Assembly (NCBI GenBank): GCA_964234715.1
Contig: OZ174279.1
Source of the DNA: Podarcis melisellensis
Taxonomy: Eukaryota
Reading direction: 5' to 3' (one strand)
Length of the DNA stretch: 64,000 nt
The notes beneath the pieces were generated by a model. The model saw only the letters and a program-made list of their open reading frames with translations, searched no databases and had not been told where the DNA came from. Below are positions 1 to 64,000 of this stretch, in pieces. Numbering within the stretch: the stretch's first letter is position 1; each line of letters opens with the position of its first letter. Made by a program: the position numbers and the translations under genes.

Positions 1-900
1 ATCATATTGTTGCATATATTGCTACCCTTCACCAGAAACATCCAAAGATGAACACAGGCTGAACATTATTTGTAATGGAGTCTGGGAACCCATTTTTAAT
101 TTATGCATCTTTAGGAGGAATCAAGTTTGAAAGTGACAGATGAGAATAAGACAACAGGATTTATTGCCTTTTGTCCGTTATTTCTCTCTAGAGTTGTAGG
201 AAAGGCCAGCTTTTAATGGAGCTTGGGTACTGTTGGGAACACTGAAATATTTGCTCTTTCTTGGTGTATGGCTGACAAAGGAATCCAATAAATATAAACT
301 TGGATTGTAGTCTTGTTTTATGATGGACAATTTGGTGCACGATGGGGACACAAAGTAGATGCAGCAGAAATGAGTAATAGATACCACCCCATAATTAAGA
401 CTCATAATTCACTGTCTGCGTGTTTTTCCTTGCAAGGGGTTTTGGATTCCAGAATTCTCCCTGTAGGGAACCGGATACATATTCACCATGATGGCTAAGA
501 TTGGGCCAGGTTGACATTCTGGTTTTCAGATGCCCACAACTTATTTTGGGAAGTCATCAAAGCTATTGAGCTTATGGATTTTCTGAGTCCAACAGAGCTG
601 GGCTGCCACATCTCCCCATAACTGAATTGCTGACTCTTCCAGTTCTGCTCTGATGTGCATTCCTGTTGCTGTGCAGCTGCCTTGTTGGTGTGAGCTGGAG
701 TTACTTACAATTACAGCTGGTCAGATCAGGCAGCCCTTGCATACCTCAGCAGCCCAATGCATGTGATACACAGCTTGAAAAACATGTATATCGTGCTTCA
801 CGCATCATGATGGAGCCCTGATTTGAATGTAATCCATTGCTTCTCTGAGAAGATGAGCAGAATACAAATGGCAATAGTAATAATTAGATGGGCAAATTAA

Positions 901-1035
901 CAGAAGGTCCCAGGTTCATTCCTCAGCATCTCCAGGTAGACCTGGGGAAAGGTCCCTGTCTGCTCCAGTCATTGTAGACAGTACTGAGCTAGATGAACCA
1001 ATAATCTGATAAAGGACAGCTTCCTTGTGCTCCTG
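901..1035 (+). mobile_element. 5'-truncated squamate tRNA-derived SINE (Squam3-like)
   Basis: CAGAAGGTCCCAGGTTCA...GCATCTCCAGGTAG...GTAGACAGTACTGAGCTAGATG...CAGCTTCC body. Confidence 0.7.
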
Positions 1036-1049
1036 TTCCTGTACGACAA

Positions 1050-1185
1050 ATAGCTCAGTAGAGCACAAGACTCTTGATCTCAGGGTCATGGGTTTGAACC
1101 CCACATTGGGCAAAAGATTTTTGCATTTCCGGGGGGGTTGGATTGAATGACCCTTGTGATCCCTTTCAACTCTGTACTTCAATGA
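1050..1185 (+). mobile_element. tRNA(Lys)-like-headed SINE with CR1-type 3' tail
   Basis: TAGCTCAG A box, GGGTTTGAACCCC B box, then a GGGGTTGGAT..ATGACCCTTGTGATCCCTTTCAACTCT tail. Confidence 0.7.
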
Positions 1186-2339
1186 CAGTCTTAAACTAAC
1201 TTAAGAACAAAATATTAATATACAGCTGATTACTGGAGTAAAGGAGCTATGTATTTTCATGACACAGACTGGGTTTCAGCATATTATTCTTGTACAGTAA
1301 GGTGTCTTTTCCCCCCTTTTCCTTTTTTGCCTAAAAGGTGAACAAGCCTTTGACACTAAAGGAATGTGTTTTGTGTCACACTGTAAAAGCTTGATCCTCG
1401 TAGCCCCAACAGGATACTAAAACGTCTGAATGAATTTCTTTGTCCTCATGCTAATATTCCTGACCCAAATACTTTAAAAGGAAATAAATGTGATTAGAGG
1501 GAAAGGGGTTTTCAGCATATAGCTTCACGATAAGGCACAGCAGTGAGAATTCTTAAAACTTTTTTTGTTTTAAGAACCACTTTACTATTACACGTTTTCA
1601 ATAACATTTTTCTTCAAGGCTCCCCCCCCCCCAGCATCTACCATCCTGGCTGTTTGTGTCACTGACTTAATTTGTATCGACTTCAGCAACCCCAAGCCCT
1701 GTACAATTAGGCCATCTAGTCTGGCCTCCGCATGAACACAGTCTCACACATTTCAAAAGATTAGTGTGCTCAATAGAATAGTGCCAGTCATTACAGTGTG
1801 CCACAGACCGAGTGCACAGCAGATGTGTGCTGTGCAAGTTATTACTTTTGAATAAGAATGTATCTGTTGCAATTAAAGGATTCAACTAGTAGTACAACAG
1901 CGGTGAGGAAAAACCAAGAAGCCTCAAACCGAGCAATTGTATCACTCAGCATGGGTGAGCTGACCAGGGTTTCATGCAAATTTTCATTCTTAGAAAGGAC
2001 GAAGTTTAGTTTCTGTGAAAATATCCATCTTTTTTGGGGGGGGGGACTTTAAACACTCTCCCTTGTTGGACAGAATGCCAGTATACCCCATAGTCTCTAA
2101 ATTTTCGAAAATCAGTAAAAATGCTTGTGATGGGATTGTTCTCAGAGCTACAGCTGCGCATAAGGAATGTGGCTTGGTTGTTCCACAAGAACAGATATCT
2201 GCCAGTACTGTTATAAACTGAACTTTCCCCGCTTTCCATTTTCTCATACAAATAGGATTCTGGCCCTTTAAAATAAAGCACTTTCCCAGCAACACAGATT
2301 CTCATGGGAAATCATTAAAATATAATATACTTAACATTT

Positions 2340-2718
2340 GTAAAAGTAAAGGGCGCCAGGATGGTTAAGTCCAGTTGAATTCGACTGTGGGGTGTGGTGC
2401 TCATCTCTGCTTTCAGGCCAAGGGAGTCGGCGTTTGTCTGCAGACAGCTTTTCCAGCTCATTTGGCCAGCATGATTTAACTGCTTCTGGCACATGGAACA
2501 CTGTGACGAGTGCCAGAGCGCACGGAAATGCCATTTACCTTCCTGCCGCAGCAGTACCTATTTATCTACTCGCACTGATATGCTTTAAAACTGCTAGGAT
2601 AGCAGGAACTGGGACAGAGCAACGGGAGCTGACCCCGCCATGGGGATTTGAACTGCTTCCCTTATGATCTGCAAGCCCACAAGGCTCAGTGGTATAGACC
2701 ACAGTGCCATCGCGTCCC
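2340..2718 (-). mobile_element. Sauria SINE, full length, diverged
   Basis: The reverse complement begins GGGACGCGATGGCACTGTGG and contains the GTAGATAAATAGGTAC core. Homologous to 39823..40172. Confidence 0.88.
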
Positions 2719-2864
2719 TCTAAACATTTCCAAGTGTTCAAATCCTTCACATATGTTATTTGAGTGTAATTGTTGCAATAACCCTGTAAGGTTAAGTATT
2801 TATATCTCCTATATTGCTGATGAGACTGAAAGAGTGAGGCTTGTCTGAGGTGGCCTAGTGAATA

Positions 2865-3123
2865 CCGTATTTTTCGCTCTATAAGATGCACCAGACCACA
2901 AGACACACCTCGTTTTTGGAGGAGGAAAACAAGAAAAAATATATTCTGAATCTCAGAAGCCAGAACAGCAAGAGGGATCCCTGCGCAGTGAAAGCAGCGA
3001 TCCTTCTTGCTGTTCTGGCTTCTGGGATAGCTGCGCAGCCTGTATTCGCTACATAAGACGCACACACATTTCCCCTTACTTTTTAGAAGGGAAAAAGTGA
3101 GTCTTATAGAGCAAAAAATACGG
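2865..3123. mobile_element. Tc1/mariner (pogo/Tigger-like) MITE
   Basis: TIRs CCGTATTTTTCGCTCTATAAGA / TCTTATAGAGCAAAAAATACGG, flanked by TA target-site duplications. Confidence 0.88.
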
Positions 3124-5898
3124 TAAATGATGGAGGCAAAATCTGAACATGGGACTTCTTGATTCATAGCTCAGTCTCTTATCCTCTACTAGACTACTGT
3201 ACTTCACATAACCTACATAGATCTTATCCCCTCCCCCTGCCCAATTGTTTCCAAGGGGGGGTAGGGAATGAGCCTGGGTTTAATTTTCAATAGTTCAGAA
3301 TGTGAACTCCTAGTTGAGTGTTAATCTCTTTCCATGTGAGGGGAAATATAAATGGGGTTATAGCATGGGAAAGCATACAAATCTGAGGGCTGCTCCTGAT
3401 CTCTCTCTGGAGAAAATCTAGGATGAAAGAGTAATAACTTTCTGAGGTGATCCAATTTTTCAGTTCTTAACAGATGATATAGGGTTATTGCAAAAAGGAA
3501 GCTGCAGAGAGCAAGCGAAACAGGAGTACTTGCTATACAGAAGTTAAGTTTGGCAGAGTCAAATAGTCAGCCTTTATTTTAAAAAGAACTAACACTGTGT
3601 GTGCATGTTCACAGCTTTTATTCATACTTTGGAGCTCTCAAAGGTGTTCTGAAATGTTAAAATCCTCTGTGTGTCTGCTGCTGTTCTGTGCATCAGCTTT
3701 TAATGTTAAACCATTCAGTTTCCAGACACTCAGGTTCTAATAGTGCCATGGGTTCTTGATCTTCAAAGCAATGAACAAACAAGACGGTTGGATAGGATTT
3801 TAAAAGCTGAAAAGCACCCTGGTCACTGTTAATCCAGCTTTCCCATATTTGTCAGGAATGTTTCCTCATAGTTTTCAGTCCAAGGATCATGGACGACTTC
3901 TTCATATACTTAATTCTTAGGGCACAATCTAGAAGAGACTGATACAAGACGTTTGCTTGAAAATTCACCCAACATAAATAAATTTATGCTGGTCAACATG
4001 TCTGCTGTGCAGACAATTGTGAAATCTGTTACCTGACCTGGTCATGCGTGCCTCTACCAAAGACTTCCATATCTGGGTAGGATTACCTTGCCCAGAAACA
4101 GCAGGTCCTCTACCTGAAGGTTCTGCTAGACCCTGCTCTGTCTCTTGAGGTCCTTTGTAGCTTCTGAGGCACACAGCACCTTAGCAGCTATAACTGGTCC
4201 ACCAGCTGCAACTGCTTCTGCACGGAGATAGTTAAGCCATGATTATCCATGAACTAATACTATGTAGCCACCTCAAGTGCTTTTGACTGGCTGTAATGTG
4301 TCATTGATCTGTAATAACACTTTTTGCTTGAGTAGATGGAAGGCAGTGTGAGTAGGCTCTGATTTTTGTGTGCTTGGAATGTAACCTACTGTACAAAGGT
4401 GAGAGTTGCATCCATTGTTCCACCCACTTTGCTTCTGGCCCCACCCACCCATGTGGTCCCAAGGTTGCCCACGAGTGAATGTGTCCCTTAGGTGCCAGTG
4501 CTTAGCTTGTAAAGGTCCTAAACAACTGCAGACCTATAAAGAAGCACCTTCTCCCATAACCAGTCAATGCCCTTGTCCAGGTTCCTCCAGCACTGTCCTC
4601 TAGGGAAAAGGTTTGTCAGCTGTAGCCTCCTAGCTGTGGAATTTCATCTCAAAAGGAGGCACACCTGGGGGCGAACACCACTCTTTTGGACTCCAGAGAA
4701 AATGTTTTTTATTCACTTAGACATTTCAAGTTCTATTTCTGTTCTTTTATCTGCTATAAATTTTATTTGTGATATTCCTCCATCCCCTGCCAGCTCAACC
4801 ACACCTTTTTGTAAACCATTCTGCACACCATTTTGATGAATGGCATAAGCATATTTTAAAATGCATAAATGCATTAAAGTGCTGCTGCTAGGAAGAAGTT
4901 GGACCATTTGTCATACCATGTGTCTGTATAAATACACAATGTATTAGATAGCTAGATAGTATTTTTGGAACAGAATTGTATTTTATAGTTGATTTTAAGT
5001 AAACTAAATGAAAATCCAAATGGTGACCTTCCACATTACCCACCAACTGAATTTTAGTCTTGTGCCTGTTTGATTTCTGGTGGAGAGCTGTGCGCCATTG
5101 GACAGTGTTGACATCTGAGGCAACATTTTCACCTTGCCTATTCATAGAGAGCTGCTGCTGAGTTCATGCTGTCGCTGCTCTTGGAGAGGGAGGGAATGGC
5201 CCAAGCTTTCAGGAACCAAAAGAGTCATGCATAAGTAATGCATCTCAGGCATGTTTGTTGGATTTTGTGGCATGTCCTCAGTACAAGTAAGCGCACAATG
5301 ACTGGACAGTTCAGACATGTTGCAGCCTCTTAAAAACAAATTCTAGACAAAGTTGTTTGGTGAAATAAAGGGTGACATAAATGTGCCATTTTTGAGCCAC
5401 ACATCACTGGCAAGTGTTTGAAACAGGATATTGAGCTGGTCAGCCTATGTATGCTGGAGACTCATATTTGAAGCATCCCTAATGAAAACTGCATTATTAT
5501 TATTTTTAAAAAACTATTTTTATTCAATACAACAATGTAGGGTTTTCCCCCCTGTTCCAGCAGAAATGTTTTCTTTTTCCTGATTTAGTGGAGGGCAGCG
5601 AGGTGAATCCCAATCATGCTAGAGTCAACATAGTTTTCACCCGTGATATTTCAAGAGATTGAAATGTCCCCACAGGAGTTCTTTGCCAAGACCTGTGGAT
5701 TTTCTTTTTCTTTTACAGAAGTCCTTTGTTACACTGATTCACAGCCTTAATGCATTGGGAAGTGGGGCGGGGGATGGGCATAGGTCAGAAGCAATAATAA
5801 CAATAAAAAAGGCAACTGATGCCTTTGCACGCTTCATAGACGTGGATTGAACCTGCAGACAAAGGCGTGTTTGGGGAAGCAATAATAGTCTGCTAGAG

Positions 5899-6034
5899 CA
5901 GTGTTTCCCAACCTTGTGCCTCCAGCTGTTTTTGAACTACAACTCCCATCATCCCTGACTATCAAGACCAGTGGCAAGGGATGATGGGAATTGTAGTCCA
6001 AAAACAGCTGGAGGCACAAGGTTGGGAAACACTG
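5899..6034. mobile_element. Palindromic hAT-type MITE, young copy
   Basis: Near-perfect inverted arms (CAGTGTTTCCCAACCTTGTGCCTCCAGCTGTTTTT...) and an 8-bp TSD TGCTAGAG at 5891-5898 and 6035-6042. Confidence 0.92.
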
Positions 6035-6591
6035 TGCTAGAGTGTTTCTGTCAAAAGCATTTGTTCATGTTGGTGTCCCCGTCCCTGGCTAGAGATAACT
6101 TTATTTGCAACAAGCTTGGCAGAAAAATAATAACCTGGGAACAGTATTTAGTAGAAATCATTTGGCTGTCTCCAGGTGTAGTAATAGGCAAATAAGTTCC
6201 AGAGAGAAAGGTATGTTCGAAGCAGCTGCATGCTGTTTCCCATTGTAGTCAGGAAGACTAAAACCTCATTGGCATTCTGCAGAGATAACAGAAGCGAATC
6301 CGGTCCATCAAACCACTTGAGCTGTCAGGAGCAACACTGGGGGCTTTTCACCCGCAGCCCACACAGGCTTTATTGTACGGAGAAAGCGATTTAAGTGAAT
6401 GTAATAGGAATGCAAATCCAGCAGTTGCACTTCGTTGCTTTAAGGGAAACCCTCTCTTGTGAATCTAGCAGTTTGCTGCTTTGCAAGGATCTGTGCGTTT
6501 TCCTTTTGAGTCTGGCGAAGTCAGGGAAGACCTTCATCTTCTCTACTGTGCATCTATCTGGACGGCTTCTAGACTGCTTCCTCAGGAGGAA

Positions 6592-6710
6592 ATGGCTTTC
6601 ACCTCATGGCAAATTTTGTCCCCCATGCAGTGGACGCGTTGGATGTGGACAGCTGTGAGAAGCAGCGGAGACTACAGTCTCCAAGCCATGCAGCGAATCG
6701 CTGGAAATAG
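6592..6710 (+). CDS. TACC2: TACC2 alternative first coding exon encoding a TACC1-like N-terminus (MAFTSWQILSPMQWTRWMWTAVRSSGDYSLQAMQRIAGN-R), GC donor
   Basis: Strong Kozak context (gaaATGG). The peptide closely resembles the human TACC1 N-terminus as I recall it (MAFSPWQILSPVQWAKWTWSAVR). The AG|GCAAGT donor is phase 2 and joins in frame to the phase-2 acceptor at 8418 (AG+G = Arg, then SSDSEEAF). Confidence 0.8.
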
Positions 6711-7230
6711 GCAAGTCAGCCCTAGTCCTGTCTTTCAGGAAACTGTCACACCATTAAATTCATTTTATCAAAGGCCAGAAGGAAAAGCTGCCATTTGACT
6801 AGCTGAAATGCTTGCCTAAGCAGTTTTCAAGGCAATAGTGTACTACATTGTTTGACTGGATTTTTTTAAAAAAATATCCATATATATATATAATCTCCAT
6901 TTATATATATTTGTATTTCAGTGTTCCTCATCCCATTCCAGTTCATTAAAGGAAACAAGATCCATTCAGCTTTAATTCTAGAAAGACTACATCCTTGATC
7001 GATTGTCTGCTTATTTAAATTTTGTTACGCAGCAGAGACTCAGTTGAGACTTGTATTTCACCATCCCCATTAATCCATCACATCTTTATTTTATCAATGT
7101 TTCTGTTTCTGCCTTGCATATGATAACATAGGCTCCACTTTGCATCCTCATGTTTCACTTGTTTGCTGTCATCATATTCCTTCTGGATTATTGTTACTAA
7201 TTATTATTATTATTGTTAGGCTGCCTACCT

Positions 7231-7378
7231 CCGGTACACTCAAAGTACATTTTTCCTCCAAAGAATCCTGGGAACTGTAGTTTGTTAGGGTTTCTGGGAG
7301 TTGTAGTTCTTTGTGGGGTAAACAACAATTCCCAGGGTTTTTTTTGGGGGGGTGCTTTAAACATATGGTGTGTATACA
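7231..7378. mobile_element. Palindromic MITE-like repeat (CTGGGAACTGTAGTT family)
   Basis: Degenerate inverted arms with GGGAACTGTAGTTT / AAACAACAATTCCCAGG cores. Confidence 0.55.
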
Positions 7379-8417
7379 GTCTAAGTTTGGGACAATGTGT
7401 TTGGTGGAAGTGTGATCTGGATAAACTGTATAGCAAGGTTCATAGATTAAAAATAAGACCTTGAATGAAAGAATTCTGATGGGAGATGGGGTCTCATTTC
7501 AGATAGTGAAATGGGCACAGAGGTTTTGGCAGGAGGAGGGTTGGTGGAGGGGAAGCAAGATTCAGGAAGATCCATCAATTTGCTTTTGAAAATATTTTAA
7601 GTTTAATTATAGAAGAGCTGCATGCATTAAGAGCATTTGTTGTGATTCTAGCTACAGTATCACCAGGGAAGTGCAATCAGGCACCTCTCTCCCAGTTTAA
7701 GGAAAGGAATTTGTTTAATTTGCCTGAATAGCTATTGATAGTACACAACTTGCGAGTGAGCTGCAAATACAGATAGCATTTGTGGTATGAAGTAAGGAGG
7801 CTAGTGTGAAAAATGGGAATTCCCCATCACCCTAAATGGTGCCTCCCCACCCCATCTGAAAGGCTAGGCAGCACCCAATGTTACTCAAAGCCTGTGTTCT
7901 CTTGTTTTGTAGGAACTCACACTCTGCTGCATATCAAGGTAGATTGAACCGGGATTTAAAAGAGCTTTATGCAACTCTCTTAAGGGTATTTCCTTATTAG
8001 GTTTGCTTGCGCTTGTGCCAAGGAAAATTCCAGCATCTCATTGAAAGGTCCCATTGGCATTGTTTTAGTTTGCCTGGGCTGAAGCCTCCTTTATGTTGAA
8101 AAGGCAGGCTTTTCCAGGCAGTATTTTCTTTATCCTGTGTGCATGTTTGCTTTTGTGACGCCTTGACATCTTTCATGTCAGTATTTCTTCAGGGTGAACC
8201 TGGAAACATGATATTCTGTTCCAGAAATCATGCTGCAAAAGGAAGCTCAATATCTCTGAGAAATGCAGAGGTATTCTGGCCTCAAATAGAGCGCTCTGCG
8301 TTTTCCAAGTATCGTTTGTTGTGTTCTGTTTTGTGCAGGTGATTTTGAAGAAGTATCCTGTATGTCCCTTTCTTTTCTTTTCTTTTTTTACACCTGTATT
8401 TCTTTGTTTGTGTCCAG

Positions 8418-8566
8418 GAGTTCAGACTCTGAAGAAGCCTTTGAGACACCAGAATCTACAACTCCTGTGAAGGCTGCACCTGTGCTACCACAACCACCGC
8501 CAGAAGTTGCAGTGTTTGACATAGAGGAACAGGAAGTAAGACCTCAGCTTCCATCCGAGGACACAG
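8418..8566 (+). CDS. TACC2: TACC2 exon (SSDSEEAFETPESTTPVKAAP...PSEDT)
   Basis: Polypyrimidine tract and tccag| acceptor; G|gtaac donor. SSDSEEAFETPESTTPVK is a hallmark TACC2 motif. Confidence 0.95.
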
Positions 8567-11267
8567 GTAACAATTACACAATGCATGGGATGGGCTTCTC
8601 AGAGTATTTTGGTCACCAGGGCATAGCTCCCTCTGCTTCCTGCAAATGATGGTGTCATTTAGTTTTTTTTGAGATGAAGCTGCATGTTTTAAGTTTGGAG
8701 ACAGTCTCTAAGGAAAGGATCAGAGCTGTAAAATTTCTTGGGAGCTCTGAAGGAGCTGGGTAGCACCCCCCCAAAAAAAATCCAATAGTGGAGGAGGATC
8801 TGTTGGAGTGTTAATGGTATAAACCTCCATGTTTTGCTCAGCCTGTATATATGTTTAAATAAACCACATATCACAAAATTGGCACAAACCTTCTGTGAAC
8901 CTCTTCTAAAAGAAACTGAAACCTGAATTCATGCTGCACCCCTGAGGGTAACACTATGAACCCAGCTGCTGGTTTTTCTGTTGAACTGGAGTTCTCCTCC
9001 CATCCCTCTTGTGCCACAGTGACTAGATGGTCTCTAAGCTATTATACTATTTTAATCCACTATGGGACTCCACCTACTCACTACTTGGCTTCTTCAGTAG
9101 ATATACAGAATAGAGGCTAAGGAGTCAGTCCCTGCATATTTTCTTGCAGCACAGCATCCACAGACTACACTACTAGTATTTTGTGTGTTGTACAAGCTTA
9201 TACCAACTTGCAAAGTCTTAGGACAGTAATTTTGGTATCTCCTACTTAGAACCACCAAGCTGTGGCTGTAAAGATAAGGCACCAGAAATTGTGGGCTCAC
9301 TGTTGTGCTCTTTATTCCAGCAGCAAACCTCTGATATCAGTAGAAGCCACTCAAGAAGTTAGTGCTGAATGTCTGGGCACATCTCAGTTGCTTGGGACAT
9401 GGGAGAAGGCTAATGGTCTTAGTCAGATATCCTTAGTTTTCTCTCTAAAGCTCAAGGAAGTCAGGATAAACTAGTCAAAGCAGGCAGCTGTACATGATTT
9501 GGTTACATCTCCTTGATGCGTGTGCACAGGCTTTTTTAAGGATCAGCATCATTTGTTCACATTTTATATGATTACTACAAGAAAGACATGCAGCGGTGGC
9601 ATGCAAACACACAAAGTGTGAAGAGGCCTTTTACTATTGGGATTTTCCAGCAGGATACACATACCACCCCCTGTTTATCATTTGTCTTTTCCACGTTTCA
9701 CATAGCTTTGTATTTATTGTTATCTGAACAAAAAAGAAGTCAATTTCCACCATTTGCCAGAGAAATGTAAATGAGGAAGGAAGATCACATATGCTAAATA
9801 GGATTTGGAGTGCAGTCTTTAATTACAGAACTAGACTGTAATTCATTCTAAACTCCCTGATTCTTCACATCCTTTTTGGCTTCCCCTCTGTCTCTTTTTC
9901 TTCAGTCCCCCTCTCCTCTCATTCCACCTGCCCACCCTTAGGGGAAAGTGCCTCTGCCTGTAGTTACTATAATGCACTGTGCTATATTCATAGTTGTATA
10001 CTTTGAAAATTCTCCTGAGATAAAGGAAGTAACCTGGACTTGCTCTACAAAGCACAATGTTTTCATGTTTCAGTTATGTTTTATAACACCCCTATTTTTT
10101 TACCTTTACCCTGTGGTCCTTTTGGAGGATCTCCTATTACTGGTTAAATAGGTTAAATAGCGCAGTCAGTACAGCATAAGACTCTATCTCAGGCATGCCC
10201 ACTTGGAGCCACATGTTGAAGGCAGCTCTGTTGCAAAGCTCTTGATGCAAAAACTCATGTTTTTGCCTTGGTGACCATCTCAGTTCCCAAAGTCTAGTAT
10301 GTTCTTTGCCAGACTCTATGTGTAAGATGTATATGTTCCTTAATGCAACAGCGAAACTCCAGCCTCTGCAATTAAATGTCATGAGCAGCAAAATGCCTTT
10401 GTTGAGTCTGCTTTGAAGTTAAAGGGCAACATTCCTTTCATTTCTGACTCAGTTCTGGTGTCAAAAGGCTAGGGTGTAAAGAAGCTTTCTATAGCCACAA
10501 AGCTGCATTGTTTGATCATTTGAGTCTCCCTGCAATAGCCCTTCTGCCAGATTTTCCTCTCTACATTAATACATGTCACAGGGTTCTTACAGTGGTGTCA
10601 TAATGCTATAGTTAACAAAAGCCCACATTTTCTAAGCCTTGCATGCACTCCTAAAGCTGTAGTTACATGCACCGTAAATGACTCTGGAATAGGCTAGTAG
10701 ATGACTTATAGAATTGGGCAATTTGTATCTTCTTTTTTTAGTAATAATTTGAGTAACCTGTTGTGAGTGTGGAGGAATGGTTTGAGAAGTCACATTTTTG
10801 CTTGTTTCATCTGACAGGAATGGGGAACCACTCAGCTGGTTTGGGCCAAATTTGGTGCTCTCCAAGCTGGTTGTCAGGCAGTTGGAAAGCACTGAGCAAG
10901 GGACTTGGACAGGTGGGGCAGCACAGCTTACCTGTCAACCATTTGACATCATAAGGACATTGGGTGATTATCTGGAGGATAGTTTCCCCCCACCATCAAA
11001 GTTGGCCCACAGAGGAGTGAAAAGGATCTGGCTTGCCATGCCAAAATTGTCACTCACTCTTGCATTAGGTTAATCCATAGTTTAACAAAAATTATGATTT
11101 AATGCATATACGTGCTTCGCTCCTCTCACGCTGCTGACTGTGCCCTGTAAGGGAGGAAACAAGCCACAGTCTGGCTTGCCTGCGGAAGCCCAGGATCGGG
11201 GCTTGTTTCCTCCAAACCAGCCATGAGTGGTAAGCCAAGGACAACACTTATGTTAAACTATGGCTTA

Positions 11268-11402
11268 ATCACAGAATCATAGAATTGGAAGGAGCCCTGA
11301 CGATCATCTAGTCCAGTGCAGGAATATGCAGCTGTCCCATACAGGGATCAAAATTGCAACCTTGGCTTTGTCAGCACCACACTCTAACCAACAGAGCTAT
11401 CC
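11268..11402 (-). mobile_element. tRNA(Ile)-like-headed SINE with CR1-type tail
   Basis: Reverse complement reads GGATAGCTCTGTTGGTTAGAGTGTGGTGCTGACAAAGCCAAGG...GGACTAGATGATC...CTTCCAATTCTATGATTCT. Confidence 0.75.
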
Positions 11403-13905
11403 AGGCTGATAAGCTGCTGTCCGGAAATACCATTACATATTAATTCACTCATTATCCTCAGTAAAGGTTCATCCTAACATTTCTGGCCATGAGAAGATAA
11501 GTTATAAATGTATGAACCACCACAGATGGATTTCAGAAAGGGAGCGAGGCTAAAAAGACATTTAGTGATTCGGGACTTGGGGCTTGCACCTCTGCATCAG
11601 CTGAATAAATAATGCAGAAAGAAAGAAAATGCCCATCCAGGAATGTAAAAGAATTTAAATGTTAAATTGCCTATGTTCTAACAAAAAATATGTAGCTTAA
11701 AACTGGTCTTCATTTCGGGGTAGCCAATATAACACTGATTTTTAAAAGGGGATTCAGGAAAGTACAGTTCAGTTGGCCTAACATCCTTTATCGGTAAACT
11801 GGTGAAAAGCATTGTTAAAGGTTATTTGATCAAGTATCGAAGAACAAGTCTTGCTGAAGAAAAGCATCAAGGCTTCTACAAGAGGAAGTCCTGCCTCAAA
11901 AAATTCTTTTGAGTGCATCAGCAAACCTGTGGAAAGAGGTACCATAGTTGCCCAGAAGGTGGGCCGTTGCCACTGTCCACCTTCCCACTCGCCCAGACTG
12001 TGGTGGGGCAGGGGCTCCAGGAAAGGGAGAGGGGCGCCAGGAAGGCTCTGGGCACAGGTGTTCATTGCTATAACCTGGCCTTCTCCTGCCCTTGCTGCCA
12101 CCCCCACCCTATTCCAATCCTAGAAAGCAGCAGCACTGTAGCAGCTGAGAGGTTGGCACAGGTGTCGTGACGGCTGATACCATTTACTATTTGTTTAGCC
12201 CACTCCATATCTGGAGCACTATTTAAGTCAAGGTACCTGATTTAAATCATTCAAATTGTGTTGCTTTACTAATAACACAATTCTATGCATATCTCCTTAG
12301 AAATAAATCCTATTTAATTCAGTAAATGTACTCCCAGATAGATAGCTACATAGGATAGTAGCCCAAGGCCTCACTGTTTGAATAGGTTCTATTGAACACA
12401 GAAGGAATTGCTACATGATTACAATCCCATGCATGCTTACTTGGGGCCAAGGTCTGTAGACTTGCTGTGGGTATTGCTAAAAATTGAGCTGCATTGCCTT
12501 GTGTACATTTAAATTAAAGCAGAGCAGCTACACAGATCTGTTAGGGTCTCCTTAACAGGAGCTGGATCAGTGTCCAAAAATGAGCTCATCGTGTGAAAAA
12601 TGAACAGCAGCTCAGCTGGCAAGAGTAACTCTAATTAAAAAGCACACAACAAGAGCAGAGCCAAACACAACCCTCAGAGTGGGAAAATCACCCTTGCATC
12701 AAGCTGCATCAACCCTATTAACGATTGGTTTGATGGGAAACTTGGATTCTTTTTGTGTGCAGAATAATGTGAACTTACAACAACTGCTTCTGTATTTTGG
12801 AATGTACAAATGTGTGTTGCACACAAACAAAAATGCATGGGAGAATATGGTCATGGGCTCCATGTGTAGTTTGGCACATTTTTCTGAGTGCACAGTTTGG
12901 CATCTTTTTTGAGCAAAATTCTAGCGTTCCTGTCCCTCTCACATATGCTATCATGTGTGCAGCAGTTGCACATTGTCTGGACCGATAACTATGACCTGTG
13001 CCCTTCCATCAGTTTCAGCCCTGTGAAATCTTCTTTGTGTTTATCTTCCTGCTAAATTCTCTGTTTATGATCTTAGTATATACCCACAATGCAGGAGTAA
13101 AATGCAAGACTTAAGGCTTGTTTTCCCCTAACCATCCCATGGAAATGATTTAAAACATTCTTTTTAAAAAAATAAATAAATGAGGATCTAGCCTATCAGA
13201 GGGAGGCCTAGGCTTCTTTCTTGACATTCTGTTGGCCTTTAGTTCTTATGAACATGATGTATAAAGTATGCAAAAGCTGCTCAATATGACTCTGAACCTG
13301 ATAATTCTTAAAATATATACACTGATTCCACATAGGTCTCACCTATCCCATAATTCAGCTTTGTGGTTCTTAAATATACTTCACACATTGGGGAAGGAAT
13401 GAGATACTCTACTAATCTAATCACTAGTTTTTTCTTGTTTTTTCTTTGATGATCACACTTTTGGAAATAATTTTGAAGGTGGAAGACTTAATTAAGTAAC
13501 AAGTCTGGGCAAGAAAATGACTAACGTTTAATACTCATCCTTCATATTATAATAATGGCTGTTTTGTCAAATAATGTTTTTAACGATTGAGCAGGTTTTC
13601 AAAAGGGTGGGGGCAGGATGGGTGTGTTTCCAAATACACGGTATCTTTCATATAAAATGGCCCCAATTTGAATCAGGCCCCAATTCAAGCTTGTCTTGGC
13701 TCAAATGGAGGCTTCCACCATTTGTAGCCTAACTTTCAGGAAAGCAGTGTTTAAGATATTGTTTAAGAAACATGTGTTAAGCTGCCAATAATTGTGAATG
13801 AATAAAAGTAGCAGCAAACCATTTTAGCAGGCAGGCAGTTGCATGCATTTAACTTAATTTATTTAGTACATTTTTATGCCACCTCTCATCCATCATGGAA
13901 CTCTA

Positions 13906-14385
13906 TTTTTTTAAAAAAATTTTTTTTATTAATTTTCCAAACACATAATAAAAGACATACACATTACAAAACAAAAACATACCCAACATTAAACATATAC
14001 CGACTTCCCCATACCTCCCTTTCGCTGCATCCTTATTCCAAAGTTCTTTAGCAACCCTTTAATCAGTTTATCTACTGTTTCCCTTTCATTAAATTTCTTT
14101 AAACTTAATAATTGCCGCTGTATTTCTCTAGTTCTTACCCCTTGACATCTCAACACTCCTCTATTTTACAACAGTTTTTAAGATATAATTTAAACTTCTT
14201 CCAGTCCTCTTCCACTGTCTCTTTCCCCTGGTCTCGGATTCTGCTGGTCATTTCTGCTAGTCCCATGAAGTCTGTCACCTTTGTCTGCCATTCTTCCAGA
14301 GTAGGTAGTTCTTGCATCTTCCAATACTTTGCCAGAAGAATTCTTGCTGCTGTGGTAGTGTAGAAGAATAGGAGCTTTATGTATG
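13906..14385 (-). mobile_element. 5'-truncated L1-clade LINE (ORF2 C-terminus, 3'UTR and A-tail)
   Basis: 15-bp TSD CATCATGGAACTCTA at 13891-13905 and 14386-14400. The minus strand encodes FYTTTAARILLAKYWKMQELPTLEEW...EEDWKKFKLYL*. T-runs at the left end. Confidence 0.88.
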
Positions 14386-14998
14386 CATCATGGAACTCTA
14401 AAGTGGCATTGATCCCTTAGCTTAGGTTTTGCCCTAGACCTGCTGAGCTTTAGCAAGGCTGCTGCTGCTTCATCTGCCCACAAACTGTGCCCTGGCTAAA
14501 ACTTCCATCTGTCCTTTTCTCTTTCAGTTGAATTTAGACCCTATGATTAACCCTCAAATTTCTCTAAGTTTTGTCATCTTTTCCATGTAAATAAATGAAA
14601 TCCGAAAGTTTAATCTGCAGCTATATTCACATAACCACAATTCCTTACTGGAATATTGAAATAAGTTGTTAATACTCTTCTGGCTTTGCCCTGCATGGGG
14701 TCCAATGGGCTTCCTTGGACCCCATGCAGAGTAAAATAATTGCCAGAGTGTTGAAGGGAAAACTTGGGCATCTTATCCACTGGGTGTTCAAATGCTGACA
14801 GCTAGTAATCACCATTAGAAATTTGTTCTTTATGCCCTATTTTCTGCTTGGTGGTAGAATGGAAGTAGAAATGTAATTGTTTCTGCCAATGGAGGTGCGG
14901 CTACAATATATGATTGTGTAGAGATAATAGTGTACCCAGCCAATAGCTATTTGAAGTTAGACCTTCCTGACGGATCACTTTCTCCTTTCCCCCCCTAG

Positions 14999-16319
14999 GG
15001 TTTTATTCGGATACAGTCTCAGTAGCTGATGTTTCACATAGCGAATCGGTCGAAGAAAGCCCATTCCACCCTCCTCCCCATTCATTTTCTACTGTTTTTG
15101 ATGAGGACAAGCCCATCGCTAGTAGCGGGACTTACAACTTAGACTTTGATAGTATCGAGGTTGCGGATTCTTTGAAAACTGCTGACTCCAGCTCTCTGGA
15201 CACAAGAAGCTGTGACACCAAGTCACATGTTCGAAGAAAATCCACAGACTCTGTTCCAATTTCCAGGTCAACTTTGTCTCGGTCCCTTAGCTTGCAAGCT
15301 GGTGATTTTGATGGATCATCTTTTCTTGGCAATAGCGAGGCAGCAGGTTCAGCAACAGATACATTTTGTACCGGTTCAAGCAGTGCTTCCAGTACTCTTA
15401 AGCGCACAAAGAAGCCTAGGCCAGCTTCCTTAAAGAAAAAACCGTTGGCCAAAAAACCTCCAGATGTCCCACCGGTGAAAGAGCCAGAATCATCTGACAT
15501 CAACCAAGATTCCGTTGCCTCAAGTGAAGAAAAAGTGTCTGAGGAGAGGTTGGGGCTGACAGAACTTGAGTGCCCAGAGCCTGTCCAAACTGCTGCCGAA
15601 AAAGGGGAGCCCTCTGAGGGCCAGGCAGCAGCTTGTCCGTTTGACCCAACTAACGTTGATGAGATTAGCACATTTGGTGCTGGAGACAGCAAAATACAGG
15701 ACTCTCCTCCTGCTAGCAAGAAACCTCCACCTCTTACGACGGCACCGGAAGCTGTGGAGGTGACCCCATCAGACACTGGGGGACAGGAAGATCCTCCAGT
15801 GAAAGGCTTATCTGTGAGGCTGGAATTCGATTATTCTGAGGAAAAAGGCAGCAGCGAAGAGCAACACGAAGGCTCGCCTCTGCCCAAAAAAGTGGGCAAA
15901 AAGCCTGGTGCCAAAATGCCACTGAGGAGGCCAAAGACTAAAAAGGCTGGGGAGAAACTTGACAATGCCCCCACCACCCCAACCAAGGCCCCTGTGGATC
16001 CAAATGAGATTCCTGTTCCCAAAGGCTCTTATACTTTTGATATCGACAAATGGGATGATCCCAACTTCAACCCGTTTTCTTCCACTTGCAAAATGCAAGA
16101 CTCTCCTAAATTGCCTCAGCAAACAACAGCGGCGTACAGTTTCAATCCGGATGTGTGTGAGGACTCTATTGACCCTTTCAAGCCTTCCTTGAAGGTAGCT
16201 AGCTCTCCCACAAAGTCTCCAGCCTCCTTTGAGATACCAGCTAATGCCAGTGAGATCAATGGAACGGAAGGGGACAGCCTAAATAAACCAGCAAAAAAGA
16301 AGAAGACCCCACTCAAGAC
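14999..16319 (+). CDS. TACC2: TACC2 large exon (1321 nt): SDP repeats and basic NLS-like clusters
   Basis: ccctag| acceptor and AC|gtaagt donor. Encodes FDEDKPIASSGTYNLDFD, RRKSTDSVPISRSTLSRSLSLQA, VRLEFDYSE, KGSYTFDIDKWDDPNFNPF and PAKKKKTPLKT, all TACC2 signatures. Corresponds to ORF 15172..16323. Confidence 0.97.
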
Positions 16320-16402
16320 GTAAGTCAGAATGTAGAAAAATTCATATGCAATATAAGATCCCCCCCCCCGCCAAAATGATAGTGCTTCTACACTTTCTTA
16401 TA

Positions 16403-16625
16403 CAGTCATCCCTTGGATCCCAAATGCCTTGGCTCCCAAACAAATCGGTTCCTGAACGGTCAAAACCCGGAAGTGTGTGTTCTGGTTTTTGAACGTTCTT
16501 TTGGAAGCCGAACGTCTGACAGGAGCTTCCTACAACCAATCAGAAGCTGTGCTTTGGTTTCCAAGTATTTTGGAAGTCGAACGGACTTCTGGAACAGATT
16601 CCGTTCGACTTCCAAGGTAGGACTG
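16403..16625. mobile_element. Tigger/pogo-like MITE
   Basis: TA|CAGTCATCCCTTGGA ... TCCAAGGTAGGACTG|TA termini. Confidence 0.8.
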
Positions 16626-19600
16626 TATTTACATTTATGCAGCATGTTGTGTTATGAGTATATTACAAGAGAACAAAACTAGTGATGAACTATTTTCATT
16701 GCTACTTCAGCGCTTCCTTCTCTAGCAATCTTTGGTGTTGGAAGCATTACAGTTTTGTTTTCTTTTGTTTTATGGTCTTCCTCTATTGGTTTTGATAAGG
16801 CTTGGCAACTCAACCCCTGTTCATTTCACAGCATGTAGAAATGAGGCTTTAATTTTGCCAAATGTGTAAGGTGTTCCACTTCAGAGAACAGTTGTCTCCT
16901 TAACTATCTGCGTCCAATGAGATTTAAAGTGTCTGGCAGAAATTGCTTCCATTTAAATGAATGATGGGTACTCAGACCTGCAGTTAAAACTGAGATAATT
17001 TCAATACTTTTCAGATGGGTTTCTTCCAGAATCCCATCATGCTCAGCAAATACCTTCAAATAATTTTTCATAAAATACATATACTTTTCTTCCAGATTGC
17101 ATGTGGCAGTGGTATGTGATATAGTTTATCAATTCAGTGGAATAATAAGAACTGTTCTCAGGATTAAGGGCTAATCTGTAAAGCCTTAAATCATGTGGAT
17201 AAAATTTATGCAGAATTGAACTTGAAGGAAGCTGTTCACATAATCAAAAGACAGTCTCTCTCCAGAGTAGTTCTGTTTGTTTTCGTGGCTGACATATTGT
17301 GTGGAGATGTATCGTTTAACCAAGAAACCACAAATGCGATTGAAGTGAGTTTATTCTGTTTTGCGAGTTCATGGCATTCTTTAAGTAGAGCTGCTCTTGG
17401 GTTAGTGGTTTGGAGGAATACTTCCTGGAGGTTTCACTTCAGACTGCAGGAAATTGTTTCAGATGGGGATTTTACCTTTGTTAATGAAATATGAAACTGT
17501 TGGTAACATTTTGGTGATTACATTTGTATTATAGTGTGTTTGGCAAGAGAAATAGCTAGTTTGCACATCACATTTTTAAACCATGGTTTAGTTTAAACTA
17601 AGGTTTAATGTGAATGGGCAGAAAGCCCTGTTGAGTTCAATGGGATTAAGTGTGTAAAGGACTGCAACCTTGATTTTTGAAGATGATGGAGTGTGCAGGG
17701 TCTTATGCCTCAAACATTATGACATTTCAAAAGTACCTTGAATTCCCTGAAACTCCTCAGGCACAAAACATTCTCTGGTTGTCAAAATAAAGCCCGAGCA
17801 ATATTTTGGGATGATATATGTTTGGCCTTGGTAAAGTGGAGAGTATGATAAGAATGTGATTTCTTTAATGGTACAAGGCTATTCTACAAGATGCAAGGTG
17901 TGATTATGGGTGAGACCTTCTTTAACTCTTACTTCATTTATGCTTCACCTTTCTTCCACCTTGGAACTCAAGATGGGGTACATTGGGGAAATCTCCTACC
18001 CAGACCGTGACCAGATTCCCTATATTCCTCATTAGCTTTCATATAGTTGGTTATTGCAACAGACCATGCTATGTGACCATTCTTAGCTCATTTCCCCATT
18101 TGAGTCCACCATAGAGACAGCTGTGCATCCTACTAGAAGTATTAGACAGTTTTGAGAGCAATCTATTGTTTTCTCAAGAATACAGCTTCTTTAAGGTTGC
18201 TGTTTCCAGGGTCTTGCAAGATAAATGGCACCCTTTCTGGGACATCCCAACCTTTCTTTTTAATTCTTTTCCATAGCTCCACACACCTTGAATGTTGTAG
18301 CTATTATGTTTCCTTAGAGGGGCTTGAACAATTGTTCCACAGTGGGTCTTGAATTGGTGACCTGAGGGATCTTAAGTGTGGATTTAGCTGACATTACAGT
18401 GTTCGGCTTTGTCCAAAAGAGAGAACTACAGGGAGACTAGTCATTGAAGCTGCCATACAGCAGTAGACACGAATGGACCAGGAAGTAATCCCTGACTCCC
18501 AGATAAAAGCCAAATGTCAGACTAGTTCACTGGTGTTAACAGCTGGGAGATTTGATGTTGCTAACCTCATACTGCCTCTGTGAGGAGATGGGTCTATCAA
18601 TATTTTTTGTTGCTTACAGAATCCCACTGTGACACTAAGCTTCTATTCTTACACATAGTATGCAAAATATACAATAGCTTATGTTTTGTGACATTTTACA
18701 TTTCCAAAGGGTTAACCTCTGTGTTTTAGTTAGTTTCACCAAGATTTGCCTCCTGCTAACAGCACTGAGGATTTGCAGCCAAACAAAACCTTGCTTGATC
18801 ACTCTGCAAAGTCATGTATGTTTGTGAATGAGAAGTCTGCAAGCTGTATCTCATAAGAGATATTGAAGAATTAATTGCAATCTTTGTCCAGTTTAAACAG
18901 GAAAAATAAGACAGGAAGCTGTTAACTAAAATAGGTAAACCATCAATTTGCAAGTATGCCAGAACTGTAGCTAAATCAAGATAAAAGTATATGTGCATAT
19001 CATATTTCACAAATTTTTGTCCATCATTCTTGAACACAGCAGTTTTAGTTATAACCAGCTGCCTTCCTTACAAGTAGCAAAGTGAAATATGCTCTATTTA
19101 CATTTACTGTTAAAGAAAAGAAAAGAAAAGAAAAGGGATCAACCAATTGCTGTTGAGGACATATTACATGTATCTTTCTACTTTAAATATTCAAACATTT
19201 TAAACAGTTGATCCAGTGACCTTTATCCAAAATTTAAAGCATCTAGGCTGATCTAGCTTCAAAAACAGTGCCCCATTTTAGATCTCAGTCTTAGGAAGCT
19301 GTTTGATGGCAGGGAAGCATCTCAGGGGACATATGTTTTGATGTGAGTGGTGTCAGCTTTCAAAATCATCTTGCTGAAAAGAGATGGCATTCAGGCTGAC
19401 AAGTACTGAGGAGACTAAAGCTGTATTTTCACACCTTTTGTCACACAAAAAATGCAGTAGTTGGTTTTGTGTGTTGTTGTTTTTTAAGTTGAGCTGTCAA
19501 GATTTCAAATTCCACAGTAGCTAAGGCCTATGAAGATTTACAACAGGGATGAGAACCTCTAGGTGTAGCAGGTTTCCACCAGCCTTAGGAAGCATGGCCA

Positions 19601-20536
19601 TTGGTCAGCAATGATGAGAGGTGCCATCCTGCAACATCTGGAGGGCCTACAGATTCCCTATCTCTGATTCATAAGGACGTTTGTAGATTTGTGTTGTGTG
19701 TGTATATATTTTAAATGCAGGGTTAAGTAAATTCTTATTTGTGTTTGTGTGCAACTTCCTGTTAATGGGTTCTTTTTTTAAAAGGGGAAATAACCACAGG
19801 AAGTTGCAGATACAGGGGAGGTGTATCTGCTTAATTCCCCACACAATTTTTTCCCCAATTCAGAATTCTCATCCCAGCTTCCTTTCTTCCTGCATGAGGA
19901 AAAGCATTTCTGATAATCTTGAGCGGAGGGTGGAAAACAGCCTATGGGCATCTCCCACACCCTCTGAATGCTCTGCTCAAAAGAAAGTTACAAGTGACTG
20001 CAACTGTCACCCTTTTGCAACTTTCTACAAGTATAGCTTGTCTTTGTCAATGGCAACAAAGTACCACGATTTGTTTTCCCTGAAATTTTATCGGTGCCCT
20101 TTCTCATTTATGCACCCCGTGCAATTAAGCTAAGCCACCCAGAACCATGTGAAGGTAACCCACTGCTAGTGTTTGAAGTGGCAGGGATAGACATCAGCTT
20201 TGAAAAGTAGTTTTTATGGAAGAAAAAAGCATTTGGATTAGAGGGGAAAGACTCCCTCTCATTCTCTCCCCACCCCTGGATAAAGATGTTGGGCATAATC
20301 CAAGAACAACAAGCCTCTTTGATCAGATTTAAGCATTTTAACAGGGGTTTTAGTTCACCTGATTTCATCTATGACCTTGGAAGGTTTGCTACCAATGTTT
20401 TAGGACAAGGTGTGGGTTTCCTGAAGCAGAAACAACCCGTGGTGATTTTCCACAAATGCAATTAATGGAGTATCTCCTTTGTGTCAGTCAGTTCCTTCTG
20501 TCTGTCTGTCTCTCTCTTTTGTCTTACTTGTCTTAG

Positions 20537-20572
20537 GATGGTTGAAGATGTGATGTCTGTATGTTCTCTGTT
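20537..20572 (+). CDS. TACC2: TACC2 36-nt cassette exon (T-MVEDVMSVCSL-F)
   Basis: Long pyrimidine tract, tcttag| acceptor and TT|gtaagt donor. Phase 2-2 and frame-preserving between KTPLKT and DTFRVKK. Matches the MVEDVMSVCSLF insert I recall from TACC2 isoforms. Confidence 0.85.
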
Positions 20573-21369
20573 GTAAGTAATTTTAACCCTAAACATGCTT
20601 GTTATGGACAGGAATGCCTCATTTCATTTCATTTCACCTTTGCTAATTTGAGTTGTGGGTTTCCTTCAGTATTGCTGGGCATCATAGCGTCAGAATCAAT
20701 TACACTGTTTTGAATGGTTTTACCAGTTTGCATCACATTTGTTACATGAAAGGGAAGCTGCATGTTTGTGGATAAGCTTGAACAAAACAATTATTCCTGT
20801 TAAATAACCCCCCCAGTTTCCTGTTTCCAGTTTAATTATTAAATTTTTTATTTGTATAGTTAACAGGCTGCAAATGACATGTCACAGCTTTGCAAATCAT
20901 GCAGGGGGTTGGATTCTACCAGTTATCCACCACAATGACTTGCCTTGATCCATGGAGCCACAGCAAATCACACTTTTTGCATTTGTTGCACATTCACACT
21001 TTTTAAAGATGAAGAACAATGGGTGGTTTTTTTGTTTTGTTTTTGCTTTCTATGACAGTGAAGAGGTGTAGTAAATATGCTTTTATAAGTAATGCACAGC
21101 TATTCAGTGTGTGTCATGTACAACCAGGTAAGCTCTTGGCTTGCCACTAAGTGGGACATAGCTGAGTTTTGCTCAGCCAGTGATGTATGTATGACCATTC
21201 TATAGTACCTGGTTAATTTCCTTTCTTTTCTCTTCCTGTTACAAAAGCTGGCCTTAAAACCTGAATCTTAAGCACTGTCTTCACTTGAAAGATTAGGCTC
21301 TGTCTAGGACTGTCCTCTTCATAAGCTTATGTGTGTAGTGCCTGCTGAAGGAAGATGAGTAAGGTGACA

Positions 21370-21876
21370 CAGTTACCGTGCGCTCCGCCTCCCCGCTGTC
21401 CCCCGAGCTTGTGGGGCTGGTGCTGGGGAGAAGCGCACTTCTCCCTAGCGCCAGCCTCCAAACCAGGTCGGGGAACTGCGGGATGGTGGCGCTGCGCCTC
21501 CCTGCTGTCCCCTGAGCTTGTGGGGCTTCCCAATGTCTGCCCGAAGCGCGGGGCGCTCTGCTTCAGCGCTCCCCGCGCTCCGTGCACCAGGCTGTGGATG
21601 TCTTCCCGAAGCACCGGGCACTCTGGTTCAGCGCACCCCGTGCTCCGGGAAGCAGGCTACTATCCGCAGCCTAGACAGCCCTGCGGGAACTCCCGCAGGC
21701 TCCCCAGGCTTGCTGATAGCTTCCTGAAGCCTGGAGAGCAAGAGGGGTTGGTGTGCACCGACCCCTCTCGCTCTCCAAGCTTCAGCGAAAGCCTGCATTT
21801 GCCCCATAGGACGCACACAGATTTCCCCTTCATTTTTGGAGGGGGGAAAGTGCGTCCTATAGGGCGAAAAATATGG
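21370..21876. mobile_element. One-ended, GC-rich Tc1/mariner-type MITE related to 2865..3123
   Basis: The right end GTGCGTCCTATAGGGCGAAAAATATGG|TA and the subterminal GACGCACACA..TTTCCCCTT match 3040-3123. Left TIR not seen. Confidence 0.65.
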
Positions 21877-22601
21877 TAGTTGTTTTAGGCTGGAACAACA
21901 TGTTATTCCAGCAGGTGAATTAGATATATATATTAATTATAGTCCATCTTCTTAGTTTAGGAAAACATTGCCAGCTATAAAAAGAGATTCATAAATAAAT
22001 ATCAGTGACAGCCAGGGTTGGAGGGTTGATATTTTATATAGACTTGATATTGTCTCATCTTTGTCACGACCAAATTGCATGCCCTTCAGTATTTCACAAC
22101 CTCAGTTTCCTCATCTATTAAGTGGGAATAAAAGTGAACTCTGGCCAGATTGATTTAGGGACAAAACTAAGGAAGACAGAGAATGGGTGATAGATAGTTT
22201 TGTTTGTTTTTTAAGAAAAGAACTAGTTGTATGTTTGCTAGGAGAGGATGCTGATGCAAATTAATCGACTGCTGTTTGATCAAACTGTAAGTGTTGGCTC
22301 AGGTTTTGCAGAATTGCTCTGTTGGAAAATCACAAATTCTTACTGCTGTAACTGAAGGCTCCTGCTTCCATTATTTCAACATTTTATGAAACAATGTTTG
22401 GCTCAGAATGCTGTGGACTAATCCAAAAGTGCATGACACAAAAGTGAGGGTCATGGCATGCTCCTCCTTGAGGCTTGAATTCTTAAGCTTTCTGAAGCAG
22501 GAAAGTTTTACATGGTGGTATTTTCTTTCACTCTGCACTGTTCTTAAACACTCTTGGTTTTCCACAGCTCACCATACTCAAAATTTCCATTTTCTTTCCA
22601 G

Positions 22602-22662
22602 TGATACTTTTAGGGTGAAAAAGTCACCGAAAAGATCTCCTCTGTCTGATGCACCTTCACAG
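22602..22662 (+). CDS. TACC2: TACC2 exon (DTFRVKKSPKRSPLSDAPSQ)
   Basis: tttccag| acceptor and CAG|gtaaag donor; phases fit the neighbouring exons. Confidence 0.95.
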
Positions 22663-24217
22663 GTAAAGAGTACTGACAAGCTTTTTTATTTAAATGATTT
22701 TTTTTGTTAACACTGGTCCAGTGCAAATTCCTGATGACTGTCTGGCAACCAATTCTCTTTTGGGGACTCATTCAGTAGGGATAGTAAACCAACATCTTCA
22801 AGTAAAATCACAGACCTAATATAATTTTTTGATAACAAAATAGAAATCACATTTTTTTGACTGAAACAATTAGCGGTCAAAACCTGTAATCCAAGCTTTT
22901 GAACACTTCAAGCATAGGTATTCAAAGCAAAAATGAAAAACAAATGAAATAGATTCTGGTACAGTTGATTTTACTCTGATAAACTTGAAAAAAAGACATT
23001 TAAAATCTTGTAAACATGAATGCACTTAAGGGGAAGAAATGCAAATGATTTGCAGATTAGCTTGCTTAATGGCATAGCAAGGCTGAACATCTCCAGAGAC
23101 CAAATTAAAAAATATATTATAGAAAAGCAGTTTAAAAGAAAAGCAAATGCAGAGGAGGTAGATTGCAAGGCATCTTTCCATATTTGGTACCATAAAGCCA
23201 AAAGACACCTGATGCCATAAAGAGTGGGGAATCCCAAACAGACTAGATCATTTGGAAATCTCACCAATTAAATGGAAATAGTGTTTGACAGAGAGACAGA
23301 CTTCCAAAGTTCTTCAGTGCCCCAGTACAGACTGCATATTGCCCTAGTTCTTTTGTTGCTGAGCCCTGGGTCATGATTCACACAGTCAACTGATGGACTT
23401 GTCACAACTTGTAACAAAATCTGTTTCATAAAGCAGGTATTGCAGTGCCACCACAAACTGTGAGAGTGTTCTGTGGCATAGCAAAATTCCCTTATTGGGG
23501 GAAGCATCAACCCTGTTCTTTTACAAGGGCACTACCATGCTTCTGTGTATGGAGTGGTCTAAAACAAGTGATTATTATTTTTTAAGTAAGTTTGTGTAGA
23601 ATTGAATTCTTCACTAGATAACGTAGTTGAACGAATCACAAAAACAAATGATGCCCCACTTCATCTCACCTGTCATTTATCCTGGCATCGATTGAAGTAA
23701 TGATTCTCAGATATCTGTAGGAGAACAAAGTCCATTCATATTAGTTGCCTGGAGTGGCCCTACCATTCTTCTTCTTCTCCATTAGACAAGGTGAGATAAC
23801 TGTCTCAGGCAGCATATAGTAGTGGCAATAGCTACTGCTGTTCCTCCTAAGGCCCCCTAGCCTGTGTTTGAGGACAGAGCTGTATATGTTGTACAGCCTG
23901 TTCGTGCTCCTCTGAATTAGCCTGCTGTGTCAGGTACTATGGAGGGCACTCATAGTACCCATCAGCTGTGTCGAATGAGGATTCAACTTTTATTTGGCTT
24001 CTGTATATGGAACAGGGAGGTGTCCTTCAGGCAGAAAAATATATTGGGCCAGCTCTGTCCATACTACAGTGTCTTAAGGGCTGAAATCCTGAGGCTCTAT
24101 GAAGCTGGAATAAGTAGTTAAAAAGAAAGTAAAAGGAAGCCAGATACAAGAGGAGAGACAATTGTTTCTTTCTTTACAGCACAATAGTTATTTAACATTT
24201 CTTCCCCCTACTCTCAG

Positions 24218-24425
24218 GAGTCTACGCCGCTGCCTACAACCGAAACACCCTCTGTTGTATCCACTGTGGTTCATGCAACAGATGAAGAGAAACTGGCCTC
24301 TTCGGTGGGTAACCAGAAATGGACTTGTATGACAGTGGATCTAGATTCTGACAAGCAGGATTATCCCCAGCCGTCGGATCTGTCGACTTTTGTAAATGAA
24401 ACCAAGTTCAGCTCTCCTACAGAAG
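24218..24425 (+). CDS. TACC2: TACC2 exon (ESTPLPT...HATDEEKLA...FSSPTE)
   Basis: ctctcag| acceptor and G|gtaagc donor; contains the TACC-family HATDEEKLA motif. Confidence 0.95.
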
Positions 24426-26204
24426 GTAAGCTGGCAGAAAGAGGTGGAATCAATTTCCCCTCCTTAAGATGGGGAAAACAAACAGATGTGGAGAGCGATG
24501 AAGGAAGCAAATGTGCCTCTTGATTACCTTTGCTCAAGTGCAGGTTGAATGATCCCATTTAATGTTGTCTTCCAGCATATCTAGCTTAATTCACTGCCTC
24601 GCTTCTATTTAAGTGCTTTGTTTGCCTGATATGGTTTCCGCATAGGGATGTTTGGAGGTGATCCAGAAAATTCCTGCCGTCAGTAACAAACTGTAATTAG
24701 CTTTGGTAGCGATTGTATGAAATCTTTTATTTCTAGGCAGTTTCCTGCACCATTGTTGGAGCTCCCACATTCACATTCTGCTTTTTATATTACTGCTCCA
24801 TTAATTGGCCCGGCTCTTGGGATTTTTTAGCTACTGCTTGTAAGCATCAGTCGTCGGACATATATTATTAAAAATGTGTTTGGAAGATAGTACAAGAGGG
24901 AGAAAAGATTTAACAGCACCCGTTCCCTGGTGCACTATGTAAGCTTGGGTGTATTAGGGTTAACCATGCAGCATTTCATGTGCAGAGTACTGCCATAAGA
25001 TTATGATGAAAGTGTAGGTAGGATCTAAGCATTGTAGAAGCCCTGATAGTCTTTAACCAGATATACACAGTGCATTTAACCCAATTAGCTCATAATTAAG
25101 AGGGACATATAAATTTGTGCTAAACTTACTTAACATGAGAGTATCTTTGTGTTGTGATCACTGGGACAATAAATGCAGCTCGTGTTTTGCAGTTCTCTTT
25201 ACTCATAACTTTATGCTTCTCAAAATATTAGTGTCAGTTACTGGTTCTCTGTGTGTCTGCATGATCTCTGCCTTATGAAATACACACTGAACAGTTTGAC
25301 AAAATGGGGTTGTTGTTTTTTGCTGGATAACAACAGGTATAGCATTCGAGGGGGGGTTGCCTCTGCCCTGTAAAACAACGTAACATTGACTGAGTTAAGG
25401 GACCATTCACATAGATAAACATAGACATATATCTGCAGATCAGGCTTTGCCAACCTAGTGCCCTCCCAGATGCTTTTGACCGAAATTCCCATCAGCCCCA
25501 GCCATGTGGAGGGCACCAGGTGGACAAAGGCTGCTGTAGGTAGTATTTTGATAAACTCAGCTGTCTTTTCTTTGAATAGGGCAGGTTTTGTTTCTTTACA
25601 ATTCAGTGTGTTTTGGTTTTGTTTCTTACATTTCTACCGCAGTCTTTGGCTCTGAAGGGTCCCCAGAGCAGCCCACGAAAGTATAATAGAAGAATAAAAC
25701 TAACTAAGGTCATTTTATAATGCTAGTCGAAAACAGTATTAAGAAATTATTTTAACAACAGCCTTGAAAGTATCTGTTCCACACAGCTAAAATACCTTCT
25801 GGAAGAAAACCAGGTTTAATTAATTTTTGAAAGGCCTAATCCTGATCAGCTGCCTTAGTAATTGGTCCTGTAAGGAGTGTGCCACCATGAAGAAGGCCCT
25901 GCTCTTTTGTCAGATTTCTTAATCCCAATAACATACACACACCCCTGAGAGCCCTCAGGACCCCATAGTGGTACCTTAACTTCAGATTTTGCCTGGTGGC
26001 TCCTCAACTCCAGTGAGTGGAAAGGACCCTTCTCATCACAGAGTCACTTTTGTAACATGCAGCACTTGTACATTCCCTCTGATATATCTGGCTTGCAACT
26101 GAGGCTGTAATCTCAGGCTTCCCCCAGTCCCTGTTTGTCTCACCCAGCTGTTCCCTTCACAGCTGCCGTACTCTGCTTCCCTAAGTTTTGCTCTCTCAAG
26201 GAAA

Positions 26205-26395
26205 GTCAGTGTGATATAGTGGCTTGTGTGTCAGACCAGGATCAGGGAGACAGATTCAAATCCCCACTCAGCTGTGAAGCTCTCTAGGTCACCTTGGTCC
26301 AGTCACTTCCCAGAGCTGTTATGGGGCATTATATGGTTATGGGGAAAGAGAACCACATACCACCTTGAGCTCCCTGGAAGAAAGGAAGGATGTAA
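26205..26395 (+). mobile_element. Old CORE/MIR-like SINE
   Basis: TGTGATATAGTGG A box, GATTCAAATCCC B box, GTCACCTTGGTCCAGTCAC core. Confidence 0.6.
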
Positions 26396-27363
26396 CTGTG
26401 ATGAATGAAATGAGTGTAGGCTGAGGTGCTTATACTCAAGTTGTAATTTAAAATATTGTTGGCATAAGAAAAGAAAGAAAGAATGCAAGTTCTTCCTTAA
26501 AGAAAAACAGATTATTATAATCATAATTAGAATGATTTAACACAAGATTTGAACTCAAAACAGACTGGCACCCAGAGCTTCTATACATACTAATTTTCCT
26601 GCCTCTTGTGTCTACAGGGTAACATGTGGCCCAGATTACCTGTTAATTACAGCAAATAATGTTTCCTCTATTGGGATTATTTAAATATAATCACACTTTC
26701 CCTCTGGACTCCTCTTCATGCTACAGTGAGAGTTTTCAGAGTAATTAAAGGATTCTTTCTGCGACTATCATTTGCACCACCTGTGATTTTTCTTTGAATA
26801 TCTTTCTGATATCAAAGGCTACCTTCAATAGGCACTTGTCATGAACTGAGTATGACACTTGTCACCTTCTTTGTTTATTTGCTAATCCACTAGAATTCTT
26901 ATCTGGCTACTCAGGATAATTAAGCATTTGAATCTTCTGTGAATCCCAAGCCATTTCTATAATAGGGTGCGCCATTTATTTATTTTCAGAGCTAGGAATT
27001 GCCAAATTGATTCCGGAATCAAGTAAAATGAAATACTCATCAACCCCAAACCCGGAAGAGATGATTTATGCATCTACTGTGAGACAGCGCAAGGACTGAA
27101 ACTGATGTAATAATAGTATATACCCAAAACGGGCGTGAAAGCTGTGTCTTCCAGATAACAAGATTTCAGAGGCAATTAGAAGAGGTCCCCAAAAGACTGC
27201 TGTTAAAATAAAGAAAAGGAATAGTCTTAAGCAAGTCTGCAGCTTATTTCAGAACTGGTTGACTTTTTTAGTCTTGACCTTAAAGTTGCTTTTGAAATAA
27301 TATCTGCTTTCATTTTTAATTTTTAACATTATTTTATATGTTAAAATCCCTGTACATTTGGAT

Positions 27364-27390
27364 ACACACACACACACACACACACACACA
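27364..27390. repeat. (CA)n microsatellite
   Basis: Seen directly. Confidence 0.95.
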
Positions 27391-30300
27391 AACCATGATA
27401 GCTTTGCCAGCTATCTGGATTTTATTATTAGATCAAGTGTGAATTTCTCCATGAGAGATAAAATCCATGTCGAATCTTTCAAGCTTTAACCACTGCCATG
27501 TTGGCATTTAACATTTCAGGAAATGTTTCATCTGTCGTGCGCTGAGCGTATGGAGCTGACATATTTTCTCACGTCAAAATATCATAATTAGCACATTTAG
27601 ATGAGATTATGGAAGGGAAGGCCTTTAATTAACAGAAACGTCTTGGTGATCGAATGTGTGGAAGTTTCAGACAAAGAATGTGATCCAGAGCCCCCAATGC
27701 AATGGCTTCTTGTTCCCTTTTGCAAAGGGAAATTGCACCACAAAGCAGGATTCTCCCCCTCGCACAAGGAGTACTCTGCTGCTCACAAATGTGAACAGGA
27801 AGCCTGGGGTGTCCATGGAATGCCACATATGAATCAGGACTGCTAGATTGTGGTCAAAATCTTCATTGGTGCTTTTAATGTAGCCGATGTTTTGCTGCTG
27901 GTCATTGATGCACATTGGGGGAAGGGAATGAATCCTGGTCATTTCAAGTTGGACAGATCCGTCAGGGACTTTCATTTCACACCTGGTTTATGTATGTGAA
28001 CCTTTAAAAGGCAGAAACCGAAGAATGGTCAGGGCAAATTAGGGGTTGGAATTATAGGAGCGTGCAATTAATTGTGCATTTGTGTTCTTCTGTAACTCTA
28101 GTACAGAACTGAAGCAACACAAGCAATTTACCAAATGTTTCTAGGGAGAGCATGAAACAGTACAGCATCTGGATTTCCCAAACATGTGTTTCAAAGTGAC
28201 AAATAGTGTCATGAATGGTGACGAAAGTATTCGGAAATGAATACAGTAATAATAAATTTGGTCTGCTTATGGATGCCAGCCATAATTCTGTGTATCTGCA
28301 GTTTAAGGGTGTCTTCCTGCCATTAATATGACCGCCTGTAGATCCAGTATGGAATTGATTCTGTAATGCAAAGAACCCCATAGTGTTTAGAGAGTGATAT
28401 GCTTAACTCTGTTCGCTTGCAGGAGAATATGCAAGCTTACTTTTTGCAATGGAGACCACAGTTCAAACCTCACTGCTGCTCTAAACTTAAAACAAGTCAT
28501 TCCCATTGATTTCAGGGAAATGTGCTTCCAAACAATGGCTGGAAACTGTTGAGGCCCATTATTTATTTATAAGGGCTTATATACAATGGGACTTCCTCTC
28601 CCAGGTTTTAGCTGCTTGTTTTAGAATTAGGCTGTGAAATTCAAAGTGGGATGGAGCAAGACAGTCTCTGCTGAACAGCTGAAAAGTCGTAGGGTGATGG
28701 TGTGGTTTCAGGGTTTTTCAGCAGTAGAGCTGTAGGAGAAATGGTTAGCTCTTCACCTTTGCAACCCATCATTTCCCATGTATCAGCTTTGCCTTCACTG
28801 TGGCAAACAAGCATCTAGAAACCGTACTTGAGGGGCAAGAAGCTGGGCATTGTAGAGAGGAAATGGCGGACAAGGTAATGTTTAAGAACCCTTCCCGTGC
28901 TTGTCCTCACCCCATTGCCTTGAAGCTTGTTTGGTAGTAGCTGGGCTTCCTAGATCCATGTTTACCAACAAACATGACTACCCTCTTCAGGCATTCTTAA
29001 TATGGCTGAAATGAACATGTGGAGGAAGATGGCTTTTGAAGCAGAGCTAGTGCCCTCCTCCACGTTCTTTCCTCCTCTTTTAATCATGTCCCATGATGAA
29101 CATCTGAACAGGACTCATTTTCATCCAGATTTGAGTCCTGCTGCCAAACATGTAATTTTGCTAAACAAACTCCTTGTGCTTTCAGCTGTCCCACTGCGTA
29201 CTTCATCCTTAACATTGTGCCCTTTTAAGTGTTTCATTGAAGTTCCTAATAGTAGTTACACTGGTAGTTCTCCAGTGGGCAGAATGTAGATCAAGATCTA
29301 CTGTTAGGTAGATCTGTGTGATTTTTGTGGTAGTTCAGTGAGGATTCTGACTACTGATTGCAAACACAAGAATACTTTTTCACCCCTCTTTTAAATTATT
29401 CCCTGAGACGAAGAAAACTTTGAGATAGGAGAAAACTAGGCGTGGATTTTTGTGTGGCAGGACTGTTAGCTGGACTGAGAGGGTCCTGTGAGGCACACTG
29501 TTTCCAAGAGTGATTCGCTTGGTGATGGCAGTGCAGCAACAATAACCTCCCAGCAGCAGTGTCTCTGCCACTTACTGGAAGGAGAACGGTTGAGGCAGCA
29601 GTGAGATTAGGGTTGTGTGGGTCAACGGCAGAGCCAAACCGGTGTGTCCACACAGCCCTGACCCTGCCACTGCTCCCCCTCCCCTTCTTGGTAACCAGAA
29701 TATGATGTTATCTGGGGCAGTTGCTGCAGCTCTGACCTGCAGCTCAGGCAAGTAATTCCTGACTGTTTTTGAGCTCCTATTTTGCACCTTGTTCTAGTTG
29801 GTAGACTTCGGTTGGCTGAGAAGTAGCTCTCACAACTATGAAGTCCATCTGCCACTGTTCTAAGGTGTTCCTGCTTCCAAAGATATATGCTTGAGAACAA
29901 AATATATGTACAGTCTATCTTAATTGGCACGTCCTCATTTAAATGACGGTCATAGTGAAATATAAAGAAGTTGTGGTTGGTACATATTGTTAAGTAACAA
30001 GTGGCTCTAAGCTTGGCACAATCACTCTGTTTCCATGCATCAGTCAGATATTTCCTTCCCACACCTCTCCTCCCACTGCTGAATGTGTGGGTCTTATGGC
30101 ACGCCATGCATTGGATTAGATATATAGCACCTATTAAAAACATTGCTTTGAAAGGACATGAAAGCCCATGCCTTACATAATAATTAAGGGCAGCCAGGCT
30201 GTTCTGTGGTCCTTTGCCATGTTAGAGTGTTCACAGCCTATCACTTCAGTCATTTTCATGTCAAGAGAGAAATAATAATGGGACCACAATTCCTAGATAA

Positions 30301-30739
30301 AAGCCCCATAGTTTATAGAAGTGACATAATTTGAATGCATCAGCTTGTGAATATGATTTTCCGTTTGGGCGTACAGAACAGAAAGTTCAATCAAGTATAC
30401 ATCATTGTTAATTTAATGGTTTAAGAGAGGGGAAGAGCACTCTGGGCAAATAAAATCTAAGTGTTTGGCCATTTCAGAGAAGAAGAAAGCAGGGGACGAA
30501 GACAAGATATCTAACATAAGGCCTACACGATGAACGACTTGGATAATCCTTGTTTGTGCCATTGGGCTCTGATTGATATGCAGGCAAAGATCAATACTCA
30601 GCATGTTTTGAGTTGTATCTGCCAATTTTGATTTTTGTGCTCATTAGGAAAGCATCAGCTGGCAAGCCCCTAGGCTTTTGTTATTGTCTCAAAGAGTACT
30701 TCCACCACCATAACAAGCACACTTTTCAATTTATTGCAG

Positions 30740-30801
30740 ATCTGGAGTATGGCAATTCCTACGAAATAGAATATATGGAGAAGATTGGTTCCTCCATACC
30801 T
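30740..30801 (+). CDS. TACC2: TACC2 exon (DLEYGNSYEIEYMEKIGSSIP)
   Basis: ttgcag| acceptor and CCT|gtaagt donor; EIEYMEKIGSS motif. Confidence 0.95.
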
Positions 30802-31051
30802 GTAAGTTTCCACTTGTGGATTTCTTATTTGAGCTCCTAGATGAACACAGTCACCCCAGTCTCATGGATCATGTAAATTCAAGGAAACTGAACAACTTGA
30901 GTTTTATTTCTTAATTATTTTGAGGCATCACTGAAAATTGGGAGAGAAATTTTAGCACTTCATCACTTTTCATTTGGGGTATGGAGGTGGCTGAAAGCTT
31001 CGGTTTATAGAAGATGCACTGTAATTTTTCTCTCTCTCTTCTTTCTGACAG

Positions 31052-31167
31052 CAGGATGATGACGCTCAGACAAAGCAATCTTTGTACCTTATGTTTGATG
31101 CACAGCAGGAGAGTCCAGTCAAGTCTCCTCCAGTCCGATTATCAGACTCTACAACTCCTTGTTCTGG
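31052..31167 (+). CDS. TACC2: TACC2 exon (QDDDAQTKQSLYLMFD...TPCSG), NAGNAG acceptor
   Basis: CAGCAG tandem acceptor (31052 or 31055) and GG|gtactt donor; SLYLMFD motif. Confidence 0.93.
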
Positions 31168-31254
31168 GTACTTCACTGCATTTTCAAAAAGAATACTTAC
31201 TTGTAGTAATCATCACAACTAGAACTAGGCCTTCTTATGGACATTATGGTGCAC

Positions 31255-31390
31255 ACAGTAGCCAACCTGTGGGTCCCCAGATGTTGTTGGACTACAACTC
31301 CCACCATCCCTGAGCGCTGGCCTTGCTAGCTAGGAGTGATGGGAGCTGTAGTTCAACAACATCTGGGGACCCACAGGTTGAGAAAGGCTG
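31255..31390. mobile_element. Diverged copy of the palindromic hAT-type MITE (other copies near 19545-19655, 25440-25535, 34420-34555, 46408-46545, 49455-49570, 51690-51815)
   Basis: Shares the GGACTACAACTCCCA...TGATGGGAGCTGTAGT inverted core with 5899..6034. Confidence 0.75.
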
Positions 31391-31428
31391 GATTAGATGA
31401 ATTAATAAAGGATAAGGTTATAAAAGGC

Positions 31429-31601
31429 NNNNNNNNNNNNNNNNNNNNNNNNNNNNNNNNNNNNNNNNNNNNNNNNNNNNNNNNNNNNNNNNNNNNNNNN
31501 NNNNNNNNNNNNNNNNNNNNNNNNNNNNNNNNNNNNNNNNNNNNNNNNNNNNNNNNNNNNNNNNNNNNNNNNNNNNNNNNNNNNNNNNNNNNNNNNNNNN
31601 N
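31429..31601. other. Assembly gap (173 N)
   Basis: Run of N within a TACC2 intron. Confidence 1.
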
Positions 31602-32164
31602 ATCTGACTGGGTTGCCCCAGCCACCAAACAAAAGTTAAAACACAGTATTAAAACAAGAATAGCATAAGATCCTAAAATGCTCATCCATATTACATATAA
31701 AAGGGCAGATCCATCTCAAACCACCCCACTAAAAATATGAGTAGATTTGACTGTGTCTTCTATATCATTGTTTTCTGGATTCTTTTCACCTGCCCCAAGG
31801 CCAGCTATGATGAAAGGCAGGATATAATTTTTTTATAAAGAAATAAATATAGTTCTGTGCCGGTGTTACAGTTCCCCATATATTTGCTGGGATCATATTC
31901 CTGACCTGTGTGGTTCGCTAGTCATCCATCAGTGTCATGTGGAACCAGACCATGTAGCAGTGACAACCACCCTACGCAAGTAATTGTTTCATTGTATGTG
32001 ATGTTTACTATTATTAATAAGAATTAATAATTATTATTAAGAACTTTCGGATTAAAATGTGATTTAATGCAAAAGTATAGGCTGTGAGATAGGCATAACT
32101 CTCCATCGCTCTATGTATTGGTTTTGCTAGCAAACTGAAAGCATGGTTCTTTATTGTATCTCAG

Positions 32165-32321
32165 GTCAAGCTTGGAAGAAACTGAAGCCCAGTTGTCCTC
32201 TGGAGTGAAATTACAACATCCAGCTTCACGATCACTGGCTGTGAGCCAAGAGACATCAATACAGCCACCTGACAAATCAAAAACAAAAGAACTGGAGCCC
32301 ACTTCAAACAACCTTGACATA
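32165..32321 (+). CDS. TACC2: TACC2 exon (SSLEETEAQL...NNLDI)
   Basis: tctcag| acceptor and ATA|gtaagt donor; phase 2-0 fits. Confidence 0.92.
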
Positions 32322-32686
32322 GTAAGTTGGTTGATTGTATGCCCTCTAGATTGGGCAAAGTAGCTTGAGTGCAGATCCAAGTAGGCCATCGCTTTTAAAA
32401 TATAAAAGGGTTTAATTGCTTAAGATAAATTAACTTTTATTGTTTCTTTCTCTGCAAGAACTCACAGCAAATCTTCAGCTTTTTGCTATAAACTCTTTCT
32501 CATTCATGCTCTCTTTTTGGGGCAAATGCAGGCAGTTGTAATATGGTGGAAGGAAAGCATTATTTACTACAGATTTTGTTGGTAGTTCCCTAGAGATTAA
32601 ACATATATGAAGGCTCGTGCATGACTTTAACCATGAGTGGTTCTGCCAGTTTTTGTTACTTGTTCTGTATCCTGCTTGCTCTTCAG

Positions 32687-32827
32687 ACCACACCCGAGGA
32701 CCCCTTTGTCTCTGCTGATGCCCTTCTCAGTAGGATATCTCATCCACCTTCAGTGTGTGATCAGCTTCAATATCTAGAGCCTGACTTAGCAGAAAAGAAC
32801 CCCCCAATATTTGCTCAGAAACTTCAG
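32687..32827 (+). CDS. TACC2: TACC2 exon (TTPEDPFVSADALLSR...YLEPDLAEKNPPIFAQKLQ)
   Basis: cttcag| acceptor and CAG|gtttgt donor; YLEPDLAEKNPP-FAQKLQ motif. Confidence 0.94.
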
Positions 32828-33305
32828 GTTTGTAATGGAAGTCTGTCAGTGTTCCTTCAGTGTTTGTAAATGCCAGCAAAAGGCTAATGCCCCTGTCTGA
32901 AAAGGGACGTGCAGCATAAACCTTCTGCAAGCCTACGAGGAGAAGTTGTGCTATGCTAATATATATTTTTGTTGATATTATTTTAACCATTCATGTGAGG
33001 GATGGGCAAAAATAAAATGAAAGTCCGCACAAGAAATTTGGTCACATGCTAGTGTGGGTGGAATGGCATGCAGGGGTTTGGCTCTTACTTTAAAATCATT
33101 ATCAGGTGTTTGAATGGTGTATACTACTGCTTTTAACTATTCCCCCCCTGTAGCTTTGTGCCAGGTTCACAGTTGTCTTATCAATCTTCCAGCATCTTAT
33201 ACTTCCTGTTTGGATGGCATTACATCACGACAATTTTCAGGGGTTTCTCCACAAAGTGTGACTGACCAGAAGACTGTTTGCAGAACAATGAAGCATTCCT
33301 CTGGA

Positions 33306-33306
<1 letters not shown>

Positions 33307-33369
<63 letters not shown>

Positions 33370-33430
33370 TTATATTAATTAGAGAGCAGTGGGATATTGT
33401 TATTGTTATTAATAATAATAATAATAATAA
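33307..33430. repeat. (TAT)n microsatellite followed by (AAT)n
   Basis: Seen directly; it produces the poly-Tyr and poly-Asn in spurious ORF 33114..33443. Confidence 0.95.
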
Positions 33431-34939
33431 AGGACACGTCTAACTTTTAAAAAAGAAATCAGTCCTCCAGAACACTTCAGTGCTCTGAAGGCAGCATTCT
33501 GGCCAGCCACACTTCATTTAAAGTCCCCTGGAGATAATCCTGATGTAGCATTCTCTGAACAGACATTCCAAGAAGTCAGGAGACTGATAAACTACCCAAG
33601 AATCCTGCACCAAGCTACTGTACAATAATAAAATAAATGATTAAGAGTGAGAACACAATATTCAGCAACCTCATGATGATTTTAATGTTAAGATCCAGAA
33701 GCAAATCCTCACACGCCCTTCAAGTTTCATTAAAGTATTCACACATACACAAGTGGTGGGGGGGGCAGTTTTGCAGGAGGCAAATGGTTTCACAAAGTGG
33801 TGTTGAGGATTCAGTTGTCTGAAACTGACTTTGAACCAGTCATGTCCCTGATGATAAAAATAATATCCTCCAGACCAATTTACAGTCTATAACACACCCA
33901 CACACCTGTATACACCCCTCTTTTAGAGCCCAGTGTGTGAACTGGGTATAGCAATTGGTTGTCGAACTCTGACTCCTGGAACTGTTCCTTTGAATTTGTA
34001 CTGCAAACATGCGGAATTGCAGTGCAAATTAAAATGTCAGTTCTACAAATGCACTTAGCTTTGGGCTTAAATGCATACTTTCTTAATGAAGATCAAGATA
34101 AAGCAAGGCAGAATTAAGTACTCATTTATTACGGCCAGTAGAAAGGATCGCACACAGGAACAAGAACTGCCTCAGTGGCTCACCTCTTGTCAGTCTTGTG
34201 AGGGTGATTCTCTAAGGCTGGAATCCTGGGCACACTTCCTTAGGAGTAAGTCACTGAGCTCAGTGGGACTTGCTTCTAAGTAAATCTTTGTATGGGTGAA
34301 ACTATTGCGAAACTATTTGTACTGCACAGCTAGAGAAGTAGCACATGCCACATTATCAAGCATGTAAACCTTTTAGCAATATTTTCTAATAAGTAAATTG
34401 GAGTGAGTGGTCTTAAGGCAGCCTTCACCAGCCTTGTGCTCATCGGATGATTTGGACTACAGCTTCCATCAGCCCTAGTCAGCATAGCCAATGGTCAGGT
34501 ATGATGTACGTTGTGGTCCAAAATATCTGGAAAGCACCAGGTTGCAGAAGTTTGGTTCAATATGTATGATAATTTTTATCATTCAGTTCTGGTTTATTTT
34601 TCAAGTAACTGAAAGCAATTGAATTATGAATGGTGGAAGGAGAAAGCAACATATAACTAATGTCCAAAGAGAAATACAAAATAGATTAAAACAAATAATT
34701 TTGTTTCTTTAAGTAATTTTTAATGTTCCTTAACCAGAAAGCATTTTTTTGGCCCTAGAAGTACTTGTTCACGTACTGCTTATGTTTCATTTGAACCCTG
34801 AGTTAATGTCTATGTTGTCCCCAAATGGTGATTGTAACAGACTGATATATGGCATTCATTTTGCGAATGTGGACATTCATTTATGTCATGTTCTTAATGC
34901 ATTTTCCCCGTGCATCGCTCACAACCATCCCACTGACAG

Positions 34940-35029
34940 GAGGAGTTAGAGTTTGCTGCAATGAGGATAGAAGCCCTGAAGCTAGCCAGACAAATTACCC
35001 TGGCTTCTTTCAGCTCCTCAGATACGGAG
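34940..35029 (+). CDS. TACC2: TACC2 90-nt cassette exon (EELEFAAMRIEALKLARQITLASFSSSDTE)
   Basis: tgacag| acceptor and GAG|gtatct donor; phase 0-0. Matches the EELEFA-MRIEALKLARQI segment of TACC2. Confidence 0.9.
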
Positions 35030-37145
35030 GTATCTGTGACCTGCCTGCAGTTTGTGTGCAACTGATCACAGCTTAAGGAACCCAAATGCGTTTTCTTTTA
35101 ACAAAAGTTTCTCTGAGTGGTGTTGCGTGATGTTTCTGGCACCTTCGTACTTAGGAGGACATCAAGAAGCATGCCGAGAGTCTTCCTCTAATCCCAAATT
35201 CTATCACCTTCACTTGCAGATATGTTTTAAAAATCACTATCATGTGTATTTGGCTACAGATGCAACTTTGGCCATCAGTCTGCTTTGGTTTTCACAGATT
35301 AATGGATTGCTTGGTCACTTAACTATTATAGTATCATGGCACAGTTTACAGTTTGGAGGCTTTAATCAAAACAGTAAATTCAATTAAAATACACCTAATG
35401 GACCAATATCCCACAATTTGGTGAAAGTCAGCTTTCACGTGGAAATCTTGAAAATTGCAGACAAATGCTGTGAAAGTCCAGAACTTGGATATATTGATGA
35501 ATGTTCACAATTAACTTGCACTGTGTGATAGCACTCACTTCTGTGTGTCCAAAAGTGGGGAAACGTGTAGCTCTTTTTTTAATCAACCACAAAATTTACC
35601 TGGCATTGTTAGCATTCATTTGTGTAGGCCACGATTCACCAAATTTTCGGCATTCACTATAGAATTTTATTGTTTGAAAATGTCCTGCAAGTGTGACACC
35701 TAATTTAAGCATCCGTGTCCAGGAGTGTATTTCTTAAAATGGGAGACACCTTTAATTAAATTCTAATTTAAAATTTAATTGTCTATATCCGTGAATGAAT
35801 AGCATTAGTAATAGCCAGGCACAATATCTGTACTCGAAGTGAGCCCTGAGGCTTGTTTTATAGAAGCAGGATTTTGTCTAAATTACCTATACATAAAACT
35901 CCAAGGGCTGATGTTTAGTTAGCTATAAACTGCATGGGGGAGCATTTTTGCTGTTTGAGGAGTGATTTTAAACATCTTAACCCGTTTTGCCTTACGTGTT
36001 TGAAGGTTAAAAGTTCAGCCAAACCACATCTCAACCTTCTAAGCAACAGGACTAAAAATAAAATGGGGTGGGGTAGGGGGAGGAGAATTGACAGTTTCTA
36101 AGCAAGGGGAGAAAGCCTCCCTACACACAAATCTTCTTTATTCTTTGCGATCTAAAGTGTTTCCTTCCTGATAACGCCTACAGCATGCTGGCTGTTGCCA
36201 TGTTGGTGTGGGGTTGCTTCTGTGATGCATGTGGTCTCGACTAGAGTGAAATGTTAGCTCTTAAGGAGTGTGTTTGATGTGCACAGCTGCTCTGCAGGGT
36301 CCCTTGCGGTGGTGGTAATGCAAAGGTCACAGCTCATGGGGTTTGACTGGAGCGGGGTACGTGTGTGGTTTCAGTCCCTTTTTTTATTTACTGCCATGGC
36401 ATTTAGCTGATATTTGCCCTAAAGGAAACATATATTTGCAAATTTTGAGCATATTGTATGCATGTGCTTTTGGAACTCATTTTTGTTTTGTAGCACACAT
36501 ACACCACATGTACACAACCGGGCAGGGCAGCTGTGGAGCCAATCCCAAGGTGATTTTAGCCATCTTAAATACCCTTGCACCATAGCACTATAACTGCACT
36601 TGGTGTGGATTAGACGGGCAAGCTGATTTGCAAATGCAAAGTTTATCCCCCCCCAACCCATTTTTATGAATTGCTCAGCCTAATTACATAACCTGAAGCT
36701 CAGCTGCTGATTCAGTGGGCACAATGAGTGTAATCCCCTTCTTATTAAAACCAATGAAAAATTTTCCATCAGTTTATGGTGCGGCTGGGTCAATTTATTT
36801 TGCAGAACGCTACGAACAGGGTTTTAAAAATTACTTTACTTAGGGAAATTTGTGTATGTATAAATAAGTGCATGGGAACTGAACCCATATTATTTTAAAA
36901 GACTACTAATTCTGCATGTTAAGTTCCATTTGAACAAAATTGTAAGTCAGCCGTTTTGTGGTTAGAAAAAGGGGAGCAAAGTAGATAAGTCAAAAAGCTT
37001 GAAAGGACAGTTTGAAGTGAAAGTGGTAAAACTTTCTGATTGTTCTTGAACTCTGAAGACATTGGGAATGTTTTATTCTCTTTGAGGGAAAGGTGGCAGC
37101 AGAGGAACTGATAAATAGTCATTTAGATCATTCAAATAGATAGAT

Positions 37146-37281
37146 AGAGTGCTTTTTCGGGGGGGCGCAGGGGGACGCATACCCTTAAACATTTTGTGAA
37201 TCTAAGTTTGGCCTCATTGAGTAGGAATACGAGTAGGAAAATGAGAGTACCTCTAAACTTTTTTTTTAGAAAAAAAGCACT
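37146..37281. mobile_element. Short DNA-transposon MITE (AGTGCTTTTT...AAAAAAGCACTG); related copies near 57148-57215 and 63515-63660
   Basis: Inverted terminal motifs that recur in the window. Confidence 0.6.
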
Positions 37282-38542
37282 GGATAGGTAGTATCCACAA
37301 CCCCCCCCCCAATATTTTCAAGATTATGTACATTGTCAGCACTAAACAAAGTAAAAAAAGAAAGAATAGAGCAAGGAAATAGGATGTGGTAAGATTGATA
37401 TTGTTATCCTTTTTTAATGCTGAAGATCTGATATCTGGTAGCATCTCTTTCATCTTAATAGCTTTTCTGCGCATCTTGCATTTAGACTGGTATCCATGGT
37501 CTCAGCTAGATTGGGAAAGGAAAAACAATTTATATGCCTTGTATATGTGATATAGCATTGTGCCACCAGATGGCTCCATGGAGTCCCATTTTTCTCTACC
37601 TGTTTTCCCTGTTTAAATTTACAACACATTTAACTGAAACACTTATTTGATGTGTCTAGATCCAGCCCATATGGATCCATGTAAATTAGCACTGCTGTAC
37701 GACTGGACTTCTGATTATCTGAATTATGACTGTGTCCCTCCCATAAAAGATAGACAGTGGCCTAGTTCAGACATCATGGTAAACCAGCTTAGCATGAATG
37801 AGCAAGTTGTATGTGCTCCCACAAAGTAAATTACTGCTTCTCTGCATCTCCCCAGTCATTCTGCTGCTGCAGAGGGTTGAGTAAAGCTATGGTTTGGCTT
37901 AGAGGGTTCTCACAGACAAACCATGAGCCATAAAACAATACATATATGGGTTACAGCTCATGGTTATTCTGGAGAGAGCTAGACCACCAGACTCACACTC
38001 ATCTAAATGGTAGCAGAATGACCAGGAGTAAAGCAGCCGTGATCTCGTCCCAAGCAGGCAGGGCTTGACTTAGTGAGATGTGAAAACCAGGCCATTATGA
38101 GAGGATTAGCCTTGGAATTTGCCATCTTTAACACACGCATAAACACCTCGCATTAGAAAGCACCTATAGTGGAATGTGTTCACAGCAGAGCTGCCAAGTG
38201 ATTAAATGATTCCGGTTGATTAATGATCTTACTTTTAATCAGTTAATTACATTTGAGAGCTTTAACAAAATGTAAGAAACGTAAGGATCAAAACCATGCA
38301 CTTGTTAGAAAGAAGGACCATCTTTAATAATCTACCAAATAAAGCTCGAAGCAGCCCTAGTTTACTACTATAATATTAGGCAGCTTTGCATATAATGCTA
38401 AACGGTATTTTAGTGCTATGTGGATGAGCCTCAACATACACACAGTTCCTTATTCCTCTACCCGCATGCCCAAGGGGAGAATTTCAGAAGAATTTACTTT
38501 CACTTTTGTAAAATCTCACTTTAGTGTTATACTTGAGCTAGA

Positions 38543-38863
38543 CAGTGCCAGATTTACATATAAACTAAACAAGCTAAAGCTTAGGGCCCCACTCCCTTGG
38601 GGTCCCCTCCAAAATTTAAAAGTATTTCACTATTAATATACTTCTTATTAATTGTATTTCAGTTCAACAATTACTTTGATTAAATACATATTTTGTTATG
38701 TGCAAATGGCTCTAGATACCTATTAGGTCCATAAATTATCATATAGCATATATTCAACACAAAAAACAGTGACAATTTGTTGTTGACAAAGGACAGTTGG
38801 ATATATAAAGGGCCCCACTGACTTCAGTAGCTTAAGGCCTCATCAAATGTAAATCTGGCCCTG
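38543..38863. mobile_element. Non-autonomous DNA transposon (hAT-like)
   Basis: TIRs CAGTGCCAGATTTACAT / ATGTAAATCTGGCCCTG, with GCTAGA adjacent on both sides. Confidence 0.7.
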
Positions 38864-39012
38864 GCTAGAAATCTCGATTTAAACCACATTATGGTCAGTT
38901 TCATAATAAGCCAACTTCAAAGCATGCTTTATGATGCATGGGTTTCTTTTAAATCAGGGCTTCTGGATTGAACCTAACACTTAGCTGTTAAGGAGCATCC
39001 ATTGTTTAGTTA

Positions 39013-39165
39013 TAGAATCATAGCATCATAGAATTGCAGAGTTGGAAGGGACCATGAGGGTCATCTAGTCCAGCCCCCTGCAATGCAGGAATCTTTTTGT
39101 CCAGTGTGGGGCTGCAATCTGAGATTGAGAGATTGAGAGTCTCATGCTCTGCTTGACTGAGTTAT
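39013..39165 (-). mobile_element. tRNA(Lys)-like-headed SINE with CR1-type tail
   Basis: TAGAATCATAG...GAGTTGGAAGGGACC...CATCTAGTCCAGCCCCCTGCAATGCAGGAATC; the reverse of the 1050..1185 family. Confidence 0.72.
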
Positions 39166-39822
39166 GTGTGAACAAAGCCGCTGCTAAGTGTTACGCTGAA
39201 CATTATTTGAAATACTTTTCTCTGTAATGTTAAAAGTTCAAAACTCCTTTTTAATTCATAGTTATGAAATATGCAGATATTTTCCTGAGTGGATTAGCAA
39301 AATAATGGGGAAACTGGAGGAGGAGCTAATTAAGTGCAATCAAGAGATGTTATATCTCTGATTTTGACGGATAATCCAGAAAATTTGATACTGGAAAAGT
39401 CCCGGTGTTTAAGTCCCCATGTTTAATCTGAGCTTGATAGTTTCTTCTGATGTCTTGTTAGGATAGGAAGCACACTTTTTGGTTAACTTTCCACTTTACG
39501 CCACCATTGCCAAGGTCAACTGAAGAAGCAATGGGTGAATCCTCTGGAAGCTACAGTGTCTTACAGTAGCTAAGTGGAGATTACTTATAATAGGATCTAC
39601 TGGATGACTTTGCAGGAACATTAATCCTGCTCGATAGAGGGTAGAAATTTCGGTTTGTTGGATGAGGCACGCTGTGAATCAAAGTTCAGATTCAACAAAG
39701 GCCATTGTTGATATGGTTTGCTCTTTTGATAGACCTGCTCAAATTCCATGAGAGGAATTGTGGTCATACTTAAATTTCTTGTTGATATTGATACTGTAAA
39801 TTAATAGTTCATAAGAAACTGT

Positions 39823-40172
39823 GGGACGCAGGTGGCGCTGTGGGTTAAACCACAGAGCCTAGGGCTTGCCGATCAGAAGGTCGGCGGTTCGAATCCCTGT
39901 GATGGGGTGAGCTCCCGTTGCTCGGTCCCTGCTCCTGCCAACCTAGCAGTTCGAAAGCACATCAAAGTGCAAGTAGATAAATAGGTATTGCTCTGGCGGG
40001 AAGGTAAATGGCATTTCCGTGCGCTGCTCTGGTTTGCCAGAAGCGGCTTAGTCATGCTGGCCACATGACCCAGAAGCTGTACGCCGGCTCCCTTGGCCAA
40101 TAAAGCGAGATGAGCGCCACAACCCCAGAGACGGCCACTACTGGACCTAATGGTCAGGGGTCCCTTTACCTT
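39823..40172 (+). mobile_element. Sauria SINE, full length, young
   Basis: GGGACGCAGGTGGCGCTGTGG head, GGTTCGAATCC B box, CCCTTTACCTT tail, and an 11-bp TSD TAAGAAACTGT at 39812-39822 and 40173-40183. Confidence 0.93.
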
Positions 40173-42319
40173 TAAGAAACTGTACCTTAAAACGTCACAC
40201 CCCTGCCTTACTAACAAATTCTGAATACAGCGTAAGAGAGATACTTGCTATAGCAGAGGCATTCGAAGGGCCTTTGATTAAGGGCGGAACTAGATGTGAC
40301 GCTAAATGTGTCTTTGACTTAACATGCAGGTTTGTGCACATGTGAGGAGGAGGCAGATAATCACAGCATTGGCACCAGTGGGAGTCTTCTTCCCAGGGCA
40401 TATTGCAGCTTCAGAGGAAAGTCTTGTGCCAGCACTAAAGCAGAGAAGGAAGGGATTATGTCTCCCCTCCAGGCCTTCTGATATCCTGATAATTATCAGC
40501 TTCCATCCAGCTGATGGTATTTGCATTTTTAAAAACCTTGGCTGTTAAATGCAAACATGCTTTTAGCATCCTGTGGTGTTTGGCCTTCAAGGTACTGCAC
40601 AATAGTTTTTTGCAGAGTGAAGGAAATGAACTAAAATTCCTGTCTCTTATATATCTAGCTCTAAGTAGCCTTGCTGGGTTTGGTCATCTGCCTCTCTTAT
40701 TTTGTATAATGCTCTCAGTGTTGGTACAAGAAAAGTGGCCAGTGGAAAAGAAACAGGTTTGCTTCCCAAAAAACAAAAGTAAGAGTTCTAAATTCCTTTA
40801 TCCTATGCAAAGAAATAGTTGAGCCAGCCTCCTAGTATGTTCATGTAAACAATAGCTCTTGTTGCTTATAGTTTCCCAGTTAAACTTACCTTGCTTGACT
40901 CTAGATTAATCTTGGTTTGCTTACATGCTTAATGATCATCCATAAATATTGTGAATTAGTTGTGTACAGCTGAGTTACCTAATAAGTGTTGTGATCATAT
41001 TCTCTTTTCATGTGGTCTGCGAATATGATCCCCATCTGCAGAACTTTCCTTAAGTTACTGCTCTCTAGTGGTGCTAGTGATAATAAGTTTAATACTAAAA
41101 TGAAAAACGGTGAACCATAAGTCGTTATTTTATACCGGGGTGTATAAAAGCTGTGGGCTGAAGTCCAACAATATTTGGATCTTCATTAAATAAATAAGTG
41201 AAGCTATTGGAATCGTCTCCTCACTCTATGCTATTTTTATGGAAATTTGTCAAAATCTATCCTTCAGACATGGGTTGCCATACGTTCTCTGACATTACCT
41301 GGTAATCAGTACTGTATCCCTAGACTATCTTAGCCAATGGCTTTTGATGGTCTTATCACTGTTTTGCTTTTATGACATTGCATGCGTACATCTTTTAGCA
41401 AAAACCTGACTGCTTCCAGGCAAACATGCCTGCATGTCTGACAATCCTGCTGCTATTTTCGTCTGCAGAAGCTGGAAAATTTAAAAGAAAAAAGAAAAGA
41501 TGTTGAAGAGTTGGGCAGACCAACGGGGGAAAGCCTGATGGCCTCTCTGCTTCTGACCCTAGCCTATCTTCACATGCAGAAGCTTTCACTTTAGTTTTCA
41601 TGTGCATTTGTTCTTCTATTGCCTTGGCTTGGTGTAGTGCATGGTTCAGCAGGTCCAGTCTTGGGTCTGGCATGGGATGATAACAGTCTTAAAGGGGAGA
41701 TAACAATCTTAGGAGAGAAGTAGTGAATTTCAGCAGATTGTGACTCTAGAACTTGGATGAGCAGGGAGGCATAAACCCCAGGACACTGAGTTCTCCAACT
41801 GACCCTTGTGCAGAAAGACTGTGTGGTGCTCATGTTTAGGCACTGATGAACTTTTCAACCTGACTGTGCTTCATCTAGAAAGATCAGAATTCCCAGTAGC
41901 CTCTGCTATGTTCAATAATTACTCCAGAGCCATTCAATTATTACCAGGGCTTTGACAAGTAAAAGATATAAAAGTATAAAAACAGAAAATACAATGAACG
42001 GAATAGCACAGTGAGCTGTAGTCAACAAACTCTTACTCGCTGAAAGTAATGGACCTACATTAGTCCCTGACATTAATTTCAATGGGTCCACTCTGAGTAA
42101 TATATCATTGACTACACCTTTCTATATACACTTTCTGTTTTTCAATTCCATTCTCATCTGTATAGCACCATCTAAGCTATATACAGATGAACATTTTCCA
42201 TTCATCTTAACCTCACATTTCCTCATTGTCCACCCCCCAAAAAAAACTATGGATACCTGAAATACTAGTGGAGCATATGGTTAATGATCAATGCTATTCC
42301 TCTCTTTTTTAATGAACAG

Positions 42320-42463
42320 AGAGACCCTGCCATCTCAGCTGATGTGTCCATCTCTAAAAGTGCACTGTACTCTCGGATAAGCAGCTCGGAGGGAGAGAAT
42401 AACTCCAGTTTGCTCTACCAGCAGCAAGACTTGGATTCTGCCTTGAGAGTTGCCAGAGAGGAG
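42320..42463 (+). CDS. TACC2: TACC2 exon (RDPAISADVSISKSALYSRI...QDLDSALRVAREE), start of TACC domain
   Basis: aacag| acceptor and GAG|gtaacc donor. Confidence 0.94.
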
Positions 42464-43309
42464 GTAACCCATAATCCTAAATGATAAAATTCTGTCTGTT
42501 TGTTTTTTAAATGAGTAGGCTTTCCTAAGTGCAGCTGTTCTGAGGTTTACCTGTGTGCAAAATGAATGACTATGTTAGCGTGTTGAAGCAATGAGCTAGT
42601 ACAGTTGTAATGCCAGCAGCTTCCTAACCATGGTTCACAGTGGAATGTTTCAATAAATAATTCTACTTAGGCATAAGTTGTCTCTCAACACCCTTACCTC
42701 CAGTTCAGCATGATGTCCCATGGTTAACCCTAACCCTGGAGTGCTCCTAATTAGCATTTTAAACCTCAACCATGGCTATGATACAGCTTCTCTTCACTCT
42801 CCCTCAATTGTACACCTTTTTCTGCTCTGCATAATAGAAACAAATTTTGGGTGATAATTTTTTGTTTGTGGGGGAAAACTTACACAGTTGAGGCATGAGA
42901 TGTATCTCTGAACAACTATTTTGTTTAGCCAGGAGAGAAACGTATACAGCAGGTGCACCATGTTCGTTGGCATATTGGATTTATGGGCTTGGAAGCCTTT
43001 GGCCAAATTTTAGCCAAGCAGATTGTCTTATATCAGTGCTACATGCGTAAAAGGGAAGTGAGGAGCGACAGTTGCGCAATTTTCTCTCTGATGGTGTGAG
43101 ATACAGCATGTATGCTTGAAAAAGGTAACATGAAGGTTCAGAAGATTAGAGCAGCATTGTATATTAGCTAGAATGGGAGTCCAAATGAAGGTGTCAGTAT
43201 GGCTCACACCAGTTTTCTACATGTACAACAATAGTGAAAGATCCCAGCCCAATCTCTGTGACAATTTGCTGGCTAGAGCAAAACCCGGATATAGATTTGA
43301 CACACTTTA

Positions 43310-43656
43310 CCGTATTGGCCTGAATATAAGCCTCACTTCTTTCCCAAATTCTGACCGTGAAAAGTTAAAGTGCGGCTTATATTTGCGACCTTGTGGTATG
43401 CAGCCAGGAGCGCAGGACAAACAGCACCAGGAGTGCAGTAAAGCGGTGTCCACCCTGCACGTAGTCCCCCATCCTCTCCCAAGGTCAGGAATGGAGAGAG
43501 CGAGGAAAGGGAAAGGCCGCCGGCAACGCCACCCTCGGCCCAGTATGCAGCCAGGAGCAGTGAGGAATGGAACGGCTTATATTCGGGTGTTTTTTCTCCC
43601 CCCCCCCCCATTTTAAAGGTTATATTCAGGTGTGGCTTATATTCAAGCCAATATGG
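43310..43656. mobile_element. Tc1/mariner (pogo-like) MITE
   Basis: TA|CCGTATTGGCCTGAATATAAGCC ... GGCTTATATTCAAGCCAATATGG|TA. Confidence 0.85.
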
Positions 43657-43809
43657 TATTTCTGCTTAGCCATAACATCTTCTGGAACGGTAAAATCAGG
43701 AAATGCCTAAACATTTTTATTTGAAAATCTTCCCATTCTCTTAATGATTTAAGAAGATGCTTTGTGCCTTTAAGATGATTTAACAGGCTTCTTTCTCCTC
43801 TTGTAACAG

Positions 43810-43886
43810 ATCATAGCTAAGGAAAGAGAGGTGTCAGAATGGAAAGACAAATACGAAGAGAGCAGGAGGGAAGTCATGGAAATGCG
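43810..43886 (+). CDS. TACC2: TACC2 TACC-domain exon (IIAKEREVSEWKDKYEESRREVMEM-R)
   Basis: aacag| acceptor and CG|gtgggt donor; WKDKYEESR motif. Confidence 0.95.
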
Positions 43887-44097
43887 GTGGGTTCTTATTC
43901 TTTTTATGCCTGTGCTTTCAGAAGACTTGCTGTTAACATACAAAGGCATCCCTACATAAAACAGCATTTCTACATTGCTGCTATTTGCTGTTCAAAATTG
44001 TTTGCGATTTATTTATTTTTTGCATCAGATCTTTAGTAACATGAAGACAACAAACAAAATGCCCAGAATACCGCTTAATCCTATCTATTAGTCTTGT

Positions 44098-44215
44098 ACT
44101 GTTTTATTAATTTATTAATTTATTAATTTATTTATTTATTTATTTATTTATGTCTTTATTAAATTTGTACACCACCCTTCATCCATAGATCTCAGGGCGG
44201 TTCACCACATAAAGA
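44098..44215 (-). mobile_element. L2/CR1-group 3' end with (TTTA)n tail
   Basis: (TTTA)n followed by TACACCACCCTTCATCC...CTCAGGGCGGTTCAC. Confidence 0.55.
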
Positions 44216-45989
44216 TACAATAATAAAAACACAAAATGCACAATAAAAACAGGAACCAAAAAACACAAACCAGAAAAAATGCCTTTTGCAAGGGATTCTT
44301 CCGAAACTTTGCAGTTAGCTGTTAGAATCTCCTGCAGATATGCCAGCAATATCCACATTCACAGAGTATGCCTAATATGGGTTTGAATTCCCAACATCAT
44401 CAGGTTATTATTATTTTTTTACCAGGCAGCACAGATTGACATGCAAACTGCCTTGAATATTCACTTGGCAAACTATGACTCATCACTCAAACATAACAGA
44501 CTAAGGCTAGTCACAGTTGATTAGCCTGATTTCACTCTGGAAAGGCAAGGATCAGCTTCCTAAATCACTTTTAATCTGCTTATTCCAGCTAGCCTCTTTT
44601 TGAGAACAAATCCAAAATAGGATGCAAGGGTGTGCTTTTAAAATGAGGATGTAATAGGATGCGAGTGTGTTTTTAAAATGAGGACAAACCTTTCAAATTG
44701 TCATTTTGCTTGACAGCTTTATGTCTTTTTCATAAAATTATAACATTATGGATTTGTCATGGCATCACAGATTTTTTTAATTTTTTTTTCCCCAAACAAG
44801 AATGTAAGTCCTCGTTATTTCTTAATATATAAGATTTGTTATAATATGAGGCAAGCCGCTGTTTTTACTGCAACAACCCCTCTGCAAATATGCACTTCCT
44901 GGCAAAATGAACTGTATTCTGCATGTTAAGAATTCACCAGTTAGGCATATGGAATAGCAAAAGGGAACAAACTGTCTTCGGTTAAAGCCTTTGACAAAAC
45001 CTTCATTGATTTTTAATACACTTGGATCAATCCCCAAAAGTGTTGTAGAATTATGAAGTCTTTGGTGCATCATCACTGCAGATTGTGTAGATGACTTGCT
45101 TCAGAAGTCTTGTTGTGGTTTAGACACTTGGTGTTCCAGAGGAGTAGTAGATATGACTTTGCTCCAGAGTGATGATGCTTACAAAATTAATTATAACAAA
45201 AAAATTAACCAGCAGATTGCTTCCAAATTTTGGCAAGTTCAAATATTCCATATTACAGGCCTGTCAAGATTGCAGTCAGCTGTAGTTTGATAAAGGCTTT
45301 CATTTGTGTATGGCCCATCTGGACTAGGGAAGCAAAGAATCAATCAAATCAGTCAATCAATCAAGTATTTATTACAATCTATCAAACAATATGCAAAGTA
45401 AAAAATCTAATCCTCAGTAGAACCGATGATTAACAATGGCAAGCTGGAAACTAACGATCATGGCAGGTCTAAAAGTTATGACGTTCAGATATCTTTCTAT
45501 CTGCTCAGTAATAGATTTATTAGTCCCCTCGAGTAAGATACTCAAAAGGGTCTCTTAAGGACTGACAAGGAAGCCTACTCATAAGAAGATAACTTATGTG
45601 TTCTCTAACCCCTTGATCAAGTCTACAGCAAAAGAGGGAATGTATCTAGCACACCCTTCACTGACTCTCCCAGATGCCAGCTGGAAGAAATGGAAATTGC
45701 AGTCCAAAACATCCAGAGGGCACCAATTTGAAGGCTAATCTAATACTAGACAGGCCACAATACATGGCACTGCATATCTTGATGAGGACATGAGTTTAAT
45801 ACCCCCCCCCCCGTGTGCTGTGCTGTGTATCAATTAAGCTTTGATGGAGTGTTGCCCTGTTGTTACTCAGCTACATTTATCTTATTAAGTATGTTGAAGG
45901 TATTTAATAAGGCTTTTCCTTAAGAGATGCCATTGCAAAAGTTAATTTCTGTTCATGTATGTTCATTATCTTTTCTTCTTTTTGTATAG

Positions 45990-46033
45990 GAAAATTGTTT
46001 CAGAGTATGAGAAGACGATTGCCCAAATGATAG
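45990..46033 (+). CDS. TACC2: TACC2 TACC-domain exon (KIVSEYEKTIAQMI)
   Basis: gtatag| acceptor and G|gtaggt donor; EYEKTIAQMI motif. Confidence 0.95.
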
Positions 46034-49000
46034 GTAGGTGGTGGTGTCATGAAAAATGAACTTCTCTGTCCTCATTCTGATAAGAGAATATAAAAACTTA
46101 TTTAAAGTTGGGTTCCTTTAGTCTTAAAAATAAGCAATAACTGTGACGGTATCTTAGGGGGGCAGAAGCTACTAATTAGTCCTGGAAAACCAGTCTCGCG
46201 TTCTCCTGAAACAGAGATCTGCAACATAGCTGGTCACATCACTTTGATTTTGTACACAACAGCCTAGGCATCTTTGATAGAATCTATTGCTCCATCTTCA
46301 GAAAGTCCTTTCATTATTCAGTATTACTTTTATCAGAATGGCAAAGCTCTCTGCTTAATTACTCCTGCCAAAAGGTGATGTCTTTACTTCTCCATGGGTG
46401 ATCTGTAACAGGGCAAGCCAACATGGTGCCCTTTGAATGTTGTTCAACTACATCTCCCATCATCCCTGATCACTGACCAAGGGGACTGAGACTGATGGGA
46501 GTTGTAGTCCAACAAGATCTGGAGAGCACCACATGGGCTACACTGATCCATGAAATTATTCAAACAAGAACAAATGATTAGATATTGAAATGTTTAGCAA
46601 CTGGCAATCTGATCCTAAGTACTCCAGGCACTATTTCAGGCACAATATAAGTAGTTTTGTGTGCAGAACAGAATCTATGGCTCTTTTTCCTAAAGGTACC
46701 ACTTCATTCTGAGAGTCTCAGAATTAGTCTATGATCTAGTGCACAAAGCTGATTCTATGAAAGTGGGTCAGGAGCCCCACTTCATGTGTGCAAACACTTG
46801 GTCCTGCCTAAAGAAGGTCTTGGCAATTGTTACCAATCCCTTGTTCATCTGAAAGCTGGTTAGAATGTTAACCATTAGAATGTTCCCAAGGAAATCTGGG
46901 CAGATGCCATAGTTATGTGCGGTACTTCAAATGTGATCTGAGTCAACTTTGTAATGGCAGTTGACCCAACATGGGAGTAAGAAGGCAGATGTCTAGTTAA
47001 CAAACTTCACTCTGCAAAAGAATAAGAGAATAAAAAAGTCCCTTTCTATCTGATTGCAGGCCAGTATTTTGTCTTCAAATACCTACATAAATATTTCACA
47101 AATAAATGTTTATAAAATTTTAGATCTGAAAATGTTTTAACACTCCTGGACATCATTGATATTTCTTTTAGAAACTCTGTTCCAAACCAGCTTGGCTATT
47201 AGTCAGAAGCTCTTCAACTCTGTGGCATACATTTGTCAGTCATTAGCTTAAAATGCACTAGACTTTTTATAATATTGAATCTAGTAACACCTTTAAGACA
47301 GACAAATGTTATTAGTAGAGCATAAGCTCCAGCATATAAATTCTTATTATTTATAAGGTAGTTTGTCTTAAAAATGCTGCTGGGCTTAGACTATCAGCAG
47401 CTTGGAAGTATTATTTAAGTCCCTAAAAGCAAAGTTCTCTTCATTTGGAATAACAGACTAAAGCCACATAAAGGAACATCACTTTGAAGGGTTTAAAATA
47501 TGTACATTGTTTTTGGAAGCCATATAATTCTGGTCTTTCTTTCCCATAACCCAAGTAACATATTTGCAATTTTAAAAAAAAAATTGCAAAGCTGCCCGGT
47601 GAGTACAGTGCTAATATGAATCTTGTAGATTCATGAGATCATATTAACATAGCAATGGAACAACCACTCATCTACTTCCAGGTTTAAATAAAACAGACTA
47701 GCACAGCTCAGTCTACTGAGGAGTACTAAGTGTTTGTTTTCTGTAGTAGAGCCCAGCTATTCAGAGTACAGAGTACAATTCTGGAATGTAGTACCATATG
47801 TGCACATACAGTTCAGTTACAAATTTGTAATGGGTAAGTTTGATATACCCATTAAAATGTATGTTTATAGATTTAAAATATGATATTCATACTTGTTTGG
47901 GTTAATTTGTGTCTGTCTGTTCTTCATAATACTTCCTGGCCTGTTTCTTCTGTTGTCCTCCGTCAACATCATTCAGCATCAGCATTATACATTTATTGTT
48001 AGCAGTTTCCAATGCATATTGCACACATCTGTGTCTGCTTGTGAAGCATGGTAGTCCCTCATAACATCCTAAAAATTGCCCAAAGTTGCTCATCACTAGC
48101 ATTTTGCTTTTTAGCTCTAGCTTTTCCCAATTAAAGAGATAGATAGATAGAAACATACCTTGATAGCTTCTGATGAATTTATTCCATTTGTCATCTCCCA
48201 GTCTATTCCCTTCACAGAAATGAGTCACTAGAACAGTTTGCTGATGCCAGACACCACACTCAAAAGGCATTATTTTATTTTGTCTGTTACACTTGTACCA
48301 TCCTCTTCTTCTGAAGAACTTAGACTGGCTAGGTATAATTCCTGGATTGCCTTCCTTATAAGCAGTGCTCAAAGCCAAACCCACTTAACTGTAGCACTTG
48401 AATTTGATCATATGGCTTCATATGATCTTTTGTGTCATCTTTGGTGGTGTGGATACTGGAACTATTCACTGCAGATATGACTTTGAAGTCAGGACTCTTG
48501 TTCCCTTTCTTCCTTTTAACTCAAGAGCTTTGTGTTTTTTTGGGTGGTTAATTTTTCTGAAAAGATATACAATTTCATCACCAGAGCAACAGAATCTGAA
48601 CTGAGCTCTGCTCTCCCTCTGTCCCCCCCCCCCTCAAGTTAAGATGAAATTACTACAGACTGAATTTACAGGGCATATTTATTAAGAACTAATTCCCAAT
48701 AAGCTCTGTGGCACATACTCCCAGGGAAACATACATAGGGTTGTATCCATAGGGATTCAAGTGCTTTGGTGAAGATGCAAACTTGGGATGAAACCTTTGT
48801 GATAGTCACCCAAAGTGGACTTTGCTGCCATTTTTTATTGTAGGCAGGTAGAGTTCATAAGCTTCATTGGCTGACTGTCACATGGTAGAAGTATGTGTCC
48901 CCTCTTCCATACACCTTAAATTACATTATTTCTGTGCAAATGTCCCAAGACACATTTTCCCCTGCCTTTGGACACTATGGAATAATCACATAAATTAAAC

Positions 49001-49369
49001 CCTCTCCTCTAAGTGGCTCTTTGTGGAGAACATAAGTTATCCATTTATTTAGGTGCGTGATGGAGCAGAGAGGCATGTGCTTGGAAAGGTTCCTGAGAGT
49101 CTGCGTAGATGGTGAATCCTAGAAGAAATATAGGAGAGAGGGGGAAACCTTCTACAAACCAGTGCTAATATTGCTTCTAATACTGTGCACTGTGCATTGC
49201 ATCCTCCTTACTAGTCCCCTAGGTGGAACTAATGTAGGCCAAGGACAGGATAAGCCAGCTCATGGAGATCAGAAATGCTTTGGCACATATTCCTTATGAC
49301 TTTGATCTTCACATGTTCCACAGTGGCTTCAAGACTCAATGCCCAAGATGCCAAACTGTACTAACATTA

Positions 49370-49406
<37 letters not shown>
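49370..49406. repeat. (TTA)n microsatellite
   Basis: Seen directly. Confidence 0.9.
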
Positions 49407-50632
49407 GTTAGGGTGGCTTAAAAATTCCTATGGCAGGATGCTTTATATTATGGATGGGAAACGTGTGGCCCTCTGGGTGTTATTGGATTCCAACTCCCAT
49501 CAACCCCAGTGGTCAGGGGATGATGGGAATTGTTGTTCAGCAACACCCGAAGGGCCAAAGGTACCCCCCATTCCTACTTTATATCATAACAGGAAGATTT
49601 CACATTCCAATTTGGGAATGGGGAATTTTGCTTACTTGGTGGCTTGCTTGGTTAGACATGCGGCAAGATCACCCGGTGTTTATATAAAAATATATTGATT
49701 GTGCAGTATACAGATGATGGAGTCACATTAGTATTCTGCCGAAGAAAAGTAAGGGAAAGAAACAGCTCATCAGAATGGTTTCCACTTATAGCTTGAAGAG
49801 ACCCTTCTGAGCTCTTTATAAATCTGCAGCTGTGACTGCATTTTGCTAATCCCTTTCGATATAATGCTGAATTGGGTCAAGTAGTTCTGAGAAAGCTCTA
49901 AAGAAGTGTCTTAACTAATGAAGAACACAGTACCGCAACTCTTACCAGAAATGTAGATGAAAATATATCTGCAGTTATGAATAGGAGCTGTGAGGCAGGA
50001 GCTTATATCCTCAGTATCCTTTGGCGTGTACCTTTCAGATCTTGTCTGTCTTCATATAATCTCCTTTGTTAAATCGCTTCAATGTGCCTCTGCTTCAGCC
50101 CCTATTGCATGTTCACCTGCATTCAAAAATTAATTTTTGTGTTGCATTGTTTTTTGTGTTTGCAACATTGTGGGCACCATGCATTCTACAGGAGAAGTAC
50201 AGGCTGGCAGGAGAGTCTGCAAAGTAAAATATCACCAAATCTGAAAGCAAACACTTCACCCACAGATTATGCAAGCTTTTTTTCAAATGGCCCCTTGCAC
50301 TGAACGTTTTGCCAGTATCAATTCCATATATAGCCCTCCCCATTTCTTATGCTTTCATGTTTACAGACCCCCCACAGCTTCCTTGTTGAACCATTCATTC
50401 ACATGTTGGCTTCTCATTGCTTCAATTGACAATTGAAACTACATTCATTCATTCAAGATTATTATGCTATTTACCTCTTCAACATTGAAATAAGGGGATA
50501 TTGCCCTTTTTGCGTTACAGATTGTTGCATTTAAGTTTTTTCTGCTTTCTTGATTAAATTCCCTGATTTTTTTTCCTATTTTGCTTCCATTTTTGTTGCT
50601 TCTTGTTCTTTGCTTGCAATTCCAAAACAAAG

Positions 50633-50641
50633 GCAAGCCTG
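50633..50641 (+). CDS. TACC2: TACC2 candidate 9-nt microexon (adds G-K-P within the TACC coiled coil)
   Basis: Long pyrimidine tract with UGC motifs, then aaag|GCAAGCCTG|gtaagt with a perfect donor. Phase 1-1 and frame-preserving in this intron. Confidence 0.7.
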
Positions 50642-52108
50642 GTAAGTAATGCTTTCACCAACTTTGGCACCTGCATATGGCATTTCTTTTTTCCTTTTCT
50701 TTCTTTTTCTGTGTATTTGCCGTATCTGCTTAGAAATACCAGGCAATGATAGCCAATGTCCTTTGAAAGGATTGGCAGATTTCTGATAGCAGGCTTCATT
50801 TTAACCCCCGAAACAGGGTAAAACGACAAATATGTCATTACCAACAGACTGTGTTTCAGCGTTTTCAGTGTGTGTACAGTGACAACGGTACATAAAATTA
50901 TATACAGAAACTGTTTCTTCCACCCATGACCAATTTCATATAACCCTCTTTAATGCACATGTTTCTCCTCTTTGGGTTCTAGCCAGCTGGAGATGTACAA
51001 GCTTTAGTTGCAGGGACAACAAATTCATTTCATTGTAGTTAGTGCTGGTGTCTGAGTTCCCACTTTCGATGTCTCCCCAGAAGTGTAAGAAAAAAGAGAG
51101 CAAATCTCCACATTCTGAGATGCAGGAAGTATATCCCATTTTTGGCAATCATAGTCAAAGAGGGTTTTACTTACCATGGATACATTTGTGCTCAAAAGCG
51201 TTTACAGAAAATAAACAGCCTAAGAACGATCATATGGTGACCATGGTAAAAAAAAATATGCTATATAACACTAAGAAGTCAATAGTTAATAGTAACAGTC
51301 CCATCATGAAGACTTCTAGGGCAAGGAGGTGTGGTGTGGCAGGTGGAAACAACCTTGTGCATAGTGTTGTTTGGGGTGGGGGTTGTTATTTTGTTTGGAG
51401 CAACCACTTTTAAAAGTGAAGATCTGTGTGTTGTTTGCTGTGTTTAGCACTTCCACGAACGTAATGATTCTAAGTTTGCTGCCTCAGGTTGATGTAAGTT
51501 GAGCTCATTTTCTATCAACAGGAAGCCTAATCAGTATTGCTGAATTAATAACTGCACTGCATTGGAATAAGCAAGTTTCTTAGAGAACGGAAGGCAATTC
51601 CCAGGCAGAAACATTTCTGTTGTGTTTAGTGCCTGCTTCTGTTCCAAAGGAGAAAAGCCAAACTGCACTTCTTTACTTTGTTTAAAACCTGCTTCCCCAA
51701 CCAGGTGCCCACCACATATTTTTGATTACAACTCCCATAATCCCTGGTCATTGACTGGGGCTGATGGGAGCTATAGTGCAAAACAGTTTGAGGGCACCTG
51801 GTTGGGAAAGGCTTGTTTAGAATGTATCATGAGGAGAAATGAGGTCAATTTAGTTCTTGCATCAGAAAACAAAATAAAATTTAAAAACAAACAACCTTTT
51901 GGTTAGATGAAATTTCCAATGCAAGTTTATTTTATTAAATTCCTGTCCAGTCTTCCCTCCCAAAGGAGCCCAGTTTATGTCCCCTCTGTCATGCTCTTGC
52001 AGTATCTCATGCTAATGTTTAATATTCCCTATGAAGCACAGTGGATAATACCAATTAAAAAGTTTTCATTATTCTTACTTGTGCTCCTTCTGTAATTGTC
52101 TCCCACAG

Positions 52109-52269
52109 AGGATGAACAGAGAGAAAAATCCATGTCCCACCACACAGTCCAGCAGCTGATTATAGAAAAAGAGCAAGCATTATCAGATCTGAACTCTGTG
52201 GAAAAATCACTGGCAGATCTCTTTAGAAGATATGAAAAAATGAAAGAGGTTCTGGAAGGATTTAGGAAG
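52109..52269 (+). CDS. TACC2: TACC2 TACC-domain exon (EDEQREKS...SDLNSVEKSLADLFRRYEKMKEVLEGFRK)
   Basis: ccacag| acceptor and AAG|gtaagt donor; canonical TACC-domain sequence. Confidence 0.97.
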
Positions 52270-52571
52270 GTAAGTCACTGTGAATAAATACTTGTAGACT
52301 TGTGCCTCAGCCTGGAGGTCCACATGCAACTAAGATGTACAGATAGAGAGGTCTGTTGCACCCAGAGGCTTCTGTGTTCCTTTTAATTGACAGCCTGATT
52401 TTCATCCCTGTTTTGTGTGCAAATCACAATTCCTCCATGGAAATGACTGGAGGTGCACTTGAGGGTGAGGGGAAAGCGACTTGCCATTCGAAGCCGTGAA
52501 GTTTGATCACAAAAAATCCAGTAAAATAATTCTTGCCCTCCTATTAACTCTCCTTTTTCTTTTCACTTAAG

Positions 52572-52678
52572 AATGAAGAAGTATTAAAGAAATGCGCACA
52601 AGAGTACTTATCACGAGTAAAAAAAGAAGAGCAGCGATACCAAGCCCTCAAAATTCATGCAGAGGAAAAGCTGGACAG
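52572..52678 (+). CDS. TACC2: TACC2 TACC-domain exon ([36 protein letters not shown])
   Basis: cttaag| acceptor and AG|gtattt donor. Confidence 0.96.
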
Positions 52679-53696
52679 GTATTTTGGTAGTGGATGAGAG
52701 AAGCCCTGGTCTGTCAACCAAAAGCTTCTGTCTAATTCTCTAACCCGGTGGTGGGAATATCCAACCCATAGGCCAGTTTTGGCCTGACATTGATCCCAAA
52801 TTGATCCACAAGGCCTCTTCCCCCCACCCCCCAAACCATCGTATGTGCTGCCGGGTGTGGGGCAGGTGGAGATGCAGCTAGATTGATTGTGCTGCTGAGT
52901 TCCCTGTGGGGAACTGGATCACACAGCCACCTGTGGCAGAAAGCAGGACTTGAAGCCACCACCCAACAGCTGGTAGGCAATGACTTCAAGCCTGCTGATC
53001 AGCAGCTCTTTGCAAGCCCTGCATGGTGGTTTGAAGTTCCGACCATCATCACCTGATGTCATTATGATGTCAACTGATTGGCAACCTTGCTCATCTGTCA
53101 CAGTTGACTCATGAAGGGTAGAGGAGATAAGAATCTGGCCTGAACAGGTTCCCCTTCCCTGCTCTAGCCTCAGCTAATTTTCATATATTTGCCTCTTTTG
53201 TATTATTTATTCTGAAAGTCATGAGTGGAGGAGGTCCATATATATTGCTGAATCCCTGTGATTCCTGCTCTGTCTTCTGTTCCATCTTCAGCTTCTAAGG
53301 TTTCACTAGACATTGTCTCCATGATTAGAAGGACCATTTTCACAGCCAAAAAAATCCCTTTTTCAAATTGTGCAAACTCAGTTCTGCATTCAGTGGCAAG
53401 TTTTGTACTTGCATAGTATGATCACTGCATAACCACAGCTCTGTTTTATTATAAATTTCAGATTGACTCATGATTGTGTGTTATGAGTCACAACGATGCA
53501 AATTCCAGCCCCCTCCATTATAAACAATGTGTGTGAAATGTTGTCATGTTTAAGTAGCTCTCAAGTGTGACTTTTCCAAGGTCAAGCAGGTACATGGACC
53601 CACTAGTGTGCCTCCATGTGTCAGTGTTGAGAGTGTATACAAAAAGCAAGGCAAACCCTCCACGGCCTGCATTCTTAATGAGCTGTGTTTTCACAG

Positions 53697-53817
53697 AGCC
53701 AATGCTGAAATTGCACAAGTCCGTGGCAAGGCTCAACAAGAACAGGCAGCTTACCAAGCCAGTCTCCGTAAAGAGCAGCTGAAGGTGGATGCATTGGAAA
53801 GAACACTGGAACAAAAG
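53697..53817 (+). CDS. TACC2: TACC2 TACC-domain exon ([40 protein letters not shown])
   Basis: tcacag| acceptor and AAG|gtacac donor. Confidence 0.96.
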
Positions 53818-55098
53818 GTACACTCCCTGTGAATTGTCTTATAAAGCTGCTGCTAGAGGGTGTATTGTGTTTTGTATCTGTGCATCCAGAGTCAGATGTG
53901 GTACTTGCTTGCCCAAACAAATTAAGAACAGGAGAATTCCGACTGAGTAACTCTTTCTGATGTCACAGTTCATGATCCAGTAGGTAATGTGTTTGTTGTC
54001 CAGCTTGAGTATTCTAACTGGAGCTGGGATTTGACCATTGTGAATTATGGGATGATGTATTCAACACAGAGACCTAGCTGGAACTCACAGTTCACCGGAT
54101 CAAAGGGCACCATGTTAAGTTTATCACCATTGTCCGTGGAATCTCTTATGGGTCATTTGTACCGTGTAGGCTGGCATCACATAATACAAGAAGTCACCTT
54201 TGAATGTCAAGTTAATATATCTGGAAAAATTCTGCTTTCCTATTTTAAGTGATATGCCTATTACATGAACTGTATGTGGTGACCATAGCAATTGGATTGC
54301 ATATATGGTATATAGATACAGTATGAAAAACAGCTATTTTTAAAACCTTTTTAAAAATCCAAATGGGCTCTGCATAGATCCCGTTATTTAGAGACAGAGC
54401 TGCATAAAATCAATCACTGGCTTTAAAACTGTAGAGTTCTCCCTTTGCAGGTACAAAAACTGATAAAGCTGCAGGCTGTGTTTTGAGCTTGACACCTTGA
54501 ACAGACTTGCACCTTTAAGTAAAGATCCTGTCATAAAAGCATACCAAAAGCATGGATGAACCCAATTTACACTTGTTGGACCTAATTTGTTTTTTGTTTT
54601 TTTACAAGAAGCCCAAGATCCATCAACCAGAGCTAAATGCAAAAGATACATAGTTAGAATTAAATGTGCTTTGAGCACATTCTGACCCTAGACATTTGTT
54701 GACAAGACCAAAAGTGGAGCTCACAGTCCTTTCCCACAAAAGTCCACTCCTGGTTCACTTTCTTCATTTCCACAGCCTTATAAAAAGTGCCATTTTGCAG
54801 TTGCTAAACAATTGGGAGTCAGAAATCTTGCAGCAATCTTCTGCAGATCTTCCAGAGATCTACCTTTTGCCACTCCTGGCCTAAAGTCCCTTTGGAGGCA
54901 TTGGTACAGCAGCAGCTGCTACTGTTTCAGTGTTGGAAAGGTTTCATATTGACATCATGACAAATGCATGGTGCCCTTCTTTCCATGCTGAGACTATGCT
55001 CCCAGTGCCATCATCAACTGGTGCAGTGACTACTCGAAACGTAAATACAGCTTGGCACTAACAGATGTTTCCTTGCTTTGTTGTGTGTTCTTTTTCAG

Positions 55099-55164
55099 AA
55101 TAAAGAAATAGAAGAATTGACGAAGATTTGCGATGAACTGATTGCCAAAATGGGGAAAAGCTAA
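55099..55164 (+). CDS. TACC2: TACC2 last coding exon (NKEIEELTKICDELIAKMGKS*)
   Basis: tttcag| acceptor; ELTKICDELI is the TACC C-terminal motif; TAA at 55162-55164. Confidence 0.97.
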   Translation, partial: NKEIEELTKICDELIAKMGKS

Positions 55165-55591
55165 CTTTTAACCAAAATCCTGGATTTCAACCTTGAGTGC
55201 AATATGACCATTGGCACACTGATGTCCACACATTGATGTGAACAGGATCTATTTTCACTTTTTTGTATGCACTACTGTATTTTTCTTTCTTAATAATGAT
55301 TGATTTGATTGTATGCAGTACTAAGAAGACTATCAGATTCCTTGCTATTGTTTGCAATTTTTTCCGTAGAATAATTCATAGCAAGTTGATCTCAAAAAGT
55401 TCCTGTATCAGGGAGATTTGTCAGATTCTTTAATAAATTGCAGATGCTCATCCTAGCCTTTTCCCTTTGTACATGAGTTCCCATGTTGGATGTCCTTTTT
55501 TTTTTTTTGGATTTAATATAAATGTGTATTACTTGCATGGGGACTCTTGCCTTAAGGAATGTACATTTTATCTGCATTTGCTGATTTGTAA

Positions 55592-55603
55592 AATAAAAAT
55601 AAA
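55592..55603 (+). terminator. TACC2 polyadenylation signals (tandem AATAAA; another at 55432)
   Basis: AATAAAAATAAA about 430 nt after the stop codon, followed by U/GU-rich sequence. Confidence 0.65.
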
Positions 55604-56089
55604 ACTTGAAAAACGAAGGGGATTGTCCCATCAAGTCGTTATTATCAACGAATTTTCATTTCCAACTGGGTAATAGGTATGTCTTTATTCCACTACTTGT
55701 GTGTGTGCTTTAAATGGAATTCTAGATCCCTGATGGAGGGGGTACCCAGATATTTAACAAACAGCATGGCATCCAAGTCCTCTATACCTTCATGAGATGA
55801 GACTCATTTTTTTCTTTTTGTCCAAAAGAAGCAGCACTAATCCCCAGAGGCTAAGTAGTAAATATATTTAGGGGTTTAATCATTGATCTGGTGACTAGCA
55901 CTGTTCATTGATCTTGCTTATCTTGCCTTTAAGACTTCTGCAGTGGCATTTTCACAGGTAACTTGAAACTTGCCAGAATTACCACCTGTGTATCTTTGAT
56001 CTCATCACCACTTTGATTCACAAGTAAAGCTACCTTTGGTGTAAGGTCACCTCTATCCTCTGTGGGAAAGGATATAGCGGTGGGAGAAC

Positions 56090-56335
56090 GAGAGAGAGCT
56101 TGGGCGTTGTAGTGGTTAAGAGCGGTGGACTCGTAATCTAGGGGACCGGGTTCGCTTCCCCGCTCCTCCAAATGCAGCTGCTGGGTGACCTTGGGCCAGT
56201 CACACTTCTCTGAAGTCTCTCAGCCCCACTCACCTCACAGAGTGTTTGTTATGGGGGAGGAAAGGAGAATGTTAGCCGCTTTGAGACTCCTTCGGGTAGT
56301 GATAAAGCGGGATATCAAATCCAAACTCTTCTTCT
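56090..56335 (+). mobile_element. Young tRNA-derived CORE-type SINE between TACC2 and the Ly6/uPAR gene
   Basis: TGTAGTGG A box, GGGTTCGCTTCCC B box, GGGTGACCTTGGGCCAGTCAC core and (TCT)n tail; retains CpGs. Confidence 0.8.
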
Positions 56336-56936
56336 ACTTATAGCCAATGAAATTGTCCTGTCACTGGCCCCTGCATCTTCACCAGAGGGTTGGAAGAACC
56401 CTCAAAACACATTTGGGGTAGGGCGTGGTTTGCAGGGAGAGAAAGTCCCAGTGTGCAGGCAGGGATGACTTCATTGGATACAAGCAGCTATGTGTATGTT
56501 AAGTGAGTGGGATTGTGTGTGGGTCTGGCCCCACAGAATAATGCAGCCCTCAATCTGAAAAAAGTCTTCCCCACTTCCAGTTTAATCTGAAAGACAAATC
56601 TCCACCTATCCATCCCTAAGTAATATGAAAACGGATATCAAATAGTTTACGTTCATGAGGTTTGCTTCTAATTAAATATAATTATAGACTTATTTGATGT
56701 TGTGGCAGATAAAACAGTTTCTTCTAGATGATGATTAAAATTTATTTCCTGAGAAAGTTGTAGAGAAGAATTACATCTGGTTTGAAGGACAACTGGGAAG
56801 AACTAGATAAGCAGCATTCTGCACACCTCTTTATCCTCGACATCATCCTCTATAGAGGATTAACTATGCTGAATAAGCATTAGAGCTTTAATGACAAACA
56901 GTTTGCTTTGTCTAATGATACATTTCTTGGCTCTCC

Positions 56937-56991
56937 ATGATGAAGCCATTTGCCAGCTTGGTCCTCCTCAGTTTGCTTTTCACCATCCAAA
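56937..56991 (+). CDS. Ly6/uPAR (three-finger) gene, exon 1: signal peptide MMKPFASLVLLSLLFTIQ
   Basis: Basic-then-hydrophobic signal peptide; A|gtaagt phase-1 donor, as is typical of LU genes. Confidence 0.85.
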
Positions 56992-58143
56992 GTAAGTCAT
57001 TTTGCTCTATTTGTTCTCTCTGCTTTATGGTACCTGGCACATTTAGCATTTCTTCATGTCAGATGCATTATTTTGTTGGTTCCAGTGCTTTTCTTCTAGA
57101 AAAGAAAGGTGCCGGTAGATGTTACAGTAAGTGCACCACTTTTCACCAATGCTTTTCAACTAGAAAAAGGGTGCTGGTACTGCATATTCTTGAGTACCCC
57201 CAGAAAAAAGCACTAATTGCTTCCATGAATGGGGGTTTGCTAATACTAGGGAATACTTTTTGCATAGCTTTCTGATGCAATAGTTACAGTAATGGCCAGC
57301 TCTTTGATGTATATTTAATTGGTTCCTGCTAGAACATCTTTGGGAATGAATCAATTTTTAGTTAGGTTGCTTAAGTTATCTTCCAAATGCATATGGCTGA
57401 TTAACATCCTATATCCTTTTAAATGTGCTTGTGGGAGCAGGCAGTTATTGTTTTGTTTTGTTTTGTTCTTGTTTAAGTTTTTATTGCATATTTTATGCTG
57501 TGAACAGCTCTGAGATCTTCAGATGAAGTACAGTTTACAAATTTAATAAATGAAAAATAAATAAATATCAGCATTAAATTTTCACAGGGTTGTTCCTGTT
57601 GCTGATCTGCTACAACAGATAAACAACCCCCTCCTCTGAGTGAAGCTTGGAAACCATTCATGTTGAAAATGTGTCTCTTTAGATGCTGAATATTTAGTTT
57701 TTAAATCATCATTCAGATTTGCAGACACGAGCAAGGGAAAGCAGTACAGTACCTTGCTGAAACTGAAATTTACAGGATTTGGAATTCGTAATTTCTCTTC
57801 TTTTCCTGGTTGGCATTATAATGTGAATAGTAAAAGTTGCATGCTACCGTTTCAAAGTTTCTTGCAAGATCTCACTTTTATTAGGAGGCAAAGTAGACAT
57901 CACACTTTTCAAATATGTTAACTCTGTTAAGTGTGGGGTAAATAGAAACAAGCCCAAGATGTTTGTGAATTGATCTGCCTCTTCTCACGAATTAAAACCC
58001 AATACAATGACTTCTTACTAGATTCTCCATTATTCTTTGGCAATGTTTGTGTGAAATATAAGTCAACTTGCCCTTTTTATTTGAAGATGATTTTCCATAG
58101 TTCTTTGCATATAAGGCCTTCATCTGTTTTTAATTGATGACAG

Positions 58144-58260
58144 GCGAAGCACTGCAATGCTATACGTGTGTAGGTACAAGTGATGAAGAATGTAACAGAC
58201 AAGGTACTGAGCAATGTCCAGGGAATTCTGATGCCTGCGCAATCATAAGAGGACAGTCAA
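58144..58260 (+). CDS. Ly6/uPAR gene, exon 2 (S-EALQCYTCVGTSDEECNRQGTEQCPGNSDACAIIRGQS)
   Basis: gacag| acceptor and A|gtaagt donor; LxCYxC start and Cys1-5 of the LU domain. Confidence 0.92.
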
Positions 58261-58705
58261 GTAAGTGGTTGTATAATGGTCATAATCAAAACTATTTCTG
58301 GTTAATTTCAAGCAATGGAAACTTCTGAGAATTTTGCCAGCCAGAAGGGGGGGGTGGAGGCCATAACACAGAGCAGAATCCATTTGCATTTTATCTTTAA
58401 CATTATTGATAAATTACATTTCGGTCCACTTTTGTCCTGAACTTTCAAATATCCATAAATACAGCATTTAAAATCCATAATTCTGAAGGGCCATTTAATC
58501 CAGATAATTTAAATTTATGGGAATGTTGTCTGTATTGTGTTCTTTTCCCTTGTTAAATACTGTACTCTCAATTACTCAGTAACTGAGTAAATTTCATGCC
58601 ATCAGAAGTCTAACTAGATTTTCTACTATAAGGAGACAAAAGATAAATGTGCTATTGTTGAAGGTCTGTATTTCCTGTGGGTTTTAGCAGGTATTGCATA
58701 GATGA

Positions 58706-58794
58706 TAATATAGCAAGTTACTTGAGATGTTAACTAATTTACCTGAAGATTAATATAGCAAGTTACTTTGATGTTAACTAATTAATTTGAAGAT
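58706..58794. repeat. Two-copy tandem duplication of about 45 bp
   Basis: TAATATAGCAAGTTACTT..GATGTTAACTAATT...TGAAGAT repeated at 58706 and 58751. Confidence 0.85.
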
Positions 58795-59951
58795 ATCAAT
58801 CAATATTGACAAGATACCAAGATATAGTATGAAAGCATAGAATATTTCCAAGAGTCTCAGTAATAGTTGAAATAATCACAAGCACATTTCAGAAGCTTCC
58901 TAAGGAACTGGAGCTAGCCTTTCAATAAACATCTTGCCCAAATGATGTCCCTCTCCGCTGTTCCAATGGAGAAGAGGAGATGCCTTCAGTAGCTTTCCAC
59001 ACCCAAAGTTAAGGAAGTTCAGATGGGGGAACTTAAAACTGTAGTTTCTGTCTAATATACCTTTAAACTCATGAACTTGGCTAGTAATATCTCTCTTTAA
59101 AAGGTCCTTGATAAACACTTCAACAATTGAGTTATTTTGCTTCAGGTTATGACAAATTTAGATAAGTATTCACTTTATTTTCATGTTTCTTTCCTGATTA
59201 TACCAACCTTTTGAACTTTTGGAACATTCATTTATTGTCTCTTGAATTTACTCTTAAAGTTCAATTTCCCACTTACATGTCAGCATTTCCTAAACAATGA
59301 GTTTCCACAGACAAGACACTTGATTTTAGGCAAGGTTTGAGTTCTCTATCTGATCCATCTTCTCTGAAACCCGAAAAACATTTCCATCACATGTTCATCA
59401 TATCATATTAGCAAGCAGTATAAACAATACCAACAATACAACCAAGGTTGCTTTCTCTTAAGCTCCTTAAAGTTCTCTCTTTCCTCTTCTGGAGATGTAA
59501 CTAAAGCAGGTGAACTAGTATTTTGTCATTGTCACCCTTTCTCAATATTTCTATGAGATAAAAGGCAGCAATGAAGCAAAGATTAATAATGAACTATTTA
59601 GGCTTCAAGCCTAGAGTAGGAACAAGCAGAAACTTGGGATTAGAACATCAGTCTATGTTTTTCTAACATCCACAACCATTTTTCTGGATGGCAACTAAAT
59701 AAAGGGAAGTCTTGAATCTTCTAATAGGCATGTAAATTTGTAGCTACACTTCTCGACTGACAAATAAAATAAAATGCGTTTTATAAAGCCAAATCAATGT
59801 AATATTGTTCCTTAAAATGGCAGTGCTTTCACCTAGGATAAGCAGTTTGAAGATGTGAGCCTAGATGTTCCGATTCAAGCTAATAAGATAAAGAAGCAGT
59901 TAAGCATGGATGGTGTAATATGTTCTGGATTTGTTTCTGAATCTATTCTAG

Positions 59952-60148
59952 GTGGCATTATGAAGTCGTGTTCGTATAGGTCATTCTGTGAGCGAGCGCG
60001 GAGGGAAGGTTCAAGGGCGCCTGGAGTGAGTGTCCACTGCTGCTATTCAAATAATTGCAATGCCAAAGGCCTGGGCTCAAAACATATTCCCTCCTCCGGC
60101 TACTTCTCATTACTTCTTTCTGCTCTCTTGTGGCACTTCTTTTTTTAA
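59952..60148 (+). CDS. Ly6/uPAR gene, exon 3 (S-GIMKSCSYRSFC...HCCYSNNCN plus hydrophobic GPI-type tail)
   Basis: ttctag| acceptor; Cys6-10 with the CCxxxxCN motif; ends GYFSLLLSALLWHFFF*. The spliced CDS is 369 nt (122 aa) with no internal stop. Confidence 0.92.
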
Positions 60149-61380
60149 CCCGGAATGGAATTTGAACAGGAACAGAAGATGGAAAGGAAGCTATTCAACC
60201 AGAGCTACAATACTGTATTTGAAGGATTGATATCAGGAAACCCAAATGAGCACTCCTATGACCATAGGACATTACATTAAAAAAAATATCAGTGGCAGTT
60301 AAAGATGTTGGTTGGAGCAGAGGGCACAGAAAAGCAGACATAAACCCTGAAACAGTTTGGTCTCAATCCTATGTATTTTCAGTCATTGAGTATTTCAAGG
60401 CTATTGTTTTAACCAGATGTGTTTCAACCATATTGTTGGTTTTAATATGATTCTATATTGGGATAATGCGAGAGCAGGTTTGGGGAGACCAGCAAATGGC
60501 ATTGTACCTATGATGCTAAGTAACATAAATTTGTAATATTAAGCAGAAGCAGCACAGGATTCGCACAGGATTAATCATGGTTAATGTGACAGTTTTATGT
60601 TTTTAATCATGAAGGTGAACCACTTTGGGAAAGCTTGCCCTGAAATGTAATAGATAATCTAGTTAGAAGAGTTAGTTCTGTCCATAAGAAAAACCCATGA
60701 GCTGAATCAATGTGTAAACTGGGCTGGGCTGATAAGCCCAATCTTTTACCAACAATATGTGCACCATCATTCCCCCCTCCTCGTTGTTAATTCAGCATGT
60801 GAGTATTTCTCATGAACTGGGCTTTATTTGACAATTAATCCCACAAACAAGCAAAACATAGCTGCCAGCAGCAGCCTTGTAATGATGTATGTGAAGCTTT
60901 CCAATCTGACAATGGTAAAGAGCCTCTGTGAGACCAGCAATGTCACGAAATTACTTATGGAACAATAGAGCTTAGCAATCCTCCTCCAGGAACTCTTTCT
61001 CAAGGAACTCTCCTAACAGGAACTCTTTGTGATGAATGGTTTAGTGGAGAAGAAATAAACAAAATGATTTGAAAATATACCTAAAGCCTGATTTTATAGA
61101 GTTAGTTGAGTAGCTTTGGTACCATTCTGCATATTTCACAGCCGACTGTTGGAAAATCAAGTCCTTAAAATGGCCTTGTGGCATTGGATGGATATTACGA
61201 AAACATGATGGGCAAAGGGAGTACAGCTTTATCTAGGATGATCCCTAGGGTAGAAACTGCAAATCCAGATTAAGCAATGACACAGTTTCTGGTCACTAGG
61301 CTTCTTAGGTTGCATTCCTATACCTACCTACCTGGGAGTAAGTCTTATTAAATCCAATAGGACTTGCTTCTGAGTAGACA

Positions 61381-61495
61381 TTAAGAACATAAGAAGAGCC
61401 TGTTGAATCAGGCCAATGGCCCATTAGTCCAGCCTCCTGTTCTCACAGCAATCAACCAGATGCCTGACTCAAGCACAAGATCACTCTCCCCTCCC
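61381..61495 (-). mobile_element. CR1-type 3'-end fragment
   Basis: TAAGAACATAAGAAGAGCCTG...TCAGGCCAATGGCCCAT.TAGTCCAGC..CCTGTTCTCACAG. Confidence 0.65.
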
Positions 61496-63361
61496 TAATA
61501 GGGAAGATCTAGCTCTATGTATAGAGTTGTGCTTGTGAACAGACCTACCAGTTACCTTGTGTGCCCCTATGATTAGCCCACAGCTATTTATTAAAGCTTT
61601 TGATCGTTGACTCCTTTTGACATGGTTTCATTGTGTTGTGTGCATTGGCCGCCATGCTTCCCTTTGGGTAGAGTTCTACATAAAGGCACATCTGTACTGA
61701 AGCGTTAACTTTATGCCTATGTATATTATTGTTTATGGTGGAAATAAATGTGTTCTCTGAATAGAAATGAAATGTAGCTGTACAGTTTCTGACCTGAGAA
61801 TGCTAATAATTGCATGGCTTCTGCTACCTAAAGTACTCCTAAATCAAACTGCCCTGGAGGCCTAACCCTCCTAGTGTATTTTCTAATTTTATTTACACAA
61901 ACATTTATAGACCACACACAGATATAAGCTATCAAGCTAAGGTACAACAGAATATACAGTTCAACAGAACATAAAATACTCATTAAAATAACAGACTCAT
62001 CTTTTAAAAGTTTAATCAACTGAGGAGGCCTGTCAGCCTAAGAGATGCCTGGAAATTTTAGGATGCTTGCCGAATCTCTGACAGAAGAGTATCAGAGTTG
62101 TTTGGCTAAGAAAGATCCCAACCTCCACCACCCAACCTCAGATTCTTAGAAGGTGCCCTTTCCAGTGCAAAAGGAAGGAACCTTCTAGAGGAAGGTGATA
62201 TTCTGTTGCCTCAGGTAAGCCTCCACAGTACAAAGCAAAATTCCTGTAAAAATTGGCTGTCTTGGGCCACTCAGATAGCAGTCATTGGTCAATGTAAGAG
62301 GTTGCTGGGAACAGAAGCCGGTTCGACTAGAGCTGGTACTCCAATGTGACAAACTTGTTCCAACAAAGGTCAGAGCTAGAAAGGACTGAATTCTCTCTGT
62401 AAGAAGTGCCCCATGCTCTGAAACAGGTACTCTGGCAAGTAGGACTATGAGACTGTAGTCCCTAGGGCAGACATCTAAGGAGGCTTGGTTGGCTGCTTGG
62501 ATGCACATGCTTGCTGGGTCTAGAATTTAAGTTTGGAGATGCCACACTGTCCTGAACCCCTGGTCCACCTGGCAGCAAGTCAGTATATCAAGTCCCCAGT
62601 TCAAGGTCAATCCGCATGCCCAAAGTCCTGCAGATATCCTGGTGCATCCAAGCTGAGTTCCATCAACATGGACAGTTGAGTAGACCCAGCACCTCAGCTC
62701 TGCTGCCCTTTTGTACTTTGCATGCTGATTGCAGCATCTGGGCTTCATGAGACCTGTGATCATCACCTGTTCTGAGCCTACTCCAGCTGAGGAATCACAC
62801 ACCTTGCCTGCCTCAGCCTCCTGGAGTGCCCTGCCCGCTGCTCCCTACACCTCAGAGCCCACCATGTTCATGGAGACAGGAGCACCTCTTGCTCTGGTGA
62901 TGGGTCCTATTGTTCTGGTTCCTGTGCACTGACCCCCCACCCCCTCCATCATCCCATGAGTACTTCCTACATCAACTCCTCCTTCCCCAATCTCCAGCTT
63001 GCCCAGTCCCAGTCCTGGCTACACCGTTCGCTGGGATCGTCTTCCTCCTCCCCTGCCAGTTCATGACAACATACGTCCCTCTGAAAGGTATTTCTTTGCA
63101 GACACTTTCCCCTAGTTTTGATCCAGAAATGAAGATATCCTAGGGCCATATTGTGATGCCACAGTCGTAATGAGATGACATAACAGTGTTCTGTATGTAT
63201 GCAGACATCACCACTTGTTGCTGCTTTTGAGGGCCTGAAGTCATGCTTTTTCTGGGAGAAAGGTGGAAGGGATATGGGAAGGAAATTATAAGCCTTCTTT
63301 CAGCAGCCCGTAATCATCTCTCACTGAGTCTTGACAGGAATCCAGAGCAGCATTCCTGAAC

Positions 63362-63480
63362 ATGGCTACAAAAATGACTCGCTACAAGCGTCTCCATGGG
63401 AAAACCCGACATTCCCTGGAATTGCTTCAGCTAACTTCTTTTGTTCCTGAAACACCTGCTTTAGATAATAAAGAACACCT
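63362..63480 (+). CDS. Possible first coding exon of the next gene (MATKMTRYKRLHGKTRHSLELLQLTSFVPETPALDNKEH...); BTBD16 expected by synteny, unconfirmed
   Basis: ttgacag| acceptor at 63337, aacATGG Kozak context, open frame to a CT|gtaagt donor. I do not recognise the peptide. Confidence 0.35.
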
Positions 63481-64000
63481 GTAAGTAGTGGCTAACGTTT
63501 TGAGAGATTTATCTGAAGTGCTTTTCTTCTGGGGGTCCTCAAAGGTATGTGGTACTGGCACCTTTTCTAGAAGAAAAGCACTGGTTAAAAGTGTGGCGTT
63601 TACTGTAAAAACATCATGGTGAGTACTGGCACCTATTTTTTTCTAGAGGAAAAGCACTACATATTTATAATGGGTGGTACTACTGAATGGTGAAGAGAAA
63701 GAGCTAAAGAGACCTCTTTTGCTTCTAGATTCCAGAACGTGTGATGCATTCTAGAAGGGATGGGCTGTGTTCTAAAAGGAAGTGGGGCAACAGCATGTCA
63801 TTGGCTACTGCTGTTTACTCAGATTACAATTATTTTATTTTACTAGATTTATTAGTCACTAGTTAGCATGGTCTCCAATTGTCATTTAAAAACAAAACAA
63901 AAAGATTACACCAATAAAAATTCATATAAAACATTAACATTCTCATACAAACACCTATAATTCATGCCTACAGAAAACAATGCTACCATTGCCATAAAAG

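Follow-up and report, generated by a model that had tools for sequence, protein, structure and literature searches.

TACC proteins have mostly been studied through their C-terminal coiled coil. U2-type GC-AG introns account for about 0.5-1% of vertebrate introns. In humans, short TACC2 isoforms are produced from internal promoters (NM_001291879 and others), with alternative 5' exons that lead to shorter, N-terminally different proteins sharing the body from SSDSEEAFETPE to the TACC domain (PMC6143958; PMC5658375). The main annotated start of TACC1 is its exon 1 (MAFSPWQILSPVQWA[KR]WTWSAVRGGG..., as found in RefSeq proteins of birds, platypus and rodents), in which the start codon is at the first coding position and which ends in phase 2 at AG/GCAAGTC before an exon starting SSDSE..FETPE. 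The locus described here, in the lizard Podarcis melisellensis, resembles both systems. Its putative start at 6592-6710 has the layout of TACC1 exon 1 and would lead into the same TACC2 body as the short human isoforms, although neither a TACC1-like N-terminus nor a GC donor is described for the latter in those two papers. We consider it probable that 6592-6710 is a functional and ancient alternative 5' coding exon of TACC2, spliced by a GC-AG intron to the SSDSEEAFETPE exon. As a type of feature, an alternative 5' coding exon with a GC-AG intron is ordinary, and it involves no new kind of biology.

The window, that is, the whole stretch of 64,000 nucleotides analysed (contig OZ174279.1, assembly GCA_964234715.1), was assigned to a gene by three comparisons. 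Matches to TACC_C (Pfam PF05010) are found downstream of the exon on the same strand at 52108-52269, 52569-52679 and 53689-53817, each with an E value of 1e-15 to 1e-16, and the three exons cover consecutive profile positions 57-186. The peptide SSDSEEAFETPESTTPVK, encoded at 8421-8474, is identical to a phosphopeptide whose sequence has been given for human TACC2 (O95359; PMC12518468). Finally, a large exon at about 14990-16323 shows 54.5% identity over 233 aa to a TACC2-type model of the langur Pygathrix nigripes, which is not a named full-length TACC2, and 29% over 110 aa to Passer TACC1. Taken together, these matches indicate that what lies in the window is a squamate TACC2 gene, represented by its 3' two-thirds, which agrees with the gene named in the original prediction. 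The proposed exon and its downstream partner comprise the following features:

6592-6710, + strand: coding part of the putative alternative 5' exon (ATG, 38 codons and a final AG; phase 2 end)
6711-6716, + strand: GC donor GCAAGT, consensus everywhere but at +2 (AG/GCAAGT at 6710/6711)
6711-8417, + strand: proposed GC-AG intron of 1707 nt, set by donor and acceptor
8418-8566, + strand: next TACC2 exon, 149 nt, with donor CAG/GTAACA; expressed (contigs from four runs) and matched in tblastn by the TACC2 model of Pygathrix

The ATG at 6592-6594 lies in the context gaggaaATGG, with G at both -3 and +4, and opens an ORF whose 39 codons (MAFTSWQILSPMQWTRWMWTAVRSSGDYSLQAMQRIAGN) lead into AG at 6709-6710; the 3' end of the exon is ...GGAAATAG. 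By translation and by its homologues, the encoded module is a Trp-rich, TACC1-like N-terminus, and its N-terminal tryptic peptide is (Ac-)AFTSWQILSPMQWTR. On the other side of the proposed intron, an extended run of pyrimidines leads up to cag at 8415-8417 (acceptor tttctttgtttgtgtccag; ...ttgtttgtgtccag/G, where the first exon base is 8418), and the exon begins GAGTTCAGAC. The junction in the window therefore reads AAT AG/GCAAGTC ... cag/G AGT TCA GAC, in which AG plus the G at 8418 form a split Arg codon followed by the phosphopeptide, with R-SSDSEEAFETPE in frame. The start codon, ORF, GC donor and acceptor phase had all been proposed beforehand and proved correct, with an identical 39-codon translation.

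The intron appears to belong to the U2-type GC-AG class, since it combines GC at +1/+2 and an otherwise consensus donor with an AG acceptor preceded by a pyrimidine tract, and is kept in relatives. As in the conserved members of this class, the consensus is complete at -2, -1 and +3 to +6 and the polypyrimidine acceptor is strong. Two points distinguish it: the GC donor is retained in two paralogs, and the exon end is wrongly placed in ab initio models. According to the proposed mechanism, translation would start at ATG 6592 and the phase 2 end of the exon would be joined, by U2-type GC-AG splicing from 6710/6711 to 8417/8418, onto the SSDSEEAFETPE exon. The product would be a short TACC2 isoform in which a Trp-rich, probably helical N-terminus of 39 residues replaces the N-terminal region of the long isoform.

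A phmmer search with the 39 residues against 1.84e9 (1.84 billion) representative proteins gave 25 matches at E<=1e-3, almost all of them beginning with the first residue of an ORF of TACC1 or TACC2 type; they fall into two groups. The TACC2-type group shares W.RWMWTAV.SSGD. It includes ORFs on contigs of two further squamates (P0001, P0026) and on two mammal-like contigs (P0006, P0008), a protein cluster present on hundreds of ENA/Logan contigs (P0003; probably human, and compared as a short protein string only), and the Pygathrix NCBI model KAL4699276.1 (P0005), whose N-terminus runs on into SSDSEEAFETPESTTPVKAPP and the TACC2 body. The TACC1-type group reads MAFS[PA]WQILSPVQWA[KR]WTWSAVRGGG followed by an acidic stretch, and contains named TACC1 proteins of birds, platypus and a rodent. 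In both groups, the ORFs called on unspliced DNA all read R-Q-V after the exon, which corresponds to AG/GCAAGT read through.

At the DNA level, identity to the window over about 750 nt is 80% for the squamate contig L001 and 75% for L002/L003. Their 117-nt ORF differs by four changes in L001 and seven in L002/L003, with AGGCAAGTC invariant; the conservation of ORF and GC donor looked for in other squamates is thus seen in both. Comparison of window positions 6000-7200 with the mammal-like loci L005 and L006/L007 left, as sole alignable DNA, the segment from 6589 or 6578 to 6716. The lizard-mammal match hence spans from the start codon (or 14 nt 5' of the ATG, as the L006 match starts at 6578) to the 3' end of the donor hexamer. 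All five loci compared (the window, L001, L002, L005 and L006) have 39 codons plus 2 nt free of stops and indels, a purine at -3, G at +4, and AG/GCAAGT with an invariant GCAAGT donor. Between lizard and mammal-like loci, dS is 1.0-2.2 (saturated), dN about 0.27 and dN/dS 0.13-0.27, and residues 1-26 are almost fixed while the synonymous sites are saturated. The C-terminal third of the module is loosely constrained, because dN/dS between the two mammal-like loci reaches 0.52. Within squamates, dN/dS is 0.3-0.7 on very few changes and the exon dS is low, and the conserved stretch includes about 100 nt of the intron on one side and about 290 nt upstream of the exon on the other; part of the squamate constraint is therefore at the nucleotide level. 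Beyond RQV, the read-through tails of squamates bear no relation to those of mammals, which places the end of conservation at the donor.

Conservation of this kind is what marks a protein-coding exon with its end at the GC donor, and not a conserved element without coding function. Likewise, three squamates and the mammal-like loci all have the ORF with its length, ATG context and GC donor, which shows that ORF 6592-6710 is more than chance. The original prediction had the module surviving in squamate TACC2, which turned out to be too narrow: the exon is kept in mammals including a primate (the Pygathrix model, L005 and L006), so it is not a squamate peculiarity.

The start of the intron, 6711-6798, deserves a separate comment. 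In three squamates these first ~90 nt are almost as conserved as the exon, both indels within them are multiples of 3, and the read-through ORF of 56-68 aa stays open; the stretch may be a splicing-regulatory element or a product of chance. Open frames of this kind in three squamates, the two indels in multiples of 3, and one unspliced contig that crosses the donor would also suit a stand-alone protein of ~56-68 aa, made from an unspliced transcript reading through the GC site (MAFTSW...RQVSPSP...KAAI-stop). We regard such a protein as highly improbable: the squamate tails are unequal (L002 has its stop ~10 codons earlier), those of mammals are unrelated, the donor-crossing contig has the depth of the intronic background, and the exact conservation of AG/GCAAGT would be left unexplained.

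The proposed TACC2 exon finds its closest relative in TACC1, of whose exon 1 it is the counterpart. In the bird Prunella (contig L004), TACC1 exon 1 ends GGC TTC AG/GCAAGTC and the next exon starts cag/C TCG GAC TCC ACT GAT AAT TTT GAG ACC CCT GAA. Joining the two gives the annotated junction of Passer TACC1, ...LGF/SSDSTDNFETPE (GF/SSDS), and thus indicates that TACC1 intron 1 is GC-AG too; it agrees with the TACC2 intron in phase and in all nine bases of the donor, and stands before a homologous exon. The alignment of the TACC1 and TACC2 modules contains 10 invariant columns (M1, A2, W6, P11, W14, W17, W19, A21, V22 and G26). There are also clear differences between them: TACC2 has W.RWMW where TACC1 has W.[KR]WTW; after GGG, TACC1 alone has an acidic Gly/Glu/Asp-rich tail of 20-45 residues, whereas TACC2 has a fixed 13-residue tail (SGD.SL..Q....); and the acceptors are one codon apart (R-SSDS in TACC2, S-SDS in TACC1). 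The homology to TACC1 exon 1 that had been suggested is upheld by the common motif MAF..WQ.LSP.QW.RW.W.AV, the phase, the AG/GCAAGTC donor and the following SSDSE..FETPE exon.

The presence of the module and of a GC-AG intron in bird TACC1 as well as in TACC2 makes them common to both paralogs rather than a peculiarity of squamates. In this sense, the GC donor itself appears to be part of the inheritance that TACC1 and TACC2 have in common. The sharing of module, intron position, phase and GC donor points to descent of all four from a common ancestor. The earlier proposal that the Trp-rich module is older than the TACC1/TACC2 duplication, and survives in squamates, can consequently be kept as to age, with which the shared module and GC-AG intron fit, while its restriction to squamates cannot.

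Gene models deal poorly with this exon. KAL4699276.1 links the same exon to the TACC2 body via a GT donor further downstream and not via the GC donor. In this Pygathrix model, the exon is longer by 21 codons, up to an apparent in-phase GT donor (...GAW/) located 63 nt downstream, and the junction is ...GKRQVISVYLVSVALDGAVLGAW/SSDSEE. The downstream GT donor is deduced for primates alone, from protein models, and a counterpart is found in neither L005 nor L006; of the two donors, GC alone occurs in every lineage compared. The Bos mutus TACC1 model (P0153) also reads through the GC donor and takes a different splice point (SLSFRQVHASDSEG), and the GC read-through in both P0153 and KAL4699276.1 is likely to be an annotation error. 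The expectation that gene finders would stumble on the GC donor was thus borne out in the Pygathrix TACC2 and Bos mutus TACC1 models.

Further protein searches, all of them length-limited, added little to these models. When a 613-aa bird TACC1 was used as anchor and residues 1-40 were scored, only TACC1 appeared among the best 120 of 500 matches. The 364-aa Pygathrix model, compared with proteins of 200-637 aa, found only itself and no named protein with the primate form, and the 105-aa lizard ORF, compared with proteins of 58-184 aa, found P0001 alone. Within the size ranges covered (58-184 aa and 200-637 aa, against ~1000 aa for full-length TACC2), no stored protein has a spliced form of the exon. 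Regarding the literature, this N-terminus is not mentioned in the papers on TACC2 promoters (PMC5658375; PMC6143958) or in that on Xenopus TACC2 (PMC5063610), and the N-terminal peptide of TACC1 gave no match in the texts searched.

Lizard RNA was available as assembled contigs from runs X1, X2, X5 and X6 (two related organisms, three studies), placed on 5.9 kb of the window. TACC2 contigs of 2.1-3.7 kb from the four runs align only at 8416-8567, as expected of spliced TACC2 mRNA, and therefore confirm exon 8418-8566, whose word depth is 58-260 across the runs (114 in X6). The two extra matching bases (8416-8417) imply that the upstream exon in these spliced contigs ends in AG, as does that of the human long isoform (DLSR/SSDSEE; PMC12518468). 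The 250, 266 and 853 contig letters found 5' of 8416 align nowhere in 4600-8416; therefore, the main isoform uses another upstream exon. In this expressed exon (exon 2), over 8466-8502, the related organisms of runs X1-X6 show 3-4 bases that are not those of the window, and organism B (X6) carries an in-frame ACC insertion after 8486, in a Pro-rich stretch.

The joint 6710-8418 expected from the original prediction was found in none of the contigs of the four runs, which express TACC2 strongly; contigs drop rare variants. The sole contig over the candidate exon comes from X6 (6564-6719, depth 3.5); it is unspliced through the donor and at the level of other intronic background. Exon 6592-6710 is without visible use in these four runs, which weakens the case for its use in the lizard and does not refute it. 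The same absence of RNA support, at high TACC2 expression, would be in keeping with an ancestral TACC first exon that squamates have ceased to use for protein and keep as a relic, conserved among lizards for an overlapping regulatory element (an intronic enhancer or the promoter of a non-coding transcript). The extension of squamate conservation beyond the ORF and the squamate dN/dS of 0.3-0.7, on very few changes, lean the same way. We nevertheless judge a relic unlikely, given that the ATG, frame, exact length and donor have stayed intact since the squamate-mammal split, that residues 1-26 stand nearly fixed against saturated synonymous sites, and that the lizard-mammal similarity is bounded by the ATG and the donor. 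The sequence features of the exon, its coding-type conservation and its paralogy are evident from the comparisons above; we infer that it is also transcribed, spliced and translated in the lizard.

The DNA 5' of the start codon bears on whether the proposed exon is the first or the second of its transcript. Its features are:

6300-6591, + strand: upstream block conserved in the alignment of three squamates; putative promoter and/or 5' UTR
6410-6417, + strand: octamer ATGCAAAT, ~180 nt 5' of the ATG; possible promoter element
6574-6585, + strand: acceptor-like motif ctgcttcctcag/, directly 5' of the start codon; putative 3' splice site

The upstream block contains stretches such as CATCAAACCACTTGAGCTGTCAGGAGCAACACTGGGG and TTTTCCTTTTGAGT, conserved in the window, L001 and L002, and only its last ~14 nt align with the mammal loci. 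The octamer is located at -182 from the ATG in the window, -172 in L001 and -147 in L002/L003, and is lacking at the equivalent place in the mammal contigs. ATG is absent between 6414 and 6591. The acceptor-like motif is CTTCCTCAG in the window and L001, CAGTCTCAG in L002, tttctccacag/ag in L005 and gttcttcag/cggag in L006. Use of the exon as an in-frame cassette of the long isoform can be discarded, since the 125 nt from the acceptor-like site (6586-6710) shift the frame.

It is possible, and we hold it as a tentative alternative, that the exon is coding and yet is exon 2, with a promoter further upstream, a non-coding leader and entry at the acceptor-like 6585/6586. In the three squamates and the two mammal-like loci alike, a YYYCAG motif precedes the ATG by 3-8 nt, and the DNA match of lizard with L006, starting at 6578, takes it in. 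In addition, the locus (GC 0.47) is without a CpG island, and a 125-nt exon that breaks the frame of the long isoform suits a leader that does not code. However, a CAG before an ATG can be mere start context, and the joint into 6586 is seen in no contig of the four lizard runs. Moreover, the 290 nt conserved upstream in squamates, the octamer and the lack of ATG after 6414 are as for a proximal promoter followed by a 5' UTR.

With regard to function, the module belongs to no Pfam family, nor does any Pfam family cover the TACC N-termini. AlphaFold, run on a small alignment, predicted one helix over residues 5-38 at moderate confidence, with a mean pLDDT of 68 that rises to 82 over residues 11-20, and the helical hydrophobic moment of QWTRWMWTAVR is high. 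As a guess from this model, the module might be an amphipathic helix that binds a partner or a membrane. If the exon is used, TACC1 and TACC2 would share a defined N-terminal module that can be tested for localisation or binding.

A broader proposal, which we put forward with considerable doubt, is that all amniotes, including humans, have an overlooked TACC2 isoform with a TACC1-type Trp-rich helix, that module and GC-AG intron have been kept since the duplication, and that standard models miss or mis-end the exon owing to its GC donor. Should this be true, TACC1 and TACC2 would have in the module a common functional element, as yet uncharacterised, such as an amphipathic helix for targeting or partner binding. 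Kept in two paralogs, the GC donor offers a clean case of a non-canonical splice site that has lasted long and leads ab initio gene models astray. The practical weight is mainly one of annotation, as the TACC2 models of reptiles and mammals need to be checked for this start.

Some minor features of the window were also noted. Segments 5890-6035 and 7250-7290 are copies of a short interspersed repeat on which hundreds of contigs from the four runs stack up; their summed word depth reaches ~16,000, loose ends are numerous, and false 'joints' connect the two copies, some on opposite strands. Within the TACC2 gene, there is a run of N (a gap or masked sequence) at about 31420-31620, and a long trinucleotide repeat at about 33330-33400, poly-Tyr in one frame, constitutes an intronic microsatellite.

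Follow-up and report, generated by a model that had tools for sequence, protein, structure and literature searches.

An LU-family gene downstream of TACC2 in the lizard Podarcis melisellensis, most probably the squamate orthologue of zebrafish ly6pge

The stretch of Podarcis melisellensis DNA that was analysed (contig OZ174279.1, 64,000 nucleotides; hereafter the window) carries a small three-exon gene on the plus strand, directly behind the last exons of a TACC gene. Splicing of 56937-56991, 58144-58260 and 59952-60148 gives a frame of 122 amino acids with no internal stop. Exon 1 (56937..56991) encodes the signal peptide, that is residues 1-18 and the first base of codon 19. Exon 2 (58144..58260) covers Cys1 to Cys5 of the LU domain, including the family signature N36-R37-Q38-G39 in loop I and the first half of loop II, and the coding part of exon 3 (59952..60148) covers Cys6 to Cys10, the loop III helix, the CCxxxxCN motif, the GPI signal and the stop codon. 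Intron 1 (56992..58143, 1152 nt) and intron 2 (58261..59951, 1691 nt) both have the form GTAAGT...AG and lie in phase 1, the second within codon 58 at the tip of loop II. All of these elements are on the plus strand, as is the nearest candidate poly(A) signal, an ATTAAA at 60276..60281 (the next AATAAA is at 61054). Two start codons are available, at 56937 and in frame at 56940, and the surroundings of the second, with A at -3, are the more favourable. A first-pass annotation of this DNA had proposed a three-exon, phase-1 model for a protein with ten Cys, a signal peptide and a hydrophobic tail, and re-splicing reproduced it.

The layout of three exons with phase-1 introns, the second at the loop II tip, is that of the LU family, and the review PMC6600238 gives the loop II tip as the typical position of the second intron. 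In a six-frame translation of the 64 kb, the Cys patterns specific to exons 2 and 3 are each seen a single time; exon 2 by itself scores 27.3 bits with the Pfam UPAR_LY6 model, above the cut-off of 24.8; and tblastn with orthologues matched exons 2 and 3. Taken together, these three results exclude a chance origin. The gene is single-copy within the window. The earlier description of a solitary, GPI-anchored LU gene set apart from the usual Ly6 clusters is supported. The product of exon 1 is identical at 17/21 positions to a gecko gene model and at 12-13/21 to birds. No Rfam matches were obtained. A promoter scan of 55600-57000 revealed no E-box, D-box, RORE, PCE1 or TATA motif. Two CRX/OTX motifs of the TAATCC type are present in 1.4 kb against 0.94 expected (P=0.24), so that the one at 56857..56862 on the minus strand, about 75 nt upstream of the ATG, is a possible promoter element not above chance.

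The ten Cys residues are found at positions 24, 27, 35, 43, 50, 64, 70, 87, 88 and 93, the last followed by Asn94. They enclose an LU domain of 73 residues, within the family range of 60-90, and by every testable feature the lizard gene is a member of the Ly6/uPAR (LU) family. Hydrophobic stretches span residues ~6-17 and 108-122. Signal peptide cleavage is predicted after Ala21. The second stretch (60101..60145, recognised by hydropathy) would serve as C-terminal GPI signal and is followed by no cytoplasmic tail; the sequence resembles a typical GPI signal with attachment near Gly97, the predicted omega residue (60068..60070). Among the 117 orthologues described below, position 97 is a small residue in 117/117 and position 99 (omega+2) in 112/117, and the chain runs on for a median of 25 residues beyond position 97. 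The loops of the lizard protein match their first description, with a short loop II of 13 residues, an acidic loop I (net -3) and four Arg in loop III. Judging from the alignment, the Arg-rich loop III is a sauropsid feature and not a family trait, for R72 is present in 29/117, R74 in 16/117 and R75 in 30/117 orthologues, and R79 (102/117) is the only conserved one.

Exons upstream of the LU gene match Pfam TACC_C. The last coding exon of this upstream gene lies at 55099..55164 on the plus strand, with AATAAA poly(A) signals at 55592 and 55598, and the LU gene starts 1.3 kb past these signals. We take the upstream gene to be TACC2, not TACC1 or TACC3, on the basis of its C-terminus and of the link with BTBD16. 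The position directly downstream of TACC2 had been noted before and holds. When exon 2 was compared with longer proteins, a single match was found, a gene model of the gecko Sphaerodactylus, in which residues 1-67 of the LU protein are followed by a BTBDG-type BTB domain with BTBD16 as best structural match. A true LU-BTB fusion was rejected, because the gecko model drops Cys7-10 and retains only residues 1-67 of the LU protein; moreover, a BTB protein would hardly be expected to carry a signal peptide. We read the model as a gene-prediction chimera, which puts BTBD16 downstream of the LU gene and in the same orientation. The squamate order is therefore read as TACC2, ly6pge, BTBD16, the TACC side coming from the window and the BTBD16 side from the gecko model. 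With the gecko model as tblastn query, no BTBD16 exon was detected in the 64-kb window, and the start of BTBD16 must lie past 64000 unless its exons have diverged too far for tblastn to match. In a 74.5-kb segment of human 10q26.13, TACC2 and BTBD16 are the sole genes listed (PMC12936413), which agrees with the first-pass statement that in human TACC2 is followed by BTBD16 and PLEKHA1 and no LU gene lies between them.

The first-pass annotation had called the gene unnamed. This squamate gene is almost certainly orthologous to zebrafish ly6pge, the letters pge standing for "pineal gland and eye". A search with exon 3 gave 21 relatives, of which the named ones were all from birds and carried inconsistent automatic names, and an Atlas search with the kittiwake protein returned "lymphocyte antigen 6 family member pge" as top cluster (0.97). 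A profile built from 13 bird proteins yielded 164 matches among 8000 scored candidates. The best 120 of these 164 were used, comprising 17 named birds, 1 alligator, 12 amphibians, 1 elephant shark, 87 ray-finned fishes and 2 unnamed sequences, and zebrafish ly6pge was matched by this bird-only profile at E=1e-40. Among the matches listed, the name ly6pge stands on most fish entries and on that of the shark and on no tetrapod entry. The tetrapod orthologues are automatically named CD59-like, LYPD3-like, LYPD5, PSCA-like, LYNX1-like or uPAR-like, chicken LOC121111178 and Xenopus LOC101730888 being among the misnamed loci, and they differ from the lizard gene in these names alone.

After one partial bird sequence and the unnamed entries had been dropped, 118 sequences remained, 117 named orthologues and the window. 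A representative search gave 74 mostly unnamed matches, which were left out of all counts, as were unnamed contig-derived matches; they include distant ones over the full domain (E 1e-22 to 1e-11) that may be from jawless fishes, mammals or paralogues. The Cys spacing 2-7-7-6-13-5-16-0-4 is exact in 109/118 sequences. Over the LU domain the lizard protein is identical to kittiwake at 64/73, chicken at 58/73, alligator at 55/73, Xenopus at 55/73, bowfin at 55/73, zebrafish at 49/73 and elephant shark at 49/73 positions, the ranges being 55-64/73 for birds and alligator and 47-55/73 for amphibians. The gecko is identical at 43/46 positions over the part of the LU protein present in its model. 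Zebrafish Lypge shares Cys spacing, signal peptide and GPI tail with the lizard protein, and its loop III is less Arg-rich than that of sauropsids. A tree of 27 sequences, calculated without outgroup LU genes, joined window and gecko with support values of 100/98 and the sauropsids with 96/98. Squamate, sauropsid, frog, salamander and teleost groups were strongly supported, 12 of the 24 inner branches stayed open, the shark branch was long, and the lizard end branch was short (0.037). Domain identity, Cys spacing and the placement in this unrooted tree thus make ly6pge orthologue the best name.

The suspicion that the gene might be ancient is supported, since orthologues, as judged from sequence, occur in a chimaera (elephant shark), ray-finned fishes, amphibians, alligator and birds. 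In the bird-profile search, none of the 118 named matches listed is from a mammal; turtles, coelacanth and full-length lizard proteins were likewise not found among the matches listed. Loss in mammals is likely, and can be called only likely because turtles and full-length lizard proteins are also missing although the lizard window has the gene. None of the 48 human LU genes in the review PMC6600238 arose as a close match, and ly6pge is absent from the human annotation. In the literature searched, to which subscription journals did not belong, ly6pge orthology beyond fish was not found; titles and abstracts linking TACC2 with Ly6 held nothing relevant, searches for the tetrapod locus identifiers or "member pge" found nothing relevant, and in the literature on the nocturnal bottleneck no mention of "ly6" was found.

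Constraint sits on the LU domain, which is 67% identical from shark to lizard, and the signal peptide and tail diverge. Between lizard and zebrafish the signal peptide is identical at 9/20, the LU domain at 49/73 and the tail at 6/26 positions. All ten Cys are present in 116/117 orthologues. N36, D48, K62, F69 and N94 are invariant (117/117), Q38, G39, G55 and G59 are conserved in 116/117, and in total about 20 non-Cys positions are 95-100% conserved, M61, S65, A73 and G82 being further examples. For structural comparison the kittiwake orthologue was modelled from 48 sequences. The model has a pLDDT of ~90 in its core (residues 21-90) and predicts short elements in loop I (a helix) and loop II (a hairpin, 49-54/60-65), besides an 11-residue helix in loop III. 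Its matches include LYPD6B (Z 9.9, rmsd 3.4, 85 residues aligned), Prod1 (9.4), CD59 (9.3) and LYNX1 (8.8), as well as SLURP-2 and PSCA, the whole set lying at Z 8.3-9.9 with neighbours tied within 1 Z; Foldseek assigned the same three-finger fold. At identities of 20-29%, none of the LU proteins of solved structure is closely related to the orthologue modelled. Compared with LYPD6/LYPD6B, LYNX1, Prod1 and PSCA, the lizard protein has a shorter loop II and does not have the extra disulfide of LYPD6. These four are GPI-anchored modulators of receptors or channels (PMC6600238).

In the work of Ji and co-workers, zebrafish ly6pge is reportedly expressed in cones and pineal under otx5 control and with rhythmicity, and its knock-down is said to give small eyes, a phenotype that would fit a developmental role equally. 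The function had initially been put down as unknown, but the published study (Ji et al. 2018; PMID 29196253) addresses expression and knock-down of the zebrafish gene under a title on eye and pineal formation, and ly6pge marks pineal photoreceptors. In the single-cell table of the zebrafish pineal in PMC8439043, it is the first-listed marker of cluster 2 (adjusted P 5e-278, log2FC 1.5), which also contains gnat1, gngt1, exorh, cnga1a, asmt and tph2. This is its single occurrence in the file, on the sheet "kallisto forced", where the cluster is unlabelled. In the same source, gnat1, gngt1 and exorh serve as the markers of rod-like pineal photoreceptors, and by these markers cluster 2 represents that cell type. 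Furthermore, the anterior brain of adult opn4 double mutants, a sample that contains the pineal, showed differential expression of ly6pge alongside genes of pineal phototransduction; the authors classed it as an immune gene (PMC9066073). It was not found in the supplement of that paper, nor in 875 characters of the supplement of a salmon pineal paper. Retinal cone expression is uncorroborated, since four studies of retinal photoreceptors (PMC9901936, PMC8405809, PMC13332834, PMC10382231) do not list ly6pge in their supplements, whose marker tables are partial and may hide the gene under older names. The lizard gene is probably expressed in pineal, parietal or retinal photoreceptors, a view that draws on the zebrafish expression evidence. 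Pineal and retina were not among the tissues initially suggested for its study, which included gonad, skin and oral glands.

As in standard LU biology, the lizard protein would be secreted into the ER, cleaved after Ala21, provided with a GPI anchor near Gly97 and shown on the outer face of the membrane. There it may serve as an auxiliary ligand that works in cis on a single conserved membrane protein of the photoreceptor, an ion channel or receptor, and tunes the surface delivery or gating of this partner. The near-invariant domain suggests a single, slowly evolving partner. A putative binding surface, not based on computed exposure, would be formed by N36-R37-Q38-G39 of loop I, by G55 and G59-x-M61-K62 of loop II, and by S65, S68, F69, A73 and P81-G82-V83. 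LU proteins that bind nicotinic acetylcholine receptors (nAChRs) use a longer loop II. Such a target is doubtful for the lizard protein, as its loop II is short (13 residues, near the 12 of CD59). Crocodilians are not known to have a distinct pineal, and since the alligator retains the gene a pineal-only role is unlikely. Precedents for channel modulation by LU proteins are LYNX1 on nAChRs and Drosophila Quiver/Sleepless on Shaker (PMC6600238). We favour the auxiliary-ligand model because of these precedents and the photoreceptor expression. The best explanation as a whole is a ly6pge orthologue acting as cis auxiliary ligand in photoreceptors, for which we estimate a probability of roughly 0.45. 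The auxiliary-ligand mode as such, weighed against its rivals, is a tentative choice at slightly less than even odds.

The strongest competitor, in our judgement unlikely though to be taken seriously, is a developmental co-receptor, a raft LU protein that boosts a morphogen pathway in eye and pineal formation in the way of Lypd6 (Wnt via Lrp6) or Prod1 (limb patterning). The title of Ji et al. 2018 names just these processes, LYPD6B and Prod1 are the top structural matches, and Lypd6 provides a precedent (PMC6600238). Against it stand the strong expression in differentiated pineal photoreceptors and the change in adult opn4 mutants. Furthermore, the extra loop III disulfide of Lypd6 is missing (ten Cys in 116/117 orthologues), and the top Z values are tied at identities of 20-26%. 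Less probable still is an adhesion protein or outer-segment scaffold, which would organise contacts or the open-disc membranes of non-mammalian photoreceptors, comparable to LU proteins of Drosophila septate junctions or to Bouncer. The photoreceptor expression in the zebrafish pineal, such LU precedents (PMC6600238) and the so far non-mammalian range among the matches listed are compatible with it.

We consider a CD59-like complement (MAC) inhibitor that protects photoreceptors improbable. CD59 is likewise a GPI-anchored single LU domain with short loop II, loop III helix, similar Cys spacing and LQCY and D-A-C motifs; it is the best PDB sequence match (E=1e-5, profile), orthologues from birds, fish and alligator score 34-43.6 bits with the Pfam CD59 model, whose cut-off is 33.9, the equivalent of CD59 Asp24 is the invariant D48, and PMC9066073 files ly6pge under immune genes. 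Nevertheless, the identity to CD59 is only ~26%, and in a Cys-anchored alignment the MAC-interface residues W40, F47, Y61 and Y62 correspond to S65, R72, V85 and H86 in the lizard (interface according to PMC9935631 and PMC6244018). As mouse CD59 also has no Y62, this mismatch alone is weak evidence. The CD59 interface moreover diverges between species (PMC9935631, PMC6244018), unlike the far more conserved ly6pge domain. Very improbable is a silent remnant that is intact by chance and unexpressed in the lizard: T30 and E41 in the LU domain differ from all 117 orthologues, but an uninterrupted frame, canonical splice sites, the full set of ten Cys, a short end branch and the identity to gecko speak against decay. 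Least probable of all, and reduced to a shared fold (toxins Z 7-8) and exon layout, is the toxin-ancestor link drawn by the first-pass annotation, since three-finger toxins (3FTx) and their ancestors belong to the TOP1MT/THEM6 cluster and the toxins have lost the membrane anchor (PMC10421932, whose main text mentions neither TACC2 nor pge), whereas the lizard gene follows a TACC gene, precedes BTBD16, is single-copy in the window with no expansion, keeps its GPI tail and is strongly conserved, which places it outside Snake 3FTx/pre-3FTx.

The named gene and its zebrafish study were already known. The new points, none of which was found in the literature searched, are modest. They comprise the extension of ly6pge orthology to amphibians, reptiles and birds, the order of the genes in squamates, the wrong names of the tetrapod copies and the probable loss in mammals. 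A wider and rather speculative picture, which we think unlikely as a whole, would make ly6pge a so far unrecognised accessory subunit in the photoreceptors of all jawed vertebrates. It would be an endogenous three-finger ligand of a photoreceptor channel, with ~67% identity between chimaeras and lizards, and would have disappeared in the mammalian line along with pineal photoreception and several cone features. The former site between TACC2 and BTBD16, adjoining the human PLEKHA1/ARMS2/HTRA1 macular-degeneration locus, might then hold photoreceptor regulatory remnants. A single old gene, ly6pge, stands behind the reptile, bird and amphibian genes now called CD59-like, LYPD3-like, LYPD5, PSCA-like or LYNX1-like, and this correction of a family-wide annotation error is relevant wherever complement regulators or precursors of toxins are counted in such genomes. 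A little-studied zebrafish gene thereby becomes a candidate for a conserved component of non-mammalian photoreceptors, open to study in fish, chick and lizard. If its loss in mammals is confirmed, ly6pge would be a non-opsin marker of lost pineal photoreception.

Upstream of the LU (Ly6/uPAR) gene, the TACC2 region of the window contains an exon with an open stretch of 450 codons (14971-16323), for which a Pfam search returned no match, an assembly gap of 173 N (31429-31601) and two coiled-coil exons (52111-52269 and 53701-53817) that both match TACC_C. The last TACC2 exon is located at 55099-55164. Between the 3′ end of TACC2 and the LU gene lies a SINE-like insertion (about 56095-56340), a putative squamate (Sauria-type) SINE.

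An additional ATG is present at position 56915, 22 nt 5′ of the LU gene start and out of frame with it. Provided that the 5′ UTR extends that far, this ATG would open a 38-codon uORF overlapping the LU coding frame on the spliced mRNA. Intron 2 of the LU gene carries a tandem duplication of 44 bp (58706-58794; two copies, 88% match), and a 15-bp tandem repeat in three copies was found at 60984-61028. The C-terminal end of the LU protein is encoded at 60131-60148 (plus strand), where the coding end lies on a T run; the lizard protein is three residues shorter at its C-terminus than the bird and alligator orthologues.

In the public gene model of the gecko Sphaerodactylus townsendi (UniRef A0ACB8FA12, database match P0194) the LU exons are joined to BTBD16-like exons, a fusion that is probably an annotation chimera.

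According to two papers (PMC12936413, PMC6994629), the human 10q26.13 interval, the counterpart of window positions 55000-64000, adjoins PLEKHA1/ARMS2/HTRA1, the macular-degeneration locus, whose associated genes include TACC2 and BTBD16. This nearness may be a coincidence.

Eight unnamed proteins (database matches P0126, P0130-P0132, P0134, P0150, P0151 and P0156) matched over the entire LU domain with E-values of 1e-22 to 1e-11, intermediate between clear ly6pge orthologues and ordinary LU proteins. They could represent distant ly6pge orthologues or a sister family.
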